Shown piece by piece: positions 1 to 64,000 of a DNA stretch of 64,000 bases (position 1 is its first letter; each line of letters begins with the position of its first letter). Where the stretch lies: NCBI GenBank assembly GCA_965203465.1, contig CBDBCR010000003.1:256001-320000 (forward strand). The letters run 5' to 3'. The position numbers and the translations under genes are program-made. The notes under the pieces were generated by a model that saw nothing but the letters and a program-made list of their open reading frames with translations, had not been told where the DNA came from and made no database searches. Source of the DNA: Nitrosopumilaceae archaeon. Lineage in GTDB: Archaea > Thermoproteota > Nitrososphaeria > Nitrososphaerales > Nitrosopumilaceae.

Positions 1-79
1 CGTCTCGAGCATATTCGTCCCCTTCGCCGTGCCGATAAAGATCCCCCTCTTCAGGGACGTGGCGGGCGGGCAAAAGTGA
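1..79 (+). CDS. herA: 3' end of probable HerA helicase (partial)
   Basis: Frame 2 reads VSSIFVPFAVPIKIPLFRDVAGGQK*. Its stop overlaps the mre11 GTG (GTGA), and herA-mre11-rad50 is the usual archaeal order. Confidence 0.55.
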   Translation, partial: VSSIFVPFAVPIKIPLFRDVAGGQK

Positions 80-1329
80 GGTTCGCGCACCTTTCGGACA
101 TGCACCTGGGCTTCCAGAGGGAGCCGGCGCTGCAGGCGGCCGAGAGGGGCGTCTTCGAGGAGGCCGTCTCCGAGTGCATATCCAGAAAGGCCGACTTTGT
201 GGTGATGGCGGGCGACATATTCCACGTCAACATACCAGGCATGGACGTGCAAAAGCACGCGTTCGGCCAGTTCAGGCGCCTCCACGAGGCGGGCATCCCA
301 GTCTATGCGGTCTACGGCAGCCACGACCACTCGCCTCTGTCCAACTCCGTCATAGACCTGCTTGCCGAGATCGGCTACGTGACGAAGATGACGCACGAGG
401 CGGGCGGCGGCAAAATACGCCTGAACTACGCCCGGGACCCCAAGACCGGGGCCGTGCTCGCCGGCCTGTCCGGCCTCAAGGCCAGCAAGGACCTGGAAAA
501 CTACAGGGCCCTCGAGCGCGAAGCTCCCGAGGAAGGCTCGCCCAAGATATTCATCTTTCACGGCGCGCTCAAGGACATGGGCGACGGCGGGCGCGGCGAG
601 CAGATGGCCGCCTCGTGGATGCCGCGCGGGTTCGACTATTACGCCGGCGGCCACCTCCACGCGCACCGCGAGGAGCGCGACTTGGGGGGCCTGCCCGTCG
701 TGGTGTACCCCGGCACGCCGTTTGCCGGCAACTGGCGCGACATGGTGGAGAACTCAAAGGCCGGGCCCGACGGCGTGTCGAGCACCAAGAGGGGCATGGT
801 GTTCGCAGAATACGACGGCAAAATGACCACCGAGTTCGTGCCGCTGGGCAGCGCGCGCTACCTGCAGATACGCGAGTACGCAAAGGGCAGGAAGGCCGAG
901 TCGGTCGCGCGCGAGCTGGTGGAGAGGGCCTCGGCGGCCGAGGCCGAGGGGCGCATCGTGGTCGTGTCCATAGAGGGCGAGCTGTCCTCGGGCAAGACCT
1001 CCGAGATAGACATCGGGCGCATAAGGCAGGAGCTCAAGGACAGGGGCGCGGCGTCGGTCCAGATAAAGAGCAGCGTATCGTCCAAGGAATACGACATCGT
1101 GGCCGAGGGGAGGAGCAGGGAAGAGTACGAGCGGCGCACGTTCGAGGCCAACATAGACAGCACGCCGGTGCGCCGGCCCGAACTGATCGGGGAGCGCGGC
1201 GTCAGGGCGGCCTTGGACCTGTTTTCGGTGGTGCGCGTGGCCAAGCCGGACAACGAGAAAAGGGCAGACTACGAGGCGAGGATGACGGGCCAGGCGCTCG
1301 GGGCCCTGGAGCTGGAAAATGATACTTGA
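76..1329 (+). CDS. mre11: DNA double-strand break repair nuclease Mre11
   Basis: Metallophosphoesterase motifs SDMHLG, AGDIFH, GSHD and GGHLH; lies directly upstream of Rad50. Confidence 0.93.
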   Translation: MRFAHLSDMHLGFQREPALQAAERGVFEEAVSECISRKADFVVMAGDIFHVNIPGMDVQKHAFGQFRRLHEAGIPVYAVYGSHDHSPLSNSVIDLLAEIGYVTKMTHEAGGGKIRLNYARDPKTGAVLAGLSGLKASKDLENYRALEREAPEEGSPKIFIFHGALKDMGDGGRGEQMAASWMPRGFDYYAGGHLHAHREERDLGGLPVVVYPGTPFAGNWRDMVENSKAGPDGVSSTKRGMVFAEYDGKMTTEFVPLGSARYLQIREYAKGRKAESVARELVERASAAEAEGRIVVVSIEGELSSGKTSEIDIGRIRQELKDRGAASVQIKSSVSSKEYDIVAEGRSREEYERRTFEANIDSTPVRRPELIGERGVRAALDLFSVVRVAKPDNEKRADYEARMTGQALGALELENDT

Positions 1330-3724
1330 GCACGTCGTGCTGGATAACGTGCGCAGCCACGGGCACACCGAGATAGTCTTCGGGAGGGGCACCACGCTGC
1401 TCTCCGGCGACGTGGGGTCGGGCAAGTCGTCCGTACTGATGGGCGTAGAATTCGCGCTCTTTGGGCTCGGGCCCCAAAAGGCCGAGGCGCTCCTGTCCAA
1501 GGGATCCCGCGAGGGCTACGCGGAGCTGCGCTTTTCGGTGGACGGAAAGCCGTACGAGATCCGGCGCGCCCTGAGGAGGCAGGTGCATGAGGGCGGCGCC
1601 TCGGCGCAGCAGGATCCCAAGGGGTCGTATTTGATGGAGGACGGCCAGAAAACCCCGCTCTCCACCCTCGAGATGAAGCAGCGCGTGCTGCAGATACTGC
1701 GGTTCAACGAGCCGGCCGGCCCCAACTCGGTCAGCAGGATATTCCGGTACGCCGTCTTTACGCCCCAGGAGGAGATGAAGGTCGTGCTCTCCGACGCCAA
1801 GAGCAGGCTCGAGACGGTGCGGCGCGCCTTCGGCGTCGAGGACTACAGGACTGCTGCCGACAACGCAAAGACGGTCGCCCTAGAGATAAGGCAGCGCGCG
1901 TCCGAGCTTGCAGGCAGGGCGTCTGATTCCGAGCGGCTCGCCAAGGGCGTCAAAGAGCTCGAAGAAAAGGTGCGCGAATCCGAAAAAGCCCTCGAGGAGG
2001 CGCGCGGCGCGGCCGGCGCGGAGAGGGCAGGGCTGGATTCCCTCGCGGCCAAGAGGGCCGAGTTAAAGTCCAGGGAGGCAGAAAAGGCGGCGCTGGAGCG
2101 CAAGCTAGACGCGGCGCGCGCCAACGTAGGCGAAAAGTCAAAGAGGAAAAATTCCATAGCCGCCGAGATAGCTCAGGACCGAAAGGAGATAGCCGAAGCG
2201 TCGGATCAGATCGGCTCCCACCGGGTGCCCGAAAAGCCCACCGGCAAGTCCCTGCAGCAACTGGATTCGGAGATAAGGACGATGGAGGGCGCGCAGAAAG
2301 AGATCGCAGAGGCGCGCGCCCGCGTCAGAATGGCCGAAGAAGAGATCGCCGGCGCCAGATCCGAGATGGGCGGGCGCGCCGGCGCTGACGCGCGGAGCCT
2401 CCGGGCGGAGGCCGACGAGGCCCTTGCGGGCGCCGTGGACGCGCGCGAGGAGCAGAAAAAAGCCGAGGAGAGGGGGCGCGAGGCCGGGTACGAGGCGCGG
2501 CGGTGCAGGGACGGCGCGGAGCAGGCGGGCAAAGACGCGGCAGAATCGCTGCAAGAGGGGGCAAGGTGCCCCACGTGCCGCAACGTCATCACCGGCGAGC
2601 ACCTGCAAGAGCTGAGGGCCGAGCGCGCCGGGCAGCGCGCCCGCCTGGAGGAGGGGGCGGCCGAGGCCGAGGAGCTGCGGAGGCGGTCCGAGGCCGAGGC
2701 GGCAGAGGCGGAAAAGAGGGCAGAGGAGCTCGAGCGCCGGGCCGGCGAGGCCTCGAGGCTCGTCGAGCTTGCCTCAAAGGTCTCTTCAAAGACGGCGGAG
2801 CTTGCGGGGGCAAAAGAGGCGGCCGGCAGGCTGCAGGAGGGCGGCGGCTCCCTGGAACAGGCAAGGGAGCTGCGCGCAAGGCTCGCAGAGCACGAGGAGG
2901 CGGTCAAGACCCGCGCGATGCTGGAGCAGCGCCTCGAGCGTGCCCGCAGCGGCATGGGCAGGCGCAGCGAGGAGATGGAGGCCGTAAAGTCCGAGATCGC
3001 CGCGGCGGAGGCGCAAGAGGCGCAGGCCTCGGCGGGACTCGAGGGGTTCTCCGGCCTGGACCGAGAGGTTTCGGCCACAGACCAAAGCATGGCGCAGAGC
3101 CAGGAGAGGCTGACCCGCGCCCTCTCGCGCCTCGCCGCCGAGGAGCGCGGCATCGAGGAGGGCAGGGCCGCGCTCGAAAGGGACAGGAAGGCGCTCGGCG
3201 AGGCCGAGCGGTGCGCGAAAGAGCGCGACAGGCACGCGGACTACGAGACGTGGATAGCGGAGTTTTTCGTCAGGGCCATGCCCGAGATCGAAAAGAAGGT
3301 GCTCAAGGAGATGTACGTCGAGTTCAACGCCGCGTACCGCGGCTGGTACAAAAAGCTCGTAGACGACGAGACTAAAAGTTCATACATAGACGAGGAGTTT
3401 GCGCCGTGCGTGGAGCAGGACGGCGTGGTGCAGGAGGTCGCGTACATGTCCGGCGGCGAGAGGACCGGCGTGGCCCTCGCGTACAGGCTGGCGCTCAACT
3501 CTGTGCTGCGCAAAAAGACCGACATCCTAAAGTCGAGCCTGCTGATACTCGACGAGCCGACCGACGGCTTTTCCAACTCCCAGATGGTCAAGATAAAGGA
3601 GATGCTCGACGAGCTGGACTCCGAGCAGGTGATACTTGTCTCGCACGACCCCAACCTGGAGGGGTTTGCCGACCGCGTTGTGAGGGTGAGGCGCGATGGC
3701 GAGGTCTCCAAGGTCGAAGGCTAG
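1319..3724 (+). CDS. rad50: Rad50 SMC-like ATPase
   Basis: Walker A GDVGSGKSS, long coiled coil with CPTC zinc hook, signature MSGGE, Walker B LLILDEPT, VSH. Confidence 0.95.
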   Translation: MILEHVVLDNVRSHGHTEIVFGRGTTLLSGDVGSGKSSVLMGVEFALFGLGPQKAEALLSKGSREGYAELRFSVDGKPYEIRRALRRQVHEGGASAQQDPKGSYLMEDGQKTPLSTLEMKQRVLQILRFNEPAGPNSVSRIFRYAVFTPQEEMKVVLSDAKSRLETVRRAFGVEDYRTAADNAKTVALEIRQRASELAGRASDSERLAKGVKELEEKVRESEKALEEARGAAGAERAGLDSLAAKRAELKSREAEKAALERKLDAARANVGEKSKRKNSIAAEIAQDRKEIAEASDQIGSHRVPEKPTGKSLQQLDSEIRTMEGAQKEIAEARARVRMAEEEIAGARSEMGGRAGADARSLRAEADEALAGAVDAREEQKKAEERGREAGYEARRCRDGAEQAGKDAAESLQEGARCPTCRNVITGEHLQELRAERAGQRARLEEGAAEAEELRRRSEAEAAEAEKRAEELERRAGEASRLVELASKVSSKTAELAGAKEAAGRLQEGGGSLEQARELRARLAEHEEAVKTRAMLEQRLERARSGMGRRSEEMEAVKSEIAAAEAQEAQASAGLEGFSGLDREVSATDQSMAQSQERLTRALSRLAAEERGIEEGRAALERDRKALGEAERCAKERDRHADYETWIAEFFVRAMPEIEKKVLKEMYVEFNAAYRGWYKKLVDDETKSSYIDEEFAPCVEQDGVVQEVAYMSGGERTGVALAYRLALNSVLRKKTDILKSSLLILDEPTDGFSNSQMVKIKEMLDELDSEQVILVSHDPNLEGFADRVVRVRRDGEVSKVEG

Positions 3725-4209
3725 CCGCCGGTCAGTTTGGCGAACTCTGGGTTTTTGCTGACCTTTTCCATGAACTCGATGTTGGAAAGGGCTACGACTG
3801 CCGACTCTACGACCGGTTCGTCGCGGTCAGAGAGCGCCTTTTCGAGCGCCGCGCGCGACTCCGACGAGCCCACCACGCCCAGGGCTATGGCCGCCTCGTG
3901 GCGCACGAACATGCTAGGATCGTTGAGCGTGGCCTCGGCGAGCGGCCCGATGCCGCTGCTGTAGCCCATCTGGCCCAGCGAGAACGCGGCCTCGTGGCGC
4001 ACCAGTTCGTTGGGGTCTTTCTTGAGCACGCGGGCCACGTGATCCACCTTGTCCTCGCCGCCCATGTCCACCAACACGCAGGTGGCGCGGGTGCGCACCA
4101 CATAGTCGTCGTGGTCTAGCAGATCCACAAAGTAGCCGGCGTCGCGCTCGCCGTACTTTTTTTCCATCTGCGCGAACAGGTCTAGGCGCCGCTGCGGAAC
4201 CGCTTCCAC
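3721..4209 (-). CDS. HEAT/PBS-lyase repeat protein
   Basis: Repeated VRHEAAxxLG units. Confidence 0.85.
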   Translation of the reverse strand: MEAVPQRRLDLFAQMEKKYGERDAGYFVDLLDHDDYVVRTRATCVLVDMGGEDKVDHVARVLKKDPNELVRHEAAFSLGQMGYSSGIGPLAEATLNDPSMFVRHEAAIALGVVGSSESRAALEKALSDRDEPVVESAVVALSNIEFMEKVSKNPEFAKLTGG

Positions 4210-4380
4210 GCGGGCTCGGCCCGCGCCCCCGTATATTTAGTGTGCGGCAGGATAGGGGTTTCACGATGCCGCGAAAGGTGCGGTTGCGAACCGAAATGTC
4301 CACATGTGCCAGATCACCCGCGTCGAGGCGATCCGAATCTGCGCCGCGTTTTTCCGTAGTCGTGAGAGTGGTTGAAAAAG

Positions 4381-4935
4381 CTAGCACGCGATTGAATCGT
4401 TCAGTTCGTCGAAGTTTGTGGGAAAGTGGAGTCTTTTTCGGTTGTGTTTTTGGGCGAATTTGTCCCGGATCTGCTCGCGCGACAGAGTGTCGCAGGACGC
4501 AAATATGATCGCACGATCTTCCCACCGGCGCACGTTTTTGGCGTTTTGCAGTGCGCCAAAAAACCGGCGATCGTGCCTATCCGATACAGACGAGTTCTCG
4601 GCATCCGTGGAAATTCTCATAAAGGACAGATCGATTCTCTGAGCGCGCGGAGACATGTGTATGTTCGAAGTGGCTCTTTTGCTGAATACTTCTTTGACCG
4701 TCCGGGCAGCAGGCTTGCATCCCCTGCGGAACAACCCGGTTTTATAATCGTCAAGTATGGAAGGCGATGTGAGAAAAGTGACCTGCTTTTCTCTTGGCAT
4801 CTTGCCCATTCCATCCAATACGCTTTGGAACCATTTTGTCAAAGCGTTGTCTACACGGGACGCGTTTGTGTGTTCTACGATGTCTGCAAGCACGTTGGTG
4901 TCCATGACCAAAAGTATGCTCTGCCGTCGGATCAT
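4381..4935 (-). CDS. PIN-domain protein
   Basis: N-terminal VMDTNVL, then SPSILDDY, DRHDRRF and FASCD acidic positions typical of the PIN fold; lower GC than flanks. Confidence 0.65.
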   Translation of the reverse strand: MIRRQSILLVMDTNVLADIVEHTNASRVDNALTKWFQSVLDGMGKMPREKQVTFLTSPSILDDYKTGLFRRGCKPAARTVKEVFSKRATSNIHMSPRAQRIDLSFMRISTDAENSSVSDRHDRRFFGALQNAKNVRRWEDRAIIFASCDTLSREQIRDKFAQKHNRKRLHFPTNFDELNDSIAC

Positions 4936-4936
4936 T

Positions 4937-6088
4937 CTAACTTAAGATCTCCTCAACTATCGAATCCATTGCACGATCGAATATGTCCTGCGGTATCTCT
5001 CCGTCCCCGTTTGGGATGAGCTCTTCTATGCGGGTGAGGTTGCCGGGAGTTCGCTTGAAATAGTACAAGCCCAGATCCTTTTGTTTGATCTTTCGGGAGG
5101 CCGTCATGGCAAGTAGTTTTTTTAGTACGTAATCGCTCTGTGTCGAAAATATCAGGCTGATCTTTCTACGCGCAGCAAACGCTACGAGTTTTTCCACCAG
5201 ATTTATCTGTCGTAGTGGTTCCAAGTGCGCCTCCGGCTCTTCTATTACGAGCGTGCCGCCATCGGCCACATACTGCAGCGACATCATGATTGGCAGTGAC
5301 GATACGGTTCCAGAACCGGCATGTTCGATCTCGGTCTCGAAGCCAGAGGGATCTACATACATGATTCGAGGGATGCCGTTTCTAGAACCCATGCGAACAG
5401 ATCCTTCAAACAGAGTAGAGAACATATCCTGCACCTCGTCGGTCAGTTTGTCTTCTTGCATGATCAGATCATAGAGGCGCTCTGGGTGTTCCGGCATGCT
5501 GATCGACTGCTCGCGTTTTTTGCCCGCCCTGCTACTTCCGTTGGTGTTTGGCAAACGCATGAACGTATCAAGCGTGTATCTAAACAACGTGTTTTTCGCC
5601 CTGTATATCCACATAAAGTATTGTATGGCCCCCGTCCTTCCCGCCGGCACGTAAAAACTGTCGGTGTTTTGCTTGCCCACGGCTTTGAGCGCGTCAAGCG
5701 TGTTAAATTGCTTCACGCTTAATTTCGGACGCCGGAAGCTTATTTCCAACGCGGGCTTTTTTGACGAATGTATCTTCAGCGCGCATGGTTTTTTGTTGGC
5801 GGTGACAATTCTGTTCCACGGTATACCCGCAATGTGGAGAATCTTTTGCCCGTACAGGTATTTGGATATGCCCTCCCTGTCTTTGGCGCTCACGCGGATG
5901 CCGCGCAGCAGATCCGCATGCATCTTGGCGTTGAGCGCATTGTTCAACTGGCACACTCCGTGTATCAGGCCCGCCGCAACGGACTTGCCGGAATTGTTGG
6001 ATCCAAAGAACACGCTCACTTTCTTGTGCCGGATCTGCCCGCTTTCTATCGGACCGATGTTTTTGAACGCGATCTTTGTGTATTTCAT
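4937..6088 (-). CDS. ABC-class AAA ATPase (AAA_15/AAA_21-like)
   Basis: Start MKYTKIAFKNIGPI, Walker A GSNNSGKS, signature-like GSG, Walker B VIEEPEAHL, switch region STQSDY. Confidence 0.8.
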   Translation of the reverse strand: MKYTKIAFKNIGPIESGQIRHKKVSVFFGSNNSGKSVAAGLIHGVCQLNNALNAKMHADLLRGIRVSAKDREGISKYLYGQKILHIAGIPWNRIVTANKKPCALKIHSSKKPALEISFRRPKLSVKQFNTLDALKAVGKQNTDSFYVPAGRTGAIQYFMWIYRAKNTLFRYTLDTFMRLPNTNGSSRAGKKREQSISMPEHPERLYDLIMQEDKLTDEVQDMFSTLFEGSVRMGSRNGIPRIMYVDPSGFETEIEHAGSGTVSSLPIMMSLQYVADGGTLVIEEPEAHLEPLRQINLVEKLVAFAARRKISLIFSTQSDYVLKKLLAMTASRKIKQKDLGLYYFKRTPGNLTRIEELIPNGDGEIPQDIFDRAMDSIVEEILS

Positions 6089-6291
6089 TCTATGAGCCGT
6101 CCTGTGACTAGTATATGTAAATGATCCCGTATTCTGGCCGCCGGACGGCCCGGAACTGCCGGCTCGCCCGCGCCGCTCCCCGCCGCAGGCCGATCGCGGG
6201 GGCGGAGCCAGCAGCAGGCCCGTAGAACAGGCCCCTGCAACGGCCCGGGCCGGATCATACATTTTTAACGGAACCGCCCCGCGCGCGGGGC

Positions 6292-6951
6292 GTGCGGGCC
6301 GAGATAGGGAAAAAGGCGCCCAACCTGGGCGTCTCGGAGTGGGTGCAGGGCATGCCCACCAACTTCGACCAAGAGGACGACCGCATCGTGGTCACCGAGG
6401 TCTTCCAGGTAAACTGCCCCGGCTGCTTCCTGTACGGGATACCCGAGATGATAAGGATATACGAAGGCTACAAGGACCAGGGCGTCAGGGTGCTAGGCCT
6501 TGCCACCGCGTTCGAGGACTTTGACAAGAACACCCTGGACAACCTCAAACTCTTGGTGGAGACGGGCAGGGTCGTGGGCGAGACGCTAGAGGGCCTCTCG
6601 CGCTACGGGCAGCTGGACGGCGACAGGCTAAAGTACAGGATACCGTTCCCCGTGGGGATGGACGCGCTCTCGCGCGTGCAGGGCGAGCCCGACGAGGGGG
6701 CCGTGCTGGAGTTCATCAGGCCCCAGATACCCGACTTTGACTCGCGGCCGGCCGAGTACAGGTCAGGCATCATGGCGCGCGTCAGGGAGCACATGATGTC
6801 AAAGGAATACTCTGCAGAGACGTTCGAAAAGTTCGCGCTGCGCGGCACCCCATCCACCATAGTGGTGGACCGCAAGGGGATACTGCGCGACGTCTCGTTC
6901 GGCCAGACCGGCCACATAGAATCCCTCGTAAGGTCGCTCATCGACGAGTAG
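6292..6951 (+). CDS. Thioredoxin-fold/AhpC-TSA-like redoxin
   Basis: FQVNCPGC motif and C-terminal GTPSTIVVDRKG. Confidence 0.8.
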   Translation: MRAEIGKKAPNLGVSEWVQGMPTNFDQEDDRIVVTEVFQVNCPGCFLYGIPEMIRIYEGYKDQGVRVLGLATAFEDFDKNTLDNLKLLVETGRVVGETLEGLSRYGQLDGDRLKYRIPFPVGMDALSRVQGEPDEGAVLEFIRPQIPDFDSRPAEYRSGIMARVREHMMSKEYSAETFEKFALRGTPSTIVVDRKGILRDVSFGQTGHIESLVRSLIDE

Positions 6952-7693
6952 CGCGCAGCCTGCGCGCGAGCACGGCGGCGCCCGCCGGCGGCCCCGCGTA
7001 CAGCCCCGCGCACGCAAGAAGGGCCAGCGTCCCAAAGGCCGCCGCGCCGGCCTCCGAGCCGGCGAGGCCGGCGATCTGCAGCGCCGCCAGGGCGGGCTGC
7101 AGCGCGGCGCCGGCCAGCGCCCTCAGGTGCGGGCTCTGCCGCTCGGCGTCGGCGAGCGCCGGCGAGACCGCGTAATAGACAGAGTTGAACGCCTCCATGA
7201 ACCGCGCGCCCGCGCCGCTCGAATAGGCGAGATCGCGCGCCTCGCGCAGGCGCTGCACGGCGGGGGCAAGCTCTGTGCCGTACGCCGCCGTGGCCACGAG
7301 GCAGCCGCCCCGGGCGGGCTCCGATACGGTCATCAGGTGAGCGCCGGCGCCCTCGAACTCGACGGTCACGAACCAGACCAGATCGCTCGATTCCGCGCGC
7401 GCCGACGCCGGCTCGCCGTCCACCCTCACCTCGACGCCGTCGAGCAGCTGCCGCGGTATGACCAGCTCGCCCAGGTTGCCCTCCAGCGAGCTGGACACGT
7501 CTATCTCGAGGGTGCGCGACGCCGGATCGTAGCGCGCGCCGGTGGCGTCAAAGTTCGCCGTTATGACCACCTCGAGCTGCCTGCCCGAGTGCTCCACGTC
7601 GAACCTGCTTACCAAGCCGGTCCTGTCGGACAGCTGCGCCCAAGCGGGGGAGACGGCCAAGAATACCAGGGCCGCGAGCAGCAGCGCGCGCAA
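6938..7693 (-). CDS. Secreted protein with CFI-box-CTERM domain
   Basis: Signal peptide, GGCLVATAAYGTELA motif, C-terminal TM helix and basic tail. Confidence 0.8.
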   Translation of the reverse strand: MRALLLAALVFLAVSPAWAQLSDRTGLVSRFDVEHSGRQLEVVITANFDATGARYDPASRTLEIDVSSSLEGNLGELVIPRQLLDGVEVRVDGEPASARAESSDLVWFVTVEFEGAGAHLMTVSEPARGGCLVATAAYGTELAPAVQRLREARDLAYSSGAGARFMEAFNSVYYAVSPALADAERQSPHLRALAGAALQPALAALQIAGLAGSEAGAAAFGTLALLACAGLYAGPPAGAAVLARRLRATRR

Positions 7694-7695
7694 GC

Positions 7696-8148
7696 CTAGG
7701 CTATCGCCAGCCTGTTGCGCAGCTCGGCGTCGGCCAGCACGCTCGGATGCGACGGGTCTGCCAGTATCACCTCGAACCAGTAGTGCATCCCGTCCTTGTA
7801 CACGAAATACGATCCCAAGAGCGACATGTTGGGGTACCTGTCCAGCACGCGGTTCTCCGCGACTGTCTTCATCGGCACGTCCGCCTTTATGCGCGTCACG
7901 CCCAGGTGCTTCGGGCGCCTGCCGCCGCGCGGCCTCTGCTTGCGCATGCCGCCGGTGCCGACCCTCATGCGCACCACGGCCACGCCCTGCTTTGCCTTGT
8001 ACCCCAGGCGCCGGGCGCGCTCTATGCGGCTGGGCCTCTCTATGCGCGTGACCGCGTTCTGCCTGCGCCAGGCCACCGCGCGCCCGCGCAGCTGCGGGGC
8101 GTTGTCCTTCCACATCGCTATCCACGTCCTGTCCTGCGCGCTGGGCAT
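7696..8148 (-). CDS. rpl15e: 50S ribosomal protein L15e
   Basis: ARRLGYKAKQG, RRPK and YWFEVILADP motifs; TATA-like TTTATA upstream. Confidence 0.95.
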   Translation of the reverse strand: MPSAQDRTWIAMWKDNAPQLRGRAVAWRRQNAVTRIERPSRIERARRLGYKAKQGVAVVRMRVGTGGMRKQRPRGGRRPKHLGVTRIKADVPMKTVAENRVLDRYPNMSLLGSYFVYKDGMHYWFEVILADPSHPSVLADAELRNRLAIA

Positions 8149-8245
8149 GTGGCGCGCGCGGCCCCGGCGACTATATAAATTGCGGCGGCCGGTTTCGGCA
8201 AGGCGGCCGGCAAGCGTTTTATTGCAAGGCGGCCCGGGCCGCCGC

Positions 8246-8821
8246 GTGTGGCAGTTCCTGCTCGCGGCCGCGCTGGCCCTTGCCGCGCAGGAGGCCCTGG
8301 CGCTCGAGGTCGAGCCGGACAGGGACACGTACACGTACCTCGACAGGCTCTCGTTCACCGTGAGGACCGAGGTGCCGGGCGGCGGGCAGGCCGTGTTTTG
8401 GATAATCGACAGCTCCGGCAGGCAGAGCTCGCCCATACCGCTGGCCATGACCGGATCCGAGACGGTCTCGACGGCGCCGGCCCCTTTCAGCCCCGCCATA
8501 TACGCGGAGGACACGTACACCATACGCGTGGAGCACGGGGGCCGGAGCGCCGAGGCGCAGTTCCGGCTGGTCGATACGGGCGTGGTGGCAGTCCCCCCGT
8601 ACCTTTCGTACATGATAGGCCTGTGGGCCCAGGGCCTGGCCGACGACAAGTCCTTCGTGGACGCGATGGCCGAGGCCAGGGTGATGCGGCCGCTGGAGAA
8701 CCCTGACATACCCGACTGGTGCAGGCAGACGGCCCTGTGGGCCCTGGACGGGCTGGTGACCATGGACGAATTCGCCGCCGGGCTGAGGTACCTGGCCGAG
8801 ATCGGGGCGATCGGCGGTTGA
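8246..8821 (+). CDS. Secreted hypothetical protein with thaumarchaeal C-terminal repeat domain
   Basis: Signal peptide; C-terminal 'IPDW...W..G....EF...LRYL...G' pattern common in thaumarchaeal exported proteins. Confidence 0.65.
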   Translation: MWQFLLAAALALAAQEALALEVEPDRDTYTYLDRLSFTVRTEVPGGGQAVFWIIDSSGRQSSPIPLAMTGSETVSTAPAPFSPAIYAEDTYTIRVEHGGRSAEAQFRLVDTGVVAVPPYLSYMIGLWAQGLADDKSFVDAMAEARVMRPLENPDIPDWCRQTALWALDGLVTMDEFAAGLRYLAEIGAIGG

Positions 8822-9330
8822 ACAGGCACAGGCTGGTCGCGGCGGCCGCCTCCGCCGTGATAGCAGGCTCGCTGGCCTACGCGGCCGCGGGGGCCGCCGC
8901 GCTCGAAGGCGTGCAGTTCAAGTGGGGCGGCAGCGACAGTTTCGGGTACGTCTCGCTGGTCAACGGCGGGTACGTCGACGTGTGCAACCCGTCGCCGGTC
9001 CCGGTGCGCCTGGACAGCCTGGGCATAGGCGTGTCCTACCGGGGCGAGGACTTTGGCTCGTTCGAGGCGAGGGGCGGCATCGTCGGGCCGGGCGGGGAGG
9101 CCAGCATGTACGGCGAGGGCAGGCTGCGCGACGCGCGCGTCGGGATACTGGCCACGTACATGGATTCGGAGGCGGGCGGCGCGGATCTTGCCCGCTTCGA
9201 TTCGGGCGACGTGTCGGCCTCGGCCACGGCCAGCACGCTGGTCTTTGGCGTCCTGCCGTATTCGGTCACGCGCGAATATTCGGGCGACGAGCTGTCCGCG
9301 GTCATGGACGGCGCGGGCTACGGCTGCTGA
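8818..9330 (+). CDS. Membrane-anchored hypothetical protein (LEA_2-like fold possible)
   Basis: N-terminal hydrophobic segment and VCNPSPVPV motif; start overlaps the upstream stop. Confidence 0.55.
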   Translation: MNRHRLVAAAASAVIAGSLAYAAAGAAALEGVQFKWGGSDSFGYVSLVNGGYVDVCNPSPVPVRLDSLGIGVSYRGEDFGSFEARGGIVGPGGEASMYGEGRLRDARVGILATYMDSEAGGADLARFDSGDVSASATASTLVFGVLPYSVTREYSGDELSAVMDGAGYGC

Positions 9331-10154
9331 GATCTGCTGGCGCGCGCCATCATCCACAGTATTATGACGGCCGCAAAGGCGACGGCGAACCCGGCGGCGG
9401 TCCCGTACACCAAGTCGCGGGCGGTGTTCGCGGCAGGCGGGGACGCGGCCGGCACGCAGACCTCGCCGGAGAGCACCAGGCCCGGGCCGCACGAGGCCAC
9501 GCAGACGCCGTCGAGCTCGTACGTGCCCTCTCCGCATACCACGGAGCCGGCCGCGGGCGGGGCCGGGGTTGCGGTCGGAGTAGTTGGCTGCGCCGGATCC
9601 GCGGGTTCGGGATCCGGCGGAGTTGCGGGTTCGGGATCCGGCGGAGTTGCGGGTTCGGGATCCGGCGGAGTTGCGGGCGGCGCGGGCTCCGGAGTTGCCG
9701 GCGCCGGAGTTGCGGGTTCGGGATCCGGCGGAGTTGCGGGTTCGGGATCCGGCGGAGTTGTGGGCGGCGCGGGCTCGGGCGTGCCGGCGCCCAGATCGTC
9801 GTACAGTATCTGGACCGCAAAGGAGGCCACGTCGAGCATGACGGATATGACGATGTCGGAGCCGTCCCGCTCCGCCTCGAATTGCGCGGTGCCAAAGTCT
9901 ACCAAGACGTCTACCCGCGACGGATCCGACGAGCCGAATATCTCGGACGGCACGGTTATGCGCAGCGTGGCGTCGTCGTCTGCGGACACGTCAATGTCCA
10001 GCGAGCCGGTGGCGTCGAGCACCGCGCCGCTCACTTCCACGCCGGCGCCCGAATAGCCTATTTGGTAGTCGGTGCCGTCGACGGGAACCGTCTGTGCGTG
10101 CGCTGCCGGAACCGCCGCTGCCAGCGCGACCGCTACCCACAGGGCGTAATGCAC
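9318..10154 (-). CDS. Surface protein with Pro-rich linker and C-terminal TM anchor
   Basis: Signal peptide, TPPDPEPA repeats, Cys-rich CGEGT/CGPG module, TM tail. Confidence 0.75.
   Translation of the reverse strand: MHYALWVAVALAAAVPAAHAQTVPVDGTDYQIGYSGAGVEVSGAVLDATGSLDIDVSADDDATLRITVPSEIFGSSDPSRVDVLVDFGTAQFEAERDGSDIVISVMLDVASFAVQILYDDLGAGTPEPAPPTTPPDPEPATPPDPEPATPAPATPEPAPPATPPDPEPATPPDPEPATPPDPEPADPAQPTTPTATPAPPAAGSVVCGEGTYELDGVCVASCGPGLVLSGEVCVPAASPPAANTARDLVYGTAAGFAVAFAAVIILWMMARASRSQQP
9601..9759. repeat. 24-bp coding tandem repeat (3 + 2 copies)
   Basis: GCGGGTTCGGGATCCGGCGGAGTT at 9601-9672 (x3) and 9712-9759 (x2). Confidence 0.9.
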
Positions 10155-10332
10155 GCGCCGGCCCCGCCCAACTCACGTTTAAAGATAGCTTGCGGGCGTG
10201 CCGGAAAAACCCCCGCAAATCCGCCCGAGCGGTGGAATTCGGCGCTTTGGGACGGCTGCGAGTCTTCCAGCGGCCGGCCTCTTGCGCGACGCCCACGCCA
10301 ACACTCATAACGCGGTTCGCGCGTTTTCTTGC

Positions 10333-10800
10333 ATGGAATCCAAAAAGAACAGGATAAGGACGAACCTGATACGAAAACAGCAGGCGATCTTCTTGCTCAT
10401 GCTCGCGATCGGCATCGGCCTCTTGCTGGCAAGCCCGCTGTCCGGCCGCTACCTGGTGGCCGAGGGCATAGCCTTTATGTTGGTAGGGGTGGCAGGGCTC
10501 ATCATGTCGTGGACTACGTTCGACATAGGCGCCGGAATAAAGGAGGTGGTCCGCGAGGTGGGCAGGGAGAACAGGGAAGCGATGGACTCTCTGGCGGCGT
10601 CTCAGAAGGAGATGGCGGCGTCGATGGACAGAATGGCGGCGTCTCAGAAGGAGATGGCGGCGTCTCAGAAGGAGATGGCGGCGTCTCAGAAGGAGACTCA
10701 AATGATGATAGCAGCGTCGATGGGCAAGATATCAGAATCCCAAGACAGCATAGCAAGGCTGCTGGAGCGCGTGGTAAAGAACACCGGCACGGGTGCATGA
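10333..10800 (+). CDS. Two-TM membrane protein with heptad coiled-coil repeats, copy 1
   Basis: Two hydrophobic helices followed by (M/L)AASQKE heptads. Confidence 0.75.
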   Translation: MESKKNRIRTNLIRKQQAIFLLMLAIGIGLLLASPLSGRYLVAEGIAFMLVGVAGLIMSWTTFDIGAGIKEVVREVGRENREAMDSLAASQKEMAASMDRMAASQKEMAASQKEMAASQKETQMMIAASMGKISESQDSIARLLERVVKNTGTGA

Positions 10801-10987
10801 CGCCCGGACAACCCGGCCCCACCCAACTCGCGTTTAAAGATAGCTTGCGGGCGTGCCGGAAAAACCCCCGCAAATCCGCCCGAGCGGTGGAATTCGGCGC
10901 TTTGGGACGGCTGCGAGTCTTCCAGCGGCCGGCCTCTTGCGCGACGCCCACGCCAACACTCATAACGCGGTTCGCGCGTTTTCTTGC

Positions 10988-11413
10988 ATGGAATCCAAAA
11001 AGAACAGGATAAGGACGAACCTGATACGAAAACAGCAGGCCATCTTCTTGCTCATGCTCGCGATCGGCATCGGCCTCTTGCTGGCAAGCCCGCTGTCCGG
11101 CCGCTACCTGGTGGCCGAGGGCATAGCCTTTATGTTGGTAGGGGTGGCAGGGCTCATCATGTCGTGGACTACGTTCGACATAGGCGCCGGAATAAAGGAG
11201 GTGGTCCGCGAGGTGGGCAGGGAGAACAGGGAGGCGATGGACTCTCTGGCAGCGTCTCAGAAGGAGATGGCGGCGTCGATGGACAGAATGGCGGCGTCTC
11301 AGAAGGAGACTCAAATGATGATAGCGGCGTCGATGGACAAGATATCAGAATCCCAAGACAACATAGCAAGGCTGTTGGAGCGCGTGGTAAAGAACACCGG
11401 CACGGGGGCCTGA
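10988..11413 (+). CDS. Two-TM membrane protein with heptad coiled-coil repeats, copy 2
   Basis: Paralog of 10333-10800, two heptads (42 bp) shorter. Confidence 0.75.
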   Translation: MESKKNRIRTNLIRKQQAIFLLMLAIGIGLLLASPLSGRYLVAEGIAFMLVGVAGLIMSWTTFDIGAGIKEVVREVGRENREAMDSLAASQKEMAASMDRMAASQKETQMMIAASMDKISESQDNIARLLERVVKNTGTGA

Positions 11414-11480
11414 CACCCGGACAACCCTGGCCCGCCCGCCACGCGCTTCGGGCATGGCCCCGGCTGGCGCGGATCGCGCG

Positions 11481-12785
11481 CTACGCGGGATCCGGCCCCA
11501 CGCCGAGGGCCACGTACTCGCCTGCCGCGCCGGGCCGCACTATCCTGCGCGTGTCTATGACCAGCCGGCGCCGCATGCGCGAGGTCTGGCGCGCCGAGAT
11601 GCGCGCGTACCCCTGCCAGGCGGTCATCACCACGGCGCAGTCTGCCAAGATGAGGCATTCGGACACGGTGCGGCAGTACTCGAAGCCTGGGCCGAGGACC
11701 GCGCGCGCGCCGTCTAGCGCCAGCGGATCGTGCAGGCGCACGCGGTACCCCGCGCGCGCCAGCCCGCGCGCCAGCGTTATCGAGACGGATCCGCGCACGT
11801 CCCCCGACCCTTCCTTGAACGCGAGCCCCAGCAGCGCCACCCGGGCGCCGCGCCGGAGCCGGGAGCGCACCGACCTTGCTACCGATTCGGCGCGCGCCCT
11901 GTTGGCGGCGCGCACGCCGCGCAGCAGCGAGCCGTCCGCGCCGGCCCTGCCGCACTCTGCTATCAGCGAGTCCAGGTCCTTTGGCAGGCACGAGCCCCCG
12001 AAGCCGGGCCCCGCGTTCAGGAAGAGCGGTCCGATGCGCGGATCGGCGCCGATGGACCTCGCCACGGAGTCCACGCGCGCGCCGGGCACGCGCTCGCACA
12101 TGCCGGCTATCGTGTTGATGAAGCTGATCTTTGTGGCAAGAAAGGCGTTGTTCGCGTACTTTGCCATCTCGGCGCCGGCCAGCGTGTCGTGGAATACGGG
12201 CACGCCCGGCGGCAGGATGCGCCGCAGCACCGCCGAGGCGCGCCTGCGCGAGGCCTGGTCATCGGTGCCCACCACCGCCGCGTGAGGCCTCTGCTGGTCG
12301 CGCACCGCGCTGCCCTCGCGCAGAAACTCCGGCATGCACGCGAGCAGCAGGCCGCGCCCCGCCTTCAGGCCCGAGCTTTTTTCCAGCGCCCTCTTGATCG
12401 GCCCGCCAGTCGTGCCCGGCGGCACGGTGCTCTTTACTGCCACCAGCGTGCCCCCGGCGCCGCGCATGGCCGAGCCGGCCTGGCCGGCGGCGGACACCAC
12501 GGCGCGCAGGTCCGCGCGGCCGCGTCTCCCCGGCGTGCCGACCGCCAGGAATATGCACGCGGCGCGCGCGTCGGCCGGCCCGAGCCCCGCCGAAAAAGAG
12601 ATCGAGCTTCCCGCGCGGCGCATCAGTTCCCGCAGCCCGGGCTCGAAGAACGGCACCTCCCCGCGCTCCAGCTTGGCGCGCAGGCCCGCGTCCTTTTCGA
12701 CGCAGTTGACCCCCACGCCGCGCGAGGCCATTACGGCCGCGAGCGAGAGCCCCACTACCCCCATACCCACGACCGCGGCGCGCAC
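11481..12785 (-). CDS. ugd: UDP-glucose/GDP-mannose dehydrogenase
   Basis: GMGVVG, PEFLREG, KYANNAFLA, GFGGSCLPKD motifs. Confidence 0.92.
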   Translation of the reverse strand: MRAAVVGMGVVGLSLAAVMASRGVGVNCVEKDAGLRAKLERGEVPFFEPGLRELMRRAGSSISFSAGLGPADARAACIFLAVGTPGRRGRADLRAVVSAAGQAGSAMRGAGGTLVAVKSTVPPGTTGGPIKRALEKSSGLKAGRGLLLACMPEFLREGSAVRDQQRPHAAVVGTDDQASRRRASAVLRRILPPGVPVFHDTLAGAEMAKYANNAFLATKISFINTIAGMCERVPGARVDSVARSIGADPRIGPLFLNAGPGFGGSCLPKDLDSLIAECGRAGADGSLLRGVRAANRARAESVARSVRSRLRRGARVALLGLAFKEGSGDVRGSVSITLARGLARAGYRVRLHDPLALDGARAVLGPGFEYCRTVSECLILADCAVVMTAWQGYARISARQTSRMRRRLVIDTRRIVRPGAAGEYVALGVGPDPA

Positions 12786-12899
12786 GGGGGCGGGCCGGCC
12801 CGGGCGCGTATTAAACCGTGTACGGCGCCTGTTTCACGTCCGTGGAGCCGGATCCCAGGAAAGCTAGGTTAATTAAGCGACCCTGCGCGCCCCCGCCCC

Positions 12900-13418
12900 G
12901 TGAAGATGCAGGCGTCGCTGCGCAGGCTGCTCAACAAGCAGATAGGCATGGAGGCCGACGCGGCCAGAAAGTACCTGTCGGTGGCCTCGTGGGCAGAGTA
13001 CACCGGCTACGACGGCGCGGCATCGTTCTTTTACAACCAGTCCGACGAGGAGCGCGGGCACATGCTCAAGATAATCCACTTCATGAACAAGCTGGGGGTG
13101 CACGCCGAGGTGCCCACGTCGACAAAGCCGCCCACCTCGTTCAGATCCTTGGAGGCGGCCCTAAAGGTCGCCCTAAAGAGCGAGCAGGCCGTCTCGGCGG
13201 CCGTGACAAAGATAGTCGACGAGGCCGCGCGCCGCAAAAACTACCACGTGTACACCTTCATGCAGTGGTTCGTCACCGAGCAGGCCGAAGAGGAGGAAAA
13301 GTTCGAGGCCATCCTGCAAAAGTTCGACCTGATAGGCAGGGACAAGCTGGCGATCAACGAGATCGACAAGATCTTGGCCGCCGCGCCGGCCGGCGATCCG
13401 CCCGATCAGGGTGCCTGA
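12900..13418 (+). CDS. ftnA: Ferritin
   Basis: QSDEERGH, SEQ and MQWFVTEQAEEE ferroxidase motifs. Confidence 0.9.
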   Translation: MKMQASLRRLLNKQIGMEADAARKYLSVASWAEYTGYDGAASFFYNQSDEERGHMLKIIHFMNKLGVHAEVPTSTKPPTSFRSLEAALKVALKSEQAVSAAVTKIVDEAARRKNYHVYTFMQWFVTEQAEEEEKFEAILQKFDLIGRDKLAINEIDKILAAAPAGDPPDQGA

Positions 13419-13944
13419 AGCAGCCGGTCACGTGGTCGTTCACAACCCCGACGGCCTGCATCAACGAGTAGCATATGACGGGCCCTGCGAACGTGAACCC
13501 GCGCCGCCGCAGGTCGGAGCTGAGCTTTTCCGACGCCGGCGTAGAGGCGGGCACCTCCTTTTCGCTCCGGAACCGGTTGACCACGGGCCTCTTGCCGCGC
13601 CACAGGTACCTGTCAAAGCTGCCGAATTCCGCCCGGACCTCAAGGAACCGCGCCGCGTTGTTGACCGCCGAGCGCACCTTGGCCCGGTTGCGCACTATGC
13701 GCGTATCGGAGAGCAGGCGCGCCTCGTCGCGCGCCCCGTACCCGGCCACCTTTGCCGGATCGAAGCCGTCGAAGGCGGCGCGGTACCCCCCGCGCCTCTC
13801 CAGTATAGTCCTCCACGAGAGGCCGGCCTGCGCGCCCTCGAGCACCAGAAACTCGAACAGCCGCCGATCGTCGTGCTCCGGCACGCCCCACTCCTCGTCG
13901 TGGTACCGCACCTCGGAAGGGGCCCGGGCCCAGCTGCAGCGCAA
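13354..13944 (-). CDS. tag: DNA-3-methyladenine glycosylase I
   Basis: RCSW, YHDEEWG, LEGAQAGLSW and NDHVTGC motifs. Confidence 0.93.
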   Translation of the reverse strand: MRCSWARAPSEVRYHDEEWGVPEHDDRRLFEFLVLEGAQAGLSWRTILERRGGYRAAFDGFDPAKVAGYGARDEARLLSDTRIVRNRAKVRSAVNNAARFLEVRAEFGSFDRYLWRGKRPVVNRFRSEKEVPASTPASEKLSSDLRRRGFTFAGPVICYSLMQAVGVVNDHVTGCFRHPDRADRRPARRPRSCRSR

Positions 13945-14004
13945 CGCGCCCGCCCCGGCAGGGGCCCATAAAACCTTAAAATTTGGCCCGGCCGGGGCGC
14001 GGGC

Positions 14005-14583
14005 GTGTCCGACGGGCTGACCACCGGCGATCTGGCAAAGCTTGCAGAGGCCCGCGCCGAGCGGGCCGCCAAGGAGGCGGCCGACGCAAAGGCGGCCGCC
14101 GACGCGACCGCCGAAAAAGAGTACGCCGAGGCCGCAAAGACCGCCCAGGGGGCGTCGGCCGCCGACAAGTTCACCAACAAGCGCGCCGGCGAGCAGATAT
14201 TCAGGCGCGAGATGGGCGAGCCCGAGTTCTGGCTGACAAAGGAGGCGCTAGTGCCCCCCAGGCCCGTCCTCTCGCAGGAAGAGGCCGACGAGATAACCCG
14301 CAGGGTCGAGATACCGGCCGACCAGACCCCAAAGTACGAGCCCGAAAACGTGCTCAGCCCCGAGTTCGGCGGCATGTCCAACTACGAGCGCGGCGTGGGC
14401 GACTTCCGCGGCCGGCTGGAGGCCGAGCTGGAGCGGCTGCGCGCCGACCCGGGCGCCGACCCCCGCAGCATAGAGCGCGCCGAGCGCGAGATAGCCAAGA
14501 TGAGATCCCTGTACGAAAACTACCACGTGGGCATGAACGTCTTCCGCACCGCCAAGGGCGGCAGGGACAAGCTGAGGAAGTGA
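14005..14583 (+). CDS. Hypothetical protein
   Basis: Natural codon usage, TATA-like sequence upstream, abuts the hemA-like gene. Confidence 0.7.
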   Translation: MSDGLTTGDLAKLAEARAERAAKEAADAKAAADATAEKEYAEAAKTAQGASAADKFTNKRAGEQIFRREMGEPEFWLTKEALVPPRPVLSQEEADEITRRVEIPADQTPKYEPENVLSPEFGGMSNYERGVGDFRGRLEAELERLRADPGADPRSIERAEREIAKMRSLYENYHVGMNVFRTAKGGRDKLRK

Positions 14584-14584
14584 G

Positions 14585-15796
14585 ATGGAAGGCACCGACT
14601 ACACCCTGATCAGCGCCAGGGTCACCTTCAAGAACGTGCCCATGCACAAGATGTGCAGGTACCGCTTCAAGGACGCCGGCCCCGTCTGCGACGGCCTAAA
14701 GGCCATAAGCGGCGTGTCCGAGTGCGCCGTGGTGCAGACGACCAGCAGGGTCGAGATATACCTGGTGGCCGGCCCGGGCCCGGATCTGTCCGCGACGGTG
14801 CGCAGCATAGAGGAGGTCTGGGCCGACAACGCCGACCTCGACGAGTGGGACGTGGACCATTTCGACCAGACCATAGAGGTGTACACCGACCGCAGGGTGT
14901 GCCAGAATTTGCTGGAGCTTGCCACCGGCCTGCTCTCGGTGGTCACCGGCAAGAACGAGATAATGGGGCAGGTAAAGGACGCCGCGGCGGCGGCCAGGGA
15001 GGCGGGCCACTCGGGGCCGGTCCTCGACAAGCTCTTCGAGACGGCGCTGCGCGTCTCGGCCCGCATACGATCCGAGACGGGCATGGGCGGCAGCGTAAAG
15101 TCGATAGGCGACATCGCCGTAAAGATGGCCGACGAGAACGTCGGGCTCGACGCCAAGAAGAAGATACTGCTTCTGGGCACCGGCGAGAGGGCAGCCCGCG
15201 TGGCAAAGGCGCTCAACAGGCGCGAGGCAAAGTTCTCCGTGGCCAGCATGCAGGAGGAGCGCGCCGCCGGCTTTGCCCAGCTGTTCGGCGGCGAGCCGGC
15301 CGGATTCGGCGACGTCATGTCCGAGTTCGGCAAGTTCGACGTGGTCTTCGTGGCCACGACGGCCGACTACTTTATCCTCTCGCACGACCGCATACGGCGC
15401 CAGATGGACGGCAAGAACGTGGGCACCATGATACTGGACATCTCGGATCCGCGCGCGGTCAGCGAGGACGTCTCTCAGAGCCCCGGCGTGAAGCTGATGT
15501 TCAGCGACCAGGTGGACGAGCGGCACGCCGAGTTCCGCCGCCGGGCCGAGGCGCTCGTGCCGGCAGTCAAAAAGGCCGTCGCCGCCGAGGCGCCGGTGGT
15601 CGAGGCGGCCCTCAGGATGGTAAAGAGCGGCGGGCAGAGCAAGGACGTGTTCGCCAAGATAGACGAGATGCGCGAGGCCGAGCTGCGCCGCGCCCTCGAG
15701 CAGCTGGGCGAGATAGGCGAGGAAAAGGTCAAGATAATAGAAGGCCTGACGAGGTCGGTCGTCAAGAAGATAGTGGCCGCGCCCGAAAAGGACTAG
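14585..15796 (+). CDS. hemA: Glutamyl-tRNA reductase-like protein lacking the catalytic Cys
   Basis: HemA architecture (IMGQVK, RIRSETG, ILDISDPR), but QTTSRVE replaces TCNRxE. Confidence 0.8.
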   Translation: MEGTDYTLISARVTFKNVPMHKMCRYRFKDAGPVCDGLKAISGVSECAVVQTTSRVEIYLVAGPGPDLSATVRSIEEVWADNADLDEWDVDHFDQTIEVYTDRRVCQNLLELATGLLSVVTGKNEIMGQVKDAAAAAREAGHSGPVLDKLFETALRVSARIRSETGMGGSVKSIGDIAVKMADENVGLDAKKKILLLGTGERAARVAKALNRREAKFSVASMQEERAAGFAQLFGGEPAGFGDVMSEFGKFDVVFVATTADYFILSHDRIRRQMDGKNVGTMILDISDPRAVSEDVSQSPGVKLMFSDQVDERHAEFRRRAEALVPAVKKAVAAEAPVVEAALRMVKSGGQSKDVFAKIDEMREAELRRALEQLGEIGEEKVKIIEGLTRSVVKKIVAAPEKD

Positions 15797-16626
15797 CCGT
15801 ACGATTCGTACTTTATCGAATAGCTGCCGTCCGGCTTCTTGTCGTGCAGCGTCACGAACCCGCGGTCCTTCACGTGCTCTATGACGCCGTCTATGGTCCC
15901 CTGGTAGCCGCATATGTAGATCATGGTGTTGTCCGGCGTTATCTGCTCGCCGACCATCTCGTCGATGGGCGAGGGCTTGCCCGGGCCGGGCGACTTGAAG
16001 AACGATTCGACCCTGCCTGTGTGGCCCGACCATGAGCGGTTGAACCACTCCTTGGGCCTGCTGATGGCCGCGCGGTACCTAAAGTTCCAGCCGCCCCCCG
16101 ACTGGTTCTCGAGGTCGGAAAACTCCTCCTTGTAGCTGAGCTCGTCTACGTAGCTTGCCCCGTGGAGCACCACTATCTCGCGCGTGTCGCCGACCGCGCG
16201 CAGGTGCTTGGCGAACGCCACGAACGGGGCTATGCCGGTGCCTCCCCCCACGCAGACTATCCTCCTGCGGTCGGGGCCGCCGCCGGGAAGCTCGTCGTCT
16301 ATGGTCAGCGCGTTGCCCGTCGGCATGCCGAAGCCTATCTTGTCGCCCTCGCTCGCGTAAAAGAGCATCGTGGTGACCCTGCCGGGCAGCGGCTTGCGCA
16401 CCCAGCGGATCACGAACTCGAAGTAGTCGCGGTTCTCCGGGTGGGAGGCGATAGAGTAGGCGCGCCGGACCACCTTGTAGCCCTCCGAGACGACGGGCAG
16501 CGCCAGGGTCAAGAACTGGCCCGTGGTGTATTCTGGCATGCCCTCGTCGGGCACCATGCGCAGTATCATCAGATCCTCGCGCAGCAGCCGTATGTGCGTT
16601 ATCGTAGCCTGGTGATCCTTTACCAC
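15793..16626 (-). CDS. Ferredoxin--NADP+ reductase family protein
   Basis: RRAYSIAS, GGGTGIAPF and YICG motifs. Confidence 0.9.
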   Translation of the reverse strand: MVKDHQATITHIRLLREDLMILRMVPDEGMPEYTTGQFLTLALPVVSEGYKVVRRAYSIASHPENRDYFEFVIRWVRKPLPGRVTTMLFYASEGDKIGFGMPTGNALTIDDELPGGGPDRRRIVCVGGGTGIAPFVAFAKHLRAVGDTREIVVLHGASYVDELSYKEEFSDLENQSGGGWNFRYRAAISRPKEWFNRSWSGHTGRVESFFKSPGPGKPSPIDEMVGEQITPDNTMIYICGYQGTIDGVIEHVKDRGFVTLHDKKPDGSYSIKYESYG

Positions 16627-16944
16627 GGCTTGCGGCCCCCGGCTCGCATTAAATAGATTTTGGCCCGGCGCGGGTACACGGGCACCTCCCCGCCCGCGTC
16701 CCACGAGACTATGCCGGAGGGGTCGCGCAGGGCGTCGGTGTATTTTTTGCCCGCCGAGCGCCGAGGCCGCCATCTGGGTGAGCCCGAACTAGGGATGGTT
16801 TTCCAGGGACTGGACGAACTCTTGGCCCACCGATCCGGTCGCGCCGATGACCGCTGCCCGCTTCACGGGCCCGGGGCCCCACAAGGCAGGTAATAATTTT
16901 TGCAAAGGCCCGCCCCCGGCCGGCGGGCGCCCGTCCGAGGCAGG

Positions 16945-19584
16945 CTACGGCCGGCGCGACAGGCGCCTGTACGCCAGAACGGCCGCTGCCGGCGATCCCA
17001 GAAGCGAGGCGTTGAACATTATCACCAGCGAGCCGAGCATGACCGTCTGGGCCTCGGATTCTGCCAATTCCATGATTCCCAGCGACCAGAGCGCCGGCTG
17101 CAAGGACACCCGGACGGCCTCCTTGAAGGCCGGGCTGGACCTCTCGAGGTCGGCGACGGCCGGCGAGAACGCGTAATAGAACTGGTTGAAACCGGACATG
17201 AACGCAGAGCCGGCGCCCGTCGAGAGCGCGCCGTCTCGGATCTCGCGCAGCCGCTGCACCTGCTCGGCCGTCTCGGTTCCGTACGCGGCAGTAGCTATGA
17301 GGCAGCCGCCGCCCTCGTCTGCCGGAACCGGCGTGCAGGTTCCGTCGTCTGCGAGGAACGTGCCCGGCCCGCAGACCGGCTCGGCGGTCTCTGGCTCGTC
17401 GGTGATCGGCTCCTGCGTGATCGGCGCTGCGGGCTCCGGCTCGGGTGCAGGCGGCTCTGGATCCTCGGGCGGCGCGGCCGGAGCTGCCGGCTCTACTACA
17501 GGCTCGGCGGGCGGCGCGGGCTGCTCGGCCGGCTCTTGGCGCTCGGCCTCTTGCCGCTCGGGCTCCTGCACCTCGAAGGGCTGCGAGGCCGCCCTCGGCT
17601 CGGGCACGTCGAAGGTCCTCGTCCCGGTGCAAGAGTCGATGTTTACCGATTCGGTGTCCGACGCTATGGTGCGGTTCGATACGAGCGTGGCAGAGATCCT
17701 CGCGAACGACTCCGACGAGCCGAACGGCGCGGTGAATTCGCCGTACCCGCCGACTTCTCCAGACTGCGTCATGCGGACCACGCCGGCCACCGGCATGCGG
17801 AGCGTCACGTCCAGAGAGCCCGACGACGGGCCGGCGACCACCGTCACGGTGCCAGCCTCGCAGTCCCACGAGGCAGACCTGATATAGACCGCTTCTGTTC
17901 CCGCGCCCCCGTCCAGCGTCGTTCCCGAGACCCGGGCGCTGCCGCCCCCGCCTCCGCCGCCACCGCCGCCACCGCCTCCGCCGCTGGCTGCGGTTCTCTG
18001 CGGGGGCGCCGCGACATCGAGGGTCGCGCGCTCTGCAGGGGCGGCTGGCGGCGCGGTCTGCGTGGTGTACGAGACCTGCCACCTGCCGTCGATGTACCTG
18101 AGCGTCTCGTAGGCCGCAGAGGCCAAGTCGCCCCTGGCGTCGAGCTGCGCGCTTCCCATCAGCCCGCGGTGCCCGAGGGCCGCGGCCGGCACAGCGTCGC
18201 CCAAGCCGCCCTCTCCCGTCACCCTCGTGGAATCGGACAGCACTATGGCCTTGCCCAGCACCTGCACCGAATCGTAGGCGGCGTACGCGCCCGAATAGAC
18301 GCGCGTCTGCCGATCGGTTATGCTCAGCCCGTCCTGTATCGCCTCGGTCACCGTCCGGAACGAGGGGTGGCTGCGGTCTGGCGCGTCGTCGATTACGGTA
18401 AACTTGTTCTTTACGAACTCCAGCACCCCGGCCGACGCGCCGTCGGTGACCGGCCAAAACTGCGACCCGTACCAGTCCAGCGCCGCAAGCGCCGGATCCG
18501 CGGCGGCGGCCTCGACGATGAGCGCGCCGTCGGTTGCGAACGGCGCGAGCAGCACGACGGCCTTGCCCCCCGAGGCGGCGGTCGCTATTTCCGACGCGAC
18601 CGACGCGCCGCTGCCCAGCGCGGTTATGGCGGCAGGATCGTAGGCGACGGGCACCACGCGTATGCCCGAGGCGTTGCGCTGCACCGATTCCAGCAGGGAA
18701 GTTCCCCACGGCTCGCCGTCCCGGTGGACCACCACGACGGTCTGCACTCCCTGCCCGGCTAGCCTGCCTATGAAGAACTCGCCCTGGTTCGCAGTGGGCG
18801 AGAGGAACCTGAATATGTTGTCTTGCAGCGCGAGTGCCGACGATACCGAGCAGCAGCTCAGAAGCATCATGCCGTTGTCGCCCGCGTATTGGCGCATGCC
18901 TGCAAGCTCTGACGAGCTGACCGGCCCGAAGACTATCTTGGTGCCCAGCGCGTTCATGCCCTGGAGTTCGGAAAGGGCCGTCGCCGGCAGGGACGCGGTG
19001 TCGCGCGCGTCCATCTGCAACCGCCACTTTGAGCCAGTATCCGCGAACCTCGCGTTGAGATCCGCCACCCCCCTGACGAGCGCGGCCTCTGCGGGAAGCC
19101 CGTAGTCGGCCGCAAGGTCGCCGGTCCGCGCCACCAGGGCGCCCACCCGGACGGTCTCGGTCGGCGCCGGGGCCGCCGGGGCGGCCACTACCGTCACGGC
19201 GAACTCTTGGAACACCCCCGCCTGCCCCGCCGCCGTCGGCATGGCGTACAGGCTCGGAGAGTACGTCGCGCCGACCGCCGCGCCGGCCGGCACCGCCACG
19301 GTCATCTCCACGTCCAGCGTGTCGCCCGCCGCCATCTGCGCGCTCCGCGCGGACAGCTGCGCCGCCAAGGCGTCCCCGCCCCGCACTTCGAACGCCACCC
19401 CGGTAGCTACGGGCGAGGTGACGCGCAGCACCAGCACGCGCTGCTCGCCGGGGTACATTTCGATCTCTTTGTCGGAGGAATAGACCGGATCGTACCCGAG
19501 GCCGAACGCCTGCGGCACCGCAACGGCCGCCGCCAACAGGGTAGCGGTCAGGAGCGTGCGGTGCATTTTATCCACAACTTGCAA
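16945..19584 (-). CDS. Multidomain surface protein: Ig-like + branched-chain amino acid-type solute-binding domain + Gly/Pro linkers + CFI-box-CTERM
   Basis: Signal peptide; VRVGALVARTGDLA...YAAYDSV SBP core; poly-Gly; GGGCLIATAAYG; TM tail. Confidence 0.8.
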   Translation of the reverse strand: MQVVDKMHRTLLTATLLAAAVAVPQAFGLGYDPVYSSDKEIEMYPGEQRVLVLRVTSPVATGVAFEVRGGDALAAQLSARSAQMAAGDTLDVEMTVAVPAGAAVGATYSPSLYAMPTAAGQAGVFQEFAVTVVAAPAAPAPTETVRVGALVARTGDLAADYGLPAEAALVRGVADLNARFADTGSKWRLQMDARDTASLPATALSELQGMNALGTKIVFGPVSSSELAGMRQYAGDNGMMLLSCCSVSSALALQDNIFRFLSPTANQGEFFIGRLAGQGVQTVVVVHRDGEPWGTSLLESVQRNASGIRVVPVAYDPAAITALGSGASVASEIATAASGGKAVVLLAPFATDGALIVEAAAADPALAALDWYGSQFWPVTDGASAGVLEFVKNKFTVIDDAPDRSHPSFRTVTEAIQDGLSITDRQTRVYSGAYAAYDSVQVLGKAIVLSDSTRVTGEGGLGDAVPAAALGHRGLMGSAQLDARGDLASAAYETLRYIDGRWQVSYTTQTAPPAAPAERATLDVAAPPQRTAASGGGGGGGGGGGGGGSARVSGTTLDGGAGTEAVYIRSASWDCEAGTVTVVAGPSSGSLDVTLRMPVAGVVRMTQSGEVGGYGEFTAPFGSSESFARISATLVSNRTIASDTESVNIDSCTGTRTFDVPEPRAASQPFEVQEPERQEAERQEPAEQPAPPAEPVVEPAAPAAPPEDPEPPAPEPEPAAPITQEPITDEPETAEPVCGPGTFLADDGTCTPVPADEGGGCLIATAAYGTETAEQVQRLREIRDGALSTGAGSAFMSGFNQFYYAFSPAVADLERSSPAFKEAVRVSLQPALWSLGIMELAESEAQTVMLGSLVIMFNASLLGSPAAAVLAYRRLSRRP

Positions 19585-21247
19585 AGAACGTCATCGCCTG
19601 CGAAAGCGCGCCGTCCCCGGTGGGCAGCACCCTGCCGGAGTGAACCACCTTGAACTCTAGTTCGAAGTTTCCGGAGGGCGCCAAGTCGGATCCGACGGTG
19701 ACGAACTGGCCGGGCGCCAGCTCTACGAACTCGCCGCCCGCCTTTACGAACGTGGCCAGCGTGCGGTACTCGTTGTCGCCCGAGTCGGTCCACGCGTCCA
19801 CCCGCAGCCGCACGCTCTCGACTGTCGGGCTTCCGGCGTTGGTCACCGTCTGCGAGACTGCCGGCGACTCTCCGCCGGTCACCAAGTCGAACGACACGGT
19901 GTCGCCAATCGAGACGGCGCAGTCCGACTGCGACAGGGCTATGCCGGCCTGCTGCGGCGAGATCTGCGCGGTGGCCGTGCGGGCCGCGTCCGTATAGTAT
20001 GGCGAGTACGAGGCGCTGCCGCTGATCCTCTCGGCCGGGCCCCTGTCCCAGTAGTTGAACGGCGCGAAGACCGGGGCCGCCGACAGGTTCACCAGATCGT
20101 AGCCGGTGTTTTCTATGAACGAGTTCCTGAACACCGTGAGGAACTGATCTATGGGGGTGTCCACGACGCGGAATATGTCGAGCTGCTCGCCCAGGTTGTC
20201 CTGGTGGACGCCGCAGACGGAGCCGGCGCACAGCAGTATCCCGTTGTGGCTGTCCCGGACGACGTTGTCGTAGATGCGCACGTTCGAGCCGTCCCCTCCC
20301 CAGATCACGACGGCCGCTTCTGGCACGGTTTCCGGGGTCCCGTTCAGGTACCTCAGGGCGTTGTTGTTGCTTACGAATGTGTTGTCGTATATCGAGAGGC
20401 TCGAATCGGCGCCGGCCAGCTTGCCCACGTCGTCGAACGTCTGCTCCGTCGCCTTTTGCACCCCGAACGCCAGCACGTTGGAGATCGTGTTGCCGTTCAC
20501 GTGCGCGTTCACGAGGCCGGCTTTGGCCAGGTTGATCCCCGCGAACGTGACCGTGTCTATGGTGTTGTTGGATATGAACAGATCTTTGTACAGGCCCGTC
20601 TCCGACAGGCGGATGGCGGTGTACAGGCGGCTCGACTGCTGATCCACCGTGGAGCCGGCCGGATGCAGCATGCCGATGTCGCGGAACAGGTTGTCGGACA
20701 CGCGCAGGTTCGTAAAAGCGGCCTGTGGATTCTGGGGCGGCGTATGCGGCCAGGGCGTCGCGGTGTTTAGGCCGAGTCCGTGGTTGCCCGTGTTGGAGAA
20801 CGTGTTGTTTGACACCGTTACGTTGGTCCTGTCTCCCCAGCCTATCTCGATCACCGAGGGGCCATAGCTCAGCGGGGCGATGTCCCTGAACACCAGGTTC
20901 TGCATCGTGACGTCGTCGCCGCGGATCTGAAACCAGCTCTCGCCCGTTATGACGGCGCCGGCCTCTCCGGTCACCGTCATCGGCTTCGAGATGATGCTGT
21001 GGCTCAAATTCGCGTGCGTGCCGCTGGAAAACGTCACGGTGCCCCCCGCGGTGACATCGTTGAAAGCGGCCTGCACTGTGCTTGTCGCGCTACCCGCCGT
21101 GATCGTGATGGCGCTCTGCGCGTATGCTGCCGGGAACGCCGCGCAGTCGGCGCACGGATCGCCTACAGACAAGGCCGCGACTGCAATGGCCAAAACTACG
21201 GCAGGCGCTGAGAGTCGGATGAACCCGCACGGGTTGCGCTTGAGCAC
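19568..21247 (-). CDS. Secreted right-handed parallel beta-helix protein
   Basis: Signal peptide; repeated xxISNNT(F/I) / xIYDN stacks. Confidence 0.75.
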   Translation of the reverse strand: MLKRNPCGFIRLSAPAVVLAIAVAALSVGDPCADCAAFPAAYAQSAITITAGSATSTVQAAFNDVTAGGTVTFSSGTHANLSHSIISKPMTVTGEAGAVITGESWFQIRGDDVTMQNLVFRDIAPLSYGPSVIEIGWGDRTNVTVSNNTFSNTGNHGLGLNTATPWPHTPPQNPQAAFTNLRVSDNLFRDIGMLHPAGSTVDQQSSRLYTAIRLSETGLYKDLFISNNTIDTVTFAGINLAKAGLVNAHVNGNTISNVLAFGVQKATEQTFDDVGKLAGADSSLSIYDNTFVSNNNALRYLNGTPETVPEAAVVIWGGDGSNVRIYDNVVRDSHNGILLCAGSVCGVHQDNLGEQLDIFRVVDTPIDQFLTVFRNSFIENTGYDLVNLSAAPVFAPFNYWDRGPAERISGSASYSPYYTDAARTATAQISPQQAGIALSQSDCAVSIGDTVSFDLVTGGESPAVSQTVTNAGSPTVESVRLRVDAWTDSGDNEYRTLATFVKAGGEFVELAPGQFVTVGSDLAPSGNFELEFKVVHSGRVLPTGDGALSQAMTFFASCG

Positions 21248-21468
21248 CCCCCCCCCCGGAGGATACTATAAAAACCCAATGTTCCGACTCGGGTAAGCGG
21301 TCGGGCCTGAATTCAAGCACGTCCGATCCACGCGTAGCGCTTTTCCGTGACTAGGCTATCCCACGACTTGGCCGCTTGCCGACTCGGGCCGCGCGATCCT
21401 TCCCGGAGCCTGCCGGGCGGAGAAAAAGACGCGCGGCAAAAACCTCGGATCAGGCCGGCGTGTCCGGG

Positions 21469-22560
21469 CTAGAAAATCGACTTTTTGAGGCGGCCTAGGA
21501 CGGTGCCTTTGCCGCGGGCCTGCCCGTCGGGGCTCAGTTCCAGTGCTTTGTCGTAGCACGCCGCGGCCTCCTCGTGCCGGCCCAGTTCCGCAAGCGAGTT
21601 GCTCTTGTACATGTACGCGAAATACGGGACCTGTTCACGGTACGCGTGTATGTCCTCCGGCGCCAGTTCCAGCACCCTGTCGAAGCAGGCCACCGCCTCT
21701 TCGTGCCGGCCCAACTTGGCGAGCAGGTTGCCCCGGTGCATGTGCGCAAAATGCGGAACCTTGTCCGCGGGCGCGCCGCCGTCGGCCGTGGCCAGCTCTA
21801 CAGCCTTGTCGAAGCATGCCAGCGCCTCTTCGTGCCGGTTCAGCTCGTCTAGCAAAGAGCCCTTGTCTAGGTGCGCGTGGACGTCGTCCGGCGCCAGCTC
21901 CACGGCCCTGTCGAAGCAGGCCAGCGCCTCTTCGTGCCGGTCCAGCTCCGCGAGCAGTTTGCCCTTGTGCATGTGCGCAAAATAGGGAACCGGATCCCGC
22001 GGCGCGCCGAGGCCGCCCCGCGCCGGCTCCGTGGCCCTCTCAAAGCAGGCCAGCGCCTCCTCGGGCCGGCCCAGCTCCGCGAGCGAGTTGCCCATGTCGA
22101 TGTGCGCGCGGCGGTGCTCGGGATCCAGCCCTATGGCCCTCTCAAAGCAGGCCACCGCCTCCTCGTGCCGTCCCAGGCGGGCAAGCGAGTCGCCCTTGTG
22201 CTCGTATGCAGGATGCAGTATCTTGTCCGCGTGCTCGCCGCCGCCCGGCGCCAGTTCCATGGCCCTCTCGAAGCAGGCCACCGCCTCCTCGTGCCTGTCC
22301 AGCTTGGCCAGTAGGTCGCCCTTGTCCAGGTGCGGCAGCGCGCCCCCCACCGCCAGATCCGCCGCCCTCCCAAAGCATGCCGCCGAGGCCTCGTAGTCGC
22401 CCATCTTGGCAAGCAGGGTGCCCTTGAAATGGTACGGCACGTAGTCGTCCGGCGCCAGTTCTATGGCCCTCTCGAAGCAGGCCACCGCCTCCTCGTGCCG
22501 GCCCATGTTGGCAAGCTTTATGCCCGCGTTGCGGCTCTTCAGGGCCTCGGACTCCCACAT
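21469..22560 (-). CDS. Tetratricopeptide repeat protein
   Basis: About nine 'KGxxLAxLGRHEEAxACFxRAxEL' repeats. Confidence 0.92.
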   Translation of the reverse strand: MWESEALKSRNAGIKLANMGRHEEAVACFERAIELAPDDYVPYHFKGTLLAKMGDYEASAACFGRAADLAVGGALPHLDKGDLLAKLDRHEEAVACFERAMELAPGGGEHADKILHPAYEHKGDSLARLGRHEEAVACFERAIGLDPEHRRAHIDMGNSLAELGRPEEALACFERATEPARGGLGAPRDPVPYFAHMHKGKLLAELDRHEEALACFDRAVELAPDDVHAHLDKGSLLDELNRHEEALACFDKAVELATADGGAPADKVPHFAHMHRGNLLAKLGRHEEAVACFDRVLELAPEDIHAYREQVPYFAYMYKSNSLAELGRHEEAAACYDKALELSPDGQARGKGTVLGRLKKSIF

Positions 22561-22734
22561 CGAGCAGCGCCGCGCCCTTCCTTCTTATACGGTTTTGGTG
22601 CCGGACGGGGTTGTTGCACAATTCCCCCGCGAATCGCCCAAAGCGGCGGATTCCGTCGTTTTGGGGGCTCGGCGGCGGGCGAGGCGGTCCGATTCTGCCA
22701 GGGGCCGTTTCCGGCCCGTCCGGGCTCTTGCCGA

Positions 22735-23620
22735 TTACCCCGCAGCGGCAGTTTCCGCGTCGCACCGGATCCGGTTGAGCGCGCGCACGTTCGACGTTGC
22801 CGCGAGCAGCACGCCGAACCTCTCCTGCGTCTCTTTTCTTGTACCTGCAGAGCAGCCGGTGGGCGCGCGTCTCCTCCGCCCCGAATATGCCCTCGACCAT
22901 CCTGCGATTCCGGTAGCGCCACAGATCGAACAGGGCCGCGGCCCTGCGGCGGAACCGCTTGCCGACGTTGCGCCTGTTGCCGCCGTTCTCCCCGCTCTGA
23001 TCGATGTTGGGGCGCATGTCCGTGTCGAAGGCGGCCTCGCAGTTCCGGTCCGAGTCGTACCCCCTGTCGGCGTGGGACCGCCAGCCGGCGAAACCGCGCC
23101 CCAGTTTCTTGGACTTTTCAAAAAGCGACGGCGGCATGTCGGTGTCGGCCACGTTGCTGGGCGTCATCGCGCACGAGAGTATTATCTGCCGCTTCAGCAC
23201 CGCGAAAACGTGCAATTTCAGGTGCGATTTTACGTGCTCTATGGTCTCTGCCGGTCTTTTTGTCCAGTTTCACCCTGTCTTCGTACCTGTCGGTCTTCAC
23301 GCCGGTGCTGTCCGCCGCCGTGTCGACCTCGCCCGCCCCGCCGATCCCGGCCCGTTCCAGGCACGCGTTGGCGATCGTCGCCAGCACCCTTTCGAGCCAC
23401 TCCATGTCGAGCGCCGCGTGCGCCCTGAAAATGGTCGTGTGGTCGGGAACGAGCCCGTTCAGATCCAGGTTCCACGACGCTGCCGCGTTCTCGGCTTTCT
23501 GGTAGATGCTGAAGTGGTTCATCAGGATGCACACGGCGGCCATTTCGGCAAGGGGGTGCGCTCTTTTCCGGCCTCGGGCTCTTGCGCGCCGGCTCGGGCG
23601 GCGGGTCTTCCCCCACCGTC
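22735..23620 (-). pseudogene. Frameshifted IS5-like DDE transposase
   Basis: PDHTTIFR, AADSTG, HADRGYDS and YRNRRMVEGIF motifs spread over different frames. Confidence 0.8.
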
Positions 23621-23691
23621 TATAGCGAGATCAAAAAGTTTTTGCAATGGGTTTTGCAAAGAGGACTTTTTCAACGTCTATGTTGAAGTGG

Positions 23692-24805
23692 TATAGTTCT
23701 GGACAAAAGTTCGCCGTCAAAACTTGGCGTATCTTTTCGGGCGCTGGTTCATGCACTTGATCGGATCTATGTTGTAGTGCACGGTCCTGTAATGCTCCGA
23801 CAAGTCTTTGCAAAAGTCTTCGAACGATGCGTGGTACTTGTACGAGACGCTCGATCTGCTCTTGACTAGCCACATGTGCTCGGCCGGATTCACGTACGGC
23901 GAACCGACGGGCGTATACCGCAAGACGATCTCCGGGTTGTCGCGCAAAAACTCCTGAACCTTGCGCGATTGGTGGTACGACGCGCGGTCTTCGTATATGA
24001 GGAGCGGCCCGAACCGCCTGTGCGCTTCCTTGAGAAAATCGATGAACGTGTCGGAGTTGGCCCTGTCGTACAGCCGGACCATGTGTCTTGTGTCTTCCAG
24101 CAACAGCCCGTGCGCCGACACTTTTTGGGGGTCGTTGGTGAAGGTTCCGCTTACCGGCGTGCCTTGCTCCGTCCAGAACAAGGCGTTGGACTTGTCGTCC
24201 CTGCGGTGGTGCGACTCATCCCCCCACCCCACGGTGCGCCCTTTGCGCCTGTGGTAGGCAATAACGCGCCTTTCGCGCTTCTGCCACTTGCTCACGGCGG
24301 CCGGGCTGGCGTGGTTTACGTGGACGTACTGTATTTTCTTGGGAGAGAGGTTGCGGCCGCGCATGAGCCTCAGGACATGCCTGCTGCTGTAGCCCACGCC
24401 GGTCTTCCGTTTTATCGCGTCGCTGACCTCGTGCGGCCGCACCCGTTTCCGGGACGCGTCGTCTATGATCTTGTTGAGTTTGTCTTTCCTTACCTTGGGC
24501 GGCCTTCCTGCACGCGGACGGTCGCGGAGGGCGTCCAGCCCGCCGCTCTCGTACCTGTCCACCCACTGCCGCACCCAGTCGTCGGACATCATCAGGCTCT
24601 GCGCAACATCGTCGACTCGCTGTCCTTGCACCGCCACCATGTTGACGGCCACTATGCGCAGGCTGACCCGGGCGTCCTTTTCCTTCTTGAGTGCCTTTTT
24701 CAGCACCGTTGACGTGTTAGTCATGGGTGTAGCCTGATCCCGTAGTAAATAAGTGCGTGAGAAAAAAATTGTTGACAAACCGACGAATTTTCGTCCAGAA
24801 CTATA
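23692..24805 (-). mobile_element. IS630-family element (inner)
   Basis: Ends TATAGTTCTGGACAAAAGTTCGCCG and (reverse complement) TATAGTTCTGGACGAAAATTCGTCG; TA duplicated. Confidence 0.88.
23717..24725 (-). CDS. IS630 transposase (inner element, apparently intact)
   Basis: HTH with DRPRAGRPPK; GDESH, YEDRASYH, SPYVNPAEHMW catalytic motifs. Confidence 0.88.
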
Positions 24806-25774
24806 TTCGTTGCAGAAGTTCTCGACCGCGGTTATCCTGTCGTCTGCAGATTCGTAATGTATGAAGTTGAATCGATTCGATTTCAGCACGCTCCAGAATC
24901 TCTCGACGGCGTTCAATTCAGGCCAGCCCGTCGGAAAGTACCTTACGCGCAGCCGGTCGGGGTTGTCTTTGATCAGCTTCTGGACGGCGCACGACCGGTG
25001 TACGGGGGACTTGTCCAGGATGAGGGCGATCTTGCCGCGCTTCATCAAGGCCTTGAGAAAGTCCACCGCCTCTTTAGCGCGGAACCTGTCCGTGATCCAG
25101 CACACCGGCTGCCCGTCGGGGGAGAGGGCCGCAGTCACCACGATCTTGTCGTGCTTTCCGTCGTACCGGGAGTAGACCCTCTGCCCCTGCGGAGACCACG
25201 GGCCACGTTTGTTGTCGTAGTCTAGCGTGAGGTTGGATTGATCCGCCACGTACATCAGAAATCCGTCCTTTCTCAGGCGTAAAATCCACCGTTTCGTGGA
25301 TCTCTGCCACGCTATCACCGCCTCGATCATGGCGCGCCTAAAGTACACCGGCATCGGGACCTTGCGCGTCCATTTCATCTTGTTCAAGCGATACCTGATC
25401 ATGGCAGCGGTGCATTTGACTCCGGTTTTCTTAGTCGCCTTCTCTGCGACAAGGGACGGGATCATGGGGTTGGCTTCTTTGATGAACTTGTCGAGCGTCT
25501 GGTTCTCTATCTTGGGCGGCCTGCCGGAGCGCGGCTTGTCGTCTAGGCCGTCCGGGCCGTGCTTTAGGAACCGGCCGCGCCACGACTTGACCGTGTTGTA
25601 CGACTTGCAGAAGATCTCGGCGACTTCCGTGATCGACTTATTGTTGATCTGGAGGTGCAGCATGGCGAGAAACCTTTCTCGCTTTTTTGCATTGGTCTCT
25701 TTCTTGTAAAGCATGACGAGCTCTTCGTTTGACACCTTCACGCGCGTCGTGAAAAGCATACCCCCTATAAACAT
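24804..25774 (-). CDS. IS630 transposase (outer element), interrupted near its C-terminus and fused in frame to the inner transposase
   Basis: DKPRSGRPPK, ADQS, LDKSPVH, WPELNAVERFW; the displaced C-terminus lies at 23631-23693. Confidence 0.85.
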
Positions 25775-26159
25775 TTCGATTTAGATTGATGGATTTTGCA
25801 GAAACTTTTCGCGACCGCTATACTTGACGTAGCCGACGACGAAACCGTTTTCTGAGGCGCGCGCTTTGTGGTACCCGGGCAAGTAGCCGTCCCGCCGTTG
25901 GTGCTTCAACGGCGGGGTGGCGCTGGCCGCGATCAATAAGCGTAGCGGTTGGAAAAAATCGACAGTTTGCCGGAAAAAACTGATCCGCGCGGCCCCCCTG
26001 CGGGCGCCCGGCCTCGGATGCGACGGAATCCGTCATTCTGGGGAATTATGCAACAACCCCGTGCGCCGATGAAAAACCGTCCCGGACGGCGCGATCCCGC
26101 GGGCCGGACGCGGCGGAATGCGCAGGGCGCGGGCGTTCCGACCCGCATGTTCGGCCCGA

Positions 26160-26810
26160 TCACTCTTCCAGCCGGGCCAGGGCGGCCGCCTTTTCGCGGA
26201 GCGCCCGCTCGTCGCCGGGCTTTATTTCGAGCGCCTCGCCGTAGCACGACGCGGCCTCTTCGTGCCGGTTCAGCCCCACGAGCAGCCCCCCTTTGTACAT
26301 GCACGCAAGGTAGGTAAACTTCTCCCTGCTTTCGGGCGCGTCCGGCGCCGTGGCTATGGCCTTCTCAAAGCACTCCACCGCCTCCTCGCCGCGCCCCAAG
26401 TCCGCAAGCAGTTTGCCCTTGTGCATGTATGCAAAATGCGGGATCCTGTACGGGTACGAGACGCCGTCCGCGGTGGCCAGAGTTATGGCCCTCTCGAAGC
26501 AGGCCAGCGCCTCCCGGTGCAGGCCCAGCGCCGCGAGCGAAGAGCCCTTGTCCAGATGGGCGTAAACGTCGCCCGGCTCCAGATCTAGGGCCACCTCAAA
26601 GCAGGCCAGCGCTGCCCGGTGCATGCCCAGAGCTGCGAGTGAAGAGCCCCTGTGCATGCACGCAGAAAGGAGAACCGCGTCCCGGCTCTCGCCGGCGTCC
26701 CGCGCCATGTCCATGGCGCGATCAAAGCATGCCAGCGCCTCCTCGTGGCGCCCCGCGCGCGCAAGCTCTACGCCCCTGCGGTTTTGCTCCAATGCCTCCT
26801 GCTCCCCCAC
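26160..26810 (-). CDS. Tetratricopeptide repeat protein
   Basis: TPR repeats related to 21469-22560; same upstream TATA motif. Confidence 0.88.
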   Translation of the reverse strand: MGEQEALEQNRRGVELARAGRHEEALACFDRAMDMARDAGESRDAVLLSACMHRGSSLAALGMHRAALACFEVALDLEPGDVYAHLDKGSSLAALGLHREALACFERAITLATADGVSYPYRIPHFAYMHKGKLLADLGRGEEAVECFEKAIATAPDAPESREKFTYLACMYKGGLLVGLNRHEEAASCYGEALEIKPGDERALREKAAALARLEE

Positions 26811-26910
26811 GGGCCGCGCCGCGCCCCGCCTTCTTATACGGTTTTGCCGGCCACCGCGCCCGGGCCGCCCCGCGCGAAAGATACTATACGGCCCCGCCCG
26901 CCCCCGCGCC

Positions 26911-27990
26911 ATGGTCTTCGAGCTGTGGCCGCGCGGGGCGCAGCCAGCCCAGGGCCACAGGCCGCCACCCCACGGCGGCCCGGCCTCGGCGCCTGGGATG
27001 CCGCCCGGCACCATAGACTTCAGCTCCAGCATAGGGCCGCTGCGCATGCCGCGCAGCATACGCGCCGCGCTCAAAAAGTCCGCCCGCCTGGCCGAAGACT
27101 ATCCCGATCCGTCCGCCTCGGGCCTGGCCTCGGCCCTCGCAGAATCGGTGCGCGTGCCGCGCTCGAGCATAGTGCCGGGCGGCGGCGCCGTCGAGCTGAT
27201 ACACGGCATAGCCCGCTCGCTGCTGGCCGGCCGCCGCGTCCTGGTCTGGGCGCCCACTTTCTCAGAGTACGCCTCGGCGGCCAGGCTGGCCGGCTGCCGC
27301 GTCCTCTCCCAGTACGGCGGCGATCTTGGCGAGTTCGCCTCGAGGCTCCCGCGCGGCGGCTGCGCGTTTTTGTGCAACCCCAACAACCCGACCGGCTCGA
27401 TGGCGACGGCAAGGCAAATTCTGCGCGTCGCAAAAGAGGCCGAATCGCGCTCGTGCATCCTGGTGGTGGACGAGTGCTTTATAGAAATGTCCGACGCGCC
27501 GTCCGAATCCGTGATCGGCTCGGCGGCCTCGCGCCCCAACCTCATAGTCCTCAGATCCCTGACCAAGGCGTTCGGCCTCGCGGGGCTGCGCGCGGGCTAC
27601 GCGGCCGCGCCGCGGCGCATAGCGCGCGTCCTGGAGTCGGCCCGCGTTCCGTGGAGCGTCAACGCGCTCGCGCAGAAAGCCGGCGCGCTAGCCGCCGCCG
27701 ACCCCGGGCACCTTGCCATGACGCGCGCGGCCGTGGCGCGCGAGCGCGCCTACATCGAAAGGGGCGTGCGCGCCATAGCGGGGCTGGAGGCGTACCCGTC
27801 GTCGGCCAACTTTCTGCTTCTGCGCTCGCGGCGCAGCTCGCGCGCGCTCAGGAAAGCCTTGCTGGCGCGGCGCGTGCTGGTGCGCGACTGCTCGGACTTT
27901 GACGGCCTGGACGGCCACCACGTGCGCGTCTCGGTCCGGACCAGGCCGGACAACAGGAAGCTGCTCGCCGCGCTGGGGGCCGAGGCGTGA
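26911..27990 (+). CDS. Threonine-phosphate decarboxylase (cobalamin), PLP aminotransferase class I/II
   Basis: HGG, DFSSS, CNPNNPTG, DECF, SLTKAFGLAGLRAGY; first gene of the cob cluster; start uncertain. Confidence 0.85.
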   Translation: MVFELWPRGAQPAQGHRPPPHGGPASAPGMPPGTIDFSSSIGPLRMPRSIRAALKKSARLAEDYPDPSASGLASALAESVRVPRSSIVPGGGAVELIHGIARSLLAGRRVLVWAPTFSEYASAARLAGCRVLSQYGGDLGEFASRLPRGGCAFLCNPNNPTGSMATARQILRVAKEAESRSCILVVDECFIEMSDAPSESVIGSAASRPNLIVLRSLTKAFGLAGLRAGYAAAPRRIARVLESARVPWSVNALAQKAGALAAADPGHLAMTRAAVARERAYIERGVRAIAGLEAYPSSANFLLLRSRRSSRALRKALLARRVLVRDCSDFDGLDGHHVRVSVRTRPDNRKLLAALGAEA

Positions 27991-28802
27991 AAGTAATGGT
28001 GCAGGGCACCTCGTCGGGTGCCGGCAAGACCACGATGGTGTCCGCGCTGTGCAGGATCTTTTCGGACGCGGGATACAGGACGGCCCCGTTCAAGGCGCAG
28101 AACATGTCCCGGTTCTCGCACCGCGGGCGCGGCCTGGAGATATCGCGCGCGCAGGCGATCCAGGCGCGCGCGGCGCGCGCGCGCCCCTCGCAGGACATGA
28201 ACCCCATACTGCTAAAGCCGCGCGGCGACAGCACCAGCGAGGTCTTCGCGATGGGCAAGAGCCTGGGCGCCATGGACGCCGCCCAGTACTACCGGTTCGC
28301 CGCCGAAAGGGGCATGGGCATGGTGCGCGCCTCGCTCCGGCGCCTGGCCTCGGAGAACGAGGCGCTCGTCATAGAGGGGGCCGGCTCGCCCGCCGAGATA
28401 AACGTATACGACATTGCAAACATGGCCACGGCGCGCGCGGCGCGCGCCCCCGTGCTGCTCGTCTCGGACATGGAGAGGGGCGGCGCGTTCGCCTCGGTGG
28501 CCGGGACCCTAGCGCTGCTGCCCGCGCGCGACCGCGCCCGCGTGCGCGGCCTGGTCATGAACCGGTTCCGCGGCGACCTGAAAATCCTGGAGCCGGGCCT
28601 GCGCCGCATATCAAGGATGACCGGCGTGCCCGTGCTCGGCGTGGTGCCGAGCATCCGCGTCGGGCTGCCCGAGGAGGATTCGCTCGGCTCGGGCGGGCGC
28701 GCGGCGCGCACGGCGCGCGGCTTGGAAAGAAGCATAGACGGGCTCGCAAAAGCCGTAAAAGGCAGCGTGGACGCGGGTGCCGTCATGGAGCTGGCGCGTT
28801 GA
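27987..28802 (+). CDS. cobQ: Cobyric acid synthase, N-terminal synthetase domain only
   Basis: QGTSSGAGKT, PFKAQNMS, MNPILLKP, IEGAGSPAEIN, LPEEDS; only 271 aa. Confidence 0.88.
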   Translation: MKVMVQGTSSGAGKTTMVSALCRIFSDAGYRTAPFKAQNMSRFSHRGRGLEISRAQAIQARAARARPSQDMNPILLKPRGDSTSEVFAMGKSLGAMDAAQYYRFAAERGMGMVRASLRRLASENEALVIEGAGSPAEINVYDIANMATARAARAPVLLVSDMERGGAFASVAGTLALLPARDRARVRGLVMNRFRGDLKILEPGLRRISRMTGVPVLGVVPSIRVGLPEEDSLGSGGRAARTARGLERSIDGLAKAVKGSVDAGAVMELAR

Positions 28803-29740
28803 TAGGGCTGGCCGTGGCGGCCTGCGCGCTGTGCCTCGACATGGCCCTAGGCGATCCGCCAAACAGGTACCACCCTACCGCGTGGATGGGCTCGGCGCTC
28901 TCGCCGGTCTGGCGCGCGTCGGGCGCGGGCCCGCGCGCGCAGAGAGCGGCCGGCGCCTGCGCGGTGCTGGCCGTGGCCGGCTCGGCGGCCGCGTGCGCCG
29001 CGCTGCTCGGCTCCGCGCTCGGCGTGCTGCCCTGGGCCGCGGCGGCAGAGGCGGTCGCCGGCGTGCTGCTGCTAAAGTCGACGGTGGCCGTGCGCGGCAT
29101 GGGCAGGCACGCCATGGCCGTGCACGGGCTGCTTGCGCGCGGCGACGTCGAGGGCGCGCGCGCCGGCCTGGCCACCATAGTCAAGCGCAGGACCGGCGGC
29201 CTCGACGGCGGGCGCGTGGCCTCGGGGGCGGTCGAGAGCGTCGCCGAAAACACGGTGGACGGCGTGACCGGCCCGCTGTTCTGGTTCGCCATCTTGGGCC
29301 TGCCCGGCGCGCTGGCCTACAGGGCCGTCAACACCGCGGATTCCATGATGGGGTACAGGACGCCCATGTTCAAGAATCTCGGGTGGTTCGCCGCGCGCGC
29401 CGACACCGCCCTCAACTACGTTCCGGCGAGGCTGACGGTGCCCGCCCTTGCGGCTGCGGCCCTGCTGCTGGGCCGCGACTGGAGGGGCTGCCTGCGGTGC
29501 GCCCTCTCCGAGGGCGGCTCGGTGCAGAGCCGCAACGCGGGGTACCCCATGGCCGCCATGGCCGGGGCCCTCGGCGTGCGCCTCGAAAAAGAGGGCTGCT
29601 ACGCCCTCGGCTCCGGGCCGGCGCCCGGGCCGCGCCACATACCCCAGGCCGTCGGCATGATGAGGGCCGCCTCGTGGCTGTTCCTGCTCTCGGTCGGCGC
29701 GCCGGCCATGGCCCTTTTGTGGTGGCTTGCCAATGCATAG
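28799..29740 (+). CDS. cbiB: Adenosylcobinamide-phosphate synthase CobD/CbiB
   Basis: GDPPNRYHP, ESVAENTVDG, YRAVNTADSMMGY, NAGYPMAAMAG motifs. Confidence 0.92.
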   Translation: MIGLAVAACALCLDMALGDPPNRYHPTAWMGSALSPVWRASGAGPRAQRAAGACAVLAVAGSAAACAALLGSALGVLPWAAAAEAVAGVLLLKSTVAVRGMGRHAMAVHGLLARGDVEGARAGLATIVKRRTGGLDGGRVASGAVESVAENTVDGVTGPLFWFAILGLPGALAYRAVNTADSMMGYRTPMFKNLGWFAARADTALNYVPARLTVPALAAAALLLGRDWRGCLRCALSEGGSVQSRNAGYPMAAMAGALGVRLEKEGCYALGSGPAPGPRHIPQAVGMMRAASWLFLLSVGAPAMALLWWLANA

Positions 29741-30437
29741 CGCGGCCTCTGTCGTATCGTTCCTGACCGTGCTGCCCGCGCCGCCCGGCACGCTCGAGGG
29801 CGCCGCCAGGCACATGTACCTGTTTCCCGCCGTCGGGGCGCTGGTGGGCGCCGTCGCCGGCGCGCTCGGCGCGGCCCTCTCGCTGGTCGACCCGATAATC
29901 GGGGGGCTCGGCGTCGTCGCCTCGGTGATGGTCCTTACGGGCCTGCACCACGCCGACGGGCTCGCCGACTTTGCCGACGGCCTCATGGCCGGGCCGAAGA
30001 GGGCTTTGGCGGCCATGCGCGACAGCTCGACGGGGACCGCCGGGACGGTGGCAACTTCGCTGTCCGTCGCCGCGCTGGCGGCGCTCTCGTTTTCCGCAGG
30101 CGGCCTGGCGCTGCTCGCGGCGGTGGCAGTCTCGGAGATGCTCGCAAAGACGTGCATCGTGGCGGTCGCCGCGCTGGGCCGCCCCGCCGGGCCCGGCTCG
30201 GGCGCCGAGTTCATGAAGTTTGCCGACCGCCGCCGCCTGGCGGCCGCCGCGGCCTCGGCGGTGGTCCCGGCGTGGCTGGTCTTCGGCTACGACGGGCTGG
30301 CCGCGGCAGGCGCGGCAGGCGCCGCGTGCGCCCTGGTACTGGCCATGTCGAGGCGCACCGGCGGGGTCAACGGCGACGTCATGGGCGCCTCCAACGAGAT
30401 GGGCAGGCTGGCCTCTATGGCCGTGCTCGTGCTCTAG
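29733..30437 (+). CDS. cobS: Adenosylcobinamide-GDP ribazoletransferase
   Basis: FLTVLP, TGLHHADGLADFADG and GGVNGDVMGA motifs. Confidence 0.92.
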   Translation: MHSAASVVSFLTVLPAPPGTLEGAARHMYLFPAVGALVGAVAGALGAALSLVDPIIGGLGVVASVMVLTGLHHADGLADFADGLMAGPKRALAAMRDSSTGTAGTVATSLSVAALAALSFSAGGLALLAAVAVSEMLAKTCIVAVAALGRPAGPGSGAEFMKFADRRRLAAAAASAVVPAWLVFGYDGLAAAGAAGAACALVLAMSRRTGGVNGDVMGASNEMGRLASMAVLVL

Positions 30438-31707
30438 GTATGCGGGCCACCTCGAATCCTTCGGGCCTGCGCCCGGGCGGCACCGTCGCGTCCAGCCCCA
30501 TCTTGGCGGTGAGCAGTTTTTTTTGGTCGCTGGACGGATCGAGGCTCGAGCCGCGCACGCCGCGCAGCACCACCAGGTCCCGGTCGGCCTGGAAGCGCGT
30601 GGCCACCGCGTACTCTACCGATGAGGGATCCTCGGGGTCGATGTCCGCGTCGACCACGACCGCCTGCTTTAGCGATCGGTGCACGGCAAACGCGCTGCGT
30701 ATCACCGACTTTGCTCCGCGCCCCGATCCCACCTGCACCACCGCGTGCATCCACCTGCTGCCGCCGCCGGTCAGGACCGCCCGCCTCACCTGCGGGTGGC
30801 GCTTTTTGAGCTCTATGTTGAGCTTTGACTCGGCGGGCATGCCCATCAGCAGGCGGTGCTCCGAATAGCCCGAGAGCACGTCGTGGTATATGGGCCGGTC
30901 GCGCCAGTACATCCGCTCCAGCTCGAAGACGGGCTGGCGGCGCGGCCGGTCGTAGGTGCGCAGCATCTCGACCATCCACTCCCTCTCCCGCCTGTCCTCG
31001 AGGATGCGCCCCTCCATGACTATCTCGGAGCCGTCCGGCACCGACAGCCCCGAGTACGGCAGGCGGCGCACGCGCAGCCTGCCGCCCAGCAGCCGGTTGG
31101 CGATGCCCAGCTCGCCCAGCCCCCACCGGTGCTGGTAGGCGCCAGCTATCGAGACCGCCGGGTGCACCCCGACGGTGACGGCCACGCGCAGATCCTCGCC
31201 GCCGGCGCGCGCGTGCTCGAAGCACCTGTCCAGGTGCCGGCCCTCGACCATGCGCACGGTAAAGTGCCTGCCGTCGAGCGGCATCATGCGGTGGAACGAG
31301 AGGTTCTGCGCGCCGGTCTGCGGGTTTTTGGCGTAGATGATGGAGGTCGTTATGAACGGGCCCGGCTCTTTGGAAAAGTGGCGCACGACGGGCAGCCCCG
31401 ACGCGCTGCGCGACGAGTTGGACTCGAACGGGGCCGAGGGGGCCGCGCGCGGATCGCGCGCCGAGGCTACCGCGCGCGAGAGCCGCGCATAGACGTCCGC
31501 CGAGCCTGCCGCCAGCGCGAACCTTGCGCGAGTGCCGACGAGGTTGGCGACCACGCGGAACTTGCCCACCTTTTCGAACAGGAGCGCCGGGCCGCCGTCG
31601 GCCGCCGCCGTGGCGGCGGCTATCTCGTAGCGCGGCGAGGCGGGCGACTTTACGCGCCTCAGCTGGCCGCGGCCCAGCGACTTGACGTACGAGCGCAGGT
31701 CATCCAC
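30415..31707 (-). CDS. UbiD-family decarboxylase
   Basis: [36 protein letters not shown]. Could be the anhydromevalonate-phosphate decarboxylase of the archaeal mevalonate route (inference). Confidence 0.9.
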
Positions 31708-32029
31708 TGCCCGCCAGCTCCTTGACCGCCGACGCGACCGCGCGCGCCGAGGCCTCGTCCAGCTCGTCGGTGCCCACCGACGCTATCGATATTCCCCCCG
31801 TCTGCCTGCACGCCTTTTCCGAGACGAGGCGCACGAACGGCGATCCCGCGCGCGACGGTATCACCGTGGTGCTGACCGGCCCCGCGCCGCCCGGCAGCGA
31901 GGCCTCCACCGCGCCGAGCCTGCGCCCGCCTTCCGTGACGGAAACGAAGATTCCGTTGCCGAACCTTATTGCCTCGACCAAAAACCGGCGATCGCCGGAC
32001 TCGACCGAGCGCGACGCGTAACCGGACAT
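31700..32029 (-). CDS. Hypothetical protein
   Basis: Globular-looking ORF tightly packed between neighbouring genes. Confidence 0.6.
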
Positions 32030-32030
32030 G

Positions 32031-32483
32031 TCACGCCTTTTTGGCGGCGGGTTTTTTGGCCGCCGGTTTCTTGGCCTCCGGCTTTTTGGCGGCCGGCTTC
32101 GCAGTTGCCGGCTTTTGGGCCGCGGGCTTTGCGGCTGCCGGCTTTGCGGCTGCCGGCTTTGCGGCTGCCGGCTTTGCGGCTGCCGGCTTTGCGGCTGCCG
32201 GCTTTGCGGCTGCCGGCTTTGCGGCTGCCGGTTTTTTGGCGGCCGGTTTCTTGCGCGTCGTCTTGATCTCCTTGGAGTCGGCCTCTACGCGCGCGCGCAG
32301 CTTTGCCTTGTACTTTAGGTTGCGCGGCTTTGTGCGGAGGCGGTACCCGCAGCAGGGGCACCAGAGCCCCTCCCACTTTATGAAAATCTCGCATATCTGG
32401 CAACGCCGCTGGCCCGAGGCGTACCTGCCGGTGCCGACCGGCTTTTGCGCCTTGTACCGGATGCAGATGCCCTTGCACGTCAT
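32031..32483 (-). CDS. Zn-finger protein with histone H1/AlgP-like Lys-Ala-Pro tail
   Basis: CKGIC, RCQICE and WCPCCG motifs, then KPAAA repeats. Confidence 0.8.
32125..32229. repeat. 15-bp tandem repeat x7
   Basis: GGCTTTGCGGCTGCC, seven exact copies. Confidence 0.95.
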
Positions 32484-32692
32484 GCTGTCGTATTCTAAAG
32501 TTATGTATATAAGGATGGATCCCCATAATTTCTCCAAAACGTGCCGTTTAGCGCGATTCTGCGCTTCAGGCGGGACGAAACGCGCACTGCGTACACGTAA
32601 AGCCCGCTCCCGGACGAAATATTGGACAGCGGCGATCAAAAACCGGGCCGCCTGTCGAAGGTTAATAAGGAAAAATGCGCGCAGGGCCGCGC

Positions 32693-33517
32693 ATGGCCAC
32701 TAAGGCGAGCATAACGGTCGTCGGGCCAGACAGGGAGGGCATCGTAGCCGCCTTTACCAGCTTTGTCTTTGAAAACGGCGGCAACATCGAAAAAATAAAC
32801 CAGAACGTCATGGACGGCGTGTTCGGCATGCACATGCAGGCCGCGTTCTCTAGGTACGGCGCCCGGGTGGAGCGCGGGCTGGAGGGGCTGGCCGCCGAGC
32901 ACGGCATGGACGTCAACGTGCACGTGGGCAGGCGCGCAAGGAGCATAGCCGTGTTCGTGACCAAAGAGCCGCACTGCCTCAGGGCGCTGCTGGCAGAAAA
33001 GCGGGGCCTCGCGGGCAGGATCTCGGTGGTGGTCGGCACCGAGGAGACGCTGCGCCCCGTGGCGAGGGAGTCTGGCGTGCCGTTCGTGTGCGTCTCTGCC
33101 AAGGATCAAAAGTCCGCCGAGGAGCAGATCATAAGGGCGTGCAAAAAGTATTCAGTGGACTTGATACTTTTGGCGCGCTACATGAGGATACTGACGCCCA
33201 ACTTCGTCTGGAGGTACCCCGAGCGCATAATCAACGTGCACCCGTCCCTGCTTCCGGCGTTCCCCGGGGCCTTGGCGTACTGGCAGGCCTTCGAGCGCGG
33301 CACAAAGATAGCCGGCGTTACGTGCCACTACGTCACCGAGAACCTCGACCAGGGCCCGATAATAATCCAGGAATCGTTCAGGATCGGCGCCGGCGACACC
33401 ATAGAGAAGATAAAGGAGAGGGGGCGCAGGCTGGAGGCGCGGGCCCTGCTCAAGGCGGCCAGGCTCCACATATCCGGGAGGCTCGAGGTGCGCTGGAGAA
33501 AGGTGCGCGTGTCCTGA
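32693..33517 (+). CDS. purU: Formyltetrahydrofolate deformylase
   Basis: N-terminal ACT domain, [26 protein letters not shown]. Confidence 0.92.
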
Positions 33518-34173
33518 CGCCCTCCGATCCGCAGGTGCGCGCCATGTCCGGTAGGCCGGCGGTCGTGCCGGTCGGCGCCACCGAGCAGCACGGGCCGCAC
33601 CTGCCGGTAACAACTGACACCGACATCGCATCGGCCCTCTCGTCGCGGCTGGCAGAGAAGATAGGCGCCCTGCTGATGCCGGCCGTGCAGTACGGCGTCT
33701 CGTTCGAGCACGCGCCGCTCTTCCAGGCGAGCGTGCCGCCCGGCGTGCTGGCGTCCCAAGTGGAGTGGCTGTGCAGGTCGGTTTCCTCGTACGGCATCGG
33801 GCCGGTCTTTGTGGTCAACGGCCACCACGGCAACGTGCAAGCGCTGGCGCGCGCGCGCGGCGCGCGCGTGCTCCACTACTGGAAGTTCGCGGAAAAGTTC
33901 GACCACGCCGGGCGCGTCGAGACATCGCTGATGCTGGCCCTCTGCGGCGGCGTGCGCATGGACCTCGCCCCCTCTGGGCTCGACGAGGAATCCCTGGACG
34001 GGGCTGGGCTGGAAAAGGCGAGGAGGCTCGCGTCCAGGTCCTTTCCGGAGGCGACCGGCGGCGGCGTGTGGGGCGATCCGCGCGGGGCCACCGCCGGCGA
34101 GGGCCAAGAGATCGCCTCGCGCGTGGTAGAGGCCATGGCCTCCGAGTGCCGCGCGGCCATGCTCGCCCGGTAG
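33514..34173 (+). CDS. Creatininase/ArfB-family amidohydrolase
   Basis: PVGATEQHGPHLP, NGHHGN, HAGRVETS, GVWGDP; start uncertain. Confidence 0.85.
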   Translation: MTPSDPQVRAMSGRPAVVPVGATEQHGPHLPVTTDTDIASALSSRLAEKIGALLMPAVQYGVSFEHAPLFQASVPPGVLASQVEWLCRSVSSYGIGPVFVVNGHHGNVQALARARGARVLHYWKFAEKFDHAGRVETSLMLALCGGVRMDLAPSGLDEESLDGAGLEKARRLASRSFPEATGGGVWGDPRGATAGEGQEIASRVVEAMASECRAAMLAR

Positions 34174-35876
34174 CGGCACCCCGCTGGGGGCGCGCGCAAC
34201 GTTCGTCTGCCTAGAACGCCAGCCCAAACCAGTCGCGGATAAGCCCAACCTCCCGTCCGCATCGTGCGCCAGATTGTGCAGGCAGGATAGAAGCGACGAT
34301 CCCTGGGGCTAGCCGAGGGCCAGCAGGCGCAAATTGCACGCGTCGGTTTTGGCCACGGTAGGAGAGCGCGATCCAGACATTCGGCATCCTTTTTCACGGC
34401 GAACTTGCCTGTTGCGCGACCCGGCGCGGTCTCCCCCTCCCAAGATCTCGCACGAACAGGATCTCCGCCCGTTGCTTGGCCACGGATCGCATGCCTTATA
34501 CGGGGCGGTGTTCCACCGCGGGTACCCGTGCTTGAATCCCTTGGGCCGATACGGGATGTATCGGCTATGCCTTGGGCTCATGTGAGTACGGCACCCTTGA
34601 ATCTCTCGAACGTCTCTGCTATCTGCCCCCCATTCATCGATCTGAATTATACCCGGAGGCTCATTGCCCCCGTTGCTGGCCCAAGCGATGGCGTCTGCGA
34701 TCTTGTGGGCGCGGTCTTACATGCATGAACGCAGCCCGACATTGGTCACGAGGTTCTTGCAGTCATCTTCACACTCGGCTGCGAGGCATGTTGGTGCGAA
34801 TCCGCGCTTGGAGACTCCGTCTTGCCACGCACGGTTCTGAAGTAGCGTTGATCGTACAAACGACAACTGGGTGCACTTATGGTCGTCTCGATCTACTTAA
34901 ACATCCGATGCAATGGACGCGGTTTCTTCTCCCCGTCTCCCAAAAGCACCGCGCGCAAGATCGCCGGGTGGCAGATTGCGGGCTTTCGGCGCCGATCCTA
35001 ACGCCTTACGCATCCTGCCGACCTATAACACCGCTCAGACGTATTTCCCCCACCCCAGCCTGCGCCCGAAGGGCGGGAAGGAAATTGCCTCGGCGTGGTG
35101 TTGTAAGACACCGGATCAAGAGCAGCGGCGCGCCGGCCAAAGGCCGCATCTGCCACGATGCGGTAATTGCCAACCCAGCACTTGTACTAACAAGAGTTTG
35201 CCGACCTGACGATTTTCCCGCAGGATCTTCCAAAACGCGCCGGGCCGCGCCAGCTATGCGCCCGCCCCCGCCGCGGGCAATTTCGCCTAGATCCCGCCCT
35301 GCCAGCCCACTCTGCTCCAGGTCATGCCCGTATCCTCGCTTGGCCTCGTGGTGCACGCACCGACCTTCCTCGAACTCTTTTCTTGCTCGGCACCAAGAAT
35401 GTCCCGCCATGTTGATCCGTCGTCCCCCGTCCCGTCAAGACCGGTTCCACATCTGCCTCTACGGGCCGGTTCTCGGCTTGCGCCATGGCAGCGGATTCGT
35501 CAGACGTGCGGGTCGCGGCCACGCCAGTGAGCGGTTTTTGCGGCAAATAAGCCGTCCGAGGGCAGGATTGGAAAATGCGCCCCGGATCGGCCGCCCAGAT
35601 CGCGGACAGGCCGGGACGCGCTTCACGCCGCCGAATCGTGCGCGGTCGGACGGGAGGCTCCCGCCAGGGGCCGACGCATGGCCGGCGGCGCAGTCCGCGC
35701 GCCGGCGGCCGTTTTCGGTTTTGTTCGGCAATTCCCCGATCCGTGCCTGAGCGGAGCCGTTTTTTGGCCGATCCGGCCACGGCGCAGGCACGAAAATGCG
35801 AATTGTCGAACACAGCCCCGTTTTCGCAACTGATTTATGCAGGCAGTTTTCGACCCCGCCCGTGGCAAGAGGCTCC

Positions 35877-36512
35877 ATGATGAGGCGGCGGAGGGGCAGG
35901 CCGCGCGCGCAGGCGGCGCCCAAGGCCGATCGCTCAAAGAGGGTCAGAAAGTCCATAGAGGCCGCCGCAGAGGCCCTGCAGTCGGCCCACGATTCGCGCG
36001 AGTTCCTTCTGCGCAACACGCGCACGGCGGTCCTGACGTCGGGCCGCGCCATAATGGAGATACACCGCGAAAACTACCGCGAGGCCGAAAAGATGATAGC
36101 CGCGGCGTCGGGGATGATAGAGGAATACAGGAAAAAGGCGCCGGCCGGCCTGCGGTACCTGCTAGTCACCTCCGAGCAGGAGATGGTCGAGGCAAGCGCG
36201 CTGCTCGCCGTGGCGCGCGGCAGGCAGATCCCCACGTCGTCGTCCCTCGGCGTCTCCAACGAGGGGTACGTGCTGGGCATGATGGATTCGCTCGGCGAGA
36301 TAAAGCGCCATGTGGTGGATCTGCTCAGGCGCAACGAGGCGGCGCGCGCGCGCCGGGCGTTCGAGAGGATGGAGGAAATGTACTCTATGCTGTACCCGTT
36401 CGCCGCGATGGACCGCGTGCTGAAAGAGGCGCGCCGCAAGATGGACGTAGGGCGCATCCAGCTCGAAGACGCCCGCGTGCTGCTCGTCCAGGCGCACATC
36501 GCCGGCAGGTAG
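35877..36512 (+). CDS. Translin-family RNA-binding protein
   Basis: AIMEIHR, QEMVEA and YVLGMMDSLGEIKR motifs. Confidence 0.8.
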   Translation: MMRRRRGRPRAQAAPKADRSKRVRKSIEAAAEALQSAHDSREFLLRNTRTAVLTSGRAIMEIHRENYREAEKMIAAASGMIEEYRKKAPAGLRYLLVTSEQEMVEASALLAVARGRQIPTSSSLGVSNEGYVLGMMDSLGEIKRHVVDLLRRNEAARARRAFERMEEMYSMLYPFAAMDRVLKEARRKMDVGRIQLEDARVLLVQAHIAGR

Positions 36513-36574
36513 CGGGCCCGGCTTTTTGGAAAAGGCAGGTCTACAGGCGGCTCTGCCCGCGCCGGAAATTTGAA

Positions 36575-36659
36575 TGCGGGCGATGGGATTCGAACCCACG
36601 AACTCCTGAGAGACTAGCCCCTCAAGCTAGCGCCTTTGGCCAGTCTGGGCGACGCCCGC
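36575..36659 (-). tRNA. tRNA-Leu (anticodon GAG)
   Basis: Acceptor GCGGGCG/CGCCCGC, anticodon arm CTAGC-TTGAGGG-GCTAG, long variable arm, GTTCGAATC T-loop. Confidence 0.95.
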
Positions 36660-36709
36660 GCCGCGCGGTCCTTGCATGGTTTTTATAATCCTTGGCGGCG
36701 GCCGCACGC

Positions 36710-36946
36710 ATGCTGGTTCCCGTGCGCTGTTTCACGTGCGGCAACCTGATTGCCGACAAGCACAAAGAGTACAAGGAGCGCATCGCCGCCGGCGACGAAT
36801 CGGGCGCGGCGCTCGACGCGGTCGGCGCAAAGAGGTACTGCTGCAGGCGCATGCTGCTCACGTCCATGGAGACGGTGCGCCAGATAATACCGTTCTACGA
36901 GGCAATGCACAGGCGCCGCCAGGAAGTCCAGTCAGAGCTAGAGTAG
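36710..36946 (+). CDS. rpoN: RNA polymerase subunit Rpo10 (N)
   Basis: PVRCFTCG and RYCCRRMLL motifs. Confidence 0.95.
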   Translation: MLVPVRCFTCGNLIADKHKEYKERIAAGDESGAALDAVGAKRYCCRRMLLTSMETVRQIIPFYEAMHRRRQEVQSELE

Positions 36947-36947
36947 G

Positions 36948-38177
36948 TTGCCCTCCATAACTGAACTGCGCGGCAGGCTGGTGCGCGACAGCCGCGGATC
37001 AAAGACGGTCGAGGTCGACGTGACGGCCGACGGCAAGTTCACCGGCAGGGCCTCGGCGCCGTCTGGCGCGAGCGTCGGCATCCACGAGGCCACGGGCTTT
37101 CCGGGCTCGCCGGAGGCGTGCCTCGCGGTCCTCGAAAAGAACGCCTCGCGCTTCGTCGGCGCCGATCCGTCCAGCCTAAAGGGAGTGCACGACGCGCTCA
37201 GGGAGATGGACCCCACCCCAAAGTACGAGGTGTGCGGCGGCGGGGTGGCGTTTGCGGTCACGCTGGCCTCTGCCGACGCGGCGGCCAAAGCTTTGGGCGA
37301 GCCGCTCTTTTGCGTCCTGTCCGACCGAGAGCCGCAGCTGCCGCGCCCGCTCGGCAACGTGCTGGGGGGCGGCGCGCACGCCGGCCCCGGCACGCCGGAC
37401 ATCCAGGAGGTGCTGGTGTGCGCGACGGGCGCAAAGACGGCCGCCGAGGCGGTCGATGCCAACGCGCAGGTCCACGCGCAGCTGGGCAAGATGCTGCTGG
37501 AGGATCCGTCGTTTACCGGCGGCAGGGGCGACGAGGGCGGCTGGGCCCCGCGCATGCGCAGCGAGGACGCGGTGGAGGCCGCCGCGCGCGCGATAGAAAA
37601 GCTCGGGTACACGCTGGGCGAGGAGGTCTCGCTGGGCATAGACTTTGCCGCCTCTACGATGTGGAAGTCCGGCTCGTACGAGTACTCGCGCGACGGCGCC
37701 ACCAGGTCGGCGGGCGAGCAGGAGGATTTTGTGGCCGGGCTGGCAGAAAAGTTCAAGCTGATATACGCGGAAGACCCCGTCCACGAGGAGGACTTCGAGG
37801 GCGCCGCTCGCCTCACAAAGAGGCTGCCGCGCACCATGGTGGCAGGCGACGACCTGACCGTGACCAGCGCCTCCATCCTCGAGAGGGCCGCGGCGTCGGG
37901 CTCGTGCAGCGGGGCCATACTCAAGGTCAACCAGGCGGGCAGCCTGCACGACGCCATGGAGTTCGCCTCGGCCGCCCGGAGGCTCGGCGTGGGCACCGTC
38001 ACGTCCCACCGCTCCGGCGAGACGTGCGATCCCCACATCGTCCACGTGGGCGTGGCCGCCGGCTCCGCGATGCTAAAGTCGGGCATAGTCGGCGGCGAGC
38101 GCGTCGCCAAGTCCAACGAGCTGCTCCGCCTCTCGGAGCATGATTTAATACACAGCCTCCGGGCGGTGGCAAGGTGA
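36948..38177 (+). CDS. eno: Enolase
   Basis: DSRG, PSGAS, GDEGG, ILKVNQ, SHRSGET motifs. Confidence 0.95.
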   Translation: MPSITELRGRLVRDSRGSKTVEVDVTADGKFTGRASAPSGASVGIHEATGFPGSPEACLAVLEKNASRFVGADPSSLKGVHDALREMDPTPKYEVCGGGVAFAVTLASADAAAKALGEPLFCVLSDREPQLPRPLGNVLGGGAHAGPGTPDIQEVLVCATGAKTAAEAVDANAQVHAQLGKMLLEDPSFTGGRGDEGGWAPRMRSEDAVEAAARAIEKLGYTLGEEVSLGIDFAASTMWKSGSYEYSRDGATRSAGEQEDFVAGLAEKFKLIYAEDPVHEEDFEGAARLTKRLPRTMVAGDDLTVTSASILERAAASGSCSGAILKVNQAGSLHDAMEFASAARRLGVGTVTSHRSGETCDPHIVHVGVAAGSAMLKSGIVGGERVAKSNELLRLSEHDLIHSLRAVAR

Positions 38178-38788
38178 GCCACCAGATCCCCGACATGCGC
38201 AGGGAGATACTCGCAGCCGAGGTCAACAAGGGCACCGAGGTAAAGACCACCTTCATGGAGCAGTTCGTCACAAAGTCCGATTCGCGCGGGTTCTACATGA
38301 TGGACGCCGACGCCACGCTTGCCCGCATAAAGACGGCCGCCAAAATGGTGGTCAGGATAGGCGCCGGCAACTTGATAGTGTGCTCTGGGCGCCAGAACGC
38401 GGACAGGCCGGCCGGCATGATGGCAGAGGCCGTCGGCGCAAAGGCGCTGCTGGGCAGGTTCATGCCGGGCACGCTGACCAACCCGTCGCTCCCCTACTAC
38501 ATAGAGCCAAAGCTGGCGATGATATCGGATCCCCAGATAGACACGCAGGCCATCGTGGAGGCCACCAACGCTGGCATACCCGTCATCGGCATGGCCAGCA
38601 CCGACAACATCACGTCCAACGTAGACCTGGTGATACCCGCCAACAACAGGGGGCGCAGGTCCATCGCAGCCGTGTATTGGATGCTGGCGCGCCAGATACT
38701 CGTAGAGCAGGAGAGGATGGAAGAGGGAGCCGAGATGGAGCAGTCGGTGGACGACTTTGCCGCAAAGATCACCGACGAGGACGAGTAG
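38174..38788 (+). CDS. rps2: 30S ribosomal protein S2
   Basis: GRFMPGTLTNP and DLVIPANNRG motifs. Confidence 0.95.
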   Translation: MSHQIPDMRREILAAEVNKGTEVKTTFMEQFVTKSDSRGFYMMDADATLARIKTAAKMVVRIGAGNLIVCSGRQNADRPAGMMAEAVGAKALLGRFMPGTLTNPSLPYYIEPKLAMISDPQIDTQAIVEATNAGIPVIGMASTDNITSNVDLVIPANNRGRRSIAAVYWMLARQILVEQERMEEGAEMEQSVDDFAAKITDEDE

Positions 38789-39665
38789 CGCCTCGGCGCC
38801 CGGCAAGGTGATACTGTTCGGGGAGCACTTTGTGGTGCACGGGACCGGCGCGGTGCTGGCCGCCATAACGCCGCGGGCGCGCGCCGTCGCCCGCCCGCTC
38901 GGCGCGCCGCAGATAAGCGTCGAGACGCACTACGCCTCCGAGACCGTTGCGCGCGGCGGGGCCGGCTCGCGCCTGGGCCCGCTGGTACGCGCAGCGGAGG
39001 CGGCGCTGGAGGAGAACTGCGACGAGAACGGCATGAGCGTCAGGCTGGAGTCGGACATTCCCGGAGGCATGGGGCTGGGTGCCTCGTCGGCCGCCTGCGT
39101 GGCCGTGGCCGGCGCGGCCTTTGGGCTGTACGGCAGGCCGTCGGCCGAAAAAGTCGCGCGCGCGGCCCTCGAGGCGGAGCGATCCGAGTTTCCCGCCGCC
39201 TCGGGGGCCGACCACGCGGCCTGCGCGCACGGGGGCGCGATTTACTTTGACGGCGCCGTGCGGCGCCTCCGAGTCTCGCCCCGCCTGCGCCCGGTGGTGG
39301 TGCCCTCCTCGTCGAGGCACCGCACGGCCCGCATGGTGGAGATAGCCGGCAGGTTCCGAAAGTCCGATCCGGCCAGGTTCGAAGAGCTGTGCCGCACGGT
39401 CTCGGCCATCATGGAGCGCGCCGAGCCCATGCTGGCCTCTGGCGACGCCGGCGGCCTGGCCTCGCTGATGCTCCAGAACCACGCCTGCCTGCGCGAGCTT
39501 GGCGTCTCCAACCCGGAGCTGGACGGCATCGTGGAGCAGATGGGCGGCGGCAAGATGACCGGCGCCGGCGGCGGAGGGTGCGCCGTCTCGGTCTCGGACG
39601 GGCCGGCGCGCGCGCCCGGCGCCATGGACGTGGGGATGGACGCGCGCGGCCTGGAAGTTTTTTAA
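38757..39665 (+). CDS. mvk: Mevalonate kinase
   Basis: APGKVILFGEH, PGGMGLGASSA, KMTGAGGGG motifs. Confidence 0.9.
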   Translation: MPQRSPTRTSSASAPGKVILFGEHFVVHGTGAVLAAITPRARAVARPLGAPQISVETHYASETVARGGAGSRLGPLVRAAEAALEENCDENGMSVRLESDIPGGMGLGASSAACVAVAGAAFGLYGRPSAEKVARAALEAERSEFPAASGADHAACAHGGAIYFDGAVRRLRVSPRLRPVVVPSSSRHRTARMVEIAGRFRKSDPARFEELCRTVSAIMERAEPMLASGDAGGLASLMLQNHACLRELGVSNPELDGIVEQMGGGKMTGAGGGGCAVSVSDGPARAPGAMDVGMDARGLEVF

Positions 39666-39687
39666 CCGGCCTGCCCGGCGCCGGGCC

Positions 39688-40425
39688 GTGATACTGGTAA
39701 AGCTGGGCGGCTCGCTGATAACCGAAAAGTCCGGAAAGGAAGAGTACAGGCCCCGCGCGGCCTCGGCCGTGGCGCGCGCCCTGGCGCGCGTAAGCGAGCC
39801 GCTCATCGTGGTGCACGGGGGCGGCTCGTACGGCCACTACTGGTCGGTGAGGCACGGCATGCACACCAAGCCCGGCATGACCGGCGCGCGCGGCGTGGCG
39901 CGCGTCAAGAACTCCATGGCCGAGCTCAATTCGAGGGTGCTGGCCACGATGTACGGGGCCGGCCTGTCCCCGTACTGCATGCCGCCCTCGTCGCTGGTGT
40001 CGGGAAAGAAGCTTCTGCCGGCGCGCGCAAAAGAGGCCGAGCGCGTGGCAAAGGCCGGCATGATCCCGGTCACGTACGGCGACGCGCTCTGGTGCGGCGG
40101 CGGCAGGACGTACATACTGTCCGGCGACAGGCTCATGAGCATGCTGGCCCCGGCAGTCGGGGCCAGGCTGGCCGTGTTCGCCACCGACGTAGACGGCGTG
40201 CTCGGCCCGGACGGGGGCCTCGTCGCCGAGATGGGCGGGCGGCGCGCGGCGACCCTGCCGGTGCGCGGCGACGTGACCGGCGGCATGGCGAGGAAGGTCT
40301 CCGAGGCGCGCCGCATGGCGCGCTCGGGCGCCGACGTGCTGATAGCCAACGGGGAAAGGCCGAATAGGCTGATATATGCCGCGCGCGGGTCGCGGATGCA
40401 TGGGACGCTCTTCCGGGGAAGATGA
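39688..40425 (+). CDS. Isopentenyl phosphate kinase
   Basis: KLGGSLIT, VHGGGSYGH, LSGD, DVTGGMARK motifs. Confidence 0.9.
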   Translation: MILVKLGGSLITEKSGKEEYRPRAASAVARALARVSEPLIVVHGGGSYGHYWSVRHGMHTKPGMTGARGVARVKNSMAELNSRVLATMYGAGLSPYCMPPSSLVSGKKLLPARAKEAERVAKAGMIPVTYGDALWCGGGRTYILSGDRLMSMLAPAVGARLAVFATDVDGVLGPDGGLVAEMGGRRAATLPVRGDVTGGMARKVSEARRMARSGADVLIANGERPNRLIYAARGSRMHGTLFRGR

Positions 40426-41029
40426 GTTGGAATACGTGGTGCTAGTCGACGAGAACGACAACAGGCTGGGCCTGGAGGAGAAGGAACGCTGCCACCTTTT
40501 GGACGGCAGGCTGCACCGCGCCTTCACCGCGCTCATATTCGACGGGGGCGGCAGGCTGGCCCTCGGCAGGCGCAGCGGATCGAAGATGCTCTGGCCCGGC
40601 TTTTGGGACGGCACGTTCGCCAGCCACCCGCGCGACGGCGAGACCTACGCCGCCTCGGCCGCAAGGAGGATGCCAGAAGAGGTGGGCCCGGCCTGCCGCA
40701 TGGACGTGCTGTTCCGCTTCGAGTACCACGCAAGATACGGGGACGTGGGATCTGAAAACGAGATCTGCGCCACGCTCGCCGGCACGGCCGAGCCAGATTC
40801 CATGGCGCCGTCTCCGTCGGAGATTAGCGAGCTGCGCTGGGTCGGCGCCGGTCAGCTTGTCGGCGAGCTCGAGGATCCGCGCGCGTTCTGCCCGTGGATG
40901 CTGGCGGCCATACACCTGCTGGAGCCGGCGCCCGGCGTGCCGGCGCCGTGGACCGACGCGTCCGTGCGCGTGGCCGCCGGCAGGGCCGCGCGCGCCCACA
41001 TGGGCGGATGGAGGCGCCTGCCGCAATGA
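40400..41029 (+). CDS. idi: Isopentenyl-diphosphate isomerase, type 1 (Nudix fold)
   Basis: LHRAF, WPGFWD..ASHP, ENEIC, FCPW motifs. Confidence 0.88.
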   Translation: MGRSSGEDELEYVVLVDENDNRLGLEEKERCHLLDGRLHRAFTALIFDGGGRLALGRRSGSKMLWPGFWDGTFASHPRDGETYAASAARRMPEEVGPACRMDVLFRFEYHARYGDVGSENEICATLAGTAEPDSMAPSPSEISELRWVGAGQLVGELEDPRAFCPWMLAAIHLLEPAPGVPAPWTDASVRVAAGRAARAHMGGWRRLPQ

Positions 41030-41961
41030 GCGTGGACGGCCGCATGGCCTCGGCCCTGAGGGGCAGCCCGCCGGGCCTGTACAGGGCGGCCGCGCACCTG
41101 ATCAGGCACGGCGGCAAGAGGCTGCGCCCGCGCATGGCGGAGGCGAGCGCGCAGGTCTTTGGCGGCAGCGCGCGGCAGGCGGCGGCGGCGGTGGAGATGG
41201 TCCACAACTTTACGCTCATACACGACGACATCATGGACAACGACGAGCGCCGGCACGGCGTGCCGTCGGTCCACAAAAAGTACGGGCAGCCGCTCGCCAT
41301 ACTGGCCGGCGACGTGCTGTTTTCGAAGGCGTTCGAGCAGATAGCTTCGGCCGGCACGCCGGCGCGCGCCGCAGAGTCGGCCCGCCGCCTCGCGCGCGCG
41401 TGCGTGGAGGTCTGCGAGGGCCAGGCCCTCGACATGGCCATGGCGGAGTCGGCCCGCGTGCCCTCCGTGAACCAGTACCTGGGGATGGTGGGCAAAAAGA
41501 CCGCCGCCCTCTTCGACGTCTCGTGCGCGCTCGGGGCCATAGCAGGCGGCGCGCGGGCGCGCGGCGCCGAGGACATGGCCGCGTTCGGCAGGAACCTCGG
41601 CGTGGCGTTTCAGATAACGGACGACTTGATAGGCGTGCTGGGCGATCCGAAAAAGACCGGCAAGCCGGTCGGCAACGACCTGCGCGAGGGCAAAAAGTCG
41701 CTGCCCGTGATCGCCGCGCTGCGCAGGGCCGACAGGCGGCAAAAGAGGGCCATAACGGGGTGCCTCGGCGACCGCAGGGCCTCGCGCGCCAGGATAGGCG
41801 AGGCCGTCGAGGCGATGCGCGAGATGGGGATAGAAGAGGAGATGCGCGCGAGGGCTGGGCGCTGCGCGGACGCCGCGCGCGCGCGCCTGGCGGGCAGGAG
41901 CGGCAGGGGCGCATCGGCGCTGCTGGCGGCACTCGATCTTGCGGTAAGGCGTGACTTTTGA
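41026..41961 (+). CDS. Geranylgeranyl diphosphate synthase
   Basis: GGKRLRP, LIHDDIMD..RHG, GQALD, KTA, FQITDD motifs. Confidence 0.92.
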   Translation: MSVDGRMASALRGSPPGLYRAAAHLIRHGGKRLRPRMAEASAQVFGGSARQAAAAVEMVHNFTLIHDDIMDNDERRHGVPSVHKKYGQPLAILAGDVLFSKAFEQIASAGTPARAAESARRLARACVEVCEGQALDMAMAESARVPSVNQYLGMVGKKTAALFDVSCALGAIAGGARARGAEDMAAFGRNLGVAFQITDDLIGVLGDPKKTGKPVGNDLREGKKSLPVIAALRRADRRQKRAITGCLGDRRASRARIGEAVEAMREMGIEEEMRARAGRCADAARARLAGRSGRGASALLAALDLAVRRDF

Positions 41962-42989
41962 GCTCGGACATGGACGACGCCCAGATAATGGAGGCGTACC
42001 ACGGGGCGCTGCGCGCGGCGGCCTCGATGAGGGCTGGGCTGGGCGGCGGCGCCGAAGAGTTCGACGAAAAAGTCCACCCCGAGGTGACAGCCATGCTCCA
42101 AGAAAGGGTCGCCGGGCTGAGGGCCGAGGCGCGGCGCGGCGGCCCGGGCGCCTTCGACCGGCTGCGCGCGGCCACGAGCATGCTGGAGTTCGTCGGGCAG
42201 TACGAGGCGTGCAGGGACCGCTCCGCGGACATGGCGCGCGAGCTGGGGGCCGCGAGGGGGTCGGCGCCGCGCCGCGAGGGCTTTGTGGAAGAGCCGGTCC
42301 CGCGCGGGCCCTGGCACGGCACCGGCGGCGCGGCCGGGGCGCTGCGCGGGTTCGCCGAGAGCAGCCCGATGTACAGGATTCTGCGCGACGACGGGAAATA
42401 CCGCTGGTACGAGGCCGACATCAACGCGCACTGGCTGGAGAGCACCTCGCACGCCGGGAGCTTGGCGCCGTTCTCGCCCACGTGGCTGCTCTCGGCGCTC
42501 GCCATCGCCGAGCGCGCATCAAAGCTCGGCTACCGCGAGATGGTCGACGTGGGATCGGGCGACGGGCGCGTGGCCTTTTGCGCATCGCTGCTGGGCATGA
42601 AGGCGTGGAGCGTGGAGGTGGATCCCGGCCTTGCGCGCGCGCAGGAAGAGCTGCGGGCCCGGACGGGCCGCCGGTTCGAGGTCGTCTGCGCCGATGCTGC
42701 CCGGCTCGACTACTCGATGGAAATGCAGAGGCCCGTCTTTGCGGTAGGCGGCCTCGCGCAGATGGGCGCCTCTGGCATGGCCGAGCCTGCGCGGGAGCAG
42801 AGGCCCGACGCGGGGTTCGTGCTGTCGGGCACCCGCGCCCCAAAGTACGGCGGCAAGGAGCCGGCCGGGTGGGGCGGCTTTTTGGAGAGGGCCGGCCTGC
42901 GCGTGCTCTCCGAGCTTCGCCTGCCCACCGCGTGGACCGCCGGCGAGCCGGAGGGCACCCCGTACCTGTTCGCGGCCCCGCCGGCCTAG
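41958..42989 (+). CDS. Hypothetical protein with SAM-dependent methyltransferase-like C-terminal domain
   Basis: VDVGSGDGR motif I and VEVD. Confidence 0.6.
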   Translation: MSSDMDDAQIMEAYHGALRAAASMRAGLGGGAEEFDEKVHPEVTAMLQERVAGLRAEARRGGPGAFDRLRAATSMLEFVGQYEACRDRSADMARELGAARGSAPRREGFVEEPVPRGPWHGTGGAAGALRGFAESSPMYRILRDDGKYRWYEADINAHWLESTSHAGSLAPFSPTWLLSALAIAERASKLGYREMVDVGSGDGRVAFCASLLGMKAWSVEVDPGLARAQEELRARTGRRFEVVCADAARLDYSMEMQRPVFAVGGLAQMGASGMAEPAREQRPDAGFVLSGTRAPKYGGKEPAGWGGFLERAGLRVLSELRLPTAWTAGEPEGTPYLFAAPPA

Positions 42990-43103
42990 TTCCGGCGCGG
43001 CCCCGGATGCCAAGTCTTTAATTTGCGCGCAAGTCAGGCGCCTGCGATTGCAGAGCCGCGCCAACGAACCGACCGACGGCAGGCCGCACGGAGGCCCGCC
43101 GGC

Positions 43104-43502
43104 ATGAGGCCCGTCGCCGTGGTCATGGTGGGCTTCATGTACATGATGTCGCTGGGGTTTTACCTGGCCGAGGAGGTCTTCCTGACGCCTGCCGGCATAG
43201 AGGTGCGCTCGCTCAACGGCACGGCCATAAGCCCGCGCGAGTTCGTCGAGAGCACGAGCCCGGCGTTTACGGAGGCAGGCAGCGGGGCGCTCGAGCCGCC
43301 GGACGGCCCTTTCGAGAGCGTCCTTGATTTTTCGCAGAGCGGGTTTGCGGCGGTGTGGACCCTGCTCGGCCTGCTGTCCGGCACGTATTTCCTGCAGTTC
43401 CTCCAGTTTTTCGGCATCCCGTCCCCGCTCATCACCGTGTTTCAGCTGATCTTTGGCTTTGTGGCGGTGCGCACCGTCGTCTATTACGTGCTCGGGCGGT
43501 AG
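43104..43502 (+). CDS. Membrane hypothetical protein
   Basis: N-terminal and two C-terminal hydrophobic helices. Confidence 0.6.
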   Translation: MRPVAVVMVGFMYMMSLGFYLAEEVFLTPAGIEVRSLNGTAISPREFVESTSPAFTEAGSGALEPPDGPFESVLDFSQSGFAAVWTLLGLLSGTYFLQFLQFFGIPSPLITVFQLIFGFVAVRTVVYYVLGR

Positions 43503-43567
43503 GGCCGTCCCGGGGCAGGCCGCCCCTAGTGCGTGAAGCCTCCGATGAAGGATCGAACACGGGGGTT

Positions 43568-46500
43568 CTAGCTGAGTTGGTTTGTCATGTAGCTGTACTT
43601 TGCGGTGGAAGTCCAGCCGCCGTCCCTCGCCGTCCAGACCTCGTAGTCCGCCACCGCCAGGTCGCCGGCCGCGTTTAGCTGTATGTCGCCCAGCGCCCCG
43701 CTGTGCGCGTTGGCCACGTCCATGAATATCGGCTTTATGTCGGAGGCCGAGCCGCTCTGCGCCTCCATGATGGCCTTGCCGACCACCCAGGCCGCGTCGT
43801 AAGAGCCGTACGTGTATGTTATCGGCTCGCGGCCCAGCAGATCCATGAGCCTCTGCCGCAGGTCCGCGTTGACTTCGTTGTCGTCCACGGCGATGATGGG
43901 CGCCGAGAACGAGACGGCCTCGGCGAACTCGCTCGCTATCGGATCCGTGCTTATCTTTTGATCCTTTGCGTTGCCGTCGGATCCGTACCACTGCACCTGC
44001 TTCAGCGAGTCGTACTGGGCCGCCGACTGGATTATCTGGGCCCCTTCGGAAAAGCTGATCAGCACCACGGCCGTAGTCTCGGAGTCCATCGAGCTTACCA
44101 CGTTTGCGAGCAGCGAGGCCGACGCCGAGAATTCTGGCAGCTCTGGGTTGTAACGTATCCCCCTGTCCACGGTTCCCTCAAAGCTGTCCGTTATGGCCGC
44201 CACGAGGCCGTCGCCCCACGCGTCGCCCCGGTATATGGGGACGAGCGTCTCTATCTGATCCCTCTGCGCCAGCTTTGCCATCACCACTCCCTGGTTTTCG
44301 TCGTTGGTCGTGAACCGGAACACGCTGTCGCCCTCTATCGCGAGTGCCGGCGCCGTCGAGCAGCAAGATATGAGCATCATGTCGTTGGCGTCCGAGTACG
44401 CCCGCATGTTGCGTATGTTGGAGCTGGTCTCGGGTCCTATCACGATGTCGATGTTGCGCGCGTTGAGGGCTGTCAGTTTCTCGAGCGCCGTGACCGGGTT
44501 GGTGGCCGAATCCTCGCTTACCAGCTTTAGCCGCCACTGCTCGCCGGACTGCTCCAAAAAGTCGTTAAAGTCGGCCACTCCCAGCTTTGTGGCCTCCATG
44601 TTTTCCTCGCCGTGGCTCGCAAGCTCGCCTGTCAGCGGCAGTATGGAGCCGATCGATATCTCGCCGGAGAGCGCCGAGGTGCTGGACAGCTTGCCGGTCG
44701 CATAGCTGTACTTTGCGGTGGAAGTCCAGCCGCCGTCCCTCGCCGTCCAGACCTCGTAGTCCGCCACCGCCAGATCGCCGGCCGCGTTTAGCTGTATGTC
44801 GCCCAGCGCCCCGCTGTGCGCGTTGGCCACGTCCATGAATATCGGCTTTATGTCGGAGGCCGAGCCGCTCTGCGCCTCCATGACGGCCTTGCCGACCACC
44901 CAGGCCGCGTCGTAAGAGCCGTACGTGTATGTTATCGGCTCGCGGCCCAGCAGATCCATGAGCCTCTGCCGCAGGTCCGCGTTGACTTCGTTGTCGTCCA
45001 CTGCGATGATGGGCGCCGAGAACGAGACGGCCTCGGCGAACTCGCTCGCTATCGGATCCGTGCTTATCTTTTGATCCTTTGCGTTGCCGTCGGATCCGTA
45101 CCACTGCACCTGCTTTAGCGAGTCGTACTGGGCCGCCGACTGGATTATCTGGGCCCCTTCGGAAAAGCTGATCAGCACCACGGCCGTCGTGACGTCGCTG
45201 AACGAGCCCACGCGGTCTGCGAGCAGCGAGGCCGACGCCGAGAATTCGGGCAGCTCTGGGTTGTACCTGATCCCCTCGTCGACGGTGCCGGCAAAGCTGT
45301 CCGCTATGGCCGCCACGAGGCCGTCGCCCCACGCGTCGCCCCGGTATATGGGAACCAAGGTCTCGATGCCGGCCCCCTGCGCCAGCTTTGCCATCACCAC
45401 GCCCTGGTTTTCGTCGTTCGTGGTGAACCTAAAGACGCTGTCGCCCTCTATGGCCAGGGCCGGGGCCGTCGAGCAGCACGATATGAGCATCATGTCGTTG
45501 GCGTCCGAGTACGCCCGCATGTTGCGTATGTTGGAGCTGGTCTCGGGGCCTATCACGATGTCGATGTCGCGCGCGTTGAGGGCGGTCAGTTTCTCGAGCG
45601 CCGTGACCGGGTTGGTGGCCGAATCCTCGCTTACCAGCTTTAGCCGCCACTGCTCGCCGGACTGCTCCAAAAAGTCGTTAAAGTCGGCCACTCCCAGCTT
45701 TGTGGCCTCCATGTTTTCCTCGCCGTGGCTCGCAAGCTCGCCGGTCAGCGGCAGTATGGAGCCGATCGTTATCTCGCCGGAGAGCGCCGACGTTTTGGTC
45801 CTAAACTCGCCCGTGACGTAGCTGTACGATTCTGTCATCAGCCACTGCCTGTCGTTTACAGTCCATACCTCGTAGTCTGCCACCGCCAGGTCGCCGGCCG
45901 CGTTTAGCTGTATGTCGCCCAGCGCCCCGGTGTACTCGTTGGCCACGTCTATGAATATCGGCTTTAGGTCCGACGCGGACGCGCTCTGCGCCTCCATGAT
46001 GGCCTTGCCGACCACCCAGGCCGCGTCGTAAGAGCCGTACGCGTACGTTATCGGCTCCCTTCCGAGCAGATCCGAGAGGCGCTTGCTGACGTCGGCGTTC
46101 TTTTCGTTGTCCGCCACCGCTATGATGGGCGCCGAGAACGAGACGGAAGCCGCAAACTCGCCCGCTATCGGATCGTCGGTTATCTGCTGGTCTTGCGAGT
46201 TGCCGTCCGAGCCGTACCACTGCACCATGGCAAGCTCCGGGTGCCCGGCGGCGGACTGGAGTATCTGCACCCCTTCTGCAAAGCTCGTCAGCAGAACGGC
46301 CACCTTGCCCGCGCCCACCTCTTCTATGCGCTCGCCCACGCGCTCCCCGAGGATGGAGGTGGACGCAGAGTATTCTGCGATCTCGGGGTTGTAGCGTATC
46401 CCTTCGTCGACGGTGCCGGCAAAGCTCTCCTTTACGGCCGCCACGAGGCCGTCGCCCCACGCGTCGCCCCTGTATATGGGAACTATGACTTCGATGCCGG

Positions 46501-47041
46501 ACTTTTGCGCCAGCTTTGCGAGAACGACTCCCTGGTTTTCGTCGTTGGTCGTGAACCGGAACACGCTGTCGCCCTCTATGGCCAGGGCCGGCGCCGTCGA
46601 GCAGCACGAGACCATCATCATGTCGTTGGCGTCAGAGTACGCCCTCATGTTGCGTATGTTGGAGCTGGTCTCCGGCCCTATTATCACGTCCACGCCGCGC
46701 GCGTTGAGCGCCGTCAGTTTGTCCAGCGCGATTACGGGGTTTGTCGCAGAGTCTTCACCGATCAGCCTCAGGCTCCACCGCTCGCCCTGCTCTTCCAAAT
46801 ACTCGTTAAAGTCTGCCACCCCCAGCTTTGCCGCCTCCATGTTTTCTTCGCCGTGGCTCGCAAGCTCGCCGGTCAGCGGAAAGATGTACCCTATGGTGAT
46901 CTCGCCGGACAGCCCGGATTCAGTGCCGGCGTCCATCGCGCCCGGTTCCTGCGGCGCCATCGAGACCGAAGCGGCCGCCGCTATTGCGATCGCGACGGCT
47001 GCGACCGCGGCACCGATGATTATCGTGTTCTTTGACGCCAC
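43568..47041 (-). CDS. Triple-domain branched-chain amino acid-type solute-binding protein
   Basis: N-terminal anchor plus three ~371-aa repeats starting LSGEI(T/S)IG..PLTGELA. Confidence 0.9.
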   Translation of the reverse strand: MASKNTIIIGAAVAAVAIAIAAAASVSMAPQEPGAMDAGTESGLSGEITIGYIFPLTGELASHGEENMEAAKLGVADFNEYLEEQGERWSLRLIGEDSATNPVIALDKLTALNARGVDVIIGPETSSNIRNMRAYSDANDMMMVSCCSTAPALAIEGDSVFRFTTNDENQGVVLAKLAQKSGIEVIVPIYRGDAWGDGLVAAVKESFAGTVDEGIRYNPEIAEYSASTSILGERVGERIEEVGAGKVAVLLTSFAEGVQILQSAAGHPELAMVQWYGSDGNSQDQQITDDPIAGEFAASVSFSAPIIAVADNEKNADVSKRLSDLLGREPITYAYGSYDAAWVVGKAIMEAQSASASDLKPIFIDVANEYTGALGDIQLNAAGDLAVADYEVWTVNDRQWLMTESYSYVTGEFRTKTSALSGEITIGSILPLTGELASHGEENMEATKLGVADFNDFLEQSGEQWRLKLVSEDSATNPVTALEKLTALNARDIDIVIGPETSSNIRNMRAYSDANDMMLISCCSTAPALAIEGDSVFRFTTNDENQGVVMAKLAQGAGIETLVPIYRGDAWGDGLVAAIADSFAGTVDEGIRYNPELPEFSASASLLADRVGSFSDVTTAVVLISFSEGAQIIQSAAQYDSLKQVQWYGSDGNAKDQKISTDPIASEFAEAVSFSAPIIAVDDNEVNADLRQRLMDLLGREPITYTYGSYDAAWVVGKAVMEAQSGSASDIKPIFMDVANAHSGALGDIQLNAAGDLAVADYEVWTARDGGWTSTAKYSYATGKLSSTSALSGEISIGSILPLTGELASHGEENMEATKLGVADFNDFLEQSGEQWRLKLVSEDSATNPVTALEKLTALNARNIDIVIGPETSSNIRNMRAYSDANDMMLISCCSTAPALAIEGDSVFRFTTNDENQGVVMAKLAQRDQIETLVPIYRGDAWGDGLVAAITDSFEGTVDRGIRYNPELPEFSASASLLANVVSSMDSETTAVVLISFSEGAQIIQSAAQYDSLKQVQWYGSDGNAKDQKISTDPIASEFAEAVSFSAPIIAVDDNEVNADLRQRLMDLLGREPITYTYGSYDAAWVVGKAIMEAQSGSASDIKPIFMDVANAHSGALGDIQLNAAGDLAVADYEVWTARDGGWTSTAKYSYMTNQLS

Positions 47042-47122
47042 TTGCGGGGTGCGCCAAAACCCTACTATATATTCCTAGATCCATAATGCCAAGTAAAATA
47101 CGCCTCTGCTAAACGCGGAGCG

Positions 47123-47713
47123 TTGTTCACCGGCATAGTCGAGGGCACGGGGCGCGTAGAAAAGATATCGGCGTCCAAGGATCGCAGCGCCCGCGCCGTC
47201 ACCGTGCGGATTGGATCGGCCGCCCGCGGCCTCAAAAAGGGGCAGAGCGTCTCGGTCAACGGCGCCTGCCTGACCGCCGAGGCGGTGAGGGGCGGCAGGT
47301 GCACGTTCAAGGTGATAGACGAGACCATGGCAAAGACCGCCATGGGAAAGCTCCGCGAGGGGGACGCCGTCAACATAGAACGCAGCCTCAGGGCCGGCGC
47401 GCGCCTGGAGGGCCACTTCGTGCTCGGTCACGTGGACGGCACAGGCACCGTGACGCGCGTGCGCAGGATGCCCGGCGAGGTGCGCGTCTGGGTGAGGCTG
47501 CCCCGGTCCTTGGCGGCCCAGACGGTCCGCAAGGGCTCGATAGCCGTCGACGGCGTCAGCCTCACGGTCGCCTCAAAGTCGCGCAACACGGTGATGGTCT
47601 GCCTCATACCGCACACGGTAAAGTCCACGTCCCTCGGCGCCAGAAAAGAAGGCGACGCGGTGAACATAGAGACCGACATTCTGGGCAAGTACGTCCTACG
47701 CGATTCCGGGTAA
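47123..47713 (+). CDS. ribE: Riboflavin synthase (alpha-type)
   Basis: MFTGIVE, NGACLT, GHFVLGHVD, KGSIAVDGVSLT motifs. Confidence 0.93.
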   Translation: MFTGIVEGTGRVEKISASKDRSARAVTVRIGSAARGLKKGQSVSVNGACLTAEAVRGGRCTFKVIDETMAKTAMGKLREGDAVNIERSLRAGARLEGHFVLGHVDGTGTVTRVRRMPGEVRVWVRLPRSLAAQTVRKGSIAVDGVSLTVASKSRNTVMVCLIPHTVKSTSLGARKEGDAVNIETDILGKYVLRDSG

Positions 47714-47763
47714 TTACCACTTTTCAGGTAATGCTTATAACCGGAGTTCGCCCGACTGCTCCC

Positions 47764-48426
47764 ATGACGCTGGCGCCCGCTCTGGACTCGCTCAAGAGGG
47801 GCGAGTTCGTCCTCCTGTACGATTCCGAATCGAGGGAGAACGAGGTGGACATGGTAGTCGCAGCCGAGCACGCCGCGCCCGAGCATGTGGCCCGCATGCG
47901 CCGGCACGCCGGCGGGATACTGTGCGCGGCCCTCGACGGCGCGATGGGCCGCACGCTGGGGCTGCGGTACATGCACGACATGCTGCTCTCGGATCCGGGG
48001 GCGGCGCCGCTTGCGGGCGGCGCCTCGCCGTACGGGGACAAGCCGACATTTTCGGTCTCCGTGAACCACCGCCGCACGTACACCGGCGTGACCGACCGCG
48101 ACAGGGCCACCACCATACGCGAGATCGCCGCGCTGCACGGCGCGCCGGATCCGCGCGCCGAGTTCGTCTCGGGCTTCCGGGCCCCCGGCCACGTGCCGCT
48201 GCTGCTGGCCTCGGAGGGCCTGCTCGGCTCCAGGCAGGGCCACACCGAGATGTCAGTGTACCTTGCGCGCCTGGCGGGGCTGGCCCCGGTCACGGCCATA
48301 TGCGAGATGATGGACGGGCAGACGTACTCTGCGCTCTCGCCCAAAAAGGCGCGCGAGTTTGCCGCGCACAACGGGGTGCCGTTCTTGGACGGGCGCGAGC
48401 TGCTAGAGTACGCCCGGGTGAACTGA
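47764..48426 (+). CDS. ribB: 3,4-dihydroxy-2-butanone 4-phosphate synthase
   Basis: RENEVD, TGVTDRDRA, PGHV, RQGHTE, ICEM motifs. Confidence 0.93.
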   Translation: MTLAPALDSLKRGEFVLLYDSESRENEVDMVVAAEHAAPEHVARMRRHAGGILCAALDGAMGRTLGLRYMHDMLLSDPGAAPLAGGASPYGDKPTFSVSVNHRRTYTGVTDRDRATTIREIAALHGAPDPRAEFVSGFRAPGHVPLLLASEGLLGSRQGHTEMSVYLARLAGLAPVTAICEMMDGQTYSALSPKKAREFAAHNGVPFLDGRELLEYARVN

Positions 48427-48428
48427 CG

Positions 48429-48845
48429 TTGAACATAGCTCTGGTGGTCTCTGATTTCAACCAGAAGATAACCTCGAGGATGGAGTCGGCCGCAAAAGAG
48501 AGGGCCTCGTCGTCGGGCGCCCGCATAGTCAGCACGGCGCGCGCGCACGGCGCGTTCGACGTGCCGCCGCTCGCCGACGCGCTGCTCGCGCGCCCGGACG
48601 TCGACGCGGTCGTGGCGCTCGGCGCCGTGATCAGGGGCCGCACGCGCCACGACGAGGTCATCGCCCACGCGGTGGCCTCGCAGCTCTGCGCCGTGGCGGT
48701 CCGGCGAGGCAAGCCCGTCGGCCTCGGGATATCGGGCCCCGGCATGGACGAGCGGCAGGCGTACGCCCGCATAAGGCCGGTGGCGGAGAGGGCCGTCGAC
48801 GCGGCGATAGGCTCGCACGCCGAGCTTGCGAGGATAAAGCCATGA
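48429..48845 (+). CDS. ribH: Lumazine synthase
   Basis: SDFN, GAFDVP, LGAVIRGRTRH motifs. Confidence 0.92.
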   Translation: MNIALVVSDFNQKITSRMESAAKERASSSGARIVSTARAHGAFDVPPLADALLARPDVDAVVALGAVIRGRTRHDEVIAHAVASQLCAVAVRRGKPVGLGISGPGMDERQAYARIRPVAERAVDAAIGSHAELARIKP

Positions 48846-49579
48846 TACAGCTGAGCGTCATGCGCATAACCGGCTACGGGCCCTGGACCCTGACGCTGGG
48901 CCCCGACAGGGAGCACGAGCTGCAGATGCTGCAGTCGTCGCTGTACTCCGAGATACAGGCCATAATGTCGGGGCGCGGGGCGCTCGCGTTCCAGAACAGG
49001 TGCGACGAGTGCGTGGTTCTGTCCAGCGGCCTCACGCTGCCCGAGCACGTCGAGGCGCAGGAGCGCCTCTGCGCAAAGTTCCCCGAGGCGCGCCTGCAGG
49101 TCTCGGTCGGCTGCGGCAAGACCGCCTACGAGGCCAACGCGGACGCCCACCGCAGCGCGGAATCGAAAAAATACCTGGACGAGCCGCACCAGATACTCGG
49201 CAGCGTGGCGCCGGACAGCGAGGCGGTCATAATGCACATGGACATAGAGGGCTCGTCGGGGGGTTCCATGACGCCGTACGACGTGACGCTGCGCGTCTTC
49301 GGCCTGTACCACAGGATGGCCTCGTTCTTCGCGCAGAGGGGCTCGCTCGCGTTCTTCATGGGCGGCGACAACTTCATGATAGCCACGCAGGGCGACCCGT
49401 CCGCGGACGCGCGCGAGTTCGTCGGCCTCGAAAGGGAGGGCGGCGTTCCCATCAACTGCGGGATAGGCAGGGCCGCCAAGGCCAGGGAGGCCGCCGCCCG
49501 GGCGACGGGCTCGCTCGACGCAATACGCAAGATGAGGGACGCGGGCGGCGCGCCCACCGTCTACGAGATGCCATGCTGA
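48842..49579 (+). CDS. gch3: GTP cyclohydrolase III
   Basis: GYGPWTLTLGPDRE and FMGGDNF motifs. Confidence 0.9.
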   Translation: MIQLSVMRITGYGPWTLTLGPDREHELQMLQSSLYSEIQAIMSGRGALAFQNRCDECVVLSSGLTLPEHVEAQERLCAKFPEARLQVSVGCGKTAYEANADAHRSAESKKYLDEPHQILGSVAPDSEAVIMHMDIEGSSGGSMTPYDVTLRVFGLYHRMASFFAQRGSLAFFMGGDNFMIATQGDPSADAREFVGLEREGGVPINCGIGRAAKAREAAARATGSLDAIRKMRDAGGAPTVYEMPC

Positions 49580-50679
49580 TACGCGGCGTCCGGGCGTTGC
49601 TCGGCGAGCGTCTGCAGCCGTCCGGGCCGCTCGACATTTCGGTGGAGGGCGGCGCGTTCTCCAGGATAGGCGGCGCGGGCGGCGAGGGCCTGGACGGGCG
49701 CGGCCTCTTGGCGGTGCCCGGGCTCATAAACTGCCACACGCACGTGGGCGATTCGATAGCAAAGGACGTGGCCGCCGGCATGGACACCTATTCGGCCACG
49801 CACCCGGCCCTCGGCGTAAAGGCCCGCGTGCTCTCCGAGACGCCGCCCGGCAGCCTGGCCGAGCACATGCGCGCCTCGGCGCTGGCCATGGCCCGCTGCG
49901 GGGCCACGTGCTTTGTGGACTTTCGCGAGGGCGGCGCCGCGGGGGCCCGCCTCCTGAGGCGGGCCGGCGGGCCGGCGCGCGCCGTGGTGCTAGGCAGGAC
50001 GGCCGGGCGAGGCCAGTCCGAGCTGGACGAGGTTCTGGAGGCCTCGGACGGCATCGGTATAAGCGGCGCCAACGAGTGCGGCGACGCAGATCTTGCGGCG
50101 TATTCGAGGTCGCCAAAGCTGCGCGCCATACACGCGGCCGAGACCGAGGCGAGCGTGCGCGTGTCGGTCGAGCGGACCGGCAAGTCCGAGGTGGAGCGGG
50201 CGCTGTCCATGAGGCCCCACTTTCTTGTACACATGACCCACGCCACGCGTGCCCAGCTTTCGGCCGCGGCGGGGGCGGTGCGCGGCATCGTGGCCTGCCC
50301 GCGCGCCAACGCCGCGCTGGGCGCCGGCTCGCCGGACATCGGCGCGATGATGAGGTCGGGCTGCAACGTGGCGCTCGGGACCGACAACGTCATGGTGAAC
50401 TCGCCGGACATGCTGCGCGAGATGGACTACGCGGCAAAGTCGTCGGGCCTGGGGGCCCGCAGGGTGCTGCAGGCGGCCACGGTCAACGCGGGCAGGATAC
50501 TCGGCGACGGCTCGGGGGTCATAGCCGAGGGCAGGCGGGCCGACGCCTTTTTCGTGGAACTGAACGACGCGGCGCTGCACCCGGCCCACGACCTCCACGC
50601 GGCCGTGGTGGGGCGCGCCTCGGAGGCTTCGGTGCGGGCCGTCATGGTGGGGGGGAGGATAGTGCATGGCTCGCTCTAG
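49573..50679 (+). CDS. Metal-dependent amidohydrolase
   Basis: PGLINCHTH, IHAAE, VHMTH, CPRAN, LGTDN motifs. Confidence 0.88.
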   Translation: MLIRGVRALLGERLQPSGPLDISVEGGAFSRIGGAGGEGLDGRGLLAVPGLINCHTHVGDSIAKDVAAGMDTYSATHPALGVKARVLSETPPGSLAEHMRASALAMARCGATCFVDFREGGAAGARLLRRAGGPARAVVLGRTAGRGQSELDEVLEASDGIGISGANECGDADLAAYSRSPKLRAIHAAETEASVRVSVERTGKSEVERALSMRPHFLVHMTHATRAQLSAAAGAVRGIVACPRANAALGAGSPDIGAMMRSGCNVALGTDNVMVNSPDMLREMDYAAKSSGLGARRVLQAATVNAGRILGDGSGVIAEGRRADAFFVELNDAALHPAHDLHAAVVGRASEASVRAVMVGGRIVHGSL

Positions 50680-51325
50680 GCCCGAGGTGACAGTCTGCGC
50701 GGCCGTCTCCATAGACGGCCGCATAGCTTCTGCGTCGGGCGACTCGCGCCTTTCGTCGGGGGCCGACCTGGACAGGCTGCACCGGCTGCGCGCGAGCTCC
50801 GACGCGGTCATGGTCGGCGCCAACACGGCGCGCCTCGACGATCCGCGGCTCACCGTGAGGAGGGCCGGCGGGCGCAGCCCGCTCAGGGTGGTGGTGGATT
50901 CGGCCGGGGCCGTGCCGCCCGGCTCGCACCTGATCCGGACAGCCCGGGACGTCCCCACGCTGGTGGCGGTCTCGCGCTCGGCGCCGCCCGACGCGGAGGC
51001 GCGCCTGTCGCCAGCCGAGGTGGTGCGCGTCGGCGAAGGCCGCGTGGACTTGCGCGGGCTGCTGGAGACGCTCCACGCGAGGGGCGTGCGGTCGGTCCTC
51101 GCCGAGGGCGGCGGCCGCCTCAACTGGGAGCTGGTGCGTCTGGGCCTGTGCGACGCGCTGCAGGTGACCGTCTGCCCCGTCGTGCTCGGCGGCGGCACGT
51201 CGCTTGCGGAGGGCGCCGGCGCTGCCGGCCCCGGATCGGCGCCGGGCATGTCTCTCGAAAAAGTATGGAGGGACGGCAACGAGGTCGTCCTGAGGTACTC
51301 TAGAACTGGCGCATGTCGGCCCTGA
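50666..51325 (+). CDS. Pyrimidine reductase of riboflavin synthesis (RibD C-terminal/Rib7 type)
   Basis: SIDGRIA, DAVMVGANT..DDPRL, EGGG motifs. Confidence 0.88.
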   Translation: MARSRPEVTVCAAVSIDGRIASASGDSRLSSGADLDRLHRLRASSDAVMVGANTARLDDPRLTVRRAGGRSPLRVVVDSAGAVPPGSHLIRTARDVPTLVAVSRSAPPDAEARLSPAEVVRVGEGRVDLRGLLETLHARGVRSVLAEGGGRLNWELVRLGLCDALQVTVCPVVLGGGTSLAEGAGAAGPGSAPGMSLEKVWRDGNEVVLRYSRTGACRP

Positions 51326-51812
51326 TCTCGGCTATCTTTTTCTGGTAGGCGCGCTTTGAGCGGTCGTTCTTTTTTGCGTTGAGCACCCTGCCGCACGAGT
51401 CGCACTTGAACATGTTCTCCAGGGCCGCCTCGAAGGTGACGCGCGGGCAGTCGCGGTTGCCGCAGTGGTAGAACTCGGACGACTCTTCGTAGTCCAGGCG
51501 CTGCTGGAGCCGGTCGGCGATCTTTTTCTTTTGGTTTTCTATGAACGTCTCCACCTCGTCGCCGCGCGTCCTCCACCTGTACACGAACCAGCCCTTGCGC
51601 TCGTCCTTGACCCGTATGCCGGTGATGAGCGACTTGCCGAACAGGTCGTAGAGCACCTTGCGGACCATGTTTATGCGCAGGCCCGTAGAGCTTGCGATCT
51701 CCTCGTCGGTGGCGTCCTCCGCCTTCAGCAGGGAGCGGGCCACCTTGAGGTACTCGTCGCCGCCGATCATGGACGATATGCGGACGAACGGATCGTCGTA
51801 CTTGTCAACCAA
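51300..51812 (-). CDS. tfe: Transcription factor E alpha
   Basis: TDEEIA, VRKVLYDL, GWFVYRW and a C-terminal Zn ribbon. Confidence 0.92.
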   Translation of the reverse strand: MVDKYDDPFVRISSMIGGDEYLKVARSLLKAEDATDEEIASSTGLRINMVRKVLYDLFGKSLITGIRVKDERKGWFVYRWRTRGDEVETFIENQKKKIADRLQQRLDYEESSEFYHCGNRDCPRVTFEAALENMFKCDSCGRVLNAKKNDRSKRAYQKKIAEIRADMRQF

Positions 51813-51963
51813 CCTTCCCGTGGGCCGAGCGGCCGCTATTAATCCGTTGCCGGGCCGGGCCGGTAAGCGGCCAAGTCGGGGGATGGCCCGGTCGTGAAAA
51901 AGTAATGCGCGTGGATCGGGCCGTGCCCAAACGCAAGCCCGGCTTGGCCGGTTACCCGCGCCG

Positions 51964-52485
51964 CTAGGCCATGTCCACCCGCTTGCCGCGCGCGCTGGGC
52001 ACTATCCTGCGGCGCGCCCCGGCAAACTCCATGCCGAACTGCCCGCCGCCCTGGAGCCTGTCGAGGAACACGGCGAGCGCGGCTATCTCCGAGTGCGGCT
52101 GCCCGGTCACCGACACGTTGTACTTTGACTCCTCGTACAGCTCGCGGGGCACCTTGCCGGCCCCGATGACGGCCAGCACCCCGCGCTCCCGGCGTATCTC
52201 CCCGACCGCCTCGGAGACGGGCGTGCCGTACATCGTCAGGTGCACCGGCGAGAGGCCGGCGGCGCGCCTCTGCCGCAGCGTGGAGCGCCAGCTGTTCGTG
52301 CGGACCAGCTCAAAGCCGCCGCCCCACGATTCGCGCACCGAGCCGAGCGTGCCGTCCAGGTCGTCCCCCGCCCAGTCCATGTGTATGCGCGAGGCGCCGA
52401 ACGCGCGCGCCACGAGCGCCGCGTGCGTGGTCACCCGGTCGTCGCGCACCAGCCTGCCGCCCACGCGCAGCACCTCTATTTCCAG
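51964..52485 (-). CDS. tRNA (cytidine-56-2'-O)-methyltransferase aTrm56
   Basis: [31 protein letters not shown] motifs. Confidence 0.9.
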
Positions 52486-53546
52486 CCCGCGTCACCCGGC
52501 CCGGCGGCCCCCGCTATCTGCCCGGCCAGGCCCTCCACCCGGCCGGAGCGCGCAGAGACGGGCACGCCCCCCTCTATGCCCAGGGCGGCGGCGCGCTCCA
52601 GCGCCTCGCCGGCGCCCGTGATATCGGACTTGTTGAGCGCGTACACCAGCCTGCCCTTTTCGACCCCGAGCGAGCCGAGCGTGCGCGAGCAGCTGCGGAA
52701 CTTTTTGCGCAGCAGCTCCGGCGGATCGCTGACGTCTATCACCACCACCACCGCGGCCGAGTGGACCAGCTCCTCGAGCGTCGAGCGGAACGCGTCCACC
52801 ATGTACGCGGGCAGGCCGCTGATGAAGCCGACCGTGTCCGAGAGCAGGAACGTCTCGCCTCCCGCATGCAGGCGCCTCATCGTGGTCGAAAGCGTCGTGA
52901 ACAGGCCCGGCGACTCGGGGCGCGACTCGCCGGTCAGCGCGTTGAACAGGGTGGTCTTGCCCGCCGACGTGTACCCCGCCAGCGAGACGGTCCTGAACCC
53001 CTGCCGCGCCCTCGACTGGCGGTGGAGCTCGCGCTGCTTGCCGGCCTTTGCCAGCTTGCGCGAGACCGCCTGCATGCGGTGCCGTATGTCGTCGCGGTAC
53101 GCGTCGGCCTCGAACTTGCCTATCCCCATGAACCCGGGCTGCTCGCCCATCTTGGAGAGCCTGACCTTTTCGCGCGCGCGGGCCATCTCGTAGCGCATCT
53201 TGCCGAGGCGCACCTGCAGCTTTGACTCGGCGCTCGAGGCGCGCCCCTCGAATATCTCGAGTATCAGGGATTCGCGGTCGAGTATGTTGCGGCGCAGGCG
53301 CGAGGCCAAGTTGTAGTTCTGGCTGGGCCGGAGCACCTCGTCGTAGACGATGACGTCCGGCTCGAGGCGCCGGGCCGAGTCCTCCAGCCTGCGCACCGTC
53401 TCCTCGCCTATGCCGTACTTTGGGCGGTCCAGGTACTCCTGCCTGATTATGGAGTCGACCCGGTAGCCGGCCGCGCGGCACAGCGAGACGGCCTCGTCCA
53501 CGGCGTCCCTGCGGCCGTACGTTATCAGTATGGCAGAGCCGGGCAA
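52476..53546 (-). CDS. hflX: GTPase HflX
   Basis: [29 protein letters not shown] motifs. Confidence 0.93.
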
Positions 53547-53549
53547 CGC

Positions 53550-54602
53550 TCACCTCGGGGGCCTGCCGCCCTTTAGCAGCGCCTTTTCTATGTTGAGGTT
53601 TATGGCTATCTCGGCGATGTCGCTGGCGTACTCTGATATGCGCCGCAGGTTGCCCGACATGCGCCGCGCCCGGAACACCGTCTCCTCGTCGCGCGCGCGC
53701 AGGTCGGCCACGCGCTTTTCGTGGCGCGAGATCTCGAGGCACCGCAGTATCGTGCGCTCGGCCTGCACGTAGTCCTCCTTGAACAGGGCGAGGCACGCCT
53801 CGTCGAGCACCTCGATGGAGAACGCGCTCATCTTCTGCAGCGCGGCGAACGCGTCGGGCCGCACGCCCTCGCCGAACTCCACGAGGTCGCGCGCTATGAG
53901 CGCGGCGTGGTCGGCGGCCCGCTCTATGCTCTTTGCCACGATGCGGTACCCCAGGCAGTGGCGCGCGTCGCGCAGGCCCATCTCCTCCATCATGTGCTCG
54001 TTCTGCACTGCTATCTTGATCTGCCGGATGATGTAGAACCCGAACCTGTCGACCTCGTCGTCGGTGTTGACGACCTCCTCTGCCAGGTCGGCGTTGGACT
54101 CTTTTACGGAGAGCATCGCGTCGGTCAGCATGGTGCGCGCGAGGTGCAGCATCCGCTTGAGGGCCCCCTCGACCGACAGATCCATCAGGTTGACCAGCAC
54201 CTGCACGGTGATGCCGGCGCTCGAGTCCGATATTATCTCCGAGCCCATCAGCATGCGCTTGACGGACCCCTTGACGGCGGCGCGCTGCTGCGGCCCGAGC
54301 CTGCCGCCGCGCGGCACCACGTGTATCATCCTGAACCCCAGAAAGTACAGCGAGATGAGCTTGCGCACGACGGTCTGGATCTGCTCGTCGGGCGAGATCT
54401 CGACGTAGGCGTCGTCCTTGTGGCGCGCAGAGGCCCTGTGCTTCACCGGCGTGACGTGCAGGCCGGCAGCGCCGCGCCTCTGCATCGCCAGCTGGTCGCC
54501 CTGGCGCAGGCCGAGGTCGGTCACCCACCGCTTGGGGAGCGAGACGATGTACGAGGACTTGCCGGTGAACTGTATCTTGCGTGTCTCCTCGCGCTCCTCC
54601 AC
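53550..54602 (-). CDS. AbrB-PhoU phosphate uptake regulator
   Basis: N-terminal RKIQFTGKSSYIVSLPK AbrB domain; PhoU motifs DDEVDR and IERAADHA. Confidence 0.88.
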   Translation of the reverse strand: MEEREETRKIQFTGKSSYIVSLPKRWVTDLGLRQGDQLAMQRRGAAGLHVTPVKHRASARHKDDAYVEISPDEQIQTVVRKLISLYFLGFRMIHVVPRGGRLGPQQRAAVKGSVKRMLMGSEIISDSSAGITVQVLVNLMDLSVEGALKRMLHLARTMLTDAMLSVKESNADLAEEVVNTDDEVDRFGFYIIRQIKIAVQNEHMMEEMGLRDARHCLGYRIVAKSIERAADHAALIARDLVEFGEGVRPDAFAALQKMSAFSIEVLDEACLALFKEDYVQAERTILRCLEISRHEKRVADLRARDEETVFRARRMSGNLRRISEYASDIAEIAINLNIEKALLKGGRPPR

Positions 54603-54653
54603 GGCCCGGGCGCGCGTGCATACTATATAGAGCATGGCGCGCGGCCAAGACGG

Positions 54654-55121
54654 GTGGATCCGCGCACAAAGCTGGAACGCACGGTAGACGCCCTGTTCGG
54701 CGCGGGCGTCTCGGCCGCGCTGCCCCCGGAGCTGGACATGACGTTCTCCTCCAACGGCAGGCTCCGCGGCGTCTCGGACGCCTCGGGGCCGCTCGCGACG
54801 CTGCGCATAGACGGCGGGCTGGCCGTCTCGGTCAGGCTGGCGCAGATGCTCCGCGGCGCCGAGGCCTTTTCGGGCAACTGCCTCGGCGTCTCTGACGAGG
54901 CCGGCCCGTTCGCCGAAAAGGGGTACTCTGTGTTCGCAAAGCACGTGATCTGGTGCGGCCGGAACATACGGCCCGGCTCCGAGGCGGCCGTGATCTACGG
55001 CGGCAGGGTCGCCGCGGTCGGCAGGGCCGCGATCCCCGCCCGGATGATGGGGGCCCCGAGGGGCGTGGCCGTGCGGGTCAGGGATAGCTTAAAAACGAAG
55101 GACGGGCGGGACAGGGCATGA
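54654..55121 (+). CDS. PUA-domain protein (archaeosine TGT C-terminal-like)
   Basis: SVFAKHV, IRPG, GVAVRVR motifs. Confidence 0.82.
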   Translation: MDPRTKLERTVDALFGAGVSAALPPELDMTFSSNGRLRGVSDASGPLATLRIDGGLAVSVRLAQMLRGAEAFSGNCLGVSDEAGPFAEKGYSVFAKHVIWCGRNIRPGSEAAVIYGGRVAAVGRAAIPARMMGAPRGVAVRVRDSLKTKDGRDRA

Positions 55122-55462
55122 TGCGTGGGGGCAACCGCCAGATGCGCAGGATGATGGACAAGATGAGCGCCAACATGAAGGAGATAGAGGGCGTAAAGGA
55201 GGTCATAATCAGGACCGCGAAAAAAGAGATCGTCATACCGGAGCCGTCCGTCCAAGAGATCGCCGGCACCCCCGACGCGTGCGTCTTTGCGGTGACGGGC
55301 AAGGACTACGAGGAGGTCGAGCGCGACGTAATCGACTTTCCCGACGAGGACGTGGATCTCGTGTGCGCGCAGACCGGCGCGGACAGGCAGAAGGCCGTCG
55401 AGGCCCTCTCCGAGACGCGCGGCGACCTGGCCCAAGCCATACTCATGCTAAAGACCGGCTAG
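55118..55462 (+). CDS. nac: Nascent polypeptide-associated complex protein
   Basis: MRRMMDKM, EVII and C-terminal UBA-like EDVDLV...GDLAQAI. Confidence 0.92.
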   Translation: MMRGGNRQMRRMMDKMSANMKEIEGVKEVIIRTAKKEIVIPEPSVQEIAGTPDACVFAVTGKDYEEVERDVIDFPDEDVDLVCAQTGADRQKAVEALSETRGDLAQAILMLKTG

Positions 55463-56294
55463 CGGGCGCGCGTTCCGGCGGCCGGTTTGGCGAGTCGCGG
55501 ACGCGCGCAAGGATCCACCAGGTTCTCAACGCCGAGAGCGGCTTTGCGAATCTTGGCCCTCCTGGAATTTCCGGGCGCAAGCCACCCGACAGCGCGTCCG
55601 GCCGCTTCGCCTTGTAGAAGACAAGAGATCGGGGAGCTAAAACCAGAATTGGCCGGCGCCGCGGATCTGGGGCGCCCGGTTTGGCTCCGGAGGCGATCTC
55701 GCCCGAGCACGTACCCGACGCCATCGCGTCGCGCGATTCTGACGAAAGCGTTTTCTTGTGCAGGGGAGCGGCTGGCGGATCCGAAGGGCGGCCGGGCGCG
55801 CGGTCTTGCGCCCGGTTCGCGCGTCTTGGAAAGAAACGGCGGCCGACCGGAGCGCCGCAAAAGAGTCGAGGCTTGTGCGCCGATACGGGAGCGCGTCGAT
55901 CCGCCGCGGGCCTGCGCGGAGCGGCGTCCGGCCCCGAAAGACGCGGGCTTCTGCAAAAAGCCGCCGCGCGCGGGATGAGTCCGGCAGGCCCATCCGCGGC
56001 GTTGATCGCGGCCGCAAGAGCCCCGGAACGGGCCTGCCGGCGGCTGGTGGCGCCCCGGCTGCGCCCGGCGCCGCGCAGTTCTCCAACGCCGTCGGCCCGG
56101 CTGCGCATAGCCGCGTGCGCCGTACGCGGCAGAACCGCCGCGGGCCGAGATCCCCGAGCCGCGGCCCTGTCTGCGCGCCGCCTAGCCGGCGCAGGCGGGC
56201 GCCGGGCGCGGGCAGGGGGTACTGTTGCGAATTCGTGGGGTAGCCCCCGGCTAGGGCGCGGAGCCGGGTTAGGCATATATCGAATCCAGAAAGC

Positions 56295-56384
56295 CGCCAA
56301 GCGCGGGATTCGAACCCGCGAAAGGCTTTCGAGACCTTGCCGCCAGTCAGGGCGGTGCCCATCCAAGCGTGCAGGCGCGCCGGC
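56295..56384 (-). ncRNA. tRNA-like (Ser/Leu-class) element, non-canonical
   Basis: Perfect T-arm GCGGG-TTCGAAT-CCCGC, long variable arm, stem CCGCC/GGCGG with 6-nt loop CTGACT, imperfect acceptor stem. Confidence 0.5.
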
Positions 56385-56414
56385 CGGAACTGGCCGGGCG
56401 CGGCCTGCGCGATC

Positions 56415-57317
56415 TTAGACCCGCTTCCCCGTCTGGGCGAGGTACCGGCTCCCGTTCTGGATCATAGTCCGCCACTTGTCGGCCCCCTCGATGAAGATCC
56501 CGGCTTCCTCGCCGGGCGTCCGCTTCAAGGTCTGGTGCTTGCGGGCGTGGTTGTAATTCACGCGGATGCCGCAGAACTCGCGGGTGTGCTTGCCTTGCAG
56601 GCCCCTGAACGTCTTTTCCCTGTCCCGTATCGTACCGTTGAGCCGTTCCATGCGGTTGTTGTTGTCCTTGCCCTTGCGGACGCCGGTGATGTGTATTTCC
56701 CGCACGTGCTCCGTCAACGGCAATACCTCCTCGGCGGCCACCCGGTACGAGTTCAATCCGTCGGTTATCATCCTGGCCGGTATCTTGCCTGTTTGCTCCA
56801 GCGTATCCTGAAACAGCTTGGTCGCGTCGTGGCCCTCCTTGCGGTCGGCCAGGTCCGAGGCCAGCCAATATCTGGTATCGTTGTCCATCGAAGAGAAAAG
56901 ATACATGAGGTCGCCGGCCACCTTTACGTAGAGCTCGTCGGCGCGGTAGTCGCTGCCTGTCTCGGGCTTTTGCCTGTCCATGTAGGCGGCCGCCACGGGG
57001 CCGTATCTTTCCACCCACCTGAATACCGCAGACCTGTCGATCTTGAGCCCCCGCGCCTCCAGGTTCTCGGCAATCTTGCCCACCGAGAGGCCGGAAAAGT
57101 GGAGCCGCAGGCATTCGGTGATCACGGCCCGCGAGTACCGCCTGTACCTGAACCCGAACCGGGCCGAAAACACCCGGTTGCATTCGCGGCACTTCATCAG
57201 TTGCGTGATACCGGACTTGTTCTGCCGTATGCCGTTCTTGTAGATGTGCCTGGAATTGCAGTACTTGCACTTTGTCGGCGTGTCGAAATTCTTTACCGTC
57301 TTTACGTATCTCTGCAT
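56415..57317 (-). CDS. IS6-family DDE transposase with N-terminal Zn finger
   Basis: CKYC...CREC, AVFRWVERY, ADELYVKV, ITDG, NNRMERLN motifs. Confidence 0.9.
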   Translation of the reverse strand: MQRYVKTVKNFDTPTKCKYCNSRHIYKNGIRQNKSGITQLMKCRECNRVFSARFGFRYRRYSRAVITECLRLHFSGLSVGKIAENLEARGLKIDRSAVFRWVERYGPVAAAYMDRQKPETGSDYRADELYVKVAGDLMYLFSSMDNDTRYWLASDLADRKEGHDATKLFQDTLEQTGKIPARMITDGLNSYRVAAEEVLPLTEHVREIHITGVRKGKDNNNRMERLNGTIRDREKTFRGLQGKHTREFCGIRVNYNHARKHQTLKRTPGEEAGIFIEGADKWRTMIQNGSRYLAQTGKRV

Positions 57318-57353
57318 GCCCCTGGGTACGGGCCGTGGTAATAAAAACATTGC

Positions 57354-57409
57354 CAAGTAAATTGCCATGTGGAAAACGGGTCAAATTCATAAAGAGGTCA
57401 ATTTACTTG
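57354..57409. promoter_or_regulatory. 11-bp inverted repeat between divergent transposase and AbrB-like genes
   Basis: CAAGTAAATTG (57354-57364) and CAATTTACTTG (57399-57409). Confidence 0.55.
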
Positions 57410-57414
57410 CCTGT

Positions 57415-57597
57415 ATGAAAATAGGAACCAACGTGACCTCGCTCTCGCTGGCCGTCGAAAAGAGCTCCACGCTGCGCACGACCGTGCCGGCCGCGGTGGC
57501 CGACAAGCTCGGCCTCAAAAAGGGCGATCGCGTAAAGTGGGATTTCGACAAGGTGGACGGCGAGTGGTTCGCCACGGTCAGGAAGCGGCCGGAATGA
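57415..57597 (+). CDS. AbrB/MazE-fold DNA-binding protein
   Basis: LRTTVPAAVADKLGLKKGDRVKW signature. Confidence 0.8.
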   Translation: MKIGTNVTSLSLAVEKSSTLRTTVPAAVADKLGLKKGDRVKWDFDKVDGEWFATVRKRPE

Positions 57598-57680
57598 GCC
57601 TCAAGATAGCCCTGACCTTGATTTTCGTGGCGGGTGCGGGCCTTGCGCTGGTATCAGGCGTGATCGCGGCCATGCCGTGA
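57594..57680 (+). CDS. 28-aa hydrophobic peptide
   Basis: MSLKIALTLIFVAGAGLALVSGVIAAMP; ATGA overlap with the AbrB-like stop. Confidence 0.5.
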   Translation: MSLKIALTLIFVAGAGLALVSGVIAAMP

Positions 57681-57793
57681 ACGCCGTTATCTTGAAAGTG
57701 TTATAATTGTTAATAACGCTTGGCCACACTTAATAACGACTCAGTGCCCGCCCGCGCCGTGCTCCCGGAGGGTCGGGCTGTGAGGGCGGCCGA

Positions 57794-58802
57794 ATGTCCC
57801 TCTTAAAGCAGGCGCGCCGCCAAGTGCCGTTTTTGGACACGGTAAAGTGCGGCGACAGCGCCCAGATGCTCAGGTCGTTCCCCGACAATTCAGTCGATCT
57901 GGTGATCACGTCCCCGCCGTACTTCCAGCAGCGGGCGTACGGCTGGGGCGGAGCGGGTGAAGAGAAGCGCGTTGACGGGTACATAGACGCCGTCATGGAG
58001 GTATTCCAGCAGTGCGTCCGGATAACCAAGGACACGGGCAGCATAGTGTTCAACATGGGCGACAAGTACCTCAACGGCAGTCTGGCGCTGGTACCGTACA
58101 GGTTCGCCATAGAAGCAACCGACGGCGGGGGCGTCAAACTGGTGAACGACATCACGTGGGTGAAGTCCAACCCGACGCCTCGCCAGTTCCAGCGCAGGCT
58201 CGTGAGCAGCACGGAGCCGTTTTTCCACTTCGTGAAATCGGACGGCTATTTCTACAACATAGGCGCGTTCAAGGGGGGGGGGGGACGCGCGCGACGGCAA
58301 GCCGCCAAAAAACACGACGATCGGGGGCCGGTACAAGGATCTCGTCAAAAAGTCGGATCTGACGCCGCGCCAGAAGCGGCTCGCCCTGGCCGCGCTGGCC
58401 GAGACCGTCCAAGAGGTCAAGTCGGGCAAGATACACAGCTTCCGCATGAAAATACGGGGCATACACTCGCCGGCGTTCGGCGGCCAAGCCGGGGGCAGGC
58501 AGATCCAGATTGAGAAAAACGGATTCACCATAATCAAGCTGTCCGGCAAGTCGCTGGCCCGCGATGTCGTGGTTCACAAGGTCGAGAGCCTGAAGTGGAA
58601 CGACCACCCGGCCATATACCCAGAGAAAATAATACGCGACATGATAGAGCTGCTCACGCCCGAAGGCGCCGTAGTGATCGATCCGTATATGGGGAGCGGC
58701 ACGACCGGCGTGGCCGCCAAGACCGCCGGGCGCCGGTGGGCCGGGATAGACATCAACCCCGAATACTGCGAGGCGGCCAACAGGAGGATCGGCAAAGCGT
58801 GA
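57794..58802 (+). CDS. N4-cytosine/N6-adenine DNA methyltransferase (beta class), frameshifted at G12
   Basis: TSPPY in the first frame; HPAIYP and DPYMGSGTT in the +1 frame; G run at 58273-58284 at the junction. Confidence 0.88.
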
Positions 58803-59902
58803 ACGACGGCTTGGACACGTACAGGCAGAAACTGGAAGGCTGTCTGGAAAAGGCCAAGGACGGAGGCGCGCCGATCGACGACGAGACGGCCGGGATGGTG
58901 CGGATCGTCGTGGACAATTCCGGCAACGCCACGGGCGTCCTAGCCGTCACGCTCACGTCCCTGTTGAAAAAATCGATCGACCGGGGGCAGGATGTCCGCA
59001 TGCATCAATTCCAGATGCCGGGCGGCTATTCGGGGCGGGGGCTGGACAGCAAGGTCGTGACGCCGTGGCTGAAAAGGCACTATTTCCCGGCCATGCGTTC
59101 GGGCTCCGGCTGGCTCACGCGCTCGCTGGAGCAGGCCGTGCCGTACACGCTGGATTATCCCGGCAAGATCAACCCGCCGCCGGTCAAGGCGGCGTTTCTC
59201 GGGATTTTGGACGCGGTGCAGGACGGGGCTGATCCGGACGCGCTCATAGTATATTTCGCCGAGAGGCTGATCGAGAAACGGGAGCGGGAGCGCGTCGATC
59301 TCACGCTTCCGGCGGGCAGGCGCATAAACGACATAGTGGACATGCTCGGCAGGCATTTCACGGCCGACTACGGGGGCGCGCACGGGGCCGCCCGCCTGCC
59401 GGTGCTTGCCATATACGCGGCCTACGAGCAGATGATGGCAGAGTTGCGCCGCTACAAGGGGTGCGAGCTGAGGCCCATGCAGCACCACACGGCGGCAGAC
59501 GCCAAGACCGGCACCGTGGGGGACATAGAGGTCGAGGACGGGGGCGGCAGGCTGTTCGAGGCGCTGGAAATCAAGCACGGGCAGGCCATAACGCTGGCAA
59601 TGGTCGAGAACGCCTACGAGAAGTTCAGATCGGAGGGTATAAAACGGTATTACGTTCTCACCACGCACGAGGACTATCAAGGATCTGATGATATGACCGA
59701 CAAGATACTGGAAATCCACAGGAACACCGGGTGTCAGGTGATCGTCAACGGTGTCATGCATACGCTCAGGTACTACCTGAGGCTGCTTGACGACCCGACG
59801 GACTTTCTGCGCCGGTACGTCGACCAGCTCAACCAGGATCCCACGGTGCTGTACGAACACAAGTCCGAATGGAACAGGATAGCCGGAGGCGCGTTGGTAT
59901 GA
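58799..59902 (+). CDS. Putative type II restriction endonuclease (PD-(D/E)xK)
   Basis: GTGA overlap with the MTase stop; GDIEV...EALEIKH nuclease-like motif. Confidence 0.7.
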   Translation: MNDGLDTYRQKLEGCLEKAKDGGAPIDDETAGMVRIVVDNSGNATGVLAVTLTSLLKKSIDRGQDVRMHQFQMPGGYSGRGLDSKVVTPWLKRHYFPAMRSGSGWLTRSLEQAVPYTLDYPGKINPPPVKAAFLGILDAVQDGADPDALIVYFAERLIEKRERERVDLTLPAGRRINDIVDMLGRHFTADYGGAHGAARLPVLAIYAAYEQMMAELRRYKGCELRPMQHHTAADAKTGTVGDIEVEDGGGRLFEALEIKHGQAITLAMVENAYEKFRSEGIKRYYVLTTHEDYQGSDDMTDKILEIHRNTGCQVIVNGVMHTLRYYLRLLDDPTDFLRRYVDQLNQDPTVLYEHKSEWNRIAGGALV

Positions 59903-60126
59903 TGGTGGGCATATCCGAACTGATAAGAAACGTGTTCAGCGACGGCGAGATACACACGCTGGAGGAGGCGTATCTGGCGGTGCTGGCGAGGATGAAGGCG
60001 GCGGAGGTCGAAGTAAGCGACGGCACCGTGCGCCACCGCGTCAGGAGCCGGGTACATGGCCTACACAAAAGCGGCGCAATCAAGCGCGTCGGGCCGGCGG
60101 CTTACATACTCAACAAGGACGGGTAG
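59899..60126 (+). CDS. Small winged-helix-like protein
   Basis: HTLEEAY...TVRHRVRSRVHGLHKSGAIKRVGPAAY pattern; ATGA-like overlap with the upstream gene. Confidence 0.55.
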   Translation: MMVGISELIRNVFSDGEIHTLEEAYLAVLARMKAAEVEVSDGTVRHRVRSRVHGLHKSGAIKRVGPAAYILNKDG

Positions 60127-60356
60127 GCTGCCGCGCCGATGATCGGGGGCGCGAATTGGAAGCGGCACCGTCGCGCTTCTAGCACGTCGGTACGGGCGTC
60201 CCGGTTCCCGTGCGGGACTCGGGCAGGCGCGCGTCGGCCGGCCCGTGCTTCGTCATGTCCGTGAACGCCGGCCTCACCCTGCCGCCGACGGCCTTGAGCG
60301 TCCCAACGGCCTCTTCGAGGCCCACGCCGTACCAGTGCATCGGGCCGCGCGCCGCC

Positions 60357-60578
60357 CTACCAAAAAACCATGTCCGTCTTTATTTCATTGGATTCCGACC
60401 TTACCGTGACGCGGCGCTTCAGCTTGCCGTCTTTGCCGCGTTCGTACCTCCAGGCCGTCCCGTCGCCCCGGTGCACGGTGAGCGTCTTTACCGGCTCCCC
60501 GTCGTAGACGCGGCGGCGGAAAATCTGGAGGGGTGGCCGCCACTTCGCTTCCACTGCCGGCGATCGCCGAGCGCCCAT
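60357..60578 (-). CDS. Hypothetical protein (cargo)
   Basis: 73-aa ORF with TTAAA upstream, inside the right TIR. Confidence 0.4.
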   Translation of the reverse strand: MGARRSPAVEAKWRPPLQIFRRRVYDGEPVKTLTVHRGDGTAWRYERGKDGKLKRRVTVRSESNEIKTDMVFW

Positions 60579-60703
60579 TTAAGAGCCGGGCTTCTGGCCT
60601 CTGGCCGCGCCATGCCTAGCCGGGGGCTACCCCACGAATTCGCAACAGTGCCGGGCAGGGCCGCCACCGAACGGTTAATAGCGGGAGGGCCGGGCGGCCG
60701 GCC

Positions 60704-61030
60704 GTGAGCGAGTCAAAGGTGGCAGGCATAGTCGGGGCCCTGTCAGAGCTCGAAGACAGGATAGACGCCCTCCACGGCCGCACAGGCGAGGCCGAAAAGG
60801 CCGTAGCGGCCAAGGCCCAGTCCGAGATCGCCCGGCTCGCCGAAGAGACGCGCAAGGCCGCGTCCCGCGAGGCCGAGGAGGCCGTAGCGGCCGCGCGCGC
60901 CAAGGCCGAAAAAGAGGCGGCCCTCATAGCCGAAAAGGGCCAAGAGGAGCTCGCCCGGACAAAGGCGAGCATGGAACAGAACTTTTCCCGGGCGGTAGAT
61001 GCGGCTGTCGCGGCGGTCCTCAAGGCGTAG
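60704..61030 (+). CDS. A/V-type ATPase subunit H(G)-like coiled-coil protein
   Basis: Ala/Glu/Lys-rich helical protein ending FSRAVDAAVAAVL. Confidence 0.6.
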   Translation: MSESKVAGIVGALSELEDRIDALHGRTGEAEKAVAAKAQSEIARLAEETRKAASREAEEAVAAARAKAEKEAALIAEKGQEELARTKASMEQNFSRAVDAAVAAVLKA

Positions 61031-61691
61031 CGGTGCGCGCGCCCCGCTCGGGTCGCGCCGCATAGCCGTGGCCACCGTGCAGGGGAGGGCGTACTACCGG
61101 TTCTGCTCGGCCCTGCGGGCGCTGGACATCGGCTTCGATACAATACTCCCGTCCCAGATCCAGCGCTACGACGGCAGCGCCGTGCTCACCACGGCCGCCG
61201 AGGCCCCGCGCGAGCCGCGCGTGGCCGTCATACTGGACGAGCAGATGCCGTCCCACCCGACCGTGGTCCACGGCACGCTCGTGCGCGAGCTCGGCTGCGG
61301 GTTCGGCGCGGCGCACCTGGTCATGGGGGTGGATCCGGGCACCAGGCCGGGCCTCTCCGTATGGTACCACGGCCGCGAGATAGAATCGTCGATGCACGCC
61401 TCGCCCGAGTCGCTGGTCTCGCACATGATAGAGATCATGGCCGGCCTGCGCGCGACGGCCAAAAAGGTAAAGATCGGCGACGGCGACAGGGGCGCGGCCT
61501 CGGACATCGCCCGCCGGCTGAGGCTGAGGTACTGCTCGGACTTTGACCTCGAGATCGTAGACGAGCGCGGCACCAGCCCGCGCATGAAGAACCACAACCG
61601 GCGCGGCAAGAGAGACATGGCCTCGGCCCGGTCCATAGCGGGCAGGGACGCGCCGGCCGTCCACCTGCTGCCGCCCTCGCTGACCGGCTGA
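60999..61691 (+). CDS. Conserved hypothetical protein with RNase H-like (YqgF-like) domain
   Basis: MGVDPG, VKIGDG, IVDERGTS, DMASA motifs; start uncertain. Confidence 0.7.
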   Translation: MRLSRRSSRRSGARAPLGSRRIAVATVQGRAYYRFCSALRALDIGFDTILPSQIQRYDGSAVLTTAAEAPREPRVAVILDEQMPSHPTVVHGTLVRELGCGFGAAHLVMGVDPGTRPGLSVWYHGREIESSMHASPESLVSHMIEIMAGLRATAKKVKIGDGDRGAASDIARRLRLRYCSDFDLEIVDERGTSPRMKNHNRRGKRDMASARSIAGRDAPAVHLLPPSLTG

Positions 61692-61750
61692 GCGGGCTAG
61701 GCACGGGGCCGCATGGCAGGTATATTAGGAGGTATATAAGACGCGGGCCC

Positions 61751-62317
61751 GTGACGCAGACAAAGCCGCTGGTCAGCATAGAGAACGTGGTGGCCTCGGC
61801 ATCGGTGGACCAAAAGATAGACCTCAACGAGGTGACCAAAAAGTTCCCCGCCACCGAGTACCACCCCGAGCAGTTCCCAGGGCTGGTCTTCCGGCTCGAA
61901 TACCCGCGCACGGCCACGCTGATCTTCCGGACCGGCAAGATGGTCTGCACCGGCGCAAAGTCCGAAGAGATGGCCGTAAAGGCGGTGCGGACCGTGGTGC
62001 AAAAGCTGCGCAAGAGCAAGATCAGGATAAAAAAGGACGCCGTCGTGGTCGTGCAGAACATCGTGGCCGCCATCAACCTTGGCGGCAAGATACACCTGGA
62101 AAAGGCCGCCAGGGTGCTGCCGAGGAGCATGTACGAGCCGGAGCAGTTCCCCGGGCTGATACACAGGATGCTCGATCCAAAGACCGTCATACTGATCTTC
62201 GCGTCGGGCAAGCTCGTGTGCACCGGCGCCAAAAAAGAATCCGACGTGTACCGCTCGGTACACAACCTGCACGCCCTGCTCGAAGAAAAGAACCTGATGG
62301 TCTACGACAAGGCCTAG
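61751..62317 (+). CDS. tbp: TATA-box binding protein
   Basis: Two repeats of NVVA/NIVA, Y.PEQFPGL and LIF..GK.VCTGAK. Confidence 0.97.
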   Translation: MTQTKPLVSIENVVASASVDQKIDLNEVTKKFPATEYHPEQFPGLVFRLEYPRTATLIFRTGKMVCTGAKSEEMAVKAVRTVVQKLRKSKIRIKKDAVVVVQNIVAAINLGGKIHLEKAARVLPRSMYEPEQFPGLIHRMLDPKTVILIFASGKLVCTGAKKESDVYRSVHNLHALLEEKNLMVYDKA

Positions 62318-62922
62318 CCCAGGAACCGAAACTCGGCGCTCTCCACCAGCCCGCCGTGCGCGACCGTGACGAGGTACGTGCCCGCCGCCCAGCCGGGGCC
62401 GCCCGAGATGGCCAGCGTCGAGAACGAGCCGTCCGGCAGCAGCGCGACCTTTTCGCTCCAGACCACCGCGCCAGTCTCGTCCGAAAGGTACACGTCGACG
62501 GCCTGCCCGGCGGCGGCGGACTCTCCGCTGATCGCCACGATGTCGCCGGTCCTGTACGATTCTGCGTCCAGGCCGACTGACAGCGGCGAGATGTTCACCC
62601 CCGCCAGCGCAGAGTAGGCCCCCGCGGCGGCCAGCGCGGCCACCACTCCGGCCAGCACCAGCGTCTTTCTGCCGAACCTGCGCCGCGGAGGCGCGGGCGG
62701 CACCAGGGCCTGCCCGGCCGGCGGCTGGGGCGGCGCCGGCTTGGCCCTCCTTTTCGGCACCGGATCCAGGTACGCGCTGCGCAGGCGCTCGACGTACTCG
62801 CGCTCGTTGAGCGATATGGGCTCGTGGCGCTCGGCGGCACGTAGCACCTGCTCCAGCATGCCGCGATCGCCTATCCCCTTGAGAAGCAGCTCCGAGACCG
62901 TGTCTGCCAGGGTGTTCGCCAC
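62314..62922 (-). CDS. Membrane-anchored hypothetical protein
   Basis: Helical N-terminus, central TM segment, Ig-like C-terminus (YRTGDIVAISG...GTYLV). Confidence 0.65.
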   Translation of the reverse strand: MANTLADTVSELLLKGIGDRGMLEQVLRAAERHEPISLNEREYVERLRSAYLDPVPKRRAKPAPPQPPAGQALVPPAPPRRRFGRKTLVLAGVVAALAAAGAYSALAGVNISPLSVGLDAESYRTGDIVAISGESAAAGQAVDVYLSDETGAVVWSEKVALLPDGSFSTLAISGGPGWAAGTYLVTVAHGGLVESAEFRFLG

Positions 62923-63041
62923 GGAGCGCACGCGATCCGATCTACGTTTAAGATTTTCCGAGGGGCGGGCCGGCCCGCAATGCAGGAAGGGGCGCCCCGC
63001 CCCCACGCGCATGGATGGCCGAATCCGGATTTAACGCCCCC

Positions 63042-63272
63042 CTACAGCCGGCTCGCCTGCACGAACATGCCCGAGGCGTCCGGCCTGGCCGAGACGCGGG
63101 CAGAGGCGCGCGCGCCGGCCCTGGCCATGACCGTCCTCGCGTAGTCGCGGGCCGTCGCGTCGGTGACCCCCATCTGCTTGGCCCTCTCAAAGAGGGCCGC
63201 CGGCTGCGGGTTCGCCGCGTAGAACCGGAGCAGGGCGTTGAGCCTGACCGATCGGCGCTCGTCGCTGTTCAC
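63042..63272 (-). CDS. Small HTH-like protein
   Basis: AKQMGVTDATARDY helix-turn-helix-like segment; strong TATA upstream. Confidence 0.5.
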   Translation of the reverse strand: MNSDERRSVRLNALLRFYAANPQPAALFERAKQMGVTDATARDYARTVMARAGARASARVSARPDASGMFVQASRL

Positions 63273-63348
63273 GCGGTACAGTACGGTACTGTATATAAAA
63301 AACCTCCGGTGCGCCGGCGCCGCAGAGCTGCCTCTGGGCCGGCGGCGC

Positions 63349-64000
63349 TCAGATCTTCCTTGCAAGACGCGCCGCGGCCGGGGCGGCTGCCGCAAGACCC
63401 GCTGCGACAGCCGCGTGCCAGAGCTCGAACGCGGGCGCCGCTCGCCCCGGTTCGCGCGGCTCGCGCAAAAGAACCGGCGCGTCTTGGGCGGTCGCGGTTT
63501 TCGGCGCGGGCGGCTCGGCCTCTAGATCCCCGGGCCCGTCCGGCGCGGGAGCCGCGGATTCGGGGGCGTCGGACGGGGCCGTCGTCGGAGGCGAGCCGGT
63601 TTTGGGAGTTGCGGCCGGCGCAGAGCTGGCGCGAGGGCCAGGCGCGTCGGTCGTGGCTCCCGCGTCTTCGGGCTCGGGCGGCCCGGCCCCCGCGGCCGGG
63701 GGCGCGGCCGGCTCCGGCGCCCGCACGTCCGGCAGCGCGCCGAACGCCGTGAACCGGACCGAGCCCGAGCACGATTCCGTGTCCACGATCTGGGAAACGC
63801 CGGCGGCCTGGCCGCCCCGGTGCGCCGCCCTGATCTCCAGCAGCGCCGCGTCGGGCAGTATGGGCGCCTCCCAGACCGCCGAATCCGGCGCGCCGTACGG
63901 CTGCCCGACGGGGCGCGCCGCGGTGACGGCGCCGGCCTGCTCCAGCGTCACTGCGGCGTGGGACGGCGATGCCGCCACCCTTGCGTGCGGCACCTCAGAG
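63349..64000 (-). CDS. C-terminal part of a surface protein (runs off the window)
   Basis: Pro/Ala-rich linker, hydrophobic tail and basic end. Confidence 0.55.
   Translation of the reverse strand, partial: SEVPHARVAASPSHAAVTLEQAGAVTAARPVGQPYGAPDSAVWEAPILPDAALLEIRAAHRGGQAAGVSQIVDTESCSGSVRFTAFGALPDVRAPEPAAPPAAGAGPPEPEDAGATTDAPGPRASSAPAATPKTGSPPTTAPSDAPESAAPAPDGPGDLEAEPPAPKTATAQDAPVLLREPREPGRAAPAFELWHAAVAAGLAAAAPAAARLARKI

What the first reader, a model, noticed from the sequence alone, without database searches (positions are those of the whole stretch)
56210..60660. IS6-family cargo transposon carrying a complete restriction-modification locus
Seen: 38-bp TIRs (37/38) and an exact 8-bp target duplication GGGCAGGG enclose one intact-looking transposase plus an AbrB-like gene, a small peptide, an MTase, a putative REase, a wHTH protein and small ORFs. 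Established: IS26/IS6 ends begin GGCACTGTTGCAAA and give 8-bp duplications, but these elements are normally about 0.8-0.9 kb, have shorter TIRs and move cargo as two-copy composites. Inference: a single-transposase, passenger-carrying IS6 unit that recently delivered defence genes to an archaeal genome. This is the best candidate for an undescribed system in the window.
Basis: partly seen in the sequence, partly recalled or inferred. Interest (0 to 1): 0.85.

Follow-up and report, generated by a model that had tools for sequence, protein, structure and literature searches.

The report
Archaeal IS6-like transposon carrying restriction-modification genes
A 4.4-kb jumping gene with one transposase has recently inserted into a sponge-associated ammonia-oxidising archaeon, carrying a restriction-modification defence pair, and it belongs to a large archaeal transposon family that routinely carries such cargo.

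Summary
38-nt inverted ends (37/38) at 56218-56255 and 60615-60652 are flanked by an exact 8-bp duplication, GGGCAGGG. A sponge-metagenome contig from another study matches both flanks without mismatch and skips exactly 4443 bp (4435 + 8). That is the empty site.

Inside are:
- one intact IS6-like DDE transposase;
- an AbrB-like gene;
- an N4/N6 DNA methylase whose frame breaks at a G12 run;
- a restriction enzyme whose fold matches EcoT38I;
- a small putative wHTH ORF.

There is no internal end. A decayed sibling elsewhere in the genome has the same backbone but a different R-M pair.

In 80 public archaeal loci with related transposases, 36 have GG..CTGT ends plus an exact 8-bp duplication. 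They are 1.9-7.0 kb long, and 11 carry DNA methylases. The family tends to land 5 bp upstream of a TATA box (21 of 38 sites, against 6% in controls). This copy sits 14 bp from one.

Repeat tracts break or sit inside several cargo methylases, which suggests phase variation.

This scan has noted the same kind of element before on other DNA. I found no paper describing it. Verdict: a real element, and a new variant of a known kind.

The parts
56210..56217 (.). Left copy of the 8-bp target-site duplication, GGGCAGGG
   Evidence: Read directly. The empty-site contig holds a single copy (the joint skips 4443 = 4435 + 8, with 9 letters fitting either side).
56218..56255 (+). Left terminal inverted repeat (38 nt; tip GGTACTGTTGCGAATTCG)
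   Evidence: It aligns with the ends of the sibling and of related elements (alignment A4).
56256..56414 (-). Spacer between the left end and the transposase stop codon. It holds a tRNA-like T-arm piece at 56293-56324.
   Evidence: The T-arm stretch matches T-arms of real tRNA genes of the genome, up to 18/18. Default ARAGORN and Rfam find nothing here. ARAGORN in intron mode calls a weak tRNA-Arg(CCG) with mismatched stems, which I treat as unreliable. A related copy in run X1 joins the transposase end directly to an inverted end and lacks this spacer (joint 56416/60609).
56415..57368 (-). IS6-like DDE transposase. The ORF is 317 aa; the real start is probably the Met at residue 18. It has a 4-Cys zinc finger and lacks the N-terminal SWIM domain found in most relatives.
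   Evidence: PF13610 DDE_Tnp_IS240, E 5.4e-13, 49.7 bits against a cut-off of 27. NF033587 IS6, E 1e-35, 123.3 bits against a cut-off of 125. Columns invariant in the six-sequence alignment include C34, C37, C60, C63, D144, E145 and D203. E241 is invariant in the four-sequence alignment, where the truncated row is left out. Identity to annotated bacterial IS6 transposases is 25-31%.
57415..57597 (+). AbrB/MazE-fold small gene (60 aa), divergent from the transposase gene
   Evidence: PF04014, E 4.4e-7, 30.2 bits against a cut-off of 24.7. It is 60% identical to the sibling's gene. A homologue sits in the same place and orientation in 9 of 44 elements, three of them without a methylase.
57594..57680 (+). 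28-aa hydrophobic ORF overlapping the AbrB stop codon. Unverified.
   Evidence: ORF only. No family hit. No counterpart was seen in the sibling's ORF list.
57794..58802 (+). Beta-class N4/N6 DNA methyltransferase: one gene in two frames, broken at the G12 run at 58273-58284
   Evidence: PF01555 positions 1-121 match the first ORF and positions 159-220 the second. PADLOC names it MTase_II. The second frame is open from 58263. The two pieces tile onto full-length 327-346-aa homologues, which have no Gly run at the break. SPPY and DPYMGSGTT motifs were read.
58799..59902 (+). Type II restriction endonuclease (367 aa) of the EcoT38I/SacI-like family. Its GTG start overlaps the methylase stop codon.
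   Evidence: AlphaFold2 mean pLDDT 89.9. Top Foldseek hits are EcoT38I, 7edb/7e8r, E 4.7e-11 to 8.8e-10, probability 1.00, TM 0.35-0.42. D242, E257 and K259 are invariant in 36 sequences. PF09566 RE_SacI matches 2 of 36 family members directly, but not this ORF.
59899..60126 (+). 75-aa ORF whose ATG overlaps the endonuclease stop codon. Possible winged helix.
   Evidence: No Pfam or NCBIfam hit. The ESM Atlas gives unnamed small proteins at 0.93-0.94, a DpnI_C cluster at 0.90 and a HARE-HTH cluster at 0.89. These are leads only.
60127..60614 (.). Unassigned 488 bp. The ORFs at 60357-60578(-) and 60179-60340(-) are unsupported.
   Evidence: No family hits. The Atlas recognition value of 1676 is below the 2300 mark, and the best score is 0.80.
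60615..60652 (-). Right terminal inverted repeat (tip GGCACTGTTGCGAATTCG)
60653..60660 (.). Right copy of the target-site duplication, GGGCAGGG
60675..60680 (+). Context, not part of the element: a TTAATA box 14 nt beyond the duplication and 23 nt before the GTG start of the next host gene (60704)
   Evidence: Read. It scores only 5/8 against TTTAWATA. That it is a promoter is inferred from its spacing to the start codon.

Best explanation
Positions 56218-60652 are one autonomous, single-transposase transposon of an archaeal IS6-like lineage. It inserted recently into an intergenic, promoter-proximal site of a Nitrosopumilaceae-type sponge symbiont and made an 8-bp target duplication.

Shown here:
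- the ends, the duplication and the empty allele;
- an intact DDE transposase;
- the cargo genes: an AbrB-fold gene heading the cargo side, an N4/N6 methylase, an EcoT38I/SacI-like endonuclease and a small ORF, the last three joined by overlapping stop and start codons.

Inferred:
- The transposase binds the 38-nt ends and moves the whole 4.4 kb as a unit. By analogy with IS6/IS26 this would go through a replicative cointegrate that host recombination resolves.
- The R-M pair acts as a defence and addiction module.
- The AbrB-like protein is a backbone regulator, not part of the R-M pair.
- The G12 run is a slippage-prone switch. When the methylase is out of frame, as it is here, the coupled endonuclease would not be translated either, so the whole system would be off without killing the host.
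For: Ends and duplication:
- establish the 38-nt ends and the 8-bp duplication.

Empty site:
- In run X1 (a sponge metagenome from a different study than the near-complete holder X7), one 5891-bp contig matches 55700-56208 and 60652-61200 with 0 differences.
- The two matches abut in that contig and skip 4443 bp.

Foreign composition:
- Element GC is 0.62, against 0.69 and 0.67 in the flanks.

Single unit:
- The element holds one transposase gene and no internal end.

Sibling with swapped cargo:
- It lies at G000:C3:740931-745064 and has ends with the same tip.
- Its transposase is 85.8% identical in DNA but broken, and its AbrB homologue is 60% identical.
- Its cargo is a C5 methylase plus a HindVP-type endonuclease.

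Same end type, other R-M cargo:
- Other Nitrosopumilaceae genomes hold elements with the same end type.
- L047 and E6 carry an EcoRI-type methylase plus a GmrSD_N-HNH protein.
- E7 carries a methylase-HNH fusion.

Family survey:
- 36 of 80 loci have GG..CTGT ends plus an exact 8-bp duplication, and these elements are 1855-7034 bp long.
- 11 of the 36 carry a DNA methylase.

Endonuclease and methylase:
- Endonuclease fold.
- Methylase as one broken gene.
- At least 13 methylase homologues and endonuclease homologues list the same longest-contig length, which suggests the two genes travel as a linked pair.

Switch idea:
- The sibling's methylase breaks at an (AG)9 run.
- L050's methylase breaks at G10.
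- L052 holds an in-frame C11 in an element of 33% GC.
- L065 has a C10 run at the methylase's 3' end.
- The genome has 52 G/C runs of 9 or more, with lengths peaking at 11-15 rather than decaying. 5 of 62 repeat tracts lie within 600 bp of methylase genes, against 1.15 expected.
Against: - No transposition intermediate was seen. No end-to-end joint and no cointegrate appear in the contigs laid, but contigs cannot show rare forms.
- The mechanism is borrowed from bacterial IS26. The transposase is only 25-31% identical to such enzymes. Harmer and Hall (PMC6807381, passages read) argue that archaeal 'IS6' elements may be a separate family with no experimental data.
- The genome holds only one intact copy and one decayed copy, so current activity is not shown.
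- The methylase is out of frame, so the R-M system may simply be dead. No length variation at G12 was observed. Run X7's contig carries the same G12, and no near-identical in-frame allele is in the protein collection (best full-length relative 71% identical).
- This copy does not sit at the family's usual 5-bp distance from a TATA box. Its distance is 14 bp, to a box that scores only 5/8.
- The sibling has no clean duplication: GATCGCGG on one side, AATCGGTT on the other.
Confidence: 0.88

Rival explanations
1. An ordinary short IS sits beside an R-M island. The distal inverted repeat is a solo end or a chance repeat, and the 4.4-kb unit never moved as a whole.
For: IS6-family elements on record are 0.7-1.7 kb with ends of 15-20 bp, and only one carries a passenger gene (Varani et al., PMC7986276, passages read).
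Against: The empty-site contig lacks exactly the 4435 bp plus one 8-bp repeat. No inner end exists. 35 of the 36 relatives with ends and a duplication are longer than 2 kb.
Confidence: 0.03
2. The element is real, but its R-M cargo is decaying junk. On this reading the G12 frameshift is an inactivating mutation, or a homopolymer sequencing error, and not a switch.
For: The frame is broken in the assembly and in run X7's contig. The sibling's methylase and transposase are both broken. No in-frame near-identical allele was found. A simple estimate of mine, not a tool result, puts the number of G12 runs expected by chance at a few in a 65% GC genome.
Against: The endonuclease and the transposase are intact. 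Homologues have no Gly run at the break, so the tract is a lineage-specific insert in a variable loop. G/C runs of 10-11 occur in cargo methylases of elements with 33-47% GC, one in frame and one out of frame. The lengths of the genome's G/C runs peak at 11-15.
Confidence: 0.35
3. The element is non-autonomous at present. Its SWIM-less transposase would be inactive, and the insertion was made in trans by a relative's enzyme.
For: The transposase lacks the N-terminal SWIM zinc finger present in five aligned relatives. It sits on a long branch, length 1.79. Other IS6-like transposase genes exist in the genome, at up to 43% identity.
Against: The DDE residues, the 4-Cys finger and the full catalytic domain are kept. 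The only ends of this type in the genome belong to this element and its decayed sibling. L047, its nearest relative in the tree, is also shorter (354 aa) and has an exact duplication.
Confidence: 0.1

Closest known systems
IS6/IS26 family insertion sequences (IS26, IS257, IS240; archaeal clades A; zinc-finger clades h/i) as reviewed in PMC7986276 and PMC6807381
   Same: A DDE transposase that matches PF13610 and NCBIfam's IS6 model. Ends with a GG tip and a CTGTT motif. An 8-bp target duplication. A single transposase gene reading towards one end.
   Different: The element is 4.4 kb rather than 0.7-1.7 kb, and its ends are 38 nt rather than 15-20. It carries five or more passenger genes inside one pair of ends, where IS6 elements normally flank cargo with two direct IS copies. 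Identity to bacterial members is only 25-31%. Relatives show a preference for sites next to a TATA box.
ISDsp3 and 'tIS' (transporter IS) of other families, e.g. IS1595 (named in PMC7986276 and in the reference list of PMC2853133)
   Same: An IS-type transposase and its ends enclose passenger genes.
   Different: ISDsp3 is given as the only IS6 member with cargo, a single hypothetical gene. Here cargo is the rule across a whole archaeal lineage and is often a full R-M system.
Transposon-like R-M units flanked by imperfect inverted repeats with an 8-bp duplication (Furuta et al. 2010, PMC2853133; passages read)
   Same: R-M genes lie between imperfect inverted repeats, there is an 8-bp duplication, and the empty site is seen in a related genome.
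   Different: Those bacterial units had no transposase, or only a remnant, and their mover was unknown. This one carries its own intact transposase and belongs to a definable family.
Phase-variable R-M systems and phasevarions of host-adapted bacteria
   Same: A simple-sequence repeat inside the methylase gene sets its reading frame.
   Different: This is an archaeal Type II pair on a transposon. Switching itself has not been observed here.

Membership tests
IS6 family (ISfinder sense) | DDE transposase of the IS6/IS240 type | tested here: met
   PF13610 scores 49.7 bits against a cut-off of 27. tblastn hits fall on genes annotated 'IS6 family transposase' and 'IS240 protein' at 25-31% identity.
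IS6 family (ISfinder sense) | Passes NCBIfam's equivalog model NF033587 | tested here: inconclusive
   123.3 bits against a cut-off of 125, E 1e-35. This is just below the curated line.
IS6 family (ISfinder sense) | Ends with a GG tip and cTGTt and caaa motifs, 15-20 bp long | tested here: inconclusive
   The GG tip and CTGTT are present. 'cgaa' stands where 'caaa' is expected. The repeat is 38 nt, not 15-20 (motif definition from PMC7986276).
IS6 family (ISfinder sense) | 8-bp target duplication | tested here: met
GGGCAGGG lies on both sides and occurs once in the empty allele. 36 relatives also have exact 8-bp duplications. The passages I read do not state the number.
IS6 family (ISfinder sense) | Small size (0.7-1.7 kb) with one gene | tested here: not met
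   4435 bp, with at least five genes besides the transposase.
IS6 family (ISfinder sense) | Moves only by cointegrate formation | not testable with these tools
   No intermediates can be seen in contigs.
Type II restriction-modification system | DNA methyltransferase with catalytic and AdoMet-binding motifs | tested here: inconclusive
   PF01555 matches both halves, and SPPY and DPYMGSGTT are present. But the frame is broken at G12.
Type II restriction-modification system | Cognate endonuclease next to the methylase | tested here: met
   The fold matches EcoT38I at E 4.7e-11, and D242, E257 and K259 are invariant. Start and stop codons overlap. Linked homologue pairs are inferred from equal contig lengths.
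Phase-variable (contingency) locus | Simple-sequence repeat inside the coding region that sets the frame | tested here: met
   G12 lies at the frame break, and homologues lack it.
Phase-variable (contingency) locus | Repeat length varies within or between populations, with on and off states | tested here: inconclusive
   Only G12 was seen (contigs drop rare variants). Different genes in relatives show both in-frame and out-of-frame tracts.
Promoter-proximal-targeting archaeal IS6-like cargo transposons (family seen in this survey and in earlier scan notes) | The duplication ends about 5 bp upstream of a TATA box that reads away from the element | tested here: not met
   For the family: 21 of 38 sites, with offsets of 3-7 and 12 of them at exactly 5. 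For this copy: the best match is 5/8 at script offset 12, and the TTAATA core starts 14 nt beyond the duplication.

The most novel reading that the evidence does not exclude
Archaea of several phyla host a large, unnamed lineage of IS6-like unit transposons that serve as shuttles for defence genes. They would dock at a fixed distance upstream of BRE/TATA promoter elements, which leaves the host gene's promoter intact. Many of their R-M cargoes would carry simple-sequence repeats that switch the methylase, and through translational coupling the endonuclease, on and off. This element would then be a mobile, phase-variable R-M system in an archaeon.
Probability: 0.35. Interest if true: 0.85.

Novelty: new variant of a known kind. 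Interest (0 to 1): 0.68.

Why it matters
IS6/IS26 elements are the textbook case of insertion sequences that move cargo only as two-copy arrays. The family review names a single member with one passenger gene.

Here an IS6-like transposase moves a multi-gene defence module inside one pair of ends, and a population-level empty site proves a recent insertion. Relatives across Nitrososphaerota, Bathyarchaeia and methanogens do the same.

This gives a concrete route by which restriction-modification systems spread and are swapped in archaea, including sponge symbionts known to be rich in such systems. It also offers two testable leads:
- site choice next to promoters;
- repeat-driven switching of a mobile R-M pair.

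Tried and rejected
- **Exact end pattern in other genomes.** A scan of genome contigs found 0 matches. The window's own genome may be left out of that collection.
- **tRNA gene in the left arm.** Default ARAGORN and Rfam find none. The intron-mode call has mismatched stems, and the same mode gives many dubious calls genome-wide. I treat the stretch as a tRNA-like fragment only.
- **Direct family hit for the endonuclease.** Pfam, NCBIfam and PADLOC gave nothing for this ORF. A profile search of PDB sequences also found nothing. Only the fold search settled it.
- **Near-identical in-frame methylase allele.** None found; the best full-length relative is 71% identical.
- **Viral carriers.** 4 virus-labelled contigs encode relatives. 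Only one has an inverted-repeat pair, and it has no duplication. No conclusion can be drawn.
- **Circular or cointegrate forms.** No such joint appears among the contigs laid. Parts of the element without cover in runs X1, X9 and X10 say nothing.
- **The 73-aa minus-strand ORF.** No support.
- **Rejected reading: integrase-type island.** There is no integrase, and the direct repeat is a duplicated target that occurs once in the empty allele.
- **Literature.** Searches found no description of IS6-like cargo transposons with R-M in archaea. I read passages only, not whole papers or supplements. Supplementary tables of PMC6563490 and PMC13343696 were not opened and could list such elements.


Full report
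**1. Observation**

The window holds a 38-nt inverted repeat at 56218-56255 and 60615-60652, 37/38 complementary. A 23-nt end pattern with up to three mismatches occurs only at these two places, and none of 100 shuffles gave two matches. GGGCAGGG lies directly outside both arms.

The 4435-bp interior has GC 0.62, against 0.69 and 0.67 in the 2-kb flanks (profile). The window is G000:C3:256001-320000 of a 2.26-Mb, 4-contig genome of about 65% GC. The nearest public relatives are Nitrosopumilaceae MAGs. The runs that hold the sequence are labelled sponge or marine metagenomes.

**2. Genes**

- *Transposase.* On the minus strand at 56415-57368 lies a 317-aa DDE transposase. It matches PF13610 DDE_Tnp_IS240 at 49.7 bits (cut-off 27) and NCBIfam IS6 at 123.3 bits (cut-off 125). 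It is 25-31% identical to annotated bacterial IS6 transposases. Four Cys residues and D144, E145 and D203 are invariant in the six-sequence alignment. E241 is invariant in the four-sequence alignment, where the truncated row is left out. Most relatives carry an extra N-terminal SWIM finger that this protein lacks.
- *AbrB-like gene.* It is divergent from the transposase gene, at 57415-57597 (PF04014).
- *Methylase.* A beta-class N4/N6 methylase follows, split into two frames. The break lies at a G12 run (58273-58284), and the second frame is open from 58263. The two pieces tile onto full-length 327-346-aa homologues, one of them from Cenarchaeum symbiosum A. These homologues have no Gly run at that point.
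- *Endonuclease.* The next ORF (58799-59902) starts with a GTG that overlaps the methylase stop codon. It has no direct family hit. It folds with mean pLDDT 89.9, and its best structural matches are the EcoT38I restriction endonuclease (E 4.7e-11 to 8.8e-10, probability 1.00). D242, E257 and K259 are invariant in 36 family members. This looks like a PD-(D/E)xK site, which is my reading of the motif. Two of the 36 members match PF09566 RE_SacI directly.
- *Small ORFs.* A 75-aa ORF overlaps the endonuclease stop codon and may be a winged helix (a lead only). The 28-aa peptide and the two minus-strand ORFs near the right end are unsupported.

**3. It moved as one unit, and recently**

- No inner end exists. 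The 14-nt tip with up to three mismatches occurs only at the two outer ends.
- In run X1, from a study other than that of the near-complete holder X7, a 5891-bp contig matches 55700-56208 and 60652-61200 without a single difference. The two matches abut in the contig, and the joint skips 4443 bp, which equals 4435 + 8. Nine letters fit either side. That is the empty site with one copy of GGGCAGGG.
- Run X7's own contig set reproduces 57264-60644 exactly, G12 included. Run X9, from another study, holds identical pieces at low depth.

**4. Sibling in the same genome**

The end pattern has one more match in the genome, and the transposase has one close copy (88% in protein, 85.8% in DNA), broken by a stop codon and a frameshift. 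Together they define a 4134-bp element at C3:740931-745064 (L012 2931-7064).

It has the same layout: end, transposase, AbrB homologue (60% identical), methylase, endonuclease, end. Its cargo differs: a C5 methylase (PF00145) and a HindVP-type endonuclease (PF09519). It has no clean duplication (GATCGCGG against AATCGGTT), and its methylase frame breaks at an (AG)9 run.

**5. The family**

*First look at relatives.* Transposase relatives occur in 21 of 41 related genomes. A first look at 20 regions found long inverted repeats around the transposase gene with R-M cargo:
- HsdM + HsdS;
- D12 methylase + HNH + an AbrB-like gene;
- EcoRI-type methylase + GmrSD_N-HNH;
- a methylase-HNH fusion.

Elements with the same end type as ours (GGYACTGTTGCRAATTCG) are E0, its sibling, L047, E6, E7 and L028. 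The five whose cargo can be read all carry a methylase. L028's contig is too short to tell.

*Wider scan.* A scan with a four-sequence profile found 380 related stretches in public archaeal genomes, of which 80 loci were kept. My script required an inverted repeat flanking the transposase gene and an exact 8-bp duplication. It allowed the boundary to shift by up to 3 nt on each side and accepted a GG, GA or AG tip.
- 36 of the 80 loci passed, with lengths of 1855-7034 bp. Only one is under 2 kb.
- The other 44 either lacked a repeat that my seed could find, were cut by contig ends, or had no exact duplication. They are not counted as negatives.

*Cargo.* Pfam on 192 greedy ORFs (E up to 1e-4) gave the following.
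- DNA methylases in 11 of 36 elements: Type II pairs, Type IIG/MmeI-like, a Type III Mod/Res pair, and EcoRI-type methylase + GmrSD_N-HNH.
- Nucleases alone in 3.
- ClpP/SDH-type or proteasome-like proteases, MazF, ParB_N/DUF488, DprA or unknown genes in the rest.

*Tree.* In a tree of 41 transposases, R-M cargo needs 8 changes of state, at least 6 of them forced by well-supported branches. It is concentrated in the Nitrososphaerota rows. Our element pairs with L047, but both sit on long branches, so that join is uncertain.

*AbrB homologue.* It lies divergent from the transposase gene in 9 of 44 elements, including three without a methylase. I therefore place it with the backbone and not with the R-M pair. 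This is an inference.

**6. Site choice**

Earlier notes of this scan claimed promoter targeting for related families. I tested this on my own set of 38 sites.
- Reading away from the element, 21 sites have a 7/8 or better match to TTTAWATA within 14 nt of the duplication. The same is true at 6.2% of 11,400 random positions in the same loci.
- The binomial p-value is 4e-16. The sites are not fully independent, since some come from one genome.
- Offsets run from 3 to 7, and 12 of the 21 are exactly 5. The two sides are used about equally, 11 and 10.

Our copy does not fit this spacing. Its only AT-rich box (TTAATA, 60675-60680) starts 14 nt beyond the duplication. It lies 23 nt before the GTG of the next gene, a spacing typical of a leaderless archaeal promoter. 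This rests on established knowledge and inference. The neighbours are a NAC gene upstream and unknown ORFs, then TBP, downstream.

**7. The broken methylase**

Three readings remain: a sequencing error, plain decay, or a repeat-driven switch.
- *Against error:* run X7's separate contig set carries the same G12 at a depth of about 77.
- *For a switch:*
  - The tract is a lineage-specific insert in a variable loop.
  - The sibling breaks at (AG)9.
  - L050's methylase breaks at G10 just after its SPPY motif.
  - L052 carries an in-frame C11 in an element of 33% GC.
  - L065 has a C10 run at the methylase's 3' end.
  - L053 has a (TGTCTGG)26 array.
  - The genome has 52 G/C runs of 9 or more, with lengths peaking at 11-15 rather than decaying. 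5 of 62 tracts lie within 600 bp of methylase genes, against 1.15 expected (p 0.006).
- *Against a switch:* no length variation was seen, and no in-frame near-identical allele was found.

The overlapping stop and start codons would let an out-of-frame methylase also silence the endonuclease. That would explain how cells tolerate the off state. This is an inference.

**8. Comparison with what is known**

- The IS6 review names one member with a single passenger gene. It describes ends of 15-20 bp with GG tips, and two-copy 'pseudo-compound' transposons (PMC7986276, passages).
- Harmer and Hall argue that archaeal members are only distantly related, have longer ends and lack experimental data (PMC6807381, passages).
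- The Thaumarchaeota mobilome survey treats IS-like transposons as elements of one or two genes (PMC6563490, passages).
- Furuta et al. described R-M units between imperfect inverted repeats with 8-bp duplications, but without a working transposase (PMC2853133, passages).
- A 2026 survey of archaeal IS does not mention passenger genes, and its two uses of 'cargo' are in its reference list (PMC13343696, term search).
- My searches found no description of this family. Supplements were not opened.
- Earlier notes of this scan describe the same kind of element in DPANN and ammonia-oxidising archaea, and a G16 run in another methylase of this genome.

**9. Verdict**

- It works like an IS6-type element that carries cargo within its own ends.
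- It fails the size and single-gene criteria of the IS6 family, and it sits just under one curated score. I therefore call it IS6-like.
- It is a new variant of a known kind. The family-level traits (routine cargo, promoter-proximal docking, repeat tracts in cargo methylases) are the most interesting part.

Noticed in passing
G000:C3:740931-745064 (L012 2931-7064), outside the window: A decayed sibling transposon with the same backbone but a C5 methylase + HindVP-type endonuclease and a 121-aa minus-strand gene. Its methylase frame breaks at an (AG)9 run, and it has no clean target duplication.
   Followed up: yes
whole genome G000; one run inside the window at about 21247-21257 (C3:277247-277257): The genome has 52 poly-G/C runs of 9 nt or more, with lengths peaking at 11-15. 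Among runs of 11 or more, contig C1 has G in 13 of 14, while contig C3 has C in 23 of 24; the element's G12 is the single G run on C3.
   Followed up: partly
window 56293-56324 (minus strand): A tRNA T-arm-like stretch lies inside the element's left arm. A related copy in run X1 lacks the whole 160-bp spacer.
   Followed up: partly
L053 4779-4960: A (TGTCTGG)26 heptamer array lies between an EcoRI-type methylase gene and a GmrSD gene, inside a 6.3-kb related transposon.
   Followed up: no
L065 3637-10529: A 6.9-kb related element whose 'ends' are a perfect 462-bp inverted repeat. It holds two N6_N4 methylase genes in opposite orientation around a ResIII gene and the transposase gene.
   Followed up: no
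L039 8974-10167 and L064 5301-6461: A DDE_Tnp_4 (IS5-like) insertion sequence is nested inside two related cargo transposons. In L064 it splits an MmeI-like gene.
   Followed up: no
L120 (contig labelled uncultured Pirellulales bacterium): A family member with exact ends and duplication sits in a bin labelled bacterial. In the tree it groups with Bathyarchaeia rows, so the contig may be mis-binned.
   Followed up: no
window 55463-56209: About 750 bp of 70-76% GC lie between the NAC gene and the insertion site, with no supported gene and no Rfam match.
   Followed up: partly

Follow-up and report, generated by a model that had tools for sequence, protein, structure and literature searches.

A G12 tract in the methyltransferase gene of a transposon-borne archaeal restriction-modification operon: a candidate phase-variable switch

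The window analysed here (the whole stretch of 64,000 nucleotides from a Nitrosopumilaceae archaeon; positions are numbered from its first letter) contains a beta-class DNA methyltransferase gene interrupted by a run of twelve G. Judging by their sequences, the methyltransferase, the adjacent putative nuclease and a small third ORF are a classical two-gene Type II restriction-modification (R-M) operon, which is carried as the cargo of a 4,435-bp IS6-like transposon. The features of the element are:

56218..56255, no strand: left 38-nt terminal inverted repeat, with an 8-bp duplication, GGGCAGGG, just before it (56210–56217)
56415..57368, minus strand: IS6-like DDE transposase, 317 aa (PF13610, E 5.4e-13)
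57367..57597, plus strand: small protein of 76 aa with an AbrB/MazE fold, encoded ahead of the operon (PF04014, E 7.4e-07)
57794..58802, plus strand: gene for a beta-class N4/N6 DNA methyltransferase, of 335 aa when read with G11
58273..58284, plus strand: G12 homopolymer proposed as the slippage switch; the linker that holds it is variable and flanked by conserved blocks (alignment columns ~179–196)
58799..59902, plus strand: putative SacI-like PD-(D/E)XK restriction endonuclease gene, 367 aa, its GTG start overlapping the methyltransferase stop (GTGA)
59899..60126, plus strand: third ORF, 75 aa, its ATG overlapping the nuclease stop (ATGA)
60615..60652, no strand: right 38-nt terminal inverted repeat, with the 8-bp duplication GGGCAGGG just after it (60653–60660)

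An earlier note on this DNA, made from the letters alone, had claimed that the methyltransferase is split at the G run, that one G fewer restores the frame without any other lesion, and that the nuclease start overlaps the methyltransferase stop. All three claims hold. The run has twelve G, and the frame opened at 57794 closes at a stop at 58513; the resulting ORF (57794..58513, 239 aa) comprises 163 correct residues followed by a 76-residue out-of-frame tail. Read as G11, that is, with one four-letter step at the run and table 11 otherwise throughout, the gene encodes 335 aa with no internal stop. The translation across the junction is the one written in the note (...FKGGGDARDGKPPKN...), and the frame ends at the TGA at 58800–58802, overlapped by the nuclease GTG beginning at 58799.

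The N-terminal half of the methyltransferase contains SPPY (motif IV) and matches positions 1–110 of the 221-position PF01555 profile (E 9.1e-21), and the C-terminal half contains DPYMGSGTT (motif I) and matches positions 159–220 (E 1.5e-21). The G11 protein has 2325 homologues at E≤0.001 among 7999 scored, the best at 72% identity, and aligns over its whole length with full-length homologues; no in-frame methyltransferase more than 72% identical was found among 5.8 billion proteins. Its closest solved relative is the N4-cytosine methyltransferase M.PvuII (E 6.5e-21), and its own target chemistry is probably also N4-cytosine. As the earlier note had proposed to check, homologues lack the run: a glycine run at this place is absent from all 16 aligned homologues, and none of the six family orthologues has a nucleotide run of at least 8 there.

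For the 367-aa nuclease, no direct family match was found in Pfam or NCBIfam, nor any match in a PDB sequence search, and its SacI-like assignment is made through homologues. Most of its 2061 homologues are annotated as PF09566 (RE_SacI) in precomputed assignments, and one of them (P0126) scores above the PF09566 cut-off (24.9 vs 19.3 bits), whereas the protein itself falls below it. It keeps D242...E257-x-K259 and every one of the 70 columns that are invariant across 17 nucleases. An AGGAGG sequence is located 13 nt upstream of its GTG. The 75-aa third ORF gave no family match, and the AbrB/MazE-fold protein upstream of the operon is a possible regulator or antitoxin.

The inverted repeats of the carrier are 97% complementary. 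The transposase scores 123.3 bits against NF033587 (transpos_IS6; cut-off 125), and a copy 86% identical to it lies elsewhere in the genome (G000:C3:741223-742153). A cargo of 4.4 kb is unusual for an IS element. The element is variably present: a contig of a relative lacks it and runs directly from 56155 to 60658, at a depth of 14.4 vs ~7 for the element-bearing contigs. A second contig joint, 57737 to 60596, was distrusted (depth 2.9, with one side of only 44 nt).

Seven family orthologues of the methyltransferase were compared. The nuclease is linked to the methyltransferase at four of them, and all four of these operons bear a run of at least 9, while none of the three orthologues without a nuclease match bears one. 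The runs are G12 in the methyltransferase (M) gene here, C10 in M (G061), G12 in the nuclease (R) gene (G099) and G9 in R (G065). In the three other species' operons the runs are at positions of their own, in M or R, and one of them is poly-C on the sense strand. M and R overlap in all four operons. In the G099/G065 pair, the 213 nuclease codons upstream of the run have a dN/dS of 0.096; the 152 downstream codons give 81% protein identity, a dN of 0.128 and a saturated dS. Both parts of the nuclease, before and after this run, are under purifying selection.

The length of the run differs between assemblies, as read from contigs, which lose minor variants. It is G12 in a 3381-nt contig at depth 76.8 with 0 differences (X2), and G11, the in-frame length, in a 3076-nt contig at depth 6.27 with 0 mismatches and 1 gap (X3, from the same sample as X2); this sample is possibly the source of the genome, in which case neither contig is independent of the genome assembly. 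No indel relative to G12 is listed for a contig from a third study at depth 2 (X4); regions of X4 and X1 that lack coverage did not enter the comparison. In a relative found in another study (X1; 45 differences in 1018 nt, ~95.6% identity), the run is G9 with no other indel, and G9 also follows from the FKGGG+RARRQ encoded by an independent contig of 3876 nt. Counting against a switch, neither of the two well-covered states (G12 here, G9 in the relative) is in frame, and the protein search gave no in-frame homologue above 72% identity. The earlier note had held that a run seen only as G11, or only as G12 with further decay, would speak against a switch. Neither was found: the contigs give G12, G11 and G9, and the gene has no extra indel, with the rest of M and R intact.

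Long runs are a property of the genome as a whole. The number of G/C runs falls from 3890 at 5 nt to 934, 172, 20 and 3 at 6, 7, 8 and 9 nt, and then 49 runs of 10–18 nt are present, compared to 23 of 8–9 nt, giving a bimodal distribution. A base-composition model predicts 338 runs of 8–9 nt and ~4 of at least 12 nt, where 23 and 37 are observed; the G12 run exceeds chance in this genome. Six methylase genes have simple sequence repeats (SSRs) inside or ahead of them: one of Eco57I/MmeI type (G16), four of PF01555 type (G11, G14, G12 at 58273–58284, and another G12; the genome has 13 PF01555 loci), and a C5 methylase in a sister element, split at (AG)9. Other run-associated genes, among the 15 of 32 run-associated ORFs with family matches, include DndB, ParB_N, and giant FG-GAP and beta-helix/PKD ORFs (surface proteins). 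The run-bearing gene classes in other genera are the same (Eco57I type, PF01555, helicase, glycosyltransferase).

The SSR-bearing R-M genes are mostly one base above in-frame length as assembled. This +1 phase is found at all six R-M genes whose homology extends to either side of the repeat (the 58273–58284 locus, T40, the C5 methylase, L010, L013 and L014), at three more genes whose phase was taken from an ORF or ATG, and in the G9 relative. The run differs by exactly 3 nt (12 vs 9) in two orthologous pairs, with the phase kept. As assembled, none of the six SSR-bearing methylase genes in this genome is in frame. Elsewhere, in other genera, the +1 regularity is broken by an Eco57I-type gene at +2 and a PF01555 gene in frame.

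The best reading of these data, and in our judgement a probable one, is a slipped-strand phase-variable R-M switch, as the earlier note had proposed; the contig-level length differences and the genome-wide set of runs support it. The locus has the features of a contingency locus, in that a one-unit change toggles the frame of an intact gene, the run is longer than predicted, and its length is polymorphic at the contig level. Three further observations fit such loci: the set of long runs, their enrichment in methylase, defence and surface genes, and the independent occurrence of runs in R-M operons that are orthologous. The G run in a tolerant linker of the methylase would be hypermutable, its length altered by slipped-strand mispairing at replication. 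G11 (and also G8 or G14) would yield the full enzyme, and G12, the majority state of the assembly, a truncated one. Switching would be reversible, and may have been selected as bet-hedging between phage defence on one side and the cost of restriction or openness to foreign DNA on the other.

In a two-gene Type II system, turning the methylase off while the nuclease is intact should be lethal, and how such a system tolerates a switch in M is a puzzle. Translation of the G12 frame would terminate 286 nt ahead of the nuclease start, which could lower nuclease synthesis and let M-OFF cells survive. The earlier suggestion that the OFF state uncouples nuclease translation agrees with the architecture, M and R overlapping in every orthologous operon with a nuclease, but the AGGAGG upstream of the GTG could allow the nuclease to initiate independently.

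It is unlikely, in our view, that the frameshift is instead the first lesion of a pseudogene, in a transposon-borne R-M system that is being lost and whose run-length changes are neutral. Decay would agree with the out-of-frame state of both the main assembly and the relative, with the variable presence of the transposon among the relative's contigs, and with the fact that every SSR-bearing methylase of the genome is out of frame. However, two lineages ~4.5% apart show no second lesion across 335+367 codons. The nuclease retains every invariant residue, and that of the relative is identical at 349 of 365 positions and has the same start residue, against a DNA divergence of ~4.5%. The G099/G065 nuclease is under strong purifying selection downstream of its run even though both copies are 'broken', runs of 12 exceed chance in this genome, and loss of M first, with an active nuclease, would kill the cell.

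A sequencing artefact, where the true run is G11, the gene is constitutively intact and G12 is a miscall (possibly a systematic +1), seems to us quite improbable. The low-depth G11 contig from the sample of X2 would fit a miscall, as would the excess of exactly one base at SSR-bearing R-M genes in near-closed assemblies and the orthologous pairs that differ by exactly 3, as functional genes would. Yet G12 is present in a contig at depth 77, the third study (depth 2) lists no indel relative to it, and the G9 of the relative occurs in two assemblies with short contigs. The C5 methylase split at (AG)9, a dinucleotide repeat and so of a type not prone to this error, is out of frame too. Moreover, a C15 run is in frame within a 971-codon ORF, and shorter runs are in frame in coding sequence at 84 of 172 (7 nt), 8 of 20 (G8/C8) and 0 of 3 (9 nt), counts that are uninformative on runs of 10 nt or longer.

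The switch could be real and yet have been selected for an epigenetic role, resetting the expression of many genes, with restriction secondary. In the phasevarions of Haemophilus, Neisseria, Helicobacter and Moraxella (Type III mod, Type I hsd), a repeat likewise lies inside the methyltransferase ORF and turns it ON or OFF stochastically. Restriction in Type III and Type I systems requires the methylase subunit, making the OFF state intrinsically safe. The presence of several SSR-bearing methylase genes in one genome, as in multi-phasevarion bacteria, and the host-associated lifestyle are in keeping with such a role. In a phasevarion, restriction is typically absent or Mod-dependent, whereas the nuclease here is a separate protein, intact, conserved and overlapping with M. 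The two orthologues that bear the run in the nuclease instead point to control of restriction. We consider a primarily epigenetic role a long shot.

Recoding, in which the +1 genotype works through RNA polymerase slipping on the run and dropping one G, or through +1 slippage of the ribosome on GGG codons, and no heritable switch exists, is very improbable: it would provide a low, set level of methylase and so resolve the self-restriction paradox, and it fits the +1 phase at six of six R-M genes, its retention across 3-nt length differences and the purifying selection downstream of the G099/G065 run, but the regularity was spotted post hoc, other genera hold exceptions, a 1-nt slip cannot mend the (AG)9 case, the sense strand of one run reads poly-C, the runs share no 3' context, and most of the 49 long runs fall outside coding sequence. 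Likewise, we give little credence to the broader idea that +1 is the maintained working genotype of run-bearing methylases and nucleases in symbiotic archaea and slippage a programmed device that meters R-M expression.

The slipped-strand switch favoured here has bacterial counterparts. Type II methyltransferase ORFs of Helicobacter pylori are interrupted by homopolymer or AG repeats, and many of the repeat-interrupted Type II methyltransferases of bacteria are orphans or have dead nucleases. The (AG)9-split C5 methylase of the sister element is similar to the H. pylori cases; in contrast to them, the nuclease here is conserved in sequence. Campylobacter jejuni has a phase-variable Type IIG R-M gene, Cj0031. 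As in C. jejuni, dozens of G/C homopolymers lie in R-M, surface-structure and glycosyltransferase genes of a small genome, with frameshift switching and, in the archaeal genome here, no MutS-type repair found; 29 G/C loci of at least 7 are reported for strain NCTC11168 (PMC4965091). The present case differs in its archaeal host, its 65% G+C and its longer runs (10–18), and in that the run lies in an M gene distinct from the nuclease gene, the operon being of the two-gene Type II kind. Ordinary M.PvuII-like beta-class methyltransferases with SacI-family nucleases share PF01555, the motif order IV...I, SPPY and the gene order M then R, but not the internal G run or the carriage by an IS6-like transposon.

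The host is an ammonia-oxidising archaeon that lives with sponges and belongs to the Cenarchaeum/Nitrosopumilus family; AmoA is present and its relatives include Cenarchaeum. A MutS domain was not found in the 96.9%-complete genome. A NucS_C-domain match (63.7 bits, within a 496-aa frame) suggests that the host may have EndoMS-type mismatch repair.

Phase variation at many loci is seen as typical of bacteria adapted to a host. The locus and its ~50 sister runs suggest the same bet-hedging in an archaeal symbiont of animals, where it would serve phage defence and surface display; within one R-M family, run-based switching appears to have arisen repeatedly. Such symbionts should have heterogeneous methylomes, and annotation pipelines will label run-split genes of this kind as pseudogenes. 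The earlier note knew of no characterised archaeal case, and none of a repeat-switched R-M system emerged from the portions of the literature covered by our search. An archaeal R-M review cites phasevarion surveys and, in the passages concerned, mentions phase variation for bacterial surveys only (PMC10609329), while a 2025 review includes archaeal distributions in its list of future work (PMC11868660).

Phase calls based on ORFs alone are +2, +2, +2 and 0 in fragmented assemblies and mixed (+1, +2, 0) in near-closed ones; such calls carry much noise where the DNA is rich in G+C, and they leave the readings weighed above undistinguished. The out-of-frame tail of the assembled OFF phase showed no trend towards being shorter than that of the other OFF phase at 6 loci. 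A sigma-70 promoter scan, whose model is inapplicable to archaea, returned nothing. Thirteen of the 49 long runs lie 1–11 nt downstream of a TATA-like box, another difference from C. jejuni. The orientation of the long runs follows contig or replichore; GC skew is flat, and AT skew alone changes sign between contigs C1 and C3.

The operon lies on a transposon and consists of a methylase gene, a putative SacI-like nuclease gene and a small third ORF, arranged as follows.

56218–60652: cargo transposon
upstream of the operon, on the opposite strand: IS6-like DDE transposase (family match)
57367–57597: AbrB/MazE-fold ORF, 76 aa (family match), upstream of the operon
57794–58802 (+): methylase gene
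58273–58284: G12 tract inside the methylase gene
58799–59902 (+): nuclease gene, 367 residues; its GTG start overlaps the methylase stop (GTGA)
59899–60126: third ORF, 75 codons, no family match; its ATG overlaps the nuclease stop (ATGA)

Inspection of the sequence places the G12 tract at 58273–58284. The frame starting with the ATG at 57794 crosses it and ends at a stop at 58513 after 239 aa; shifting the frame by one base gives an open stretch that begins at 58284 and runs up to the stop codon at 58800–58802. Each part matches PF01555: the first 163 residues, with SPPY, at positions 1–110 of 221 (E = 9.1e-21), and the last 172 residues, with DPYMGSGTT, at positions 159–220 (E = 1.5e-21). Read as G11, the gene gives a 335-residue methylase with no further lesion, a single four-letter step being the sole departure from translation table 11. 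The earlier note had described the tract, both stops and the GTGA overlap in these terms, correctly throughout.

The 335-residue methylase has 2325 relatives at E≤0.001 among 7999 scored, and the 120 listed of these are 298–407 residues long. The closest is 72% identical, and the Cenarchaeum symbiosum A methylase 65%. Among solved structures (13 chains at E≤0.001), the best match is the N4-cytosine methyltransferase M.PvuII (E = 6.5e-21). In an alignment with 16 homologues, the tract falls in a variable linker with a conserved block on either side, and at this position all 16 lack a glycine run. The nuclease has no direct match in Pfam, NCBIfam or PDB. At E≤0.001, 2061 of 8000 scored proteins are homologous to it, most of which have a precomputed PF09566 (SacI restriction endonuclease) assignment, and one of them, P0126, clears the PF09566 cut-off in a direct profile scan. 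All 70 invariant columns in an alignment of 17 nucleases are kept, including D242 and E257-x-K259 of a PD-(D/E)XK pattern. The AbrB/MazE-fold ORF and the 75-codon ORF may be controller-type regulators of the operon.

The ends of the carrier are 38-nt inverted repeats, 97% complementary, and the same 8 bp, GGGCAGGG, occur on both flanks, which together define a 4,435-bp cargo transposon. It is variably present. A sister IS6-like cargo transposon in the same genome (L052, G000:C3:740800–745200; transposase 86% and end 92.5% identical) has another R-M pair as its cargo, consisting of a C5 methylase and a HindVP-like nuclease. The gene for this C5 methylase is interrupted precisely at an (AG)9 repeat (G000:C3:743153–743170), the genome's only non-CG dinucleotide repeat of at least 7 units, with the nuclease ORF following 5 nt later. 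The 201 codons upstream of the repeat correspond to PF00145 positions 3–166, and the 118 codons downstream, in another frame, to positions 231–323. As side observations, a relative's contig from one run of a sponge metagenome lacks the element, 56155 being joined to 60658 with 29 other letters, at depth 14.4, compared with about 5.5–7.5 for element-carrying contigs, and a weak joint from 57737 to 60596 (run X3, depth 2.9) would drop only the methylase, nuclease and third ORF.

The genome (2.26 Mb in 4 contigs, 65% G+C, 96.9% complete) encodes an archaeal AmoA (E = 1.9e-115) and belongs to a family that includes Cenarchaeum, the source of a methylase match, and the organism is thus an ammonia-oxidising archaeon. 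The public runs containing the locus comprise one sample of 'organism A' and one run of 'organism B'; the relative comes from a sponge metagenome. An enrichment of R-M systems and transposases has been reported for sponge-associated Thaumarchaeota; the words 'homopolymer', 'phase vari', 'frameshift' and 'pseudogene' are absent from the full text of one paper (PMC7848895).

Tract lengths were compared on assembled contigs, not raw reads. A 3381-nt contig of run X2 (depth 76.8) is identical to the window and has G12. Run X3, from the same sample, gives a 3076-nt contig (depth 6.27) with 0 mismatches and one G fewer, that is G11, the in-frame length; X2 and X3 are possibly the source of the assembly, and so not independent of it. 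Run X4 comes from another study and has no listed indel, but its depth here is only 2. A third study contributes run X1, which represents a relative with 45 differences across 1018 nt of the methylase and 49 across the nuclease; it has three G fewer (G9), without other indels in the methylase gene. An independent 3876-nt contig from a protein collection encodes a methylase fragment in which FKGGG is followed by the same out-of-frame tail, corresponding to the G9 state, and its nuclease is identical to that of the window at 349 of 365 residues. One locus has three recorded lengths (9, 11 and 12), with everything around the tract conserved. The relative's roughly 49 nucleotide and 16 amino acid differences in the nuclease, a rough figure without a computed dN/dS that assumes the X1 contigs and the 3876-nt contig to be one lineage, would point to purifying selection.

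Long runs form a distinct class in this genome. G/C runs of 5, 6, 7, 8 and 9 nt number 3890, 934, 172, 20 and 3, followed by 49 runs of 10–18 nt; A/T runs show no second length mode in the genome. Base composition predicts 338 runs of 8–9 nt and about 4 of at least 12, compared with 23 and 37 observed. The best open frames abutting runs were translated; 32 of them were scanned against profiles, and 15 have a family match. These comprise DNA modification proteins (an Eco57I/MmeI-type Type IIG methylase at G16, two PF01555 methylases, DndB and a ParB_N protein), surface-type proteins (three FG-GAP giants and three beta-helix/PKD proteins, one of them after the window run at 21247–21257) and others (a nucleotidyltransferase-domain ORF with its run in frame, a HIT protein and two weak matches). 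Many of the 17 frames without a match have at least 1000 codons; these are probably giant surface proteins. At G000:C1:345614–351120 and ten other loci, runs stand at the start of such frames (in one case inside), with no Pfam match. Runs occur at 4 of 13 PF01555 loci, including a G12-split gene at C3:752279 with homology on both sides (99 alignments upstream, 120 downstream in another frame) and a fourth gene with G14 23 nt past the nearest ATG. In all, simple repeats interrupt or directly precede the coding sequence in six methylase genes of this genome.

Of 61 genomes sampled from the family, this one counted, 28 contain runs of at least 10 G. Counted once per run, five near-closed genomes have 231, 59, 44, 17 and 11, and five others, at least three of them fragmented (80–210 contigs), have 15, 8, 8, 8 and 1. 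Assemblies seem to break at runs, as expected with heterogeneous or hard-to-read lengths. Among the 40 runs listed for the second set of genomes, 8 are no more than about 310 nt from a contig's first base, in G039 (80 contigs), G018 (210 contigs) and G059. Where runs fall inside genes in fragmented assemblies of other genera, those genes match an Eco57I-type methylase, a PF01555 methylase, a helicase and, with weaker support, a glycosyltransferase.

A search of 150 genomes gave methylase orthologues (58–65% identity, E≤1e-40) in 7 besides this one, and the best 6 of the 7 loci were inspected. Three have neither a nuclease match in the 1.5-kb flanks nor a run of at least 8. At the other three, a SacI-like nuclease adjoins the methylase and each operon has a run of its own: G12 inside the nuclease in G099, G9 at the same nuclease position in G065, of the same genus, and C10 near the methylase end, just upstream of motif I, in G061. 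All four two-gene operons in this small sample, the window's included, thus carry a run, at three positions, in either gene. The nuclease start overlaps the methylase end in all four (GTGA, ATGA, ATGA or 14 nt). Between the G099 and G065 nucleases silent sites are saturated, with dN/dS 0.096 over 213 codons upstream of the run; over the 152 codons downstream, protein identity is 81%, nucleotide identity 72.8% and dN 0.128, with dS not computable. Selection has thus long preserved the frame behind the 'frameshift' in both species. Such selection is hard to reconcile with decay into a functionless pseudogene, which we regard as unlikely. It is what a phase-variable gene would show, and also what an intact gene with a miscalled tract, or a recoded gene, would show.

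In all six R-M genes whose frame is fixed by homology on both sides of the repeat, the repeat is one base longer than the in-frame length. These are the window methylase, the G12 PF01555 gene, the (AG)9 C5 methylase and the three orthologous operons (L010, L013 and L014). The G9 relative is in the same phase, as are methylases with G16, G14 and G11, judged from the ORF or nearest ATG only. Repeat-bearing R-M genes lie at C1:61487, C1:337285, C1:966321 and C3:752279 of this genome. Two orthologous pairs differ by exactly three nucleotides (12 and 9). Exceptions occur in another genus (G016), where an Eco57I-type gene is two bases longer and a PF01555 gene is in frame, and non-R-M genes of this genome also deviate (one in frame, one two bases longer). 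The regularity was noticed post hoc, and some of the loci are not independent of one another. Its cause might be a miscalled length, recoding or selection for one particular OFF phase. A wrong homopolymer length in an intact gene would fit it; the (AG)9-split gene, in the same phase, counts against a pure homopolymer artefact, and we consider this explanation improbable. Production of the full-length enzyme by slippage, which the pattern could also fit, is least probable. The (AG)9 gene also counts against rescue by a one-base slip as a universal answer.

Taking the recorded lengths, the conserved surroundings and the genome-wide and orthologue patterns together, we favour, on balance and with some reserve, the phase-variable R-M switch that the earlier note had proposed. 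A variant in which its role is mainly epigenetic is given little weight. The mechanism would be slipped-strand mispairing during replication, with reversible, high-rate changes in length. No MutS (MutS_V) domain was found in the 96.9%-complete genome. The sole NucS_C-domain match (G000:C1:332922–333236, 63.7 bits) lies within a 496-aa frame, twice the usual NucS length; given this match, a mismatch-repair route other than MutS is conceivable.

If the methylase is OFF while a separate nuclease remains active, the cell would be expected to cleave its own DNA. One way out, in line with the uncoupling proposed in the earlier note, would be that ribosomes halt at 58513, 286 nt before the nuclease start, which would abolish coupled translation and perhaps, by polarity, the transcript as well. 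The conserved overlap of the two genes favours coupling, as does the arrangement of both transposon-borne operons, with the repeat in the methylase and the nuclease immediately behind; an AGGAGG 13 nt before the nuclease GTG argues against strict dependence on it. Alternatively, G12 might still yield full-length methylase through transcriptional or translational slippage, or the true majority genotype might be G11.

The proposed mechanism resembles the contingency loci and phase-variable R-M systems of bacteria. Repeats in the same gene classes (R-M, DNA modification and giant surface proteins) are established in Campylobacter, Helicobacter, Neisseria and Haemophilus. C. jejuni NCTC11168 is reported to have 29 poly-G/C loci (PMC4965091). 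For archaea, in the parts of these sources available, short A/T tracts were analysed in 18 genomes (PMC2831843), an R-M survey mentions phase variation for bacterial surveys only (PMC10609329), contingency loci are stated to have been described, with no example there (PMC12633550), and archaeal distributions are named as future work (PMC11868660). In agreement with the earlier note, no characterised archaeal repeat-switched R-M system was found in full-text searches of openly available main texts (including PMC13076061). The switch would thus bring the device to a new domain of life, with repeats gained independently by orthologous operons and placed in the methylase of a two-gene system.

The orientation of the runs is not random: 16 of 17 on C1 have G on the plus strand, and 23 of 24 on C3 have C on the plus strand. 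Both exceptions are methylase genes, that on C3 being the transposon-borne G12 of the window. AT skew changes sign between C1 and C3, and on a relative's contig (G061:C2) the listed runs as far as 640 kb are minus-strand and those from 924 kb onwards plus-strand. These patterns suggest that run orientation is linked to the direction of replication. Thirteen of the 49 runs are located 1–11 nt downstream of a TATA-like A/T stretch of at least 6, compared with 4 of 49 on the opposite side of runs and 4.9% of random 30-nt windows. One of these 13 is the second long run in the window, a minus-strand G11 at 21247–21257, which lies 9 nt downstream of TTTTTATA and directly precedes a 558-codon beta-helix ORF (19571–21244, minus strand); it may be a promoter or 5′-end switch.
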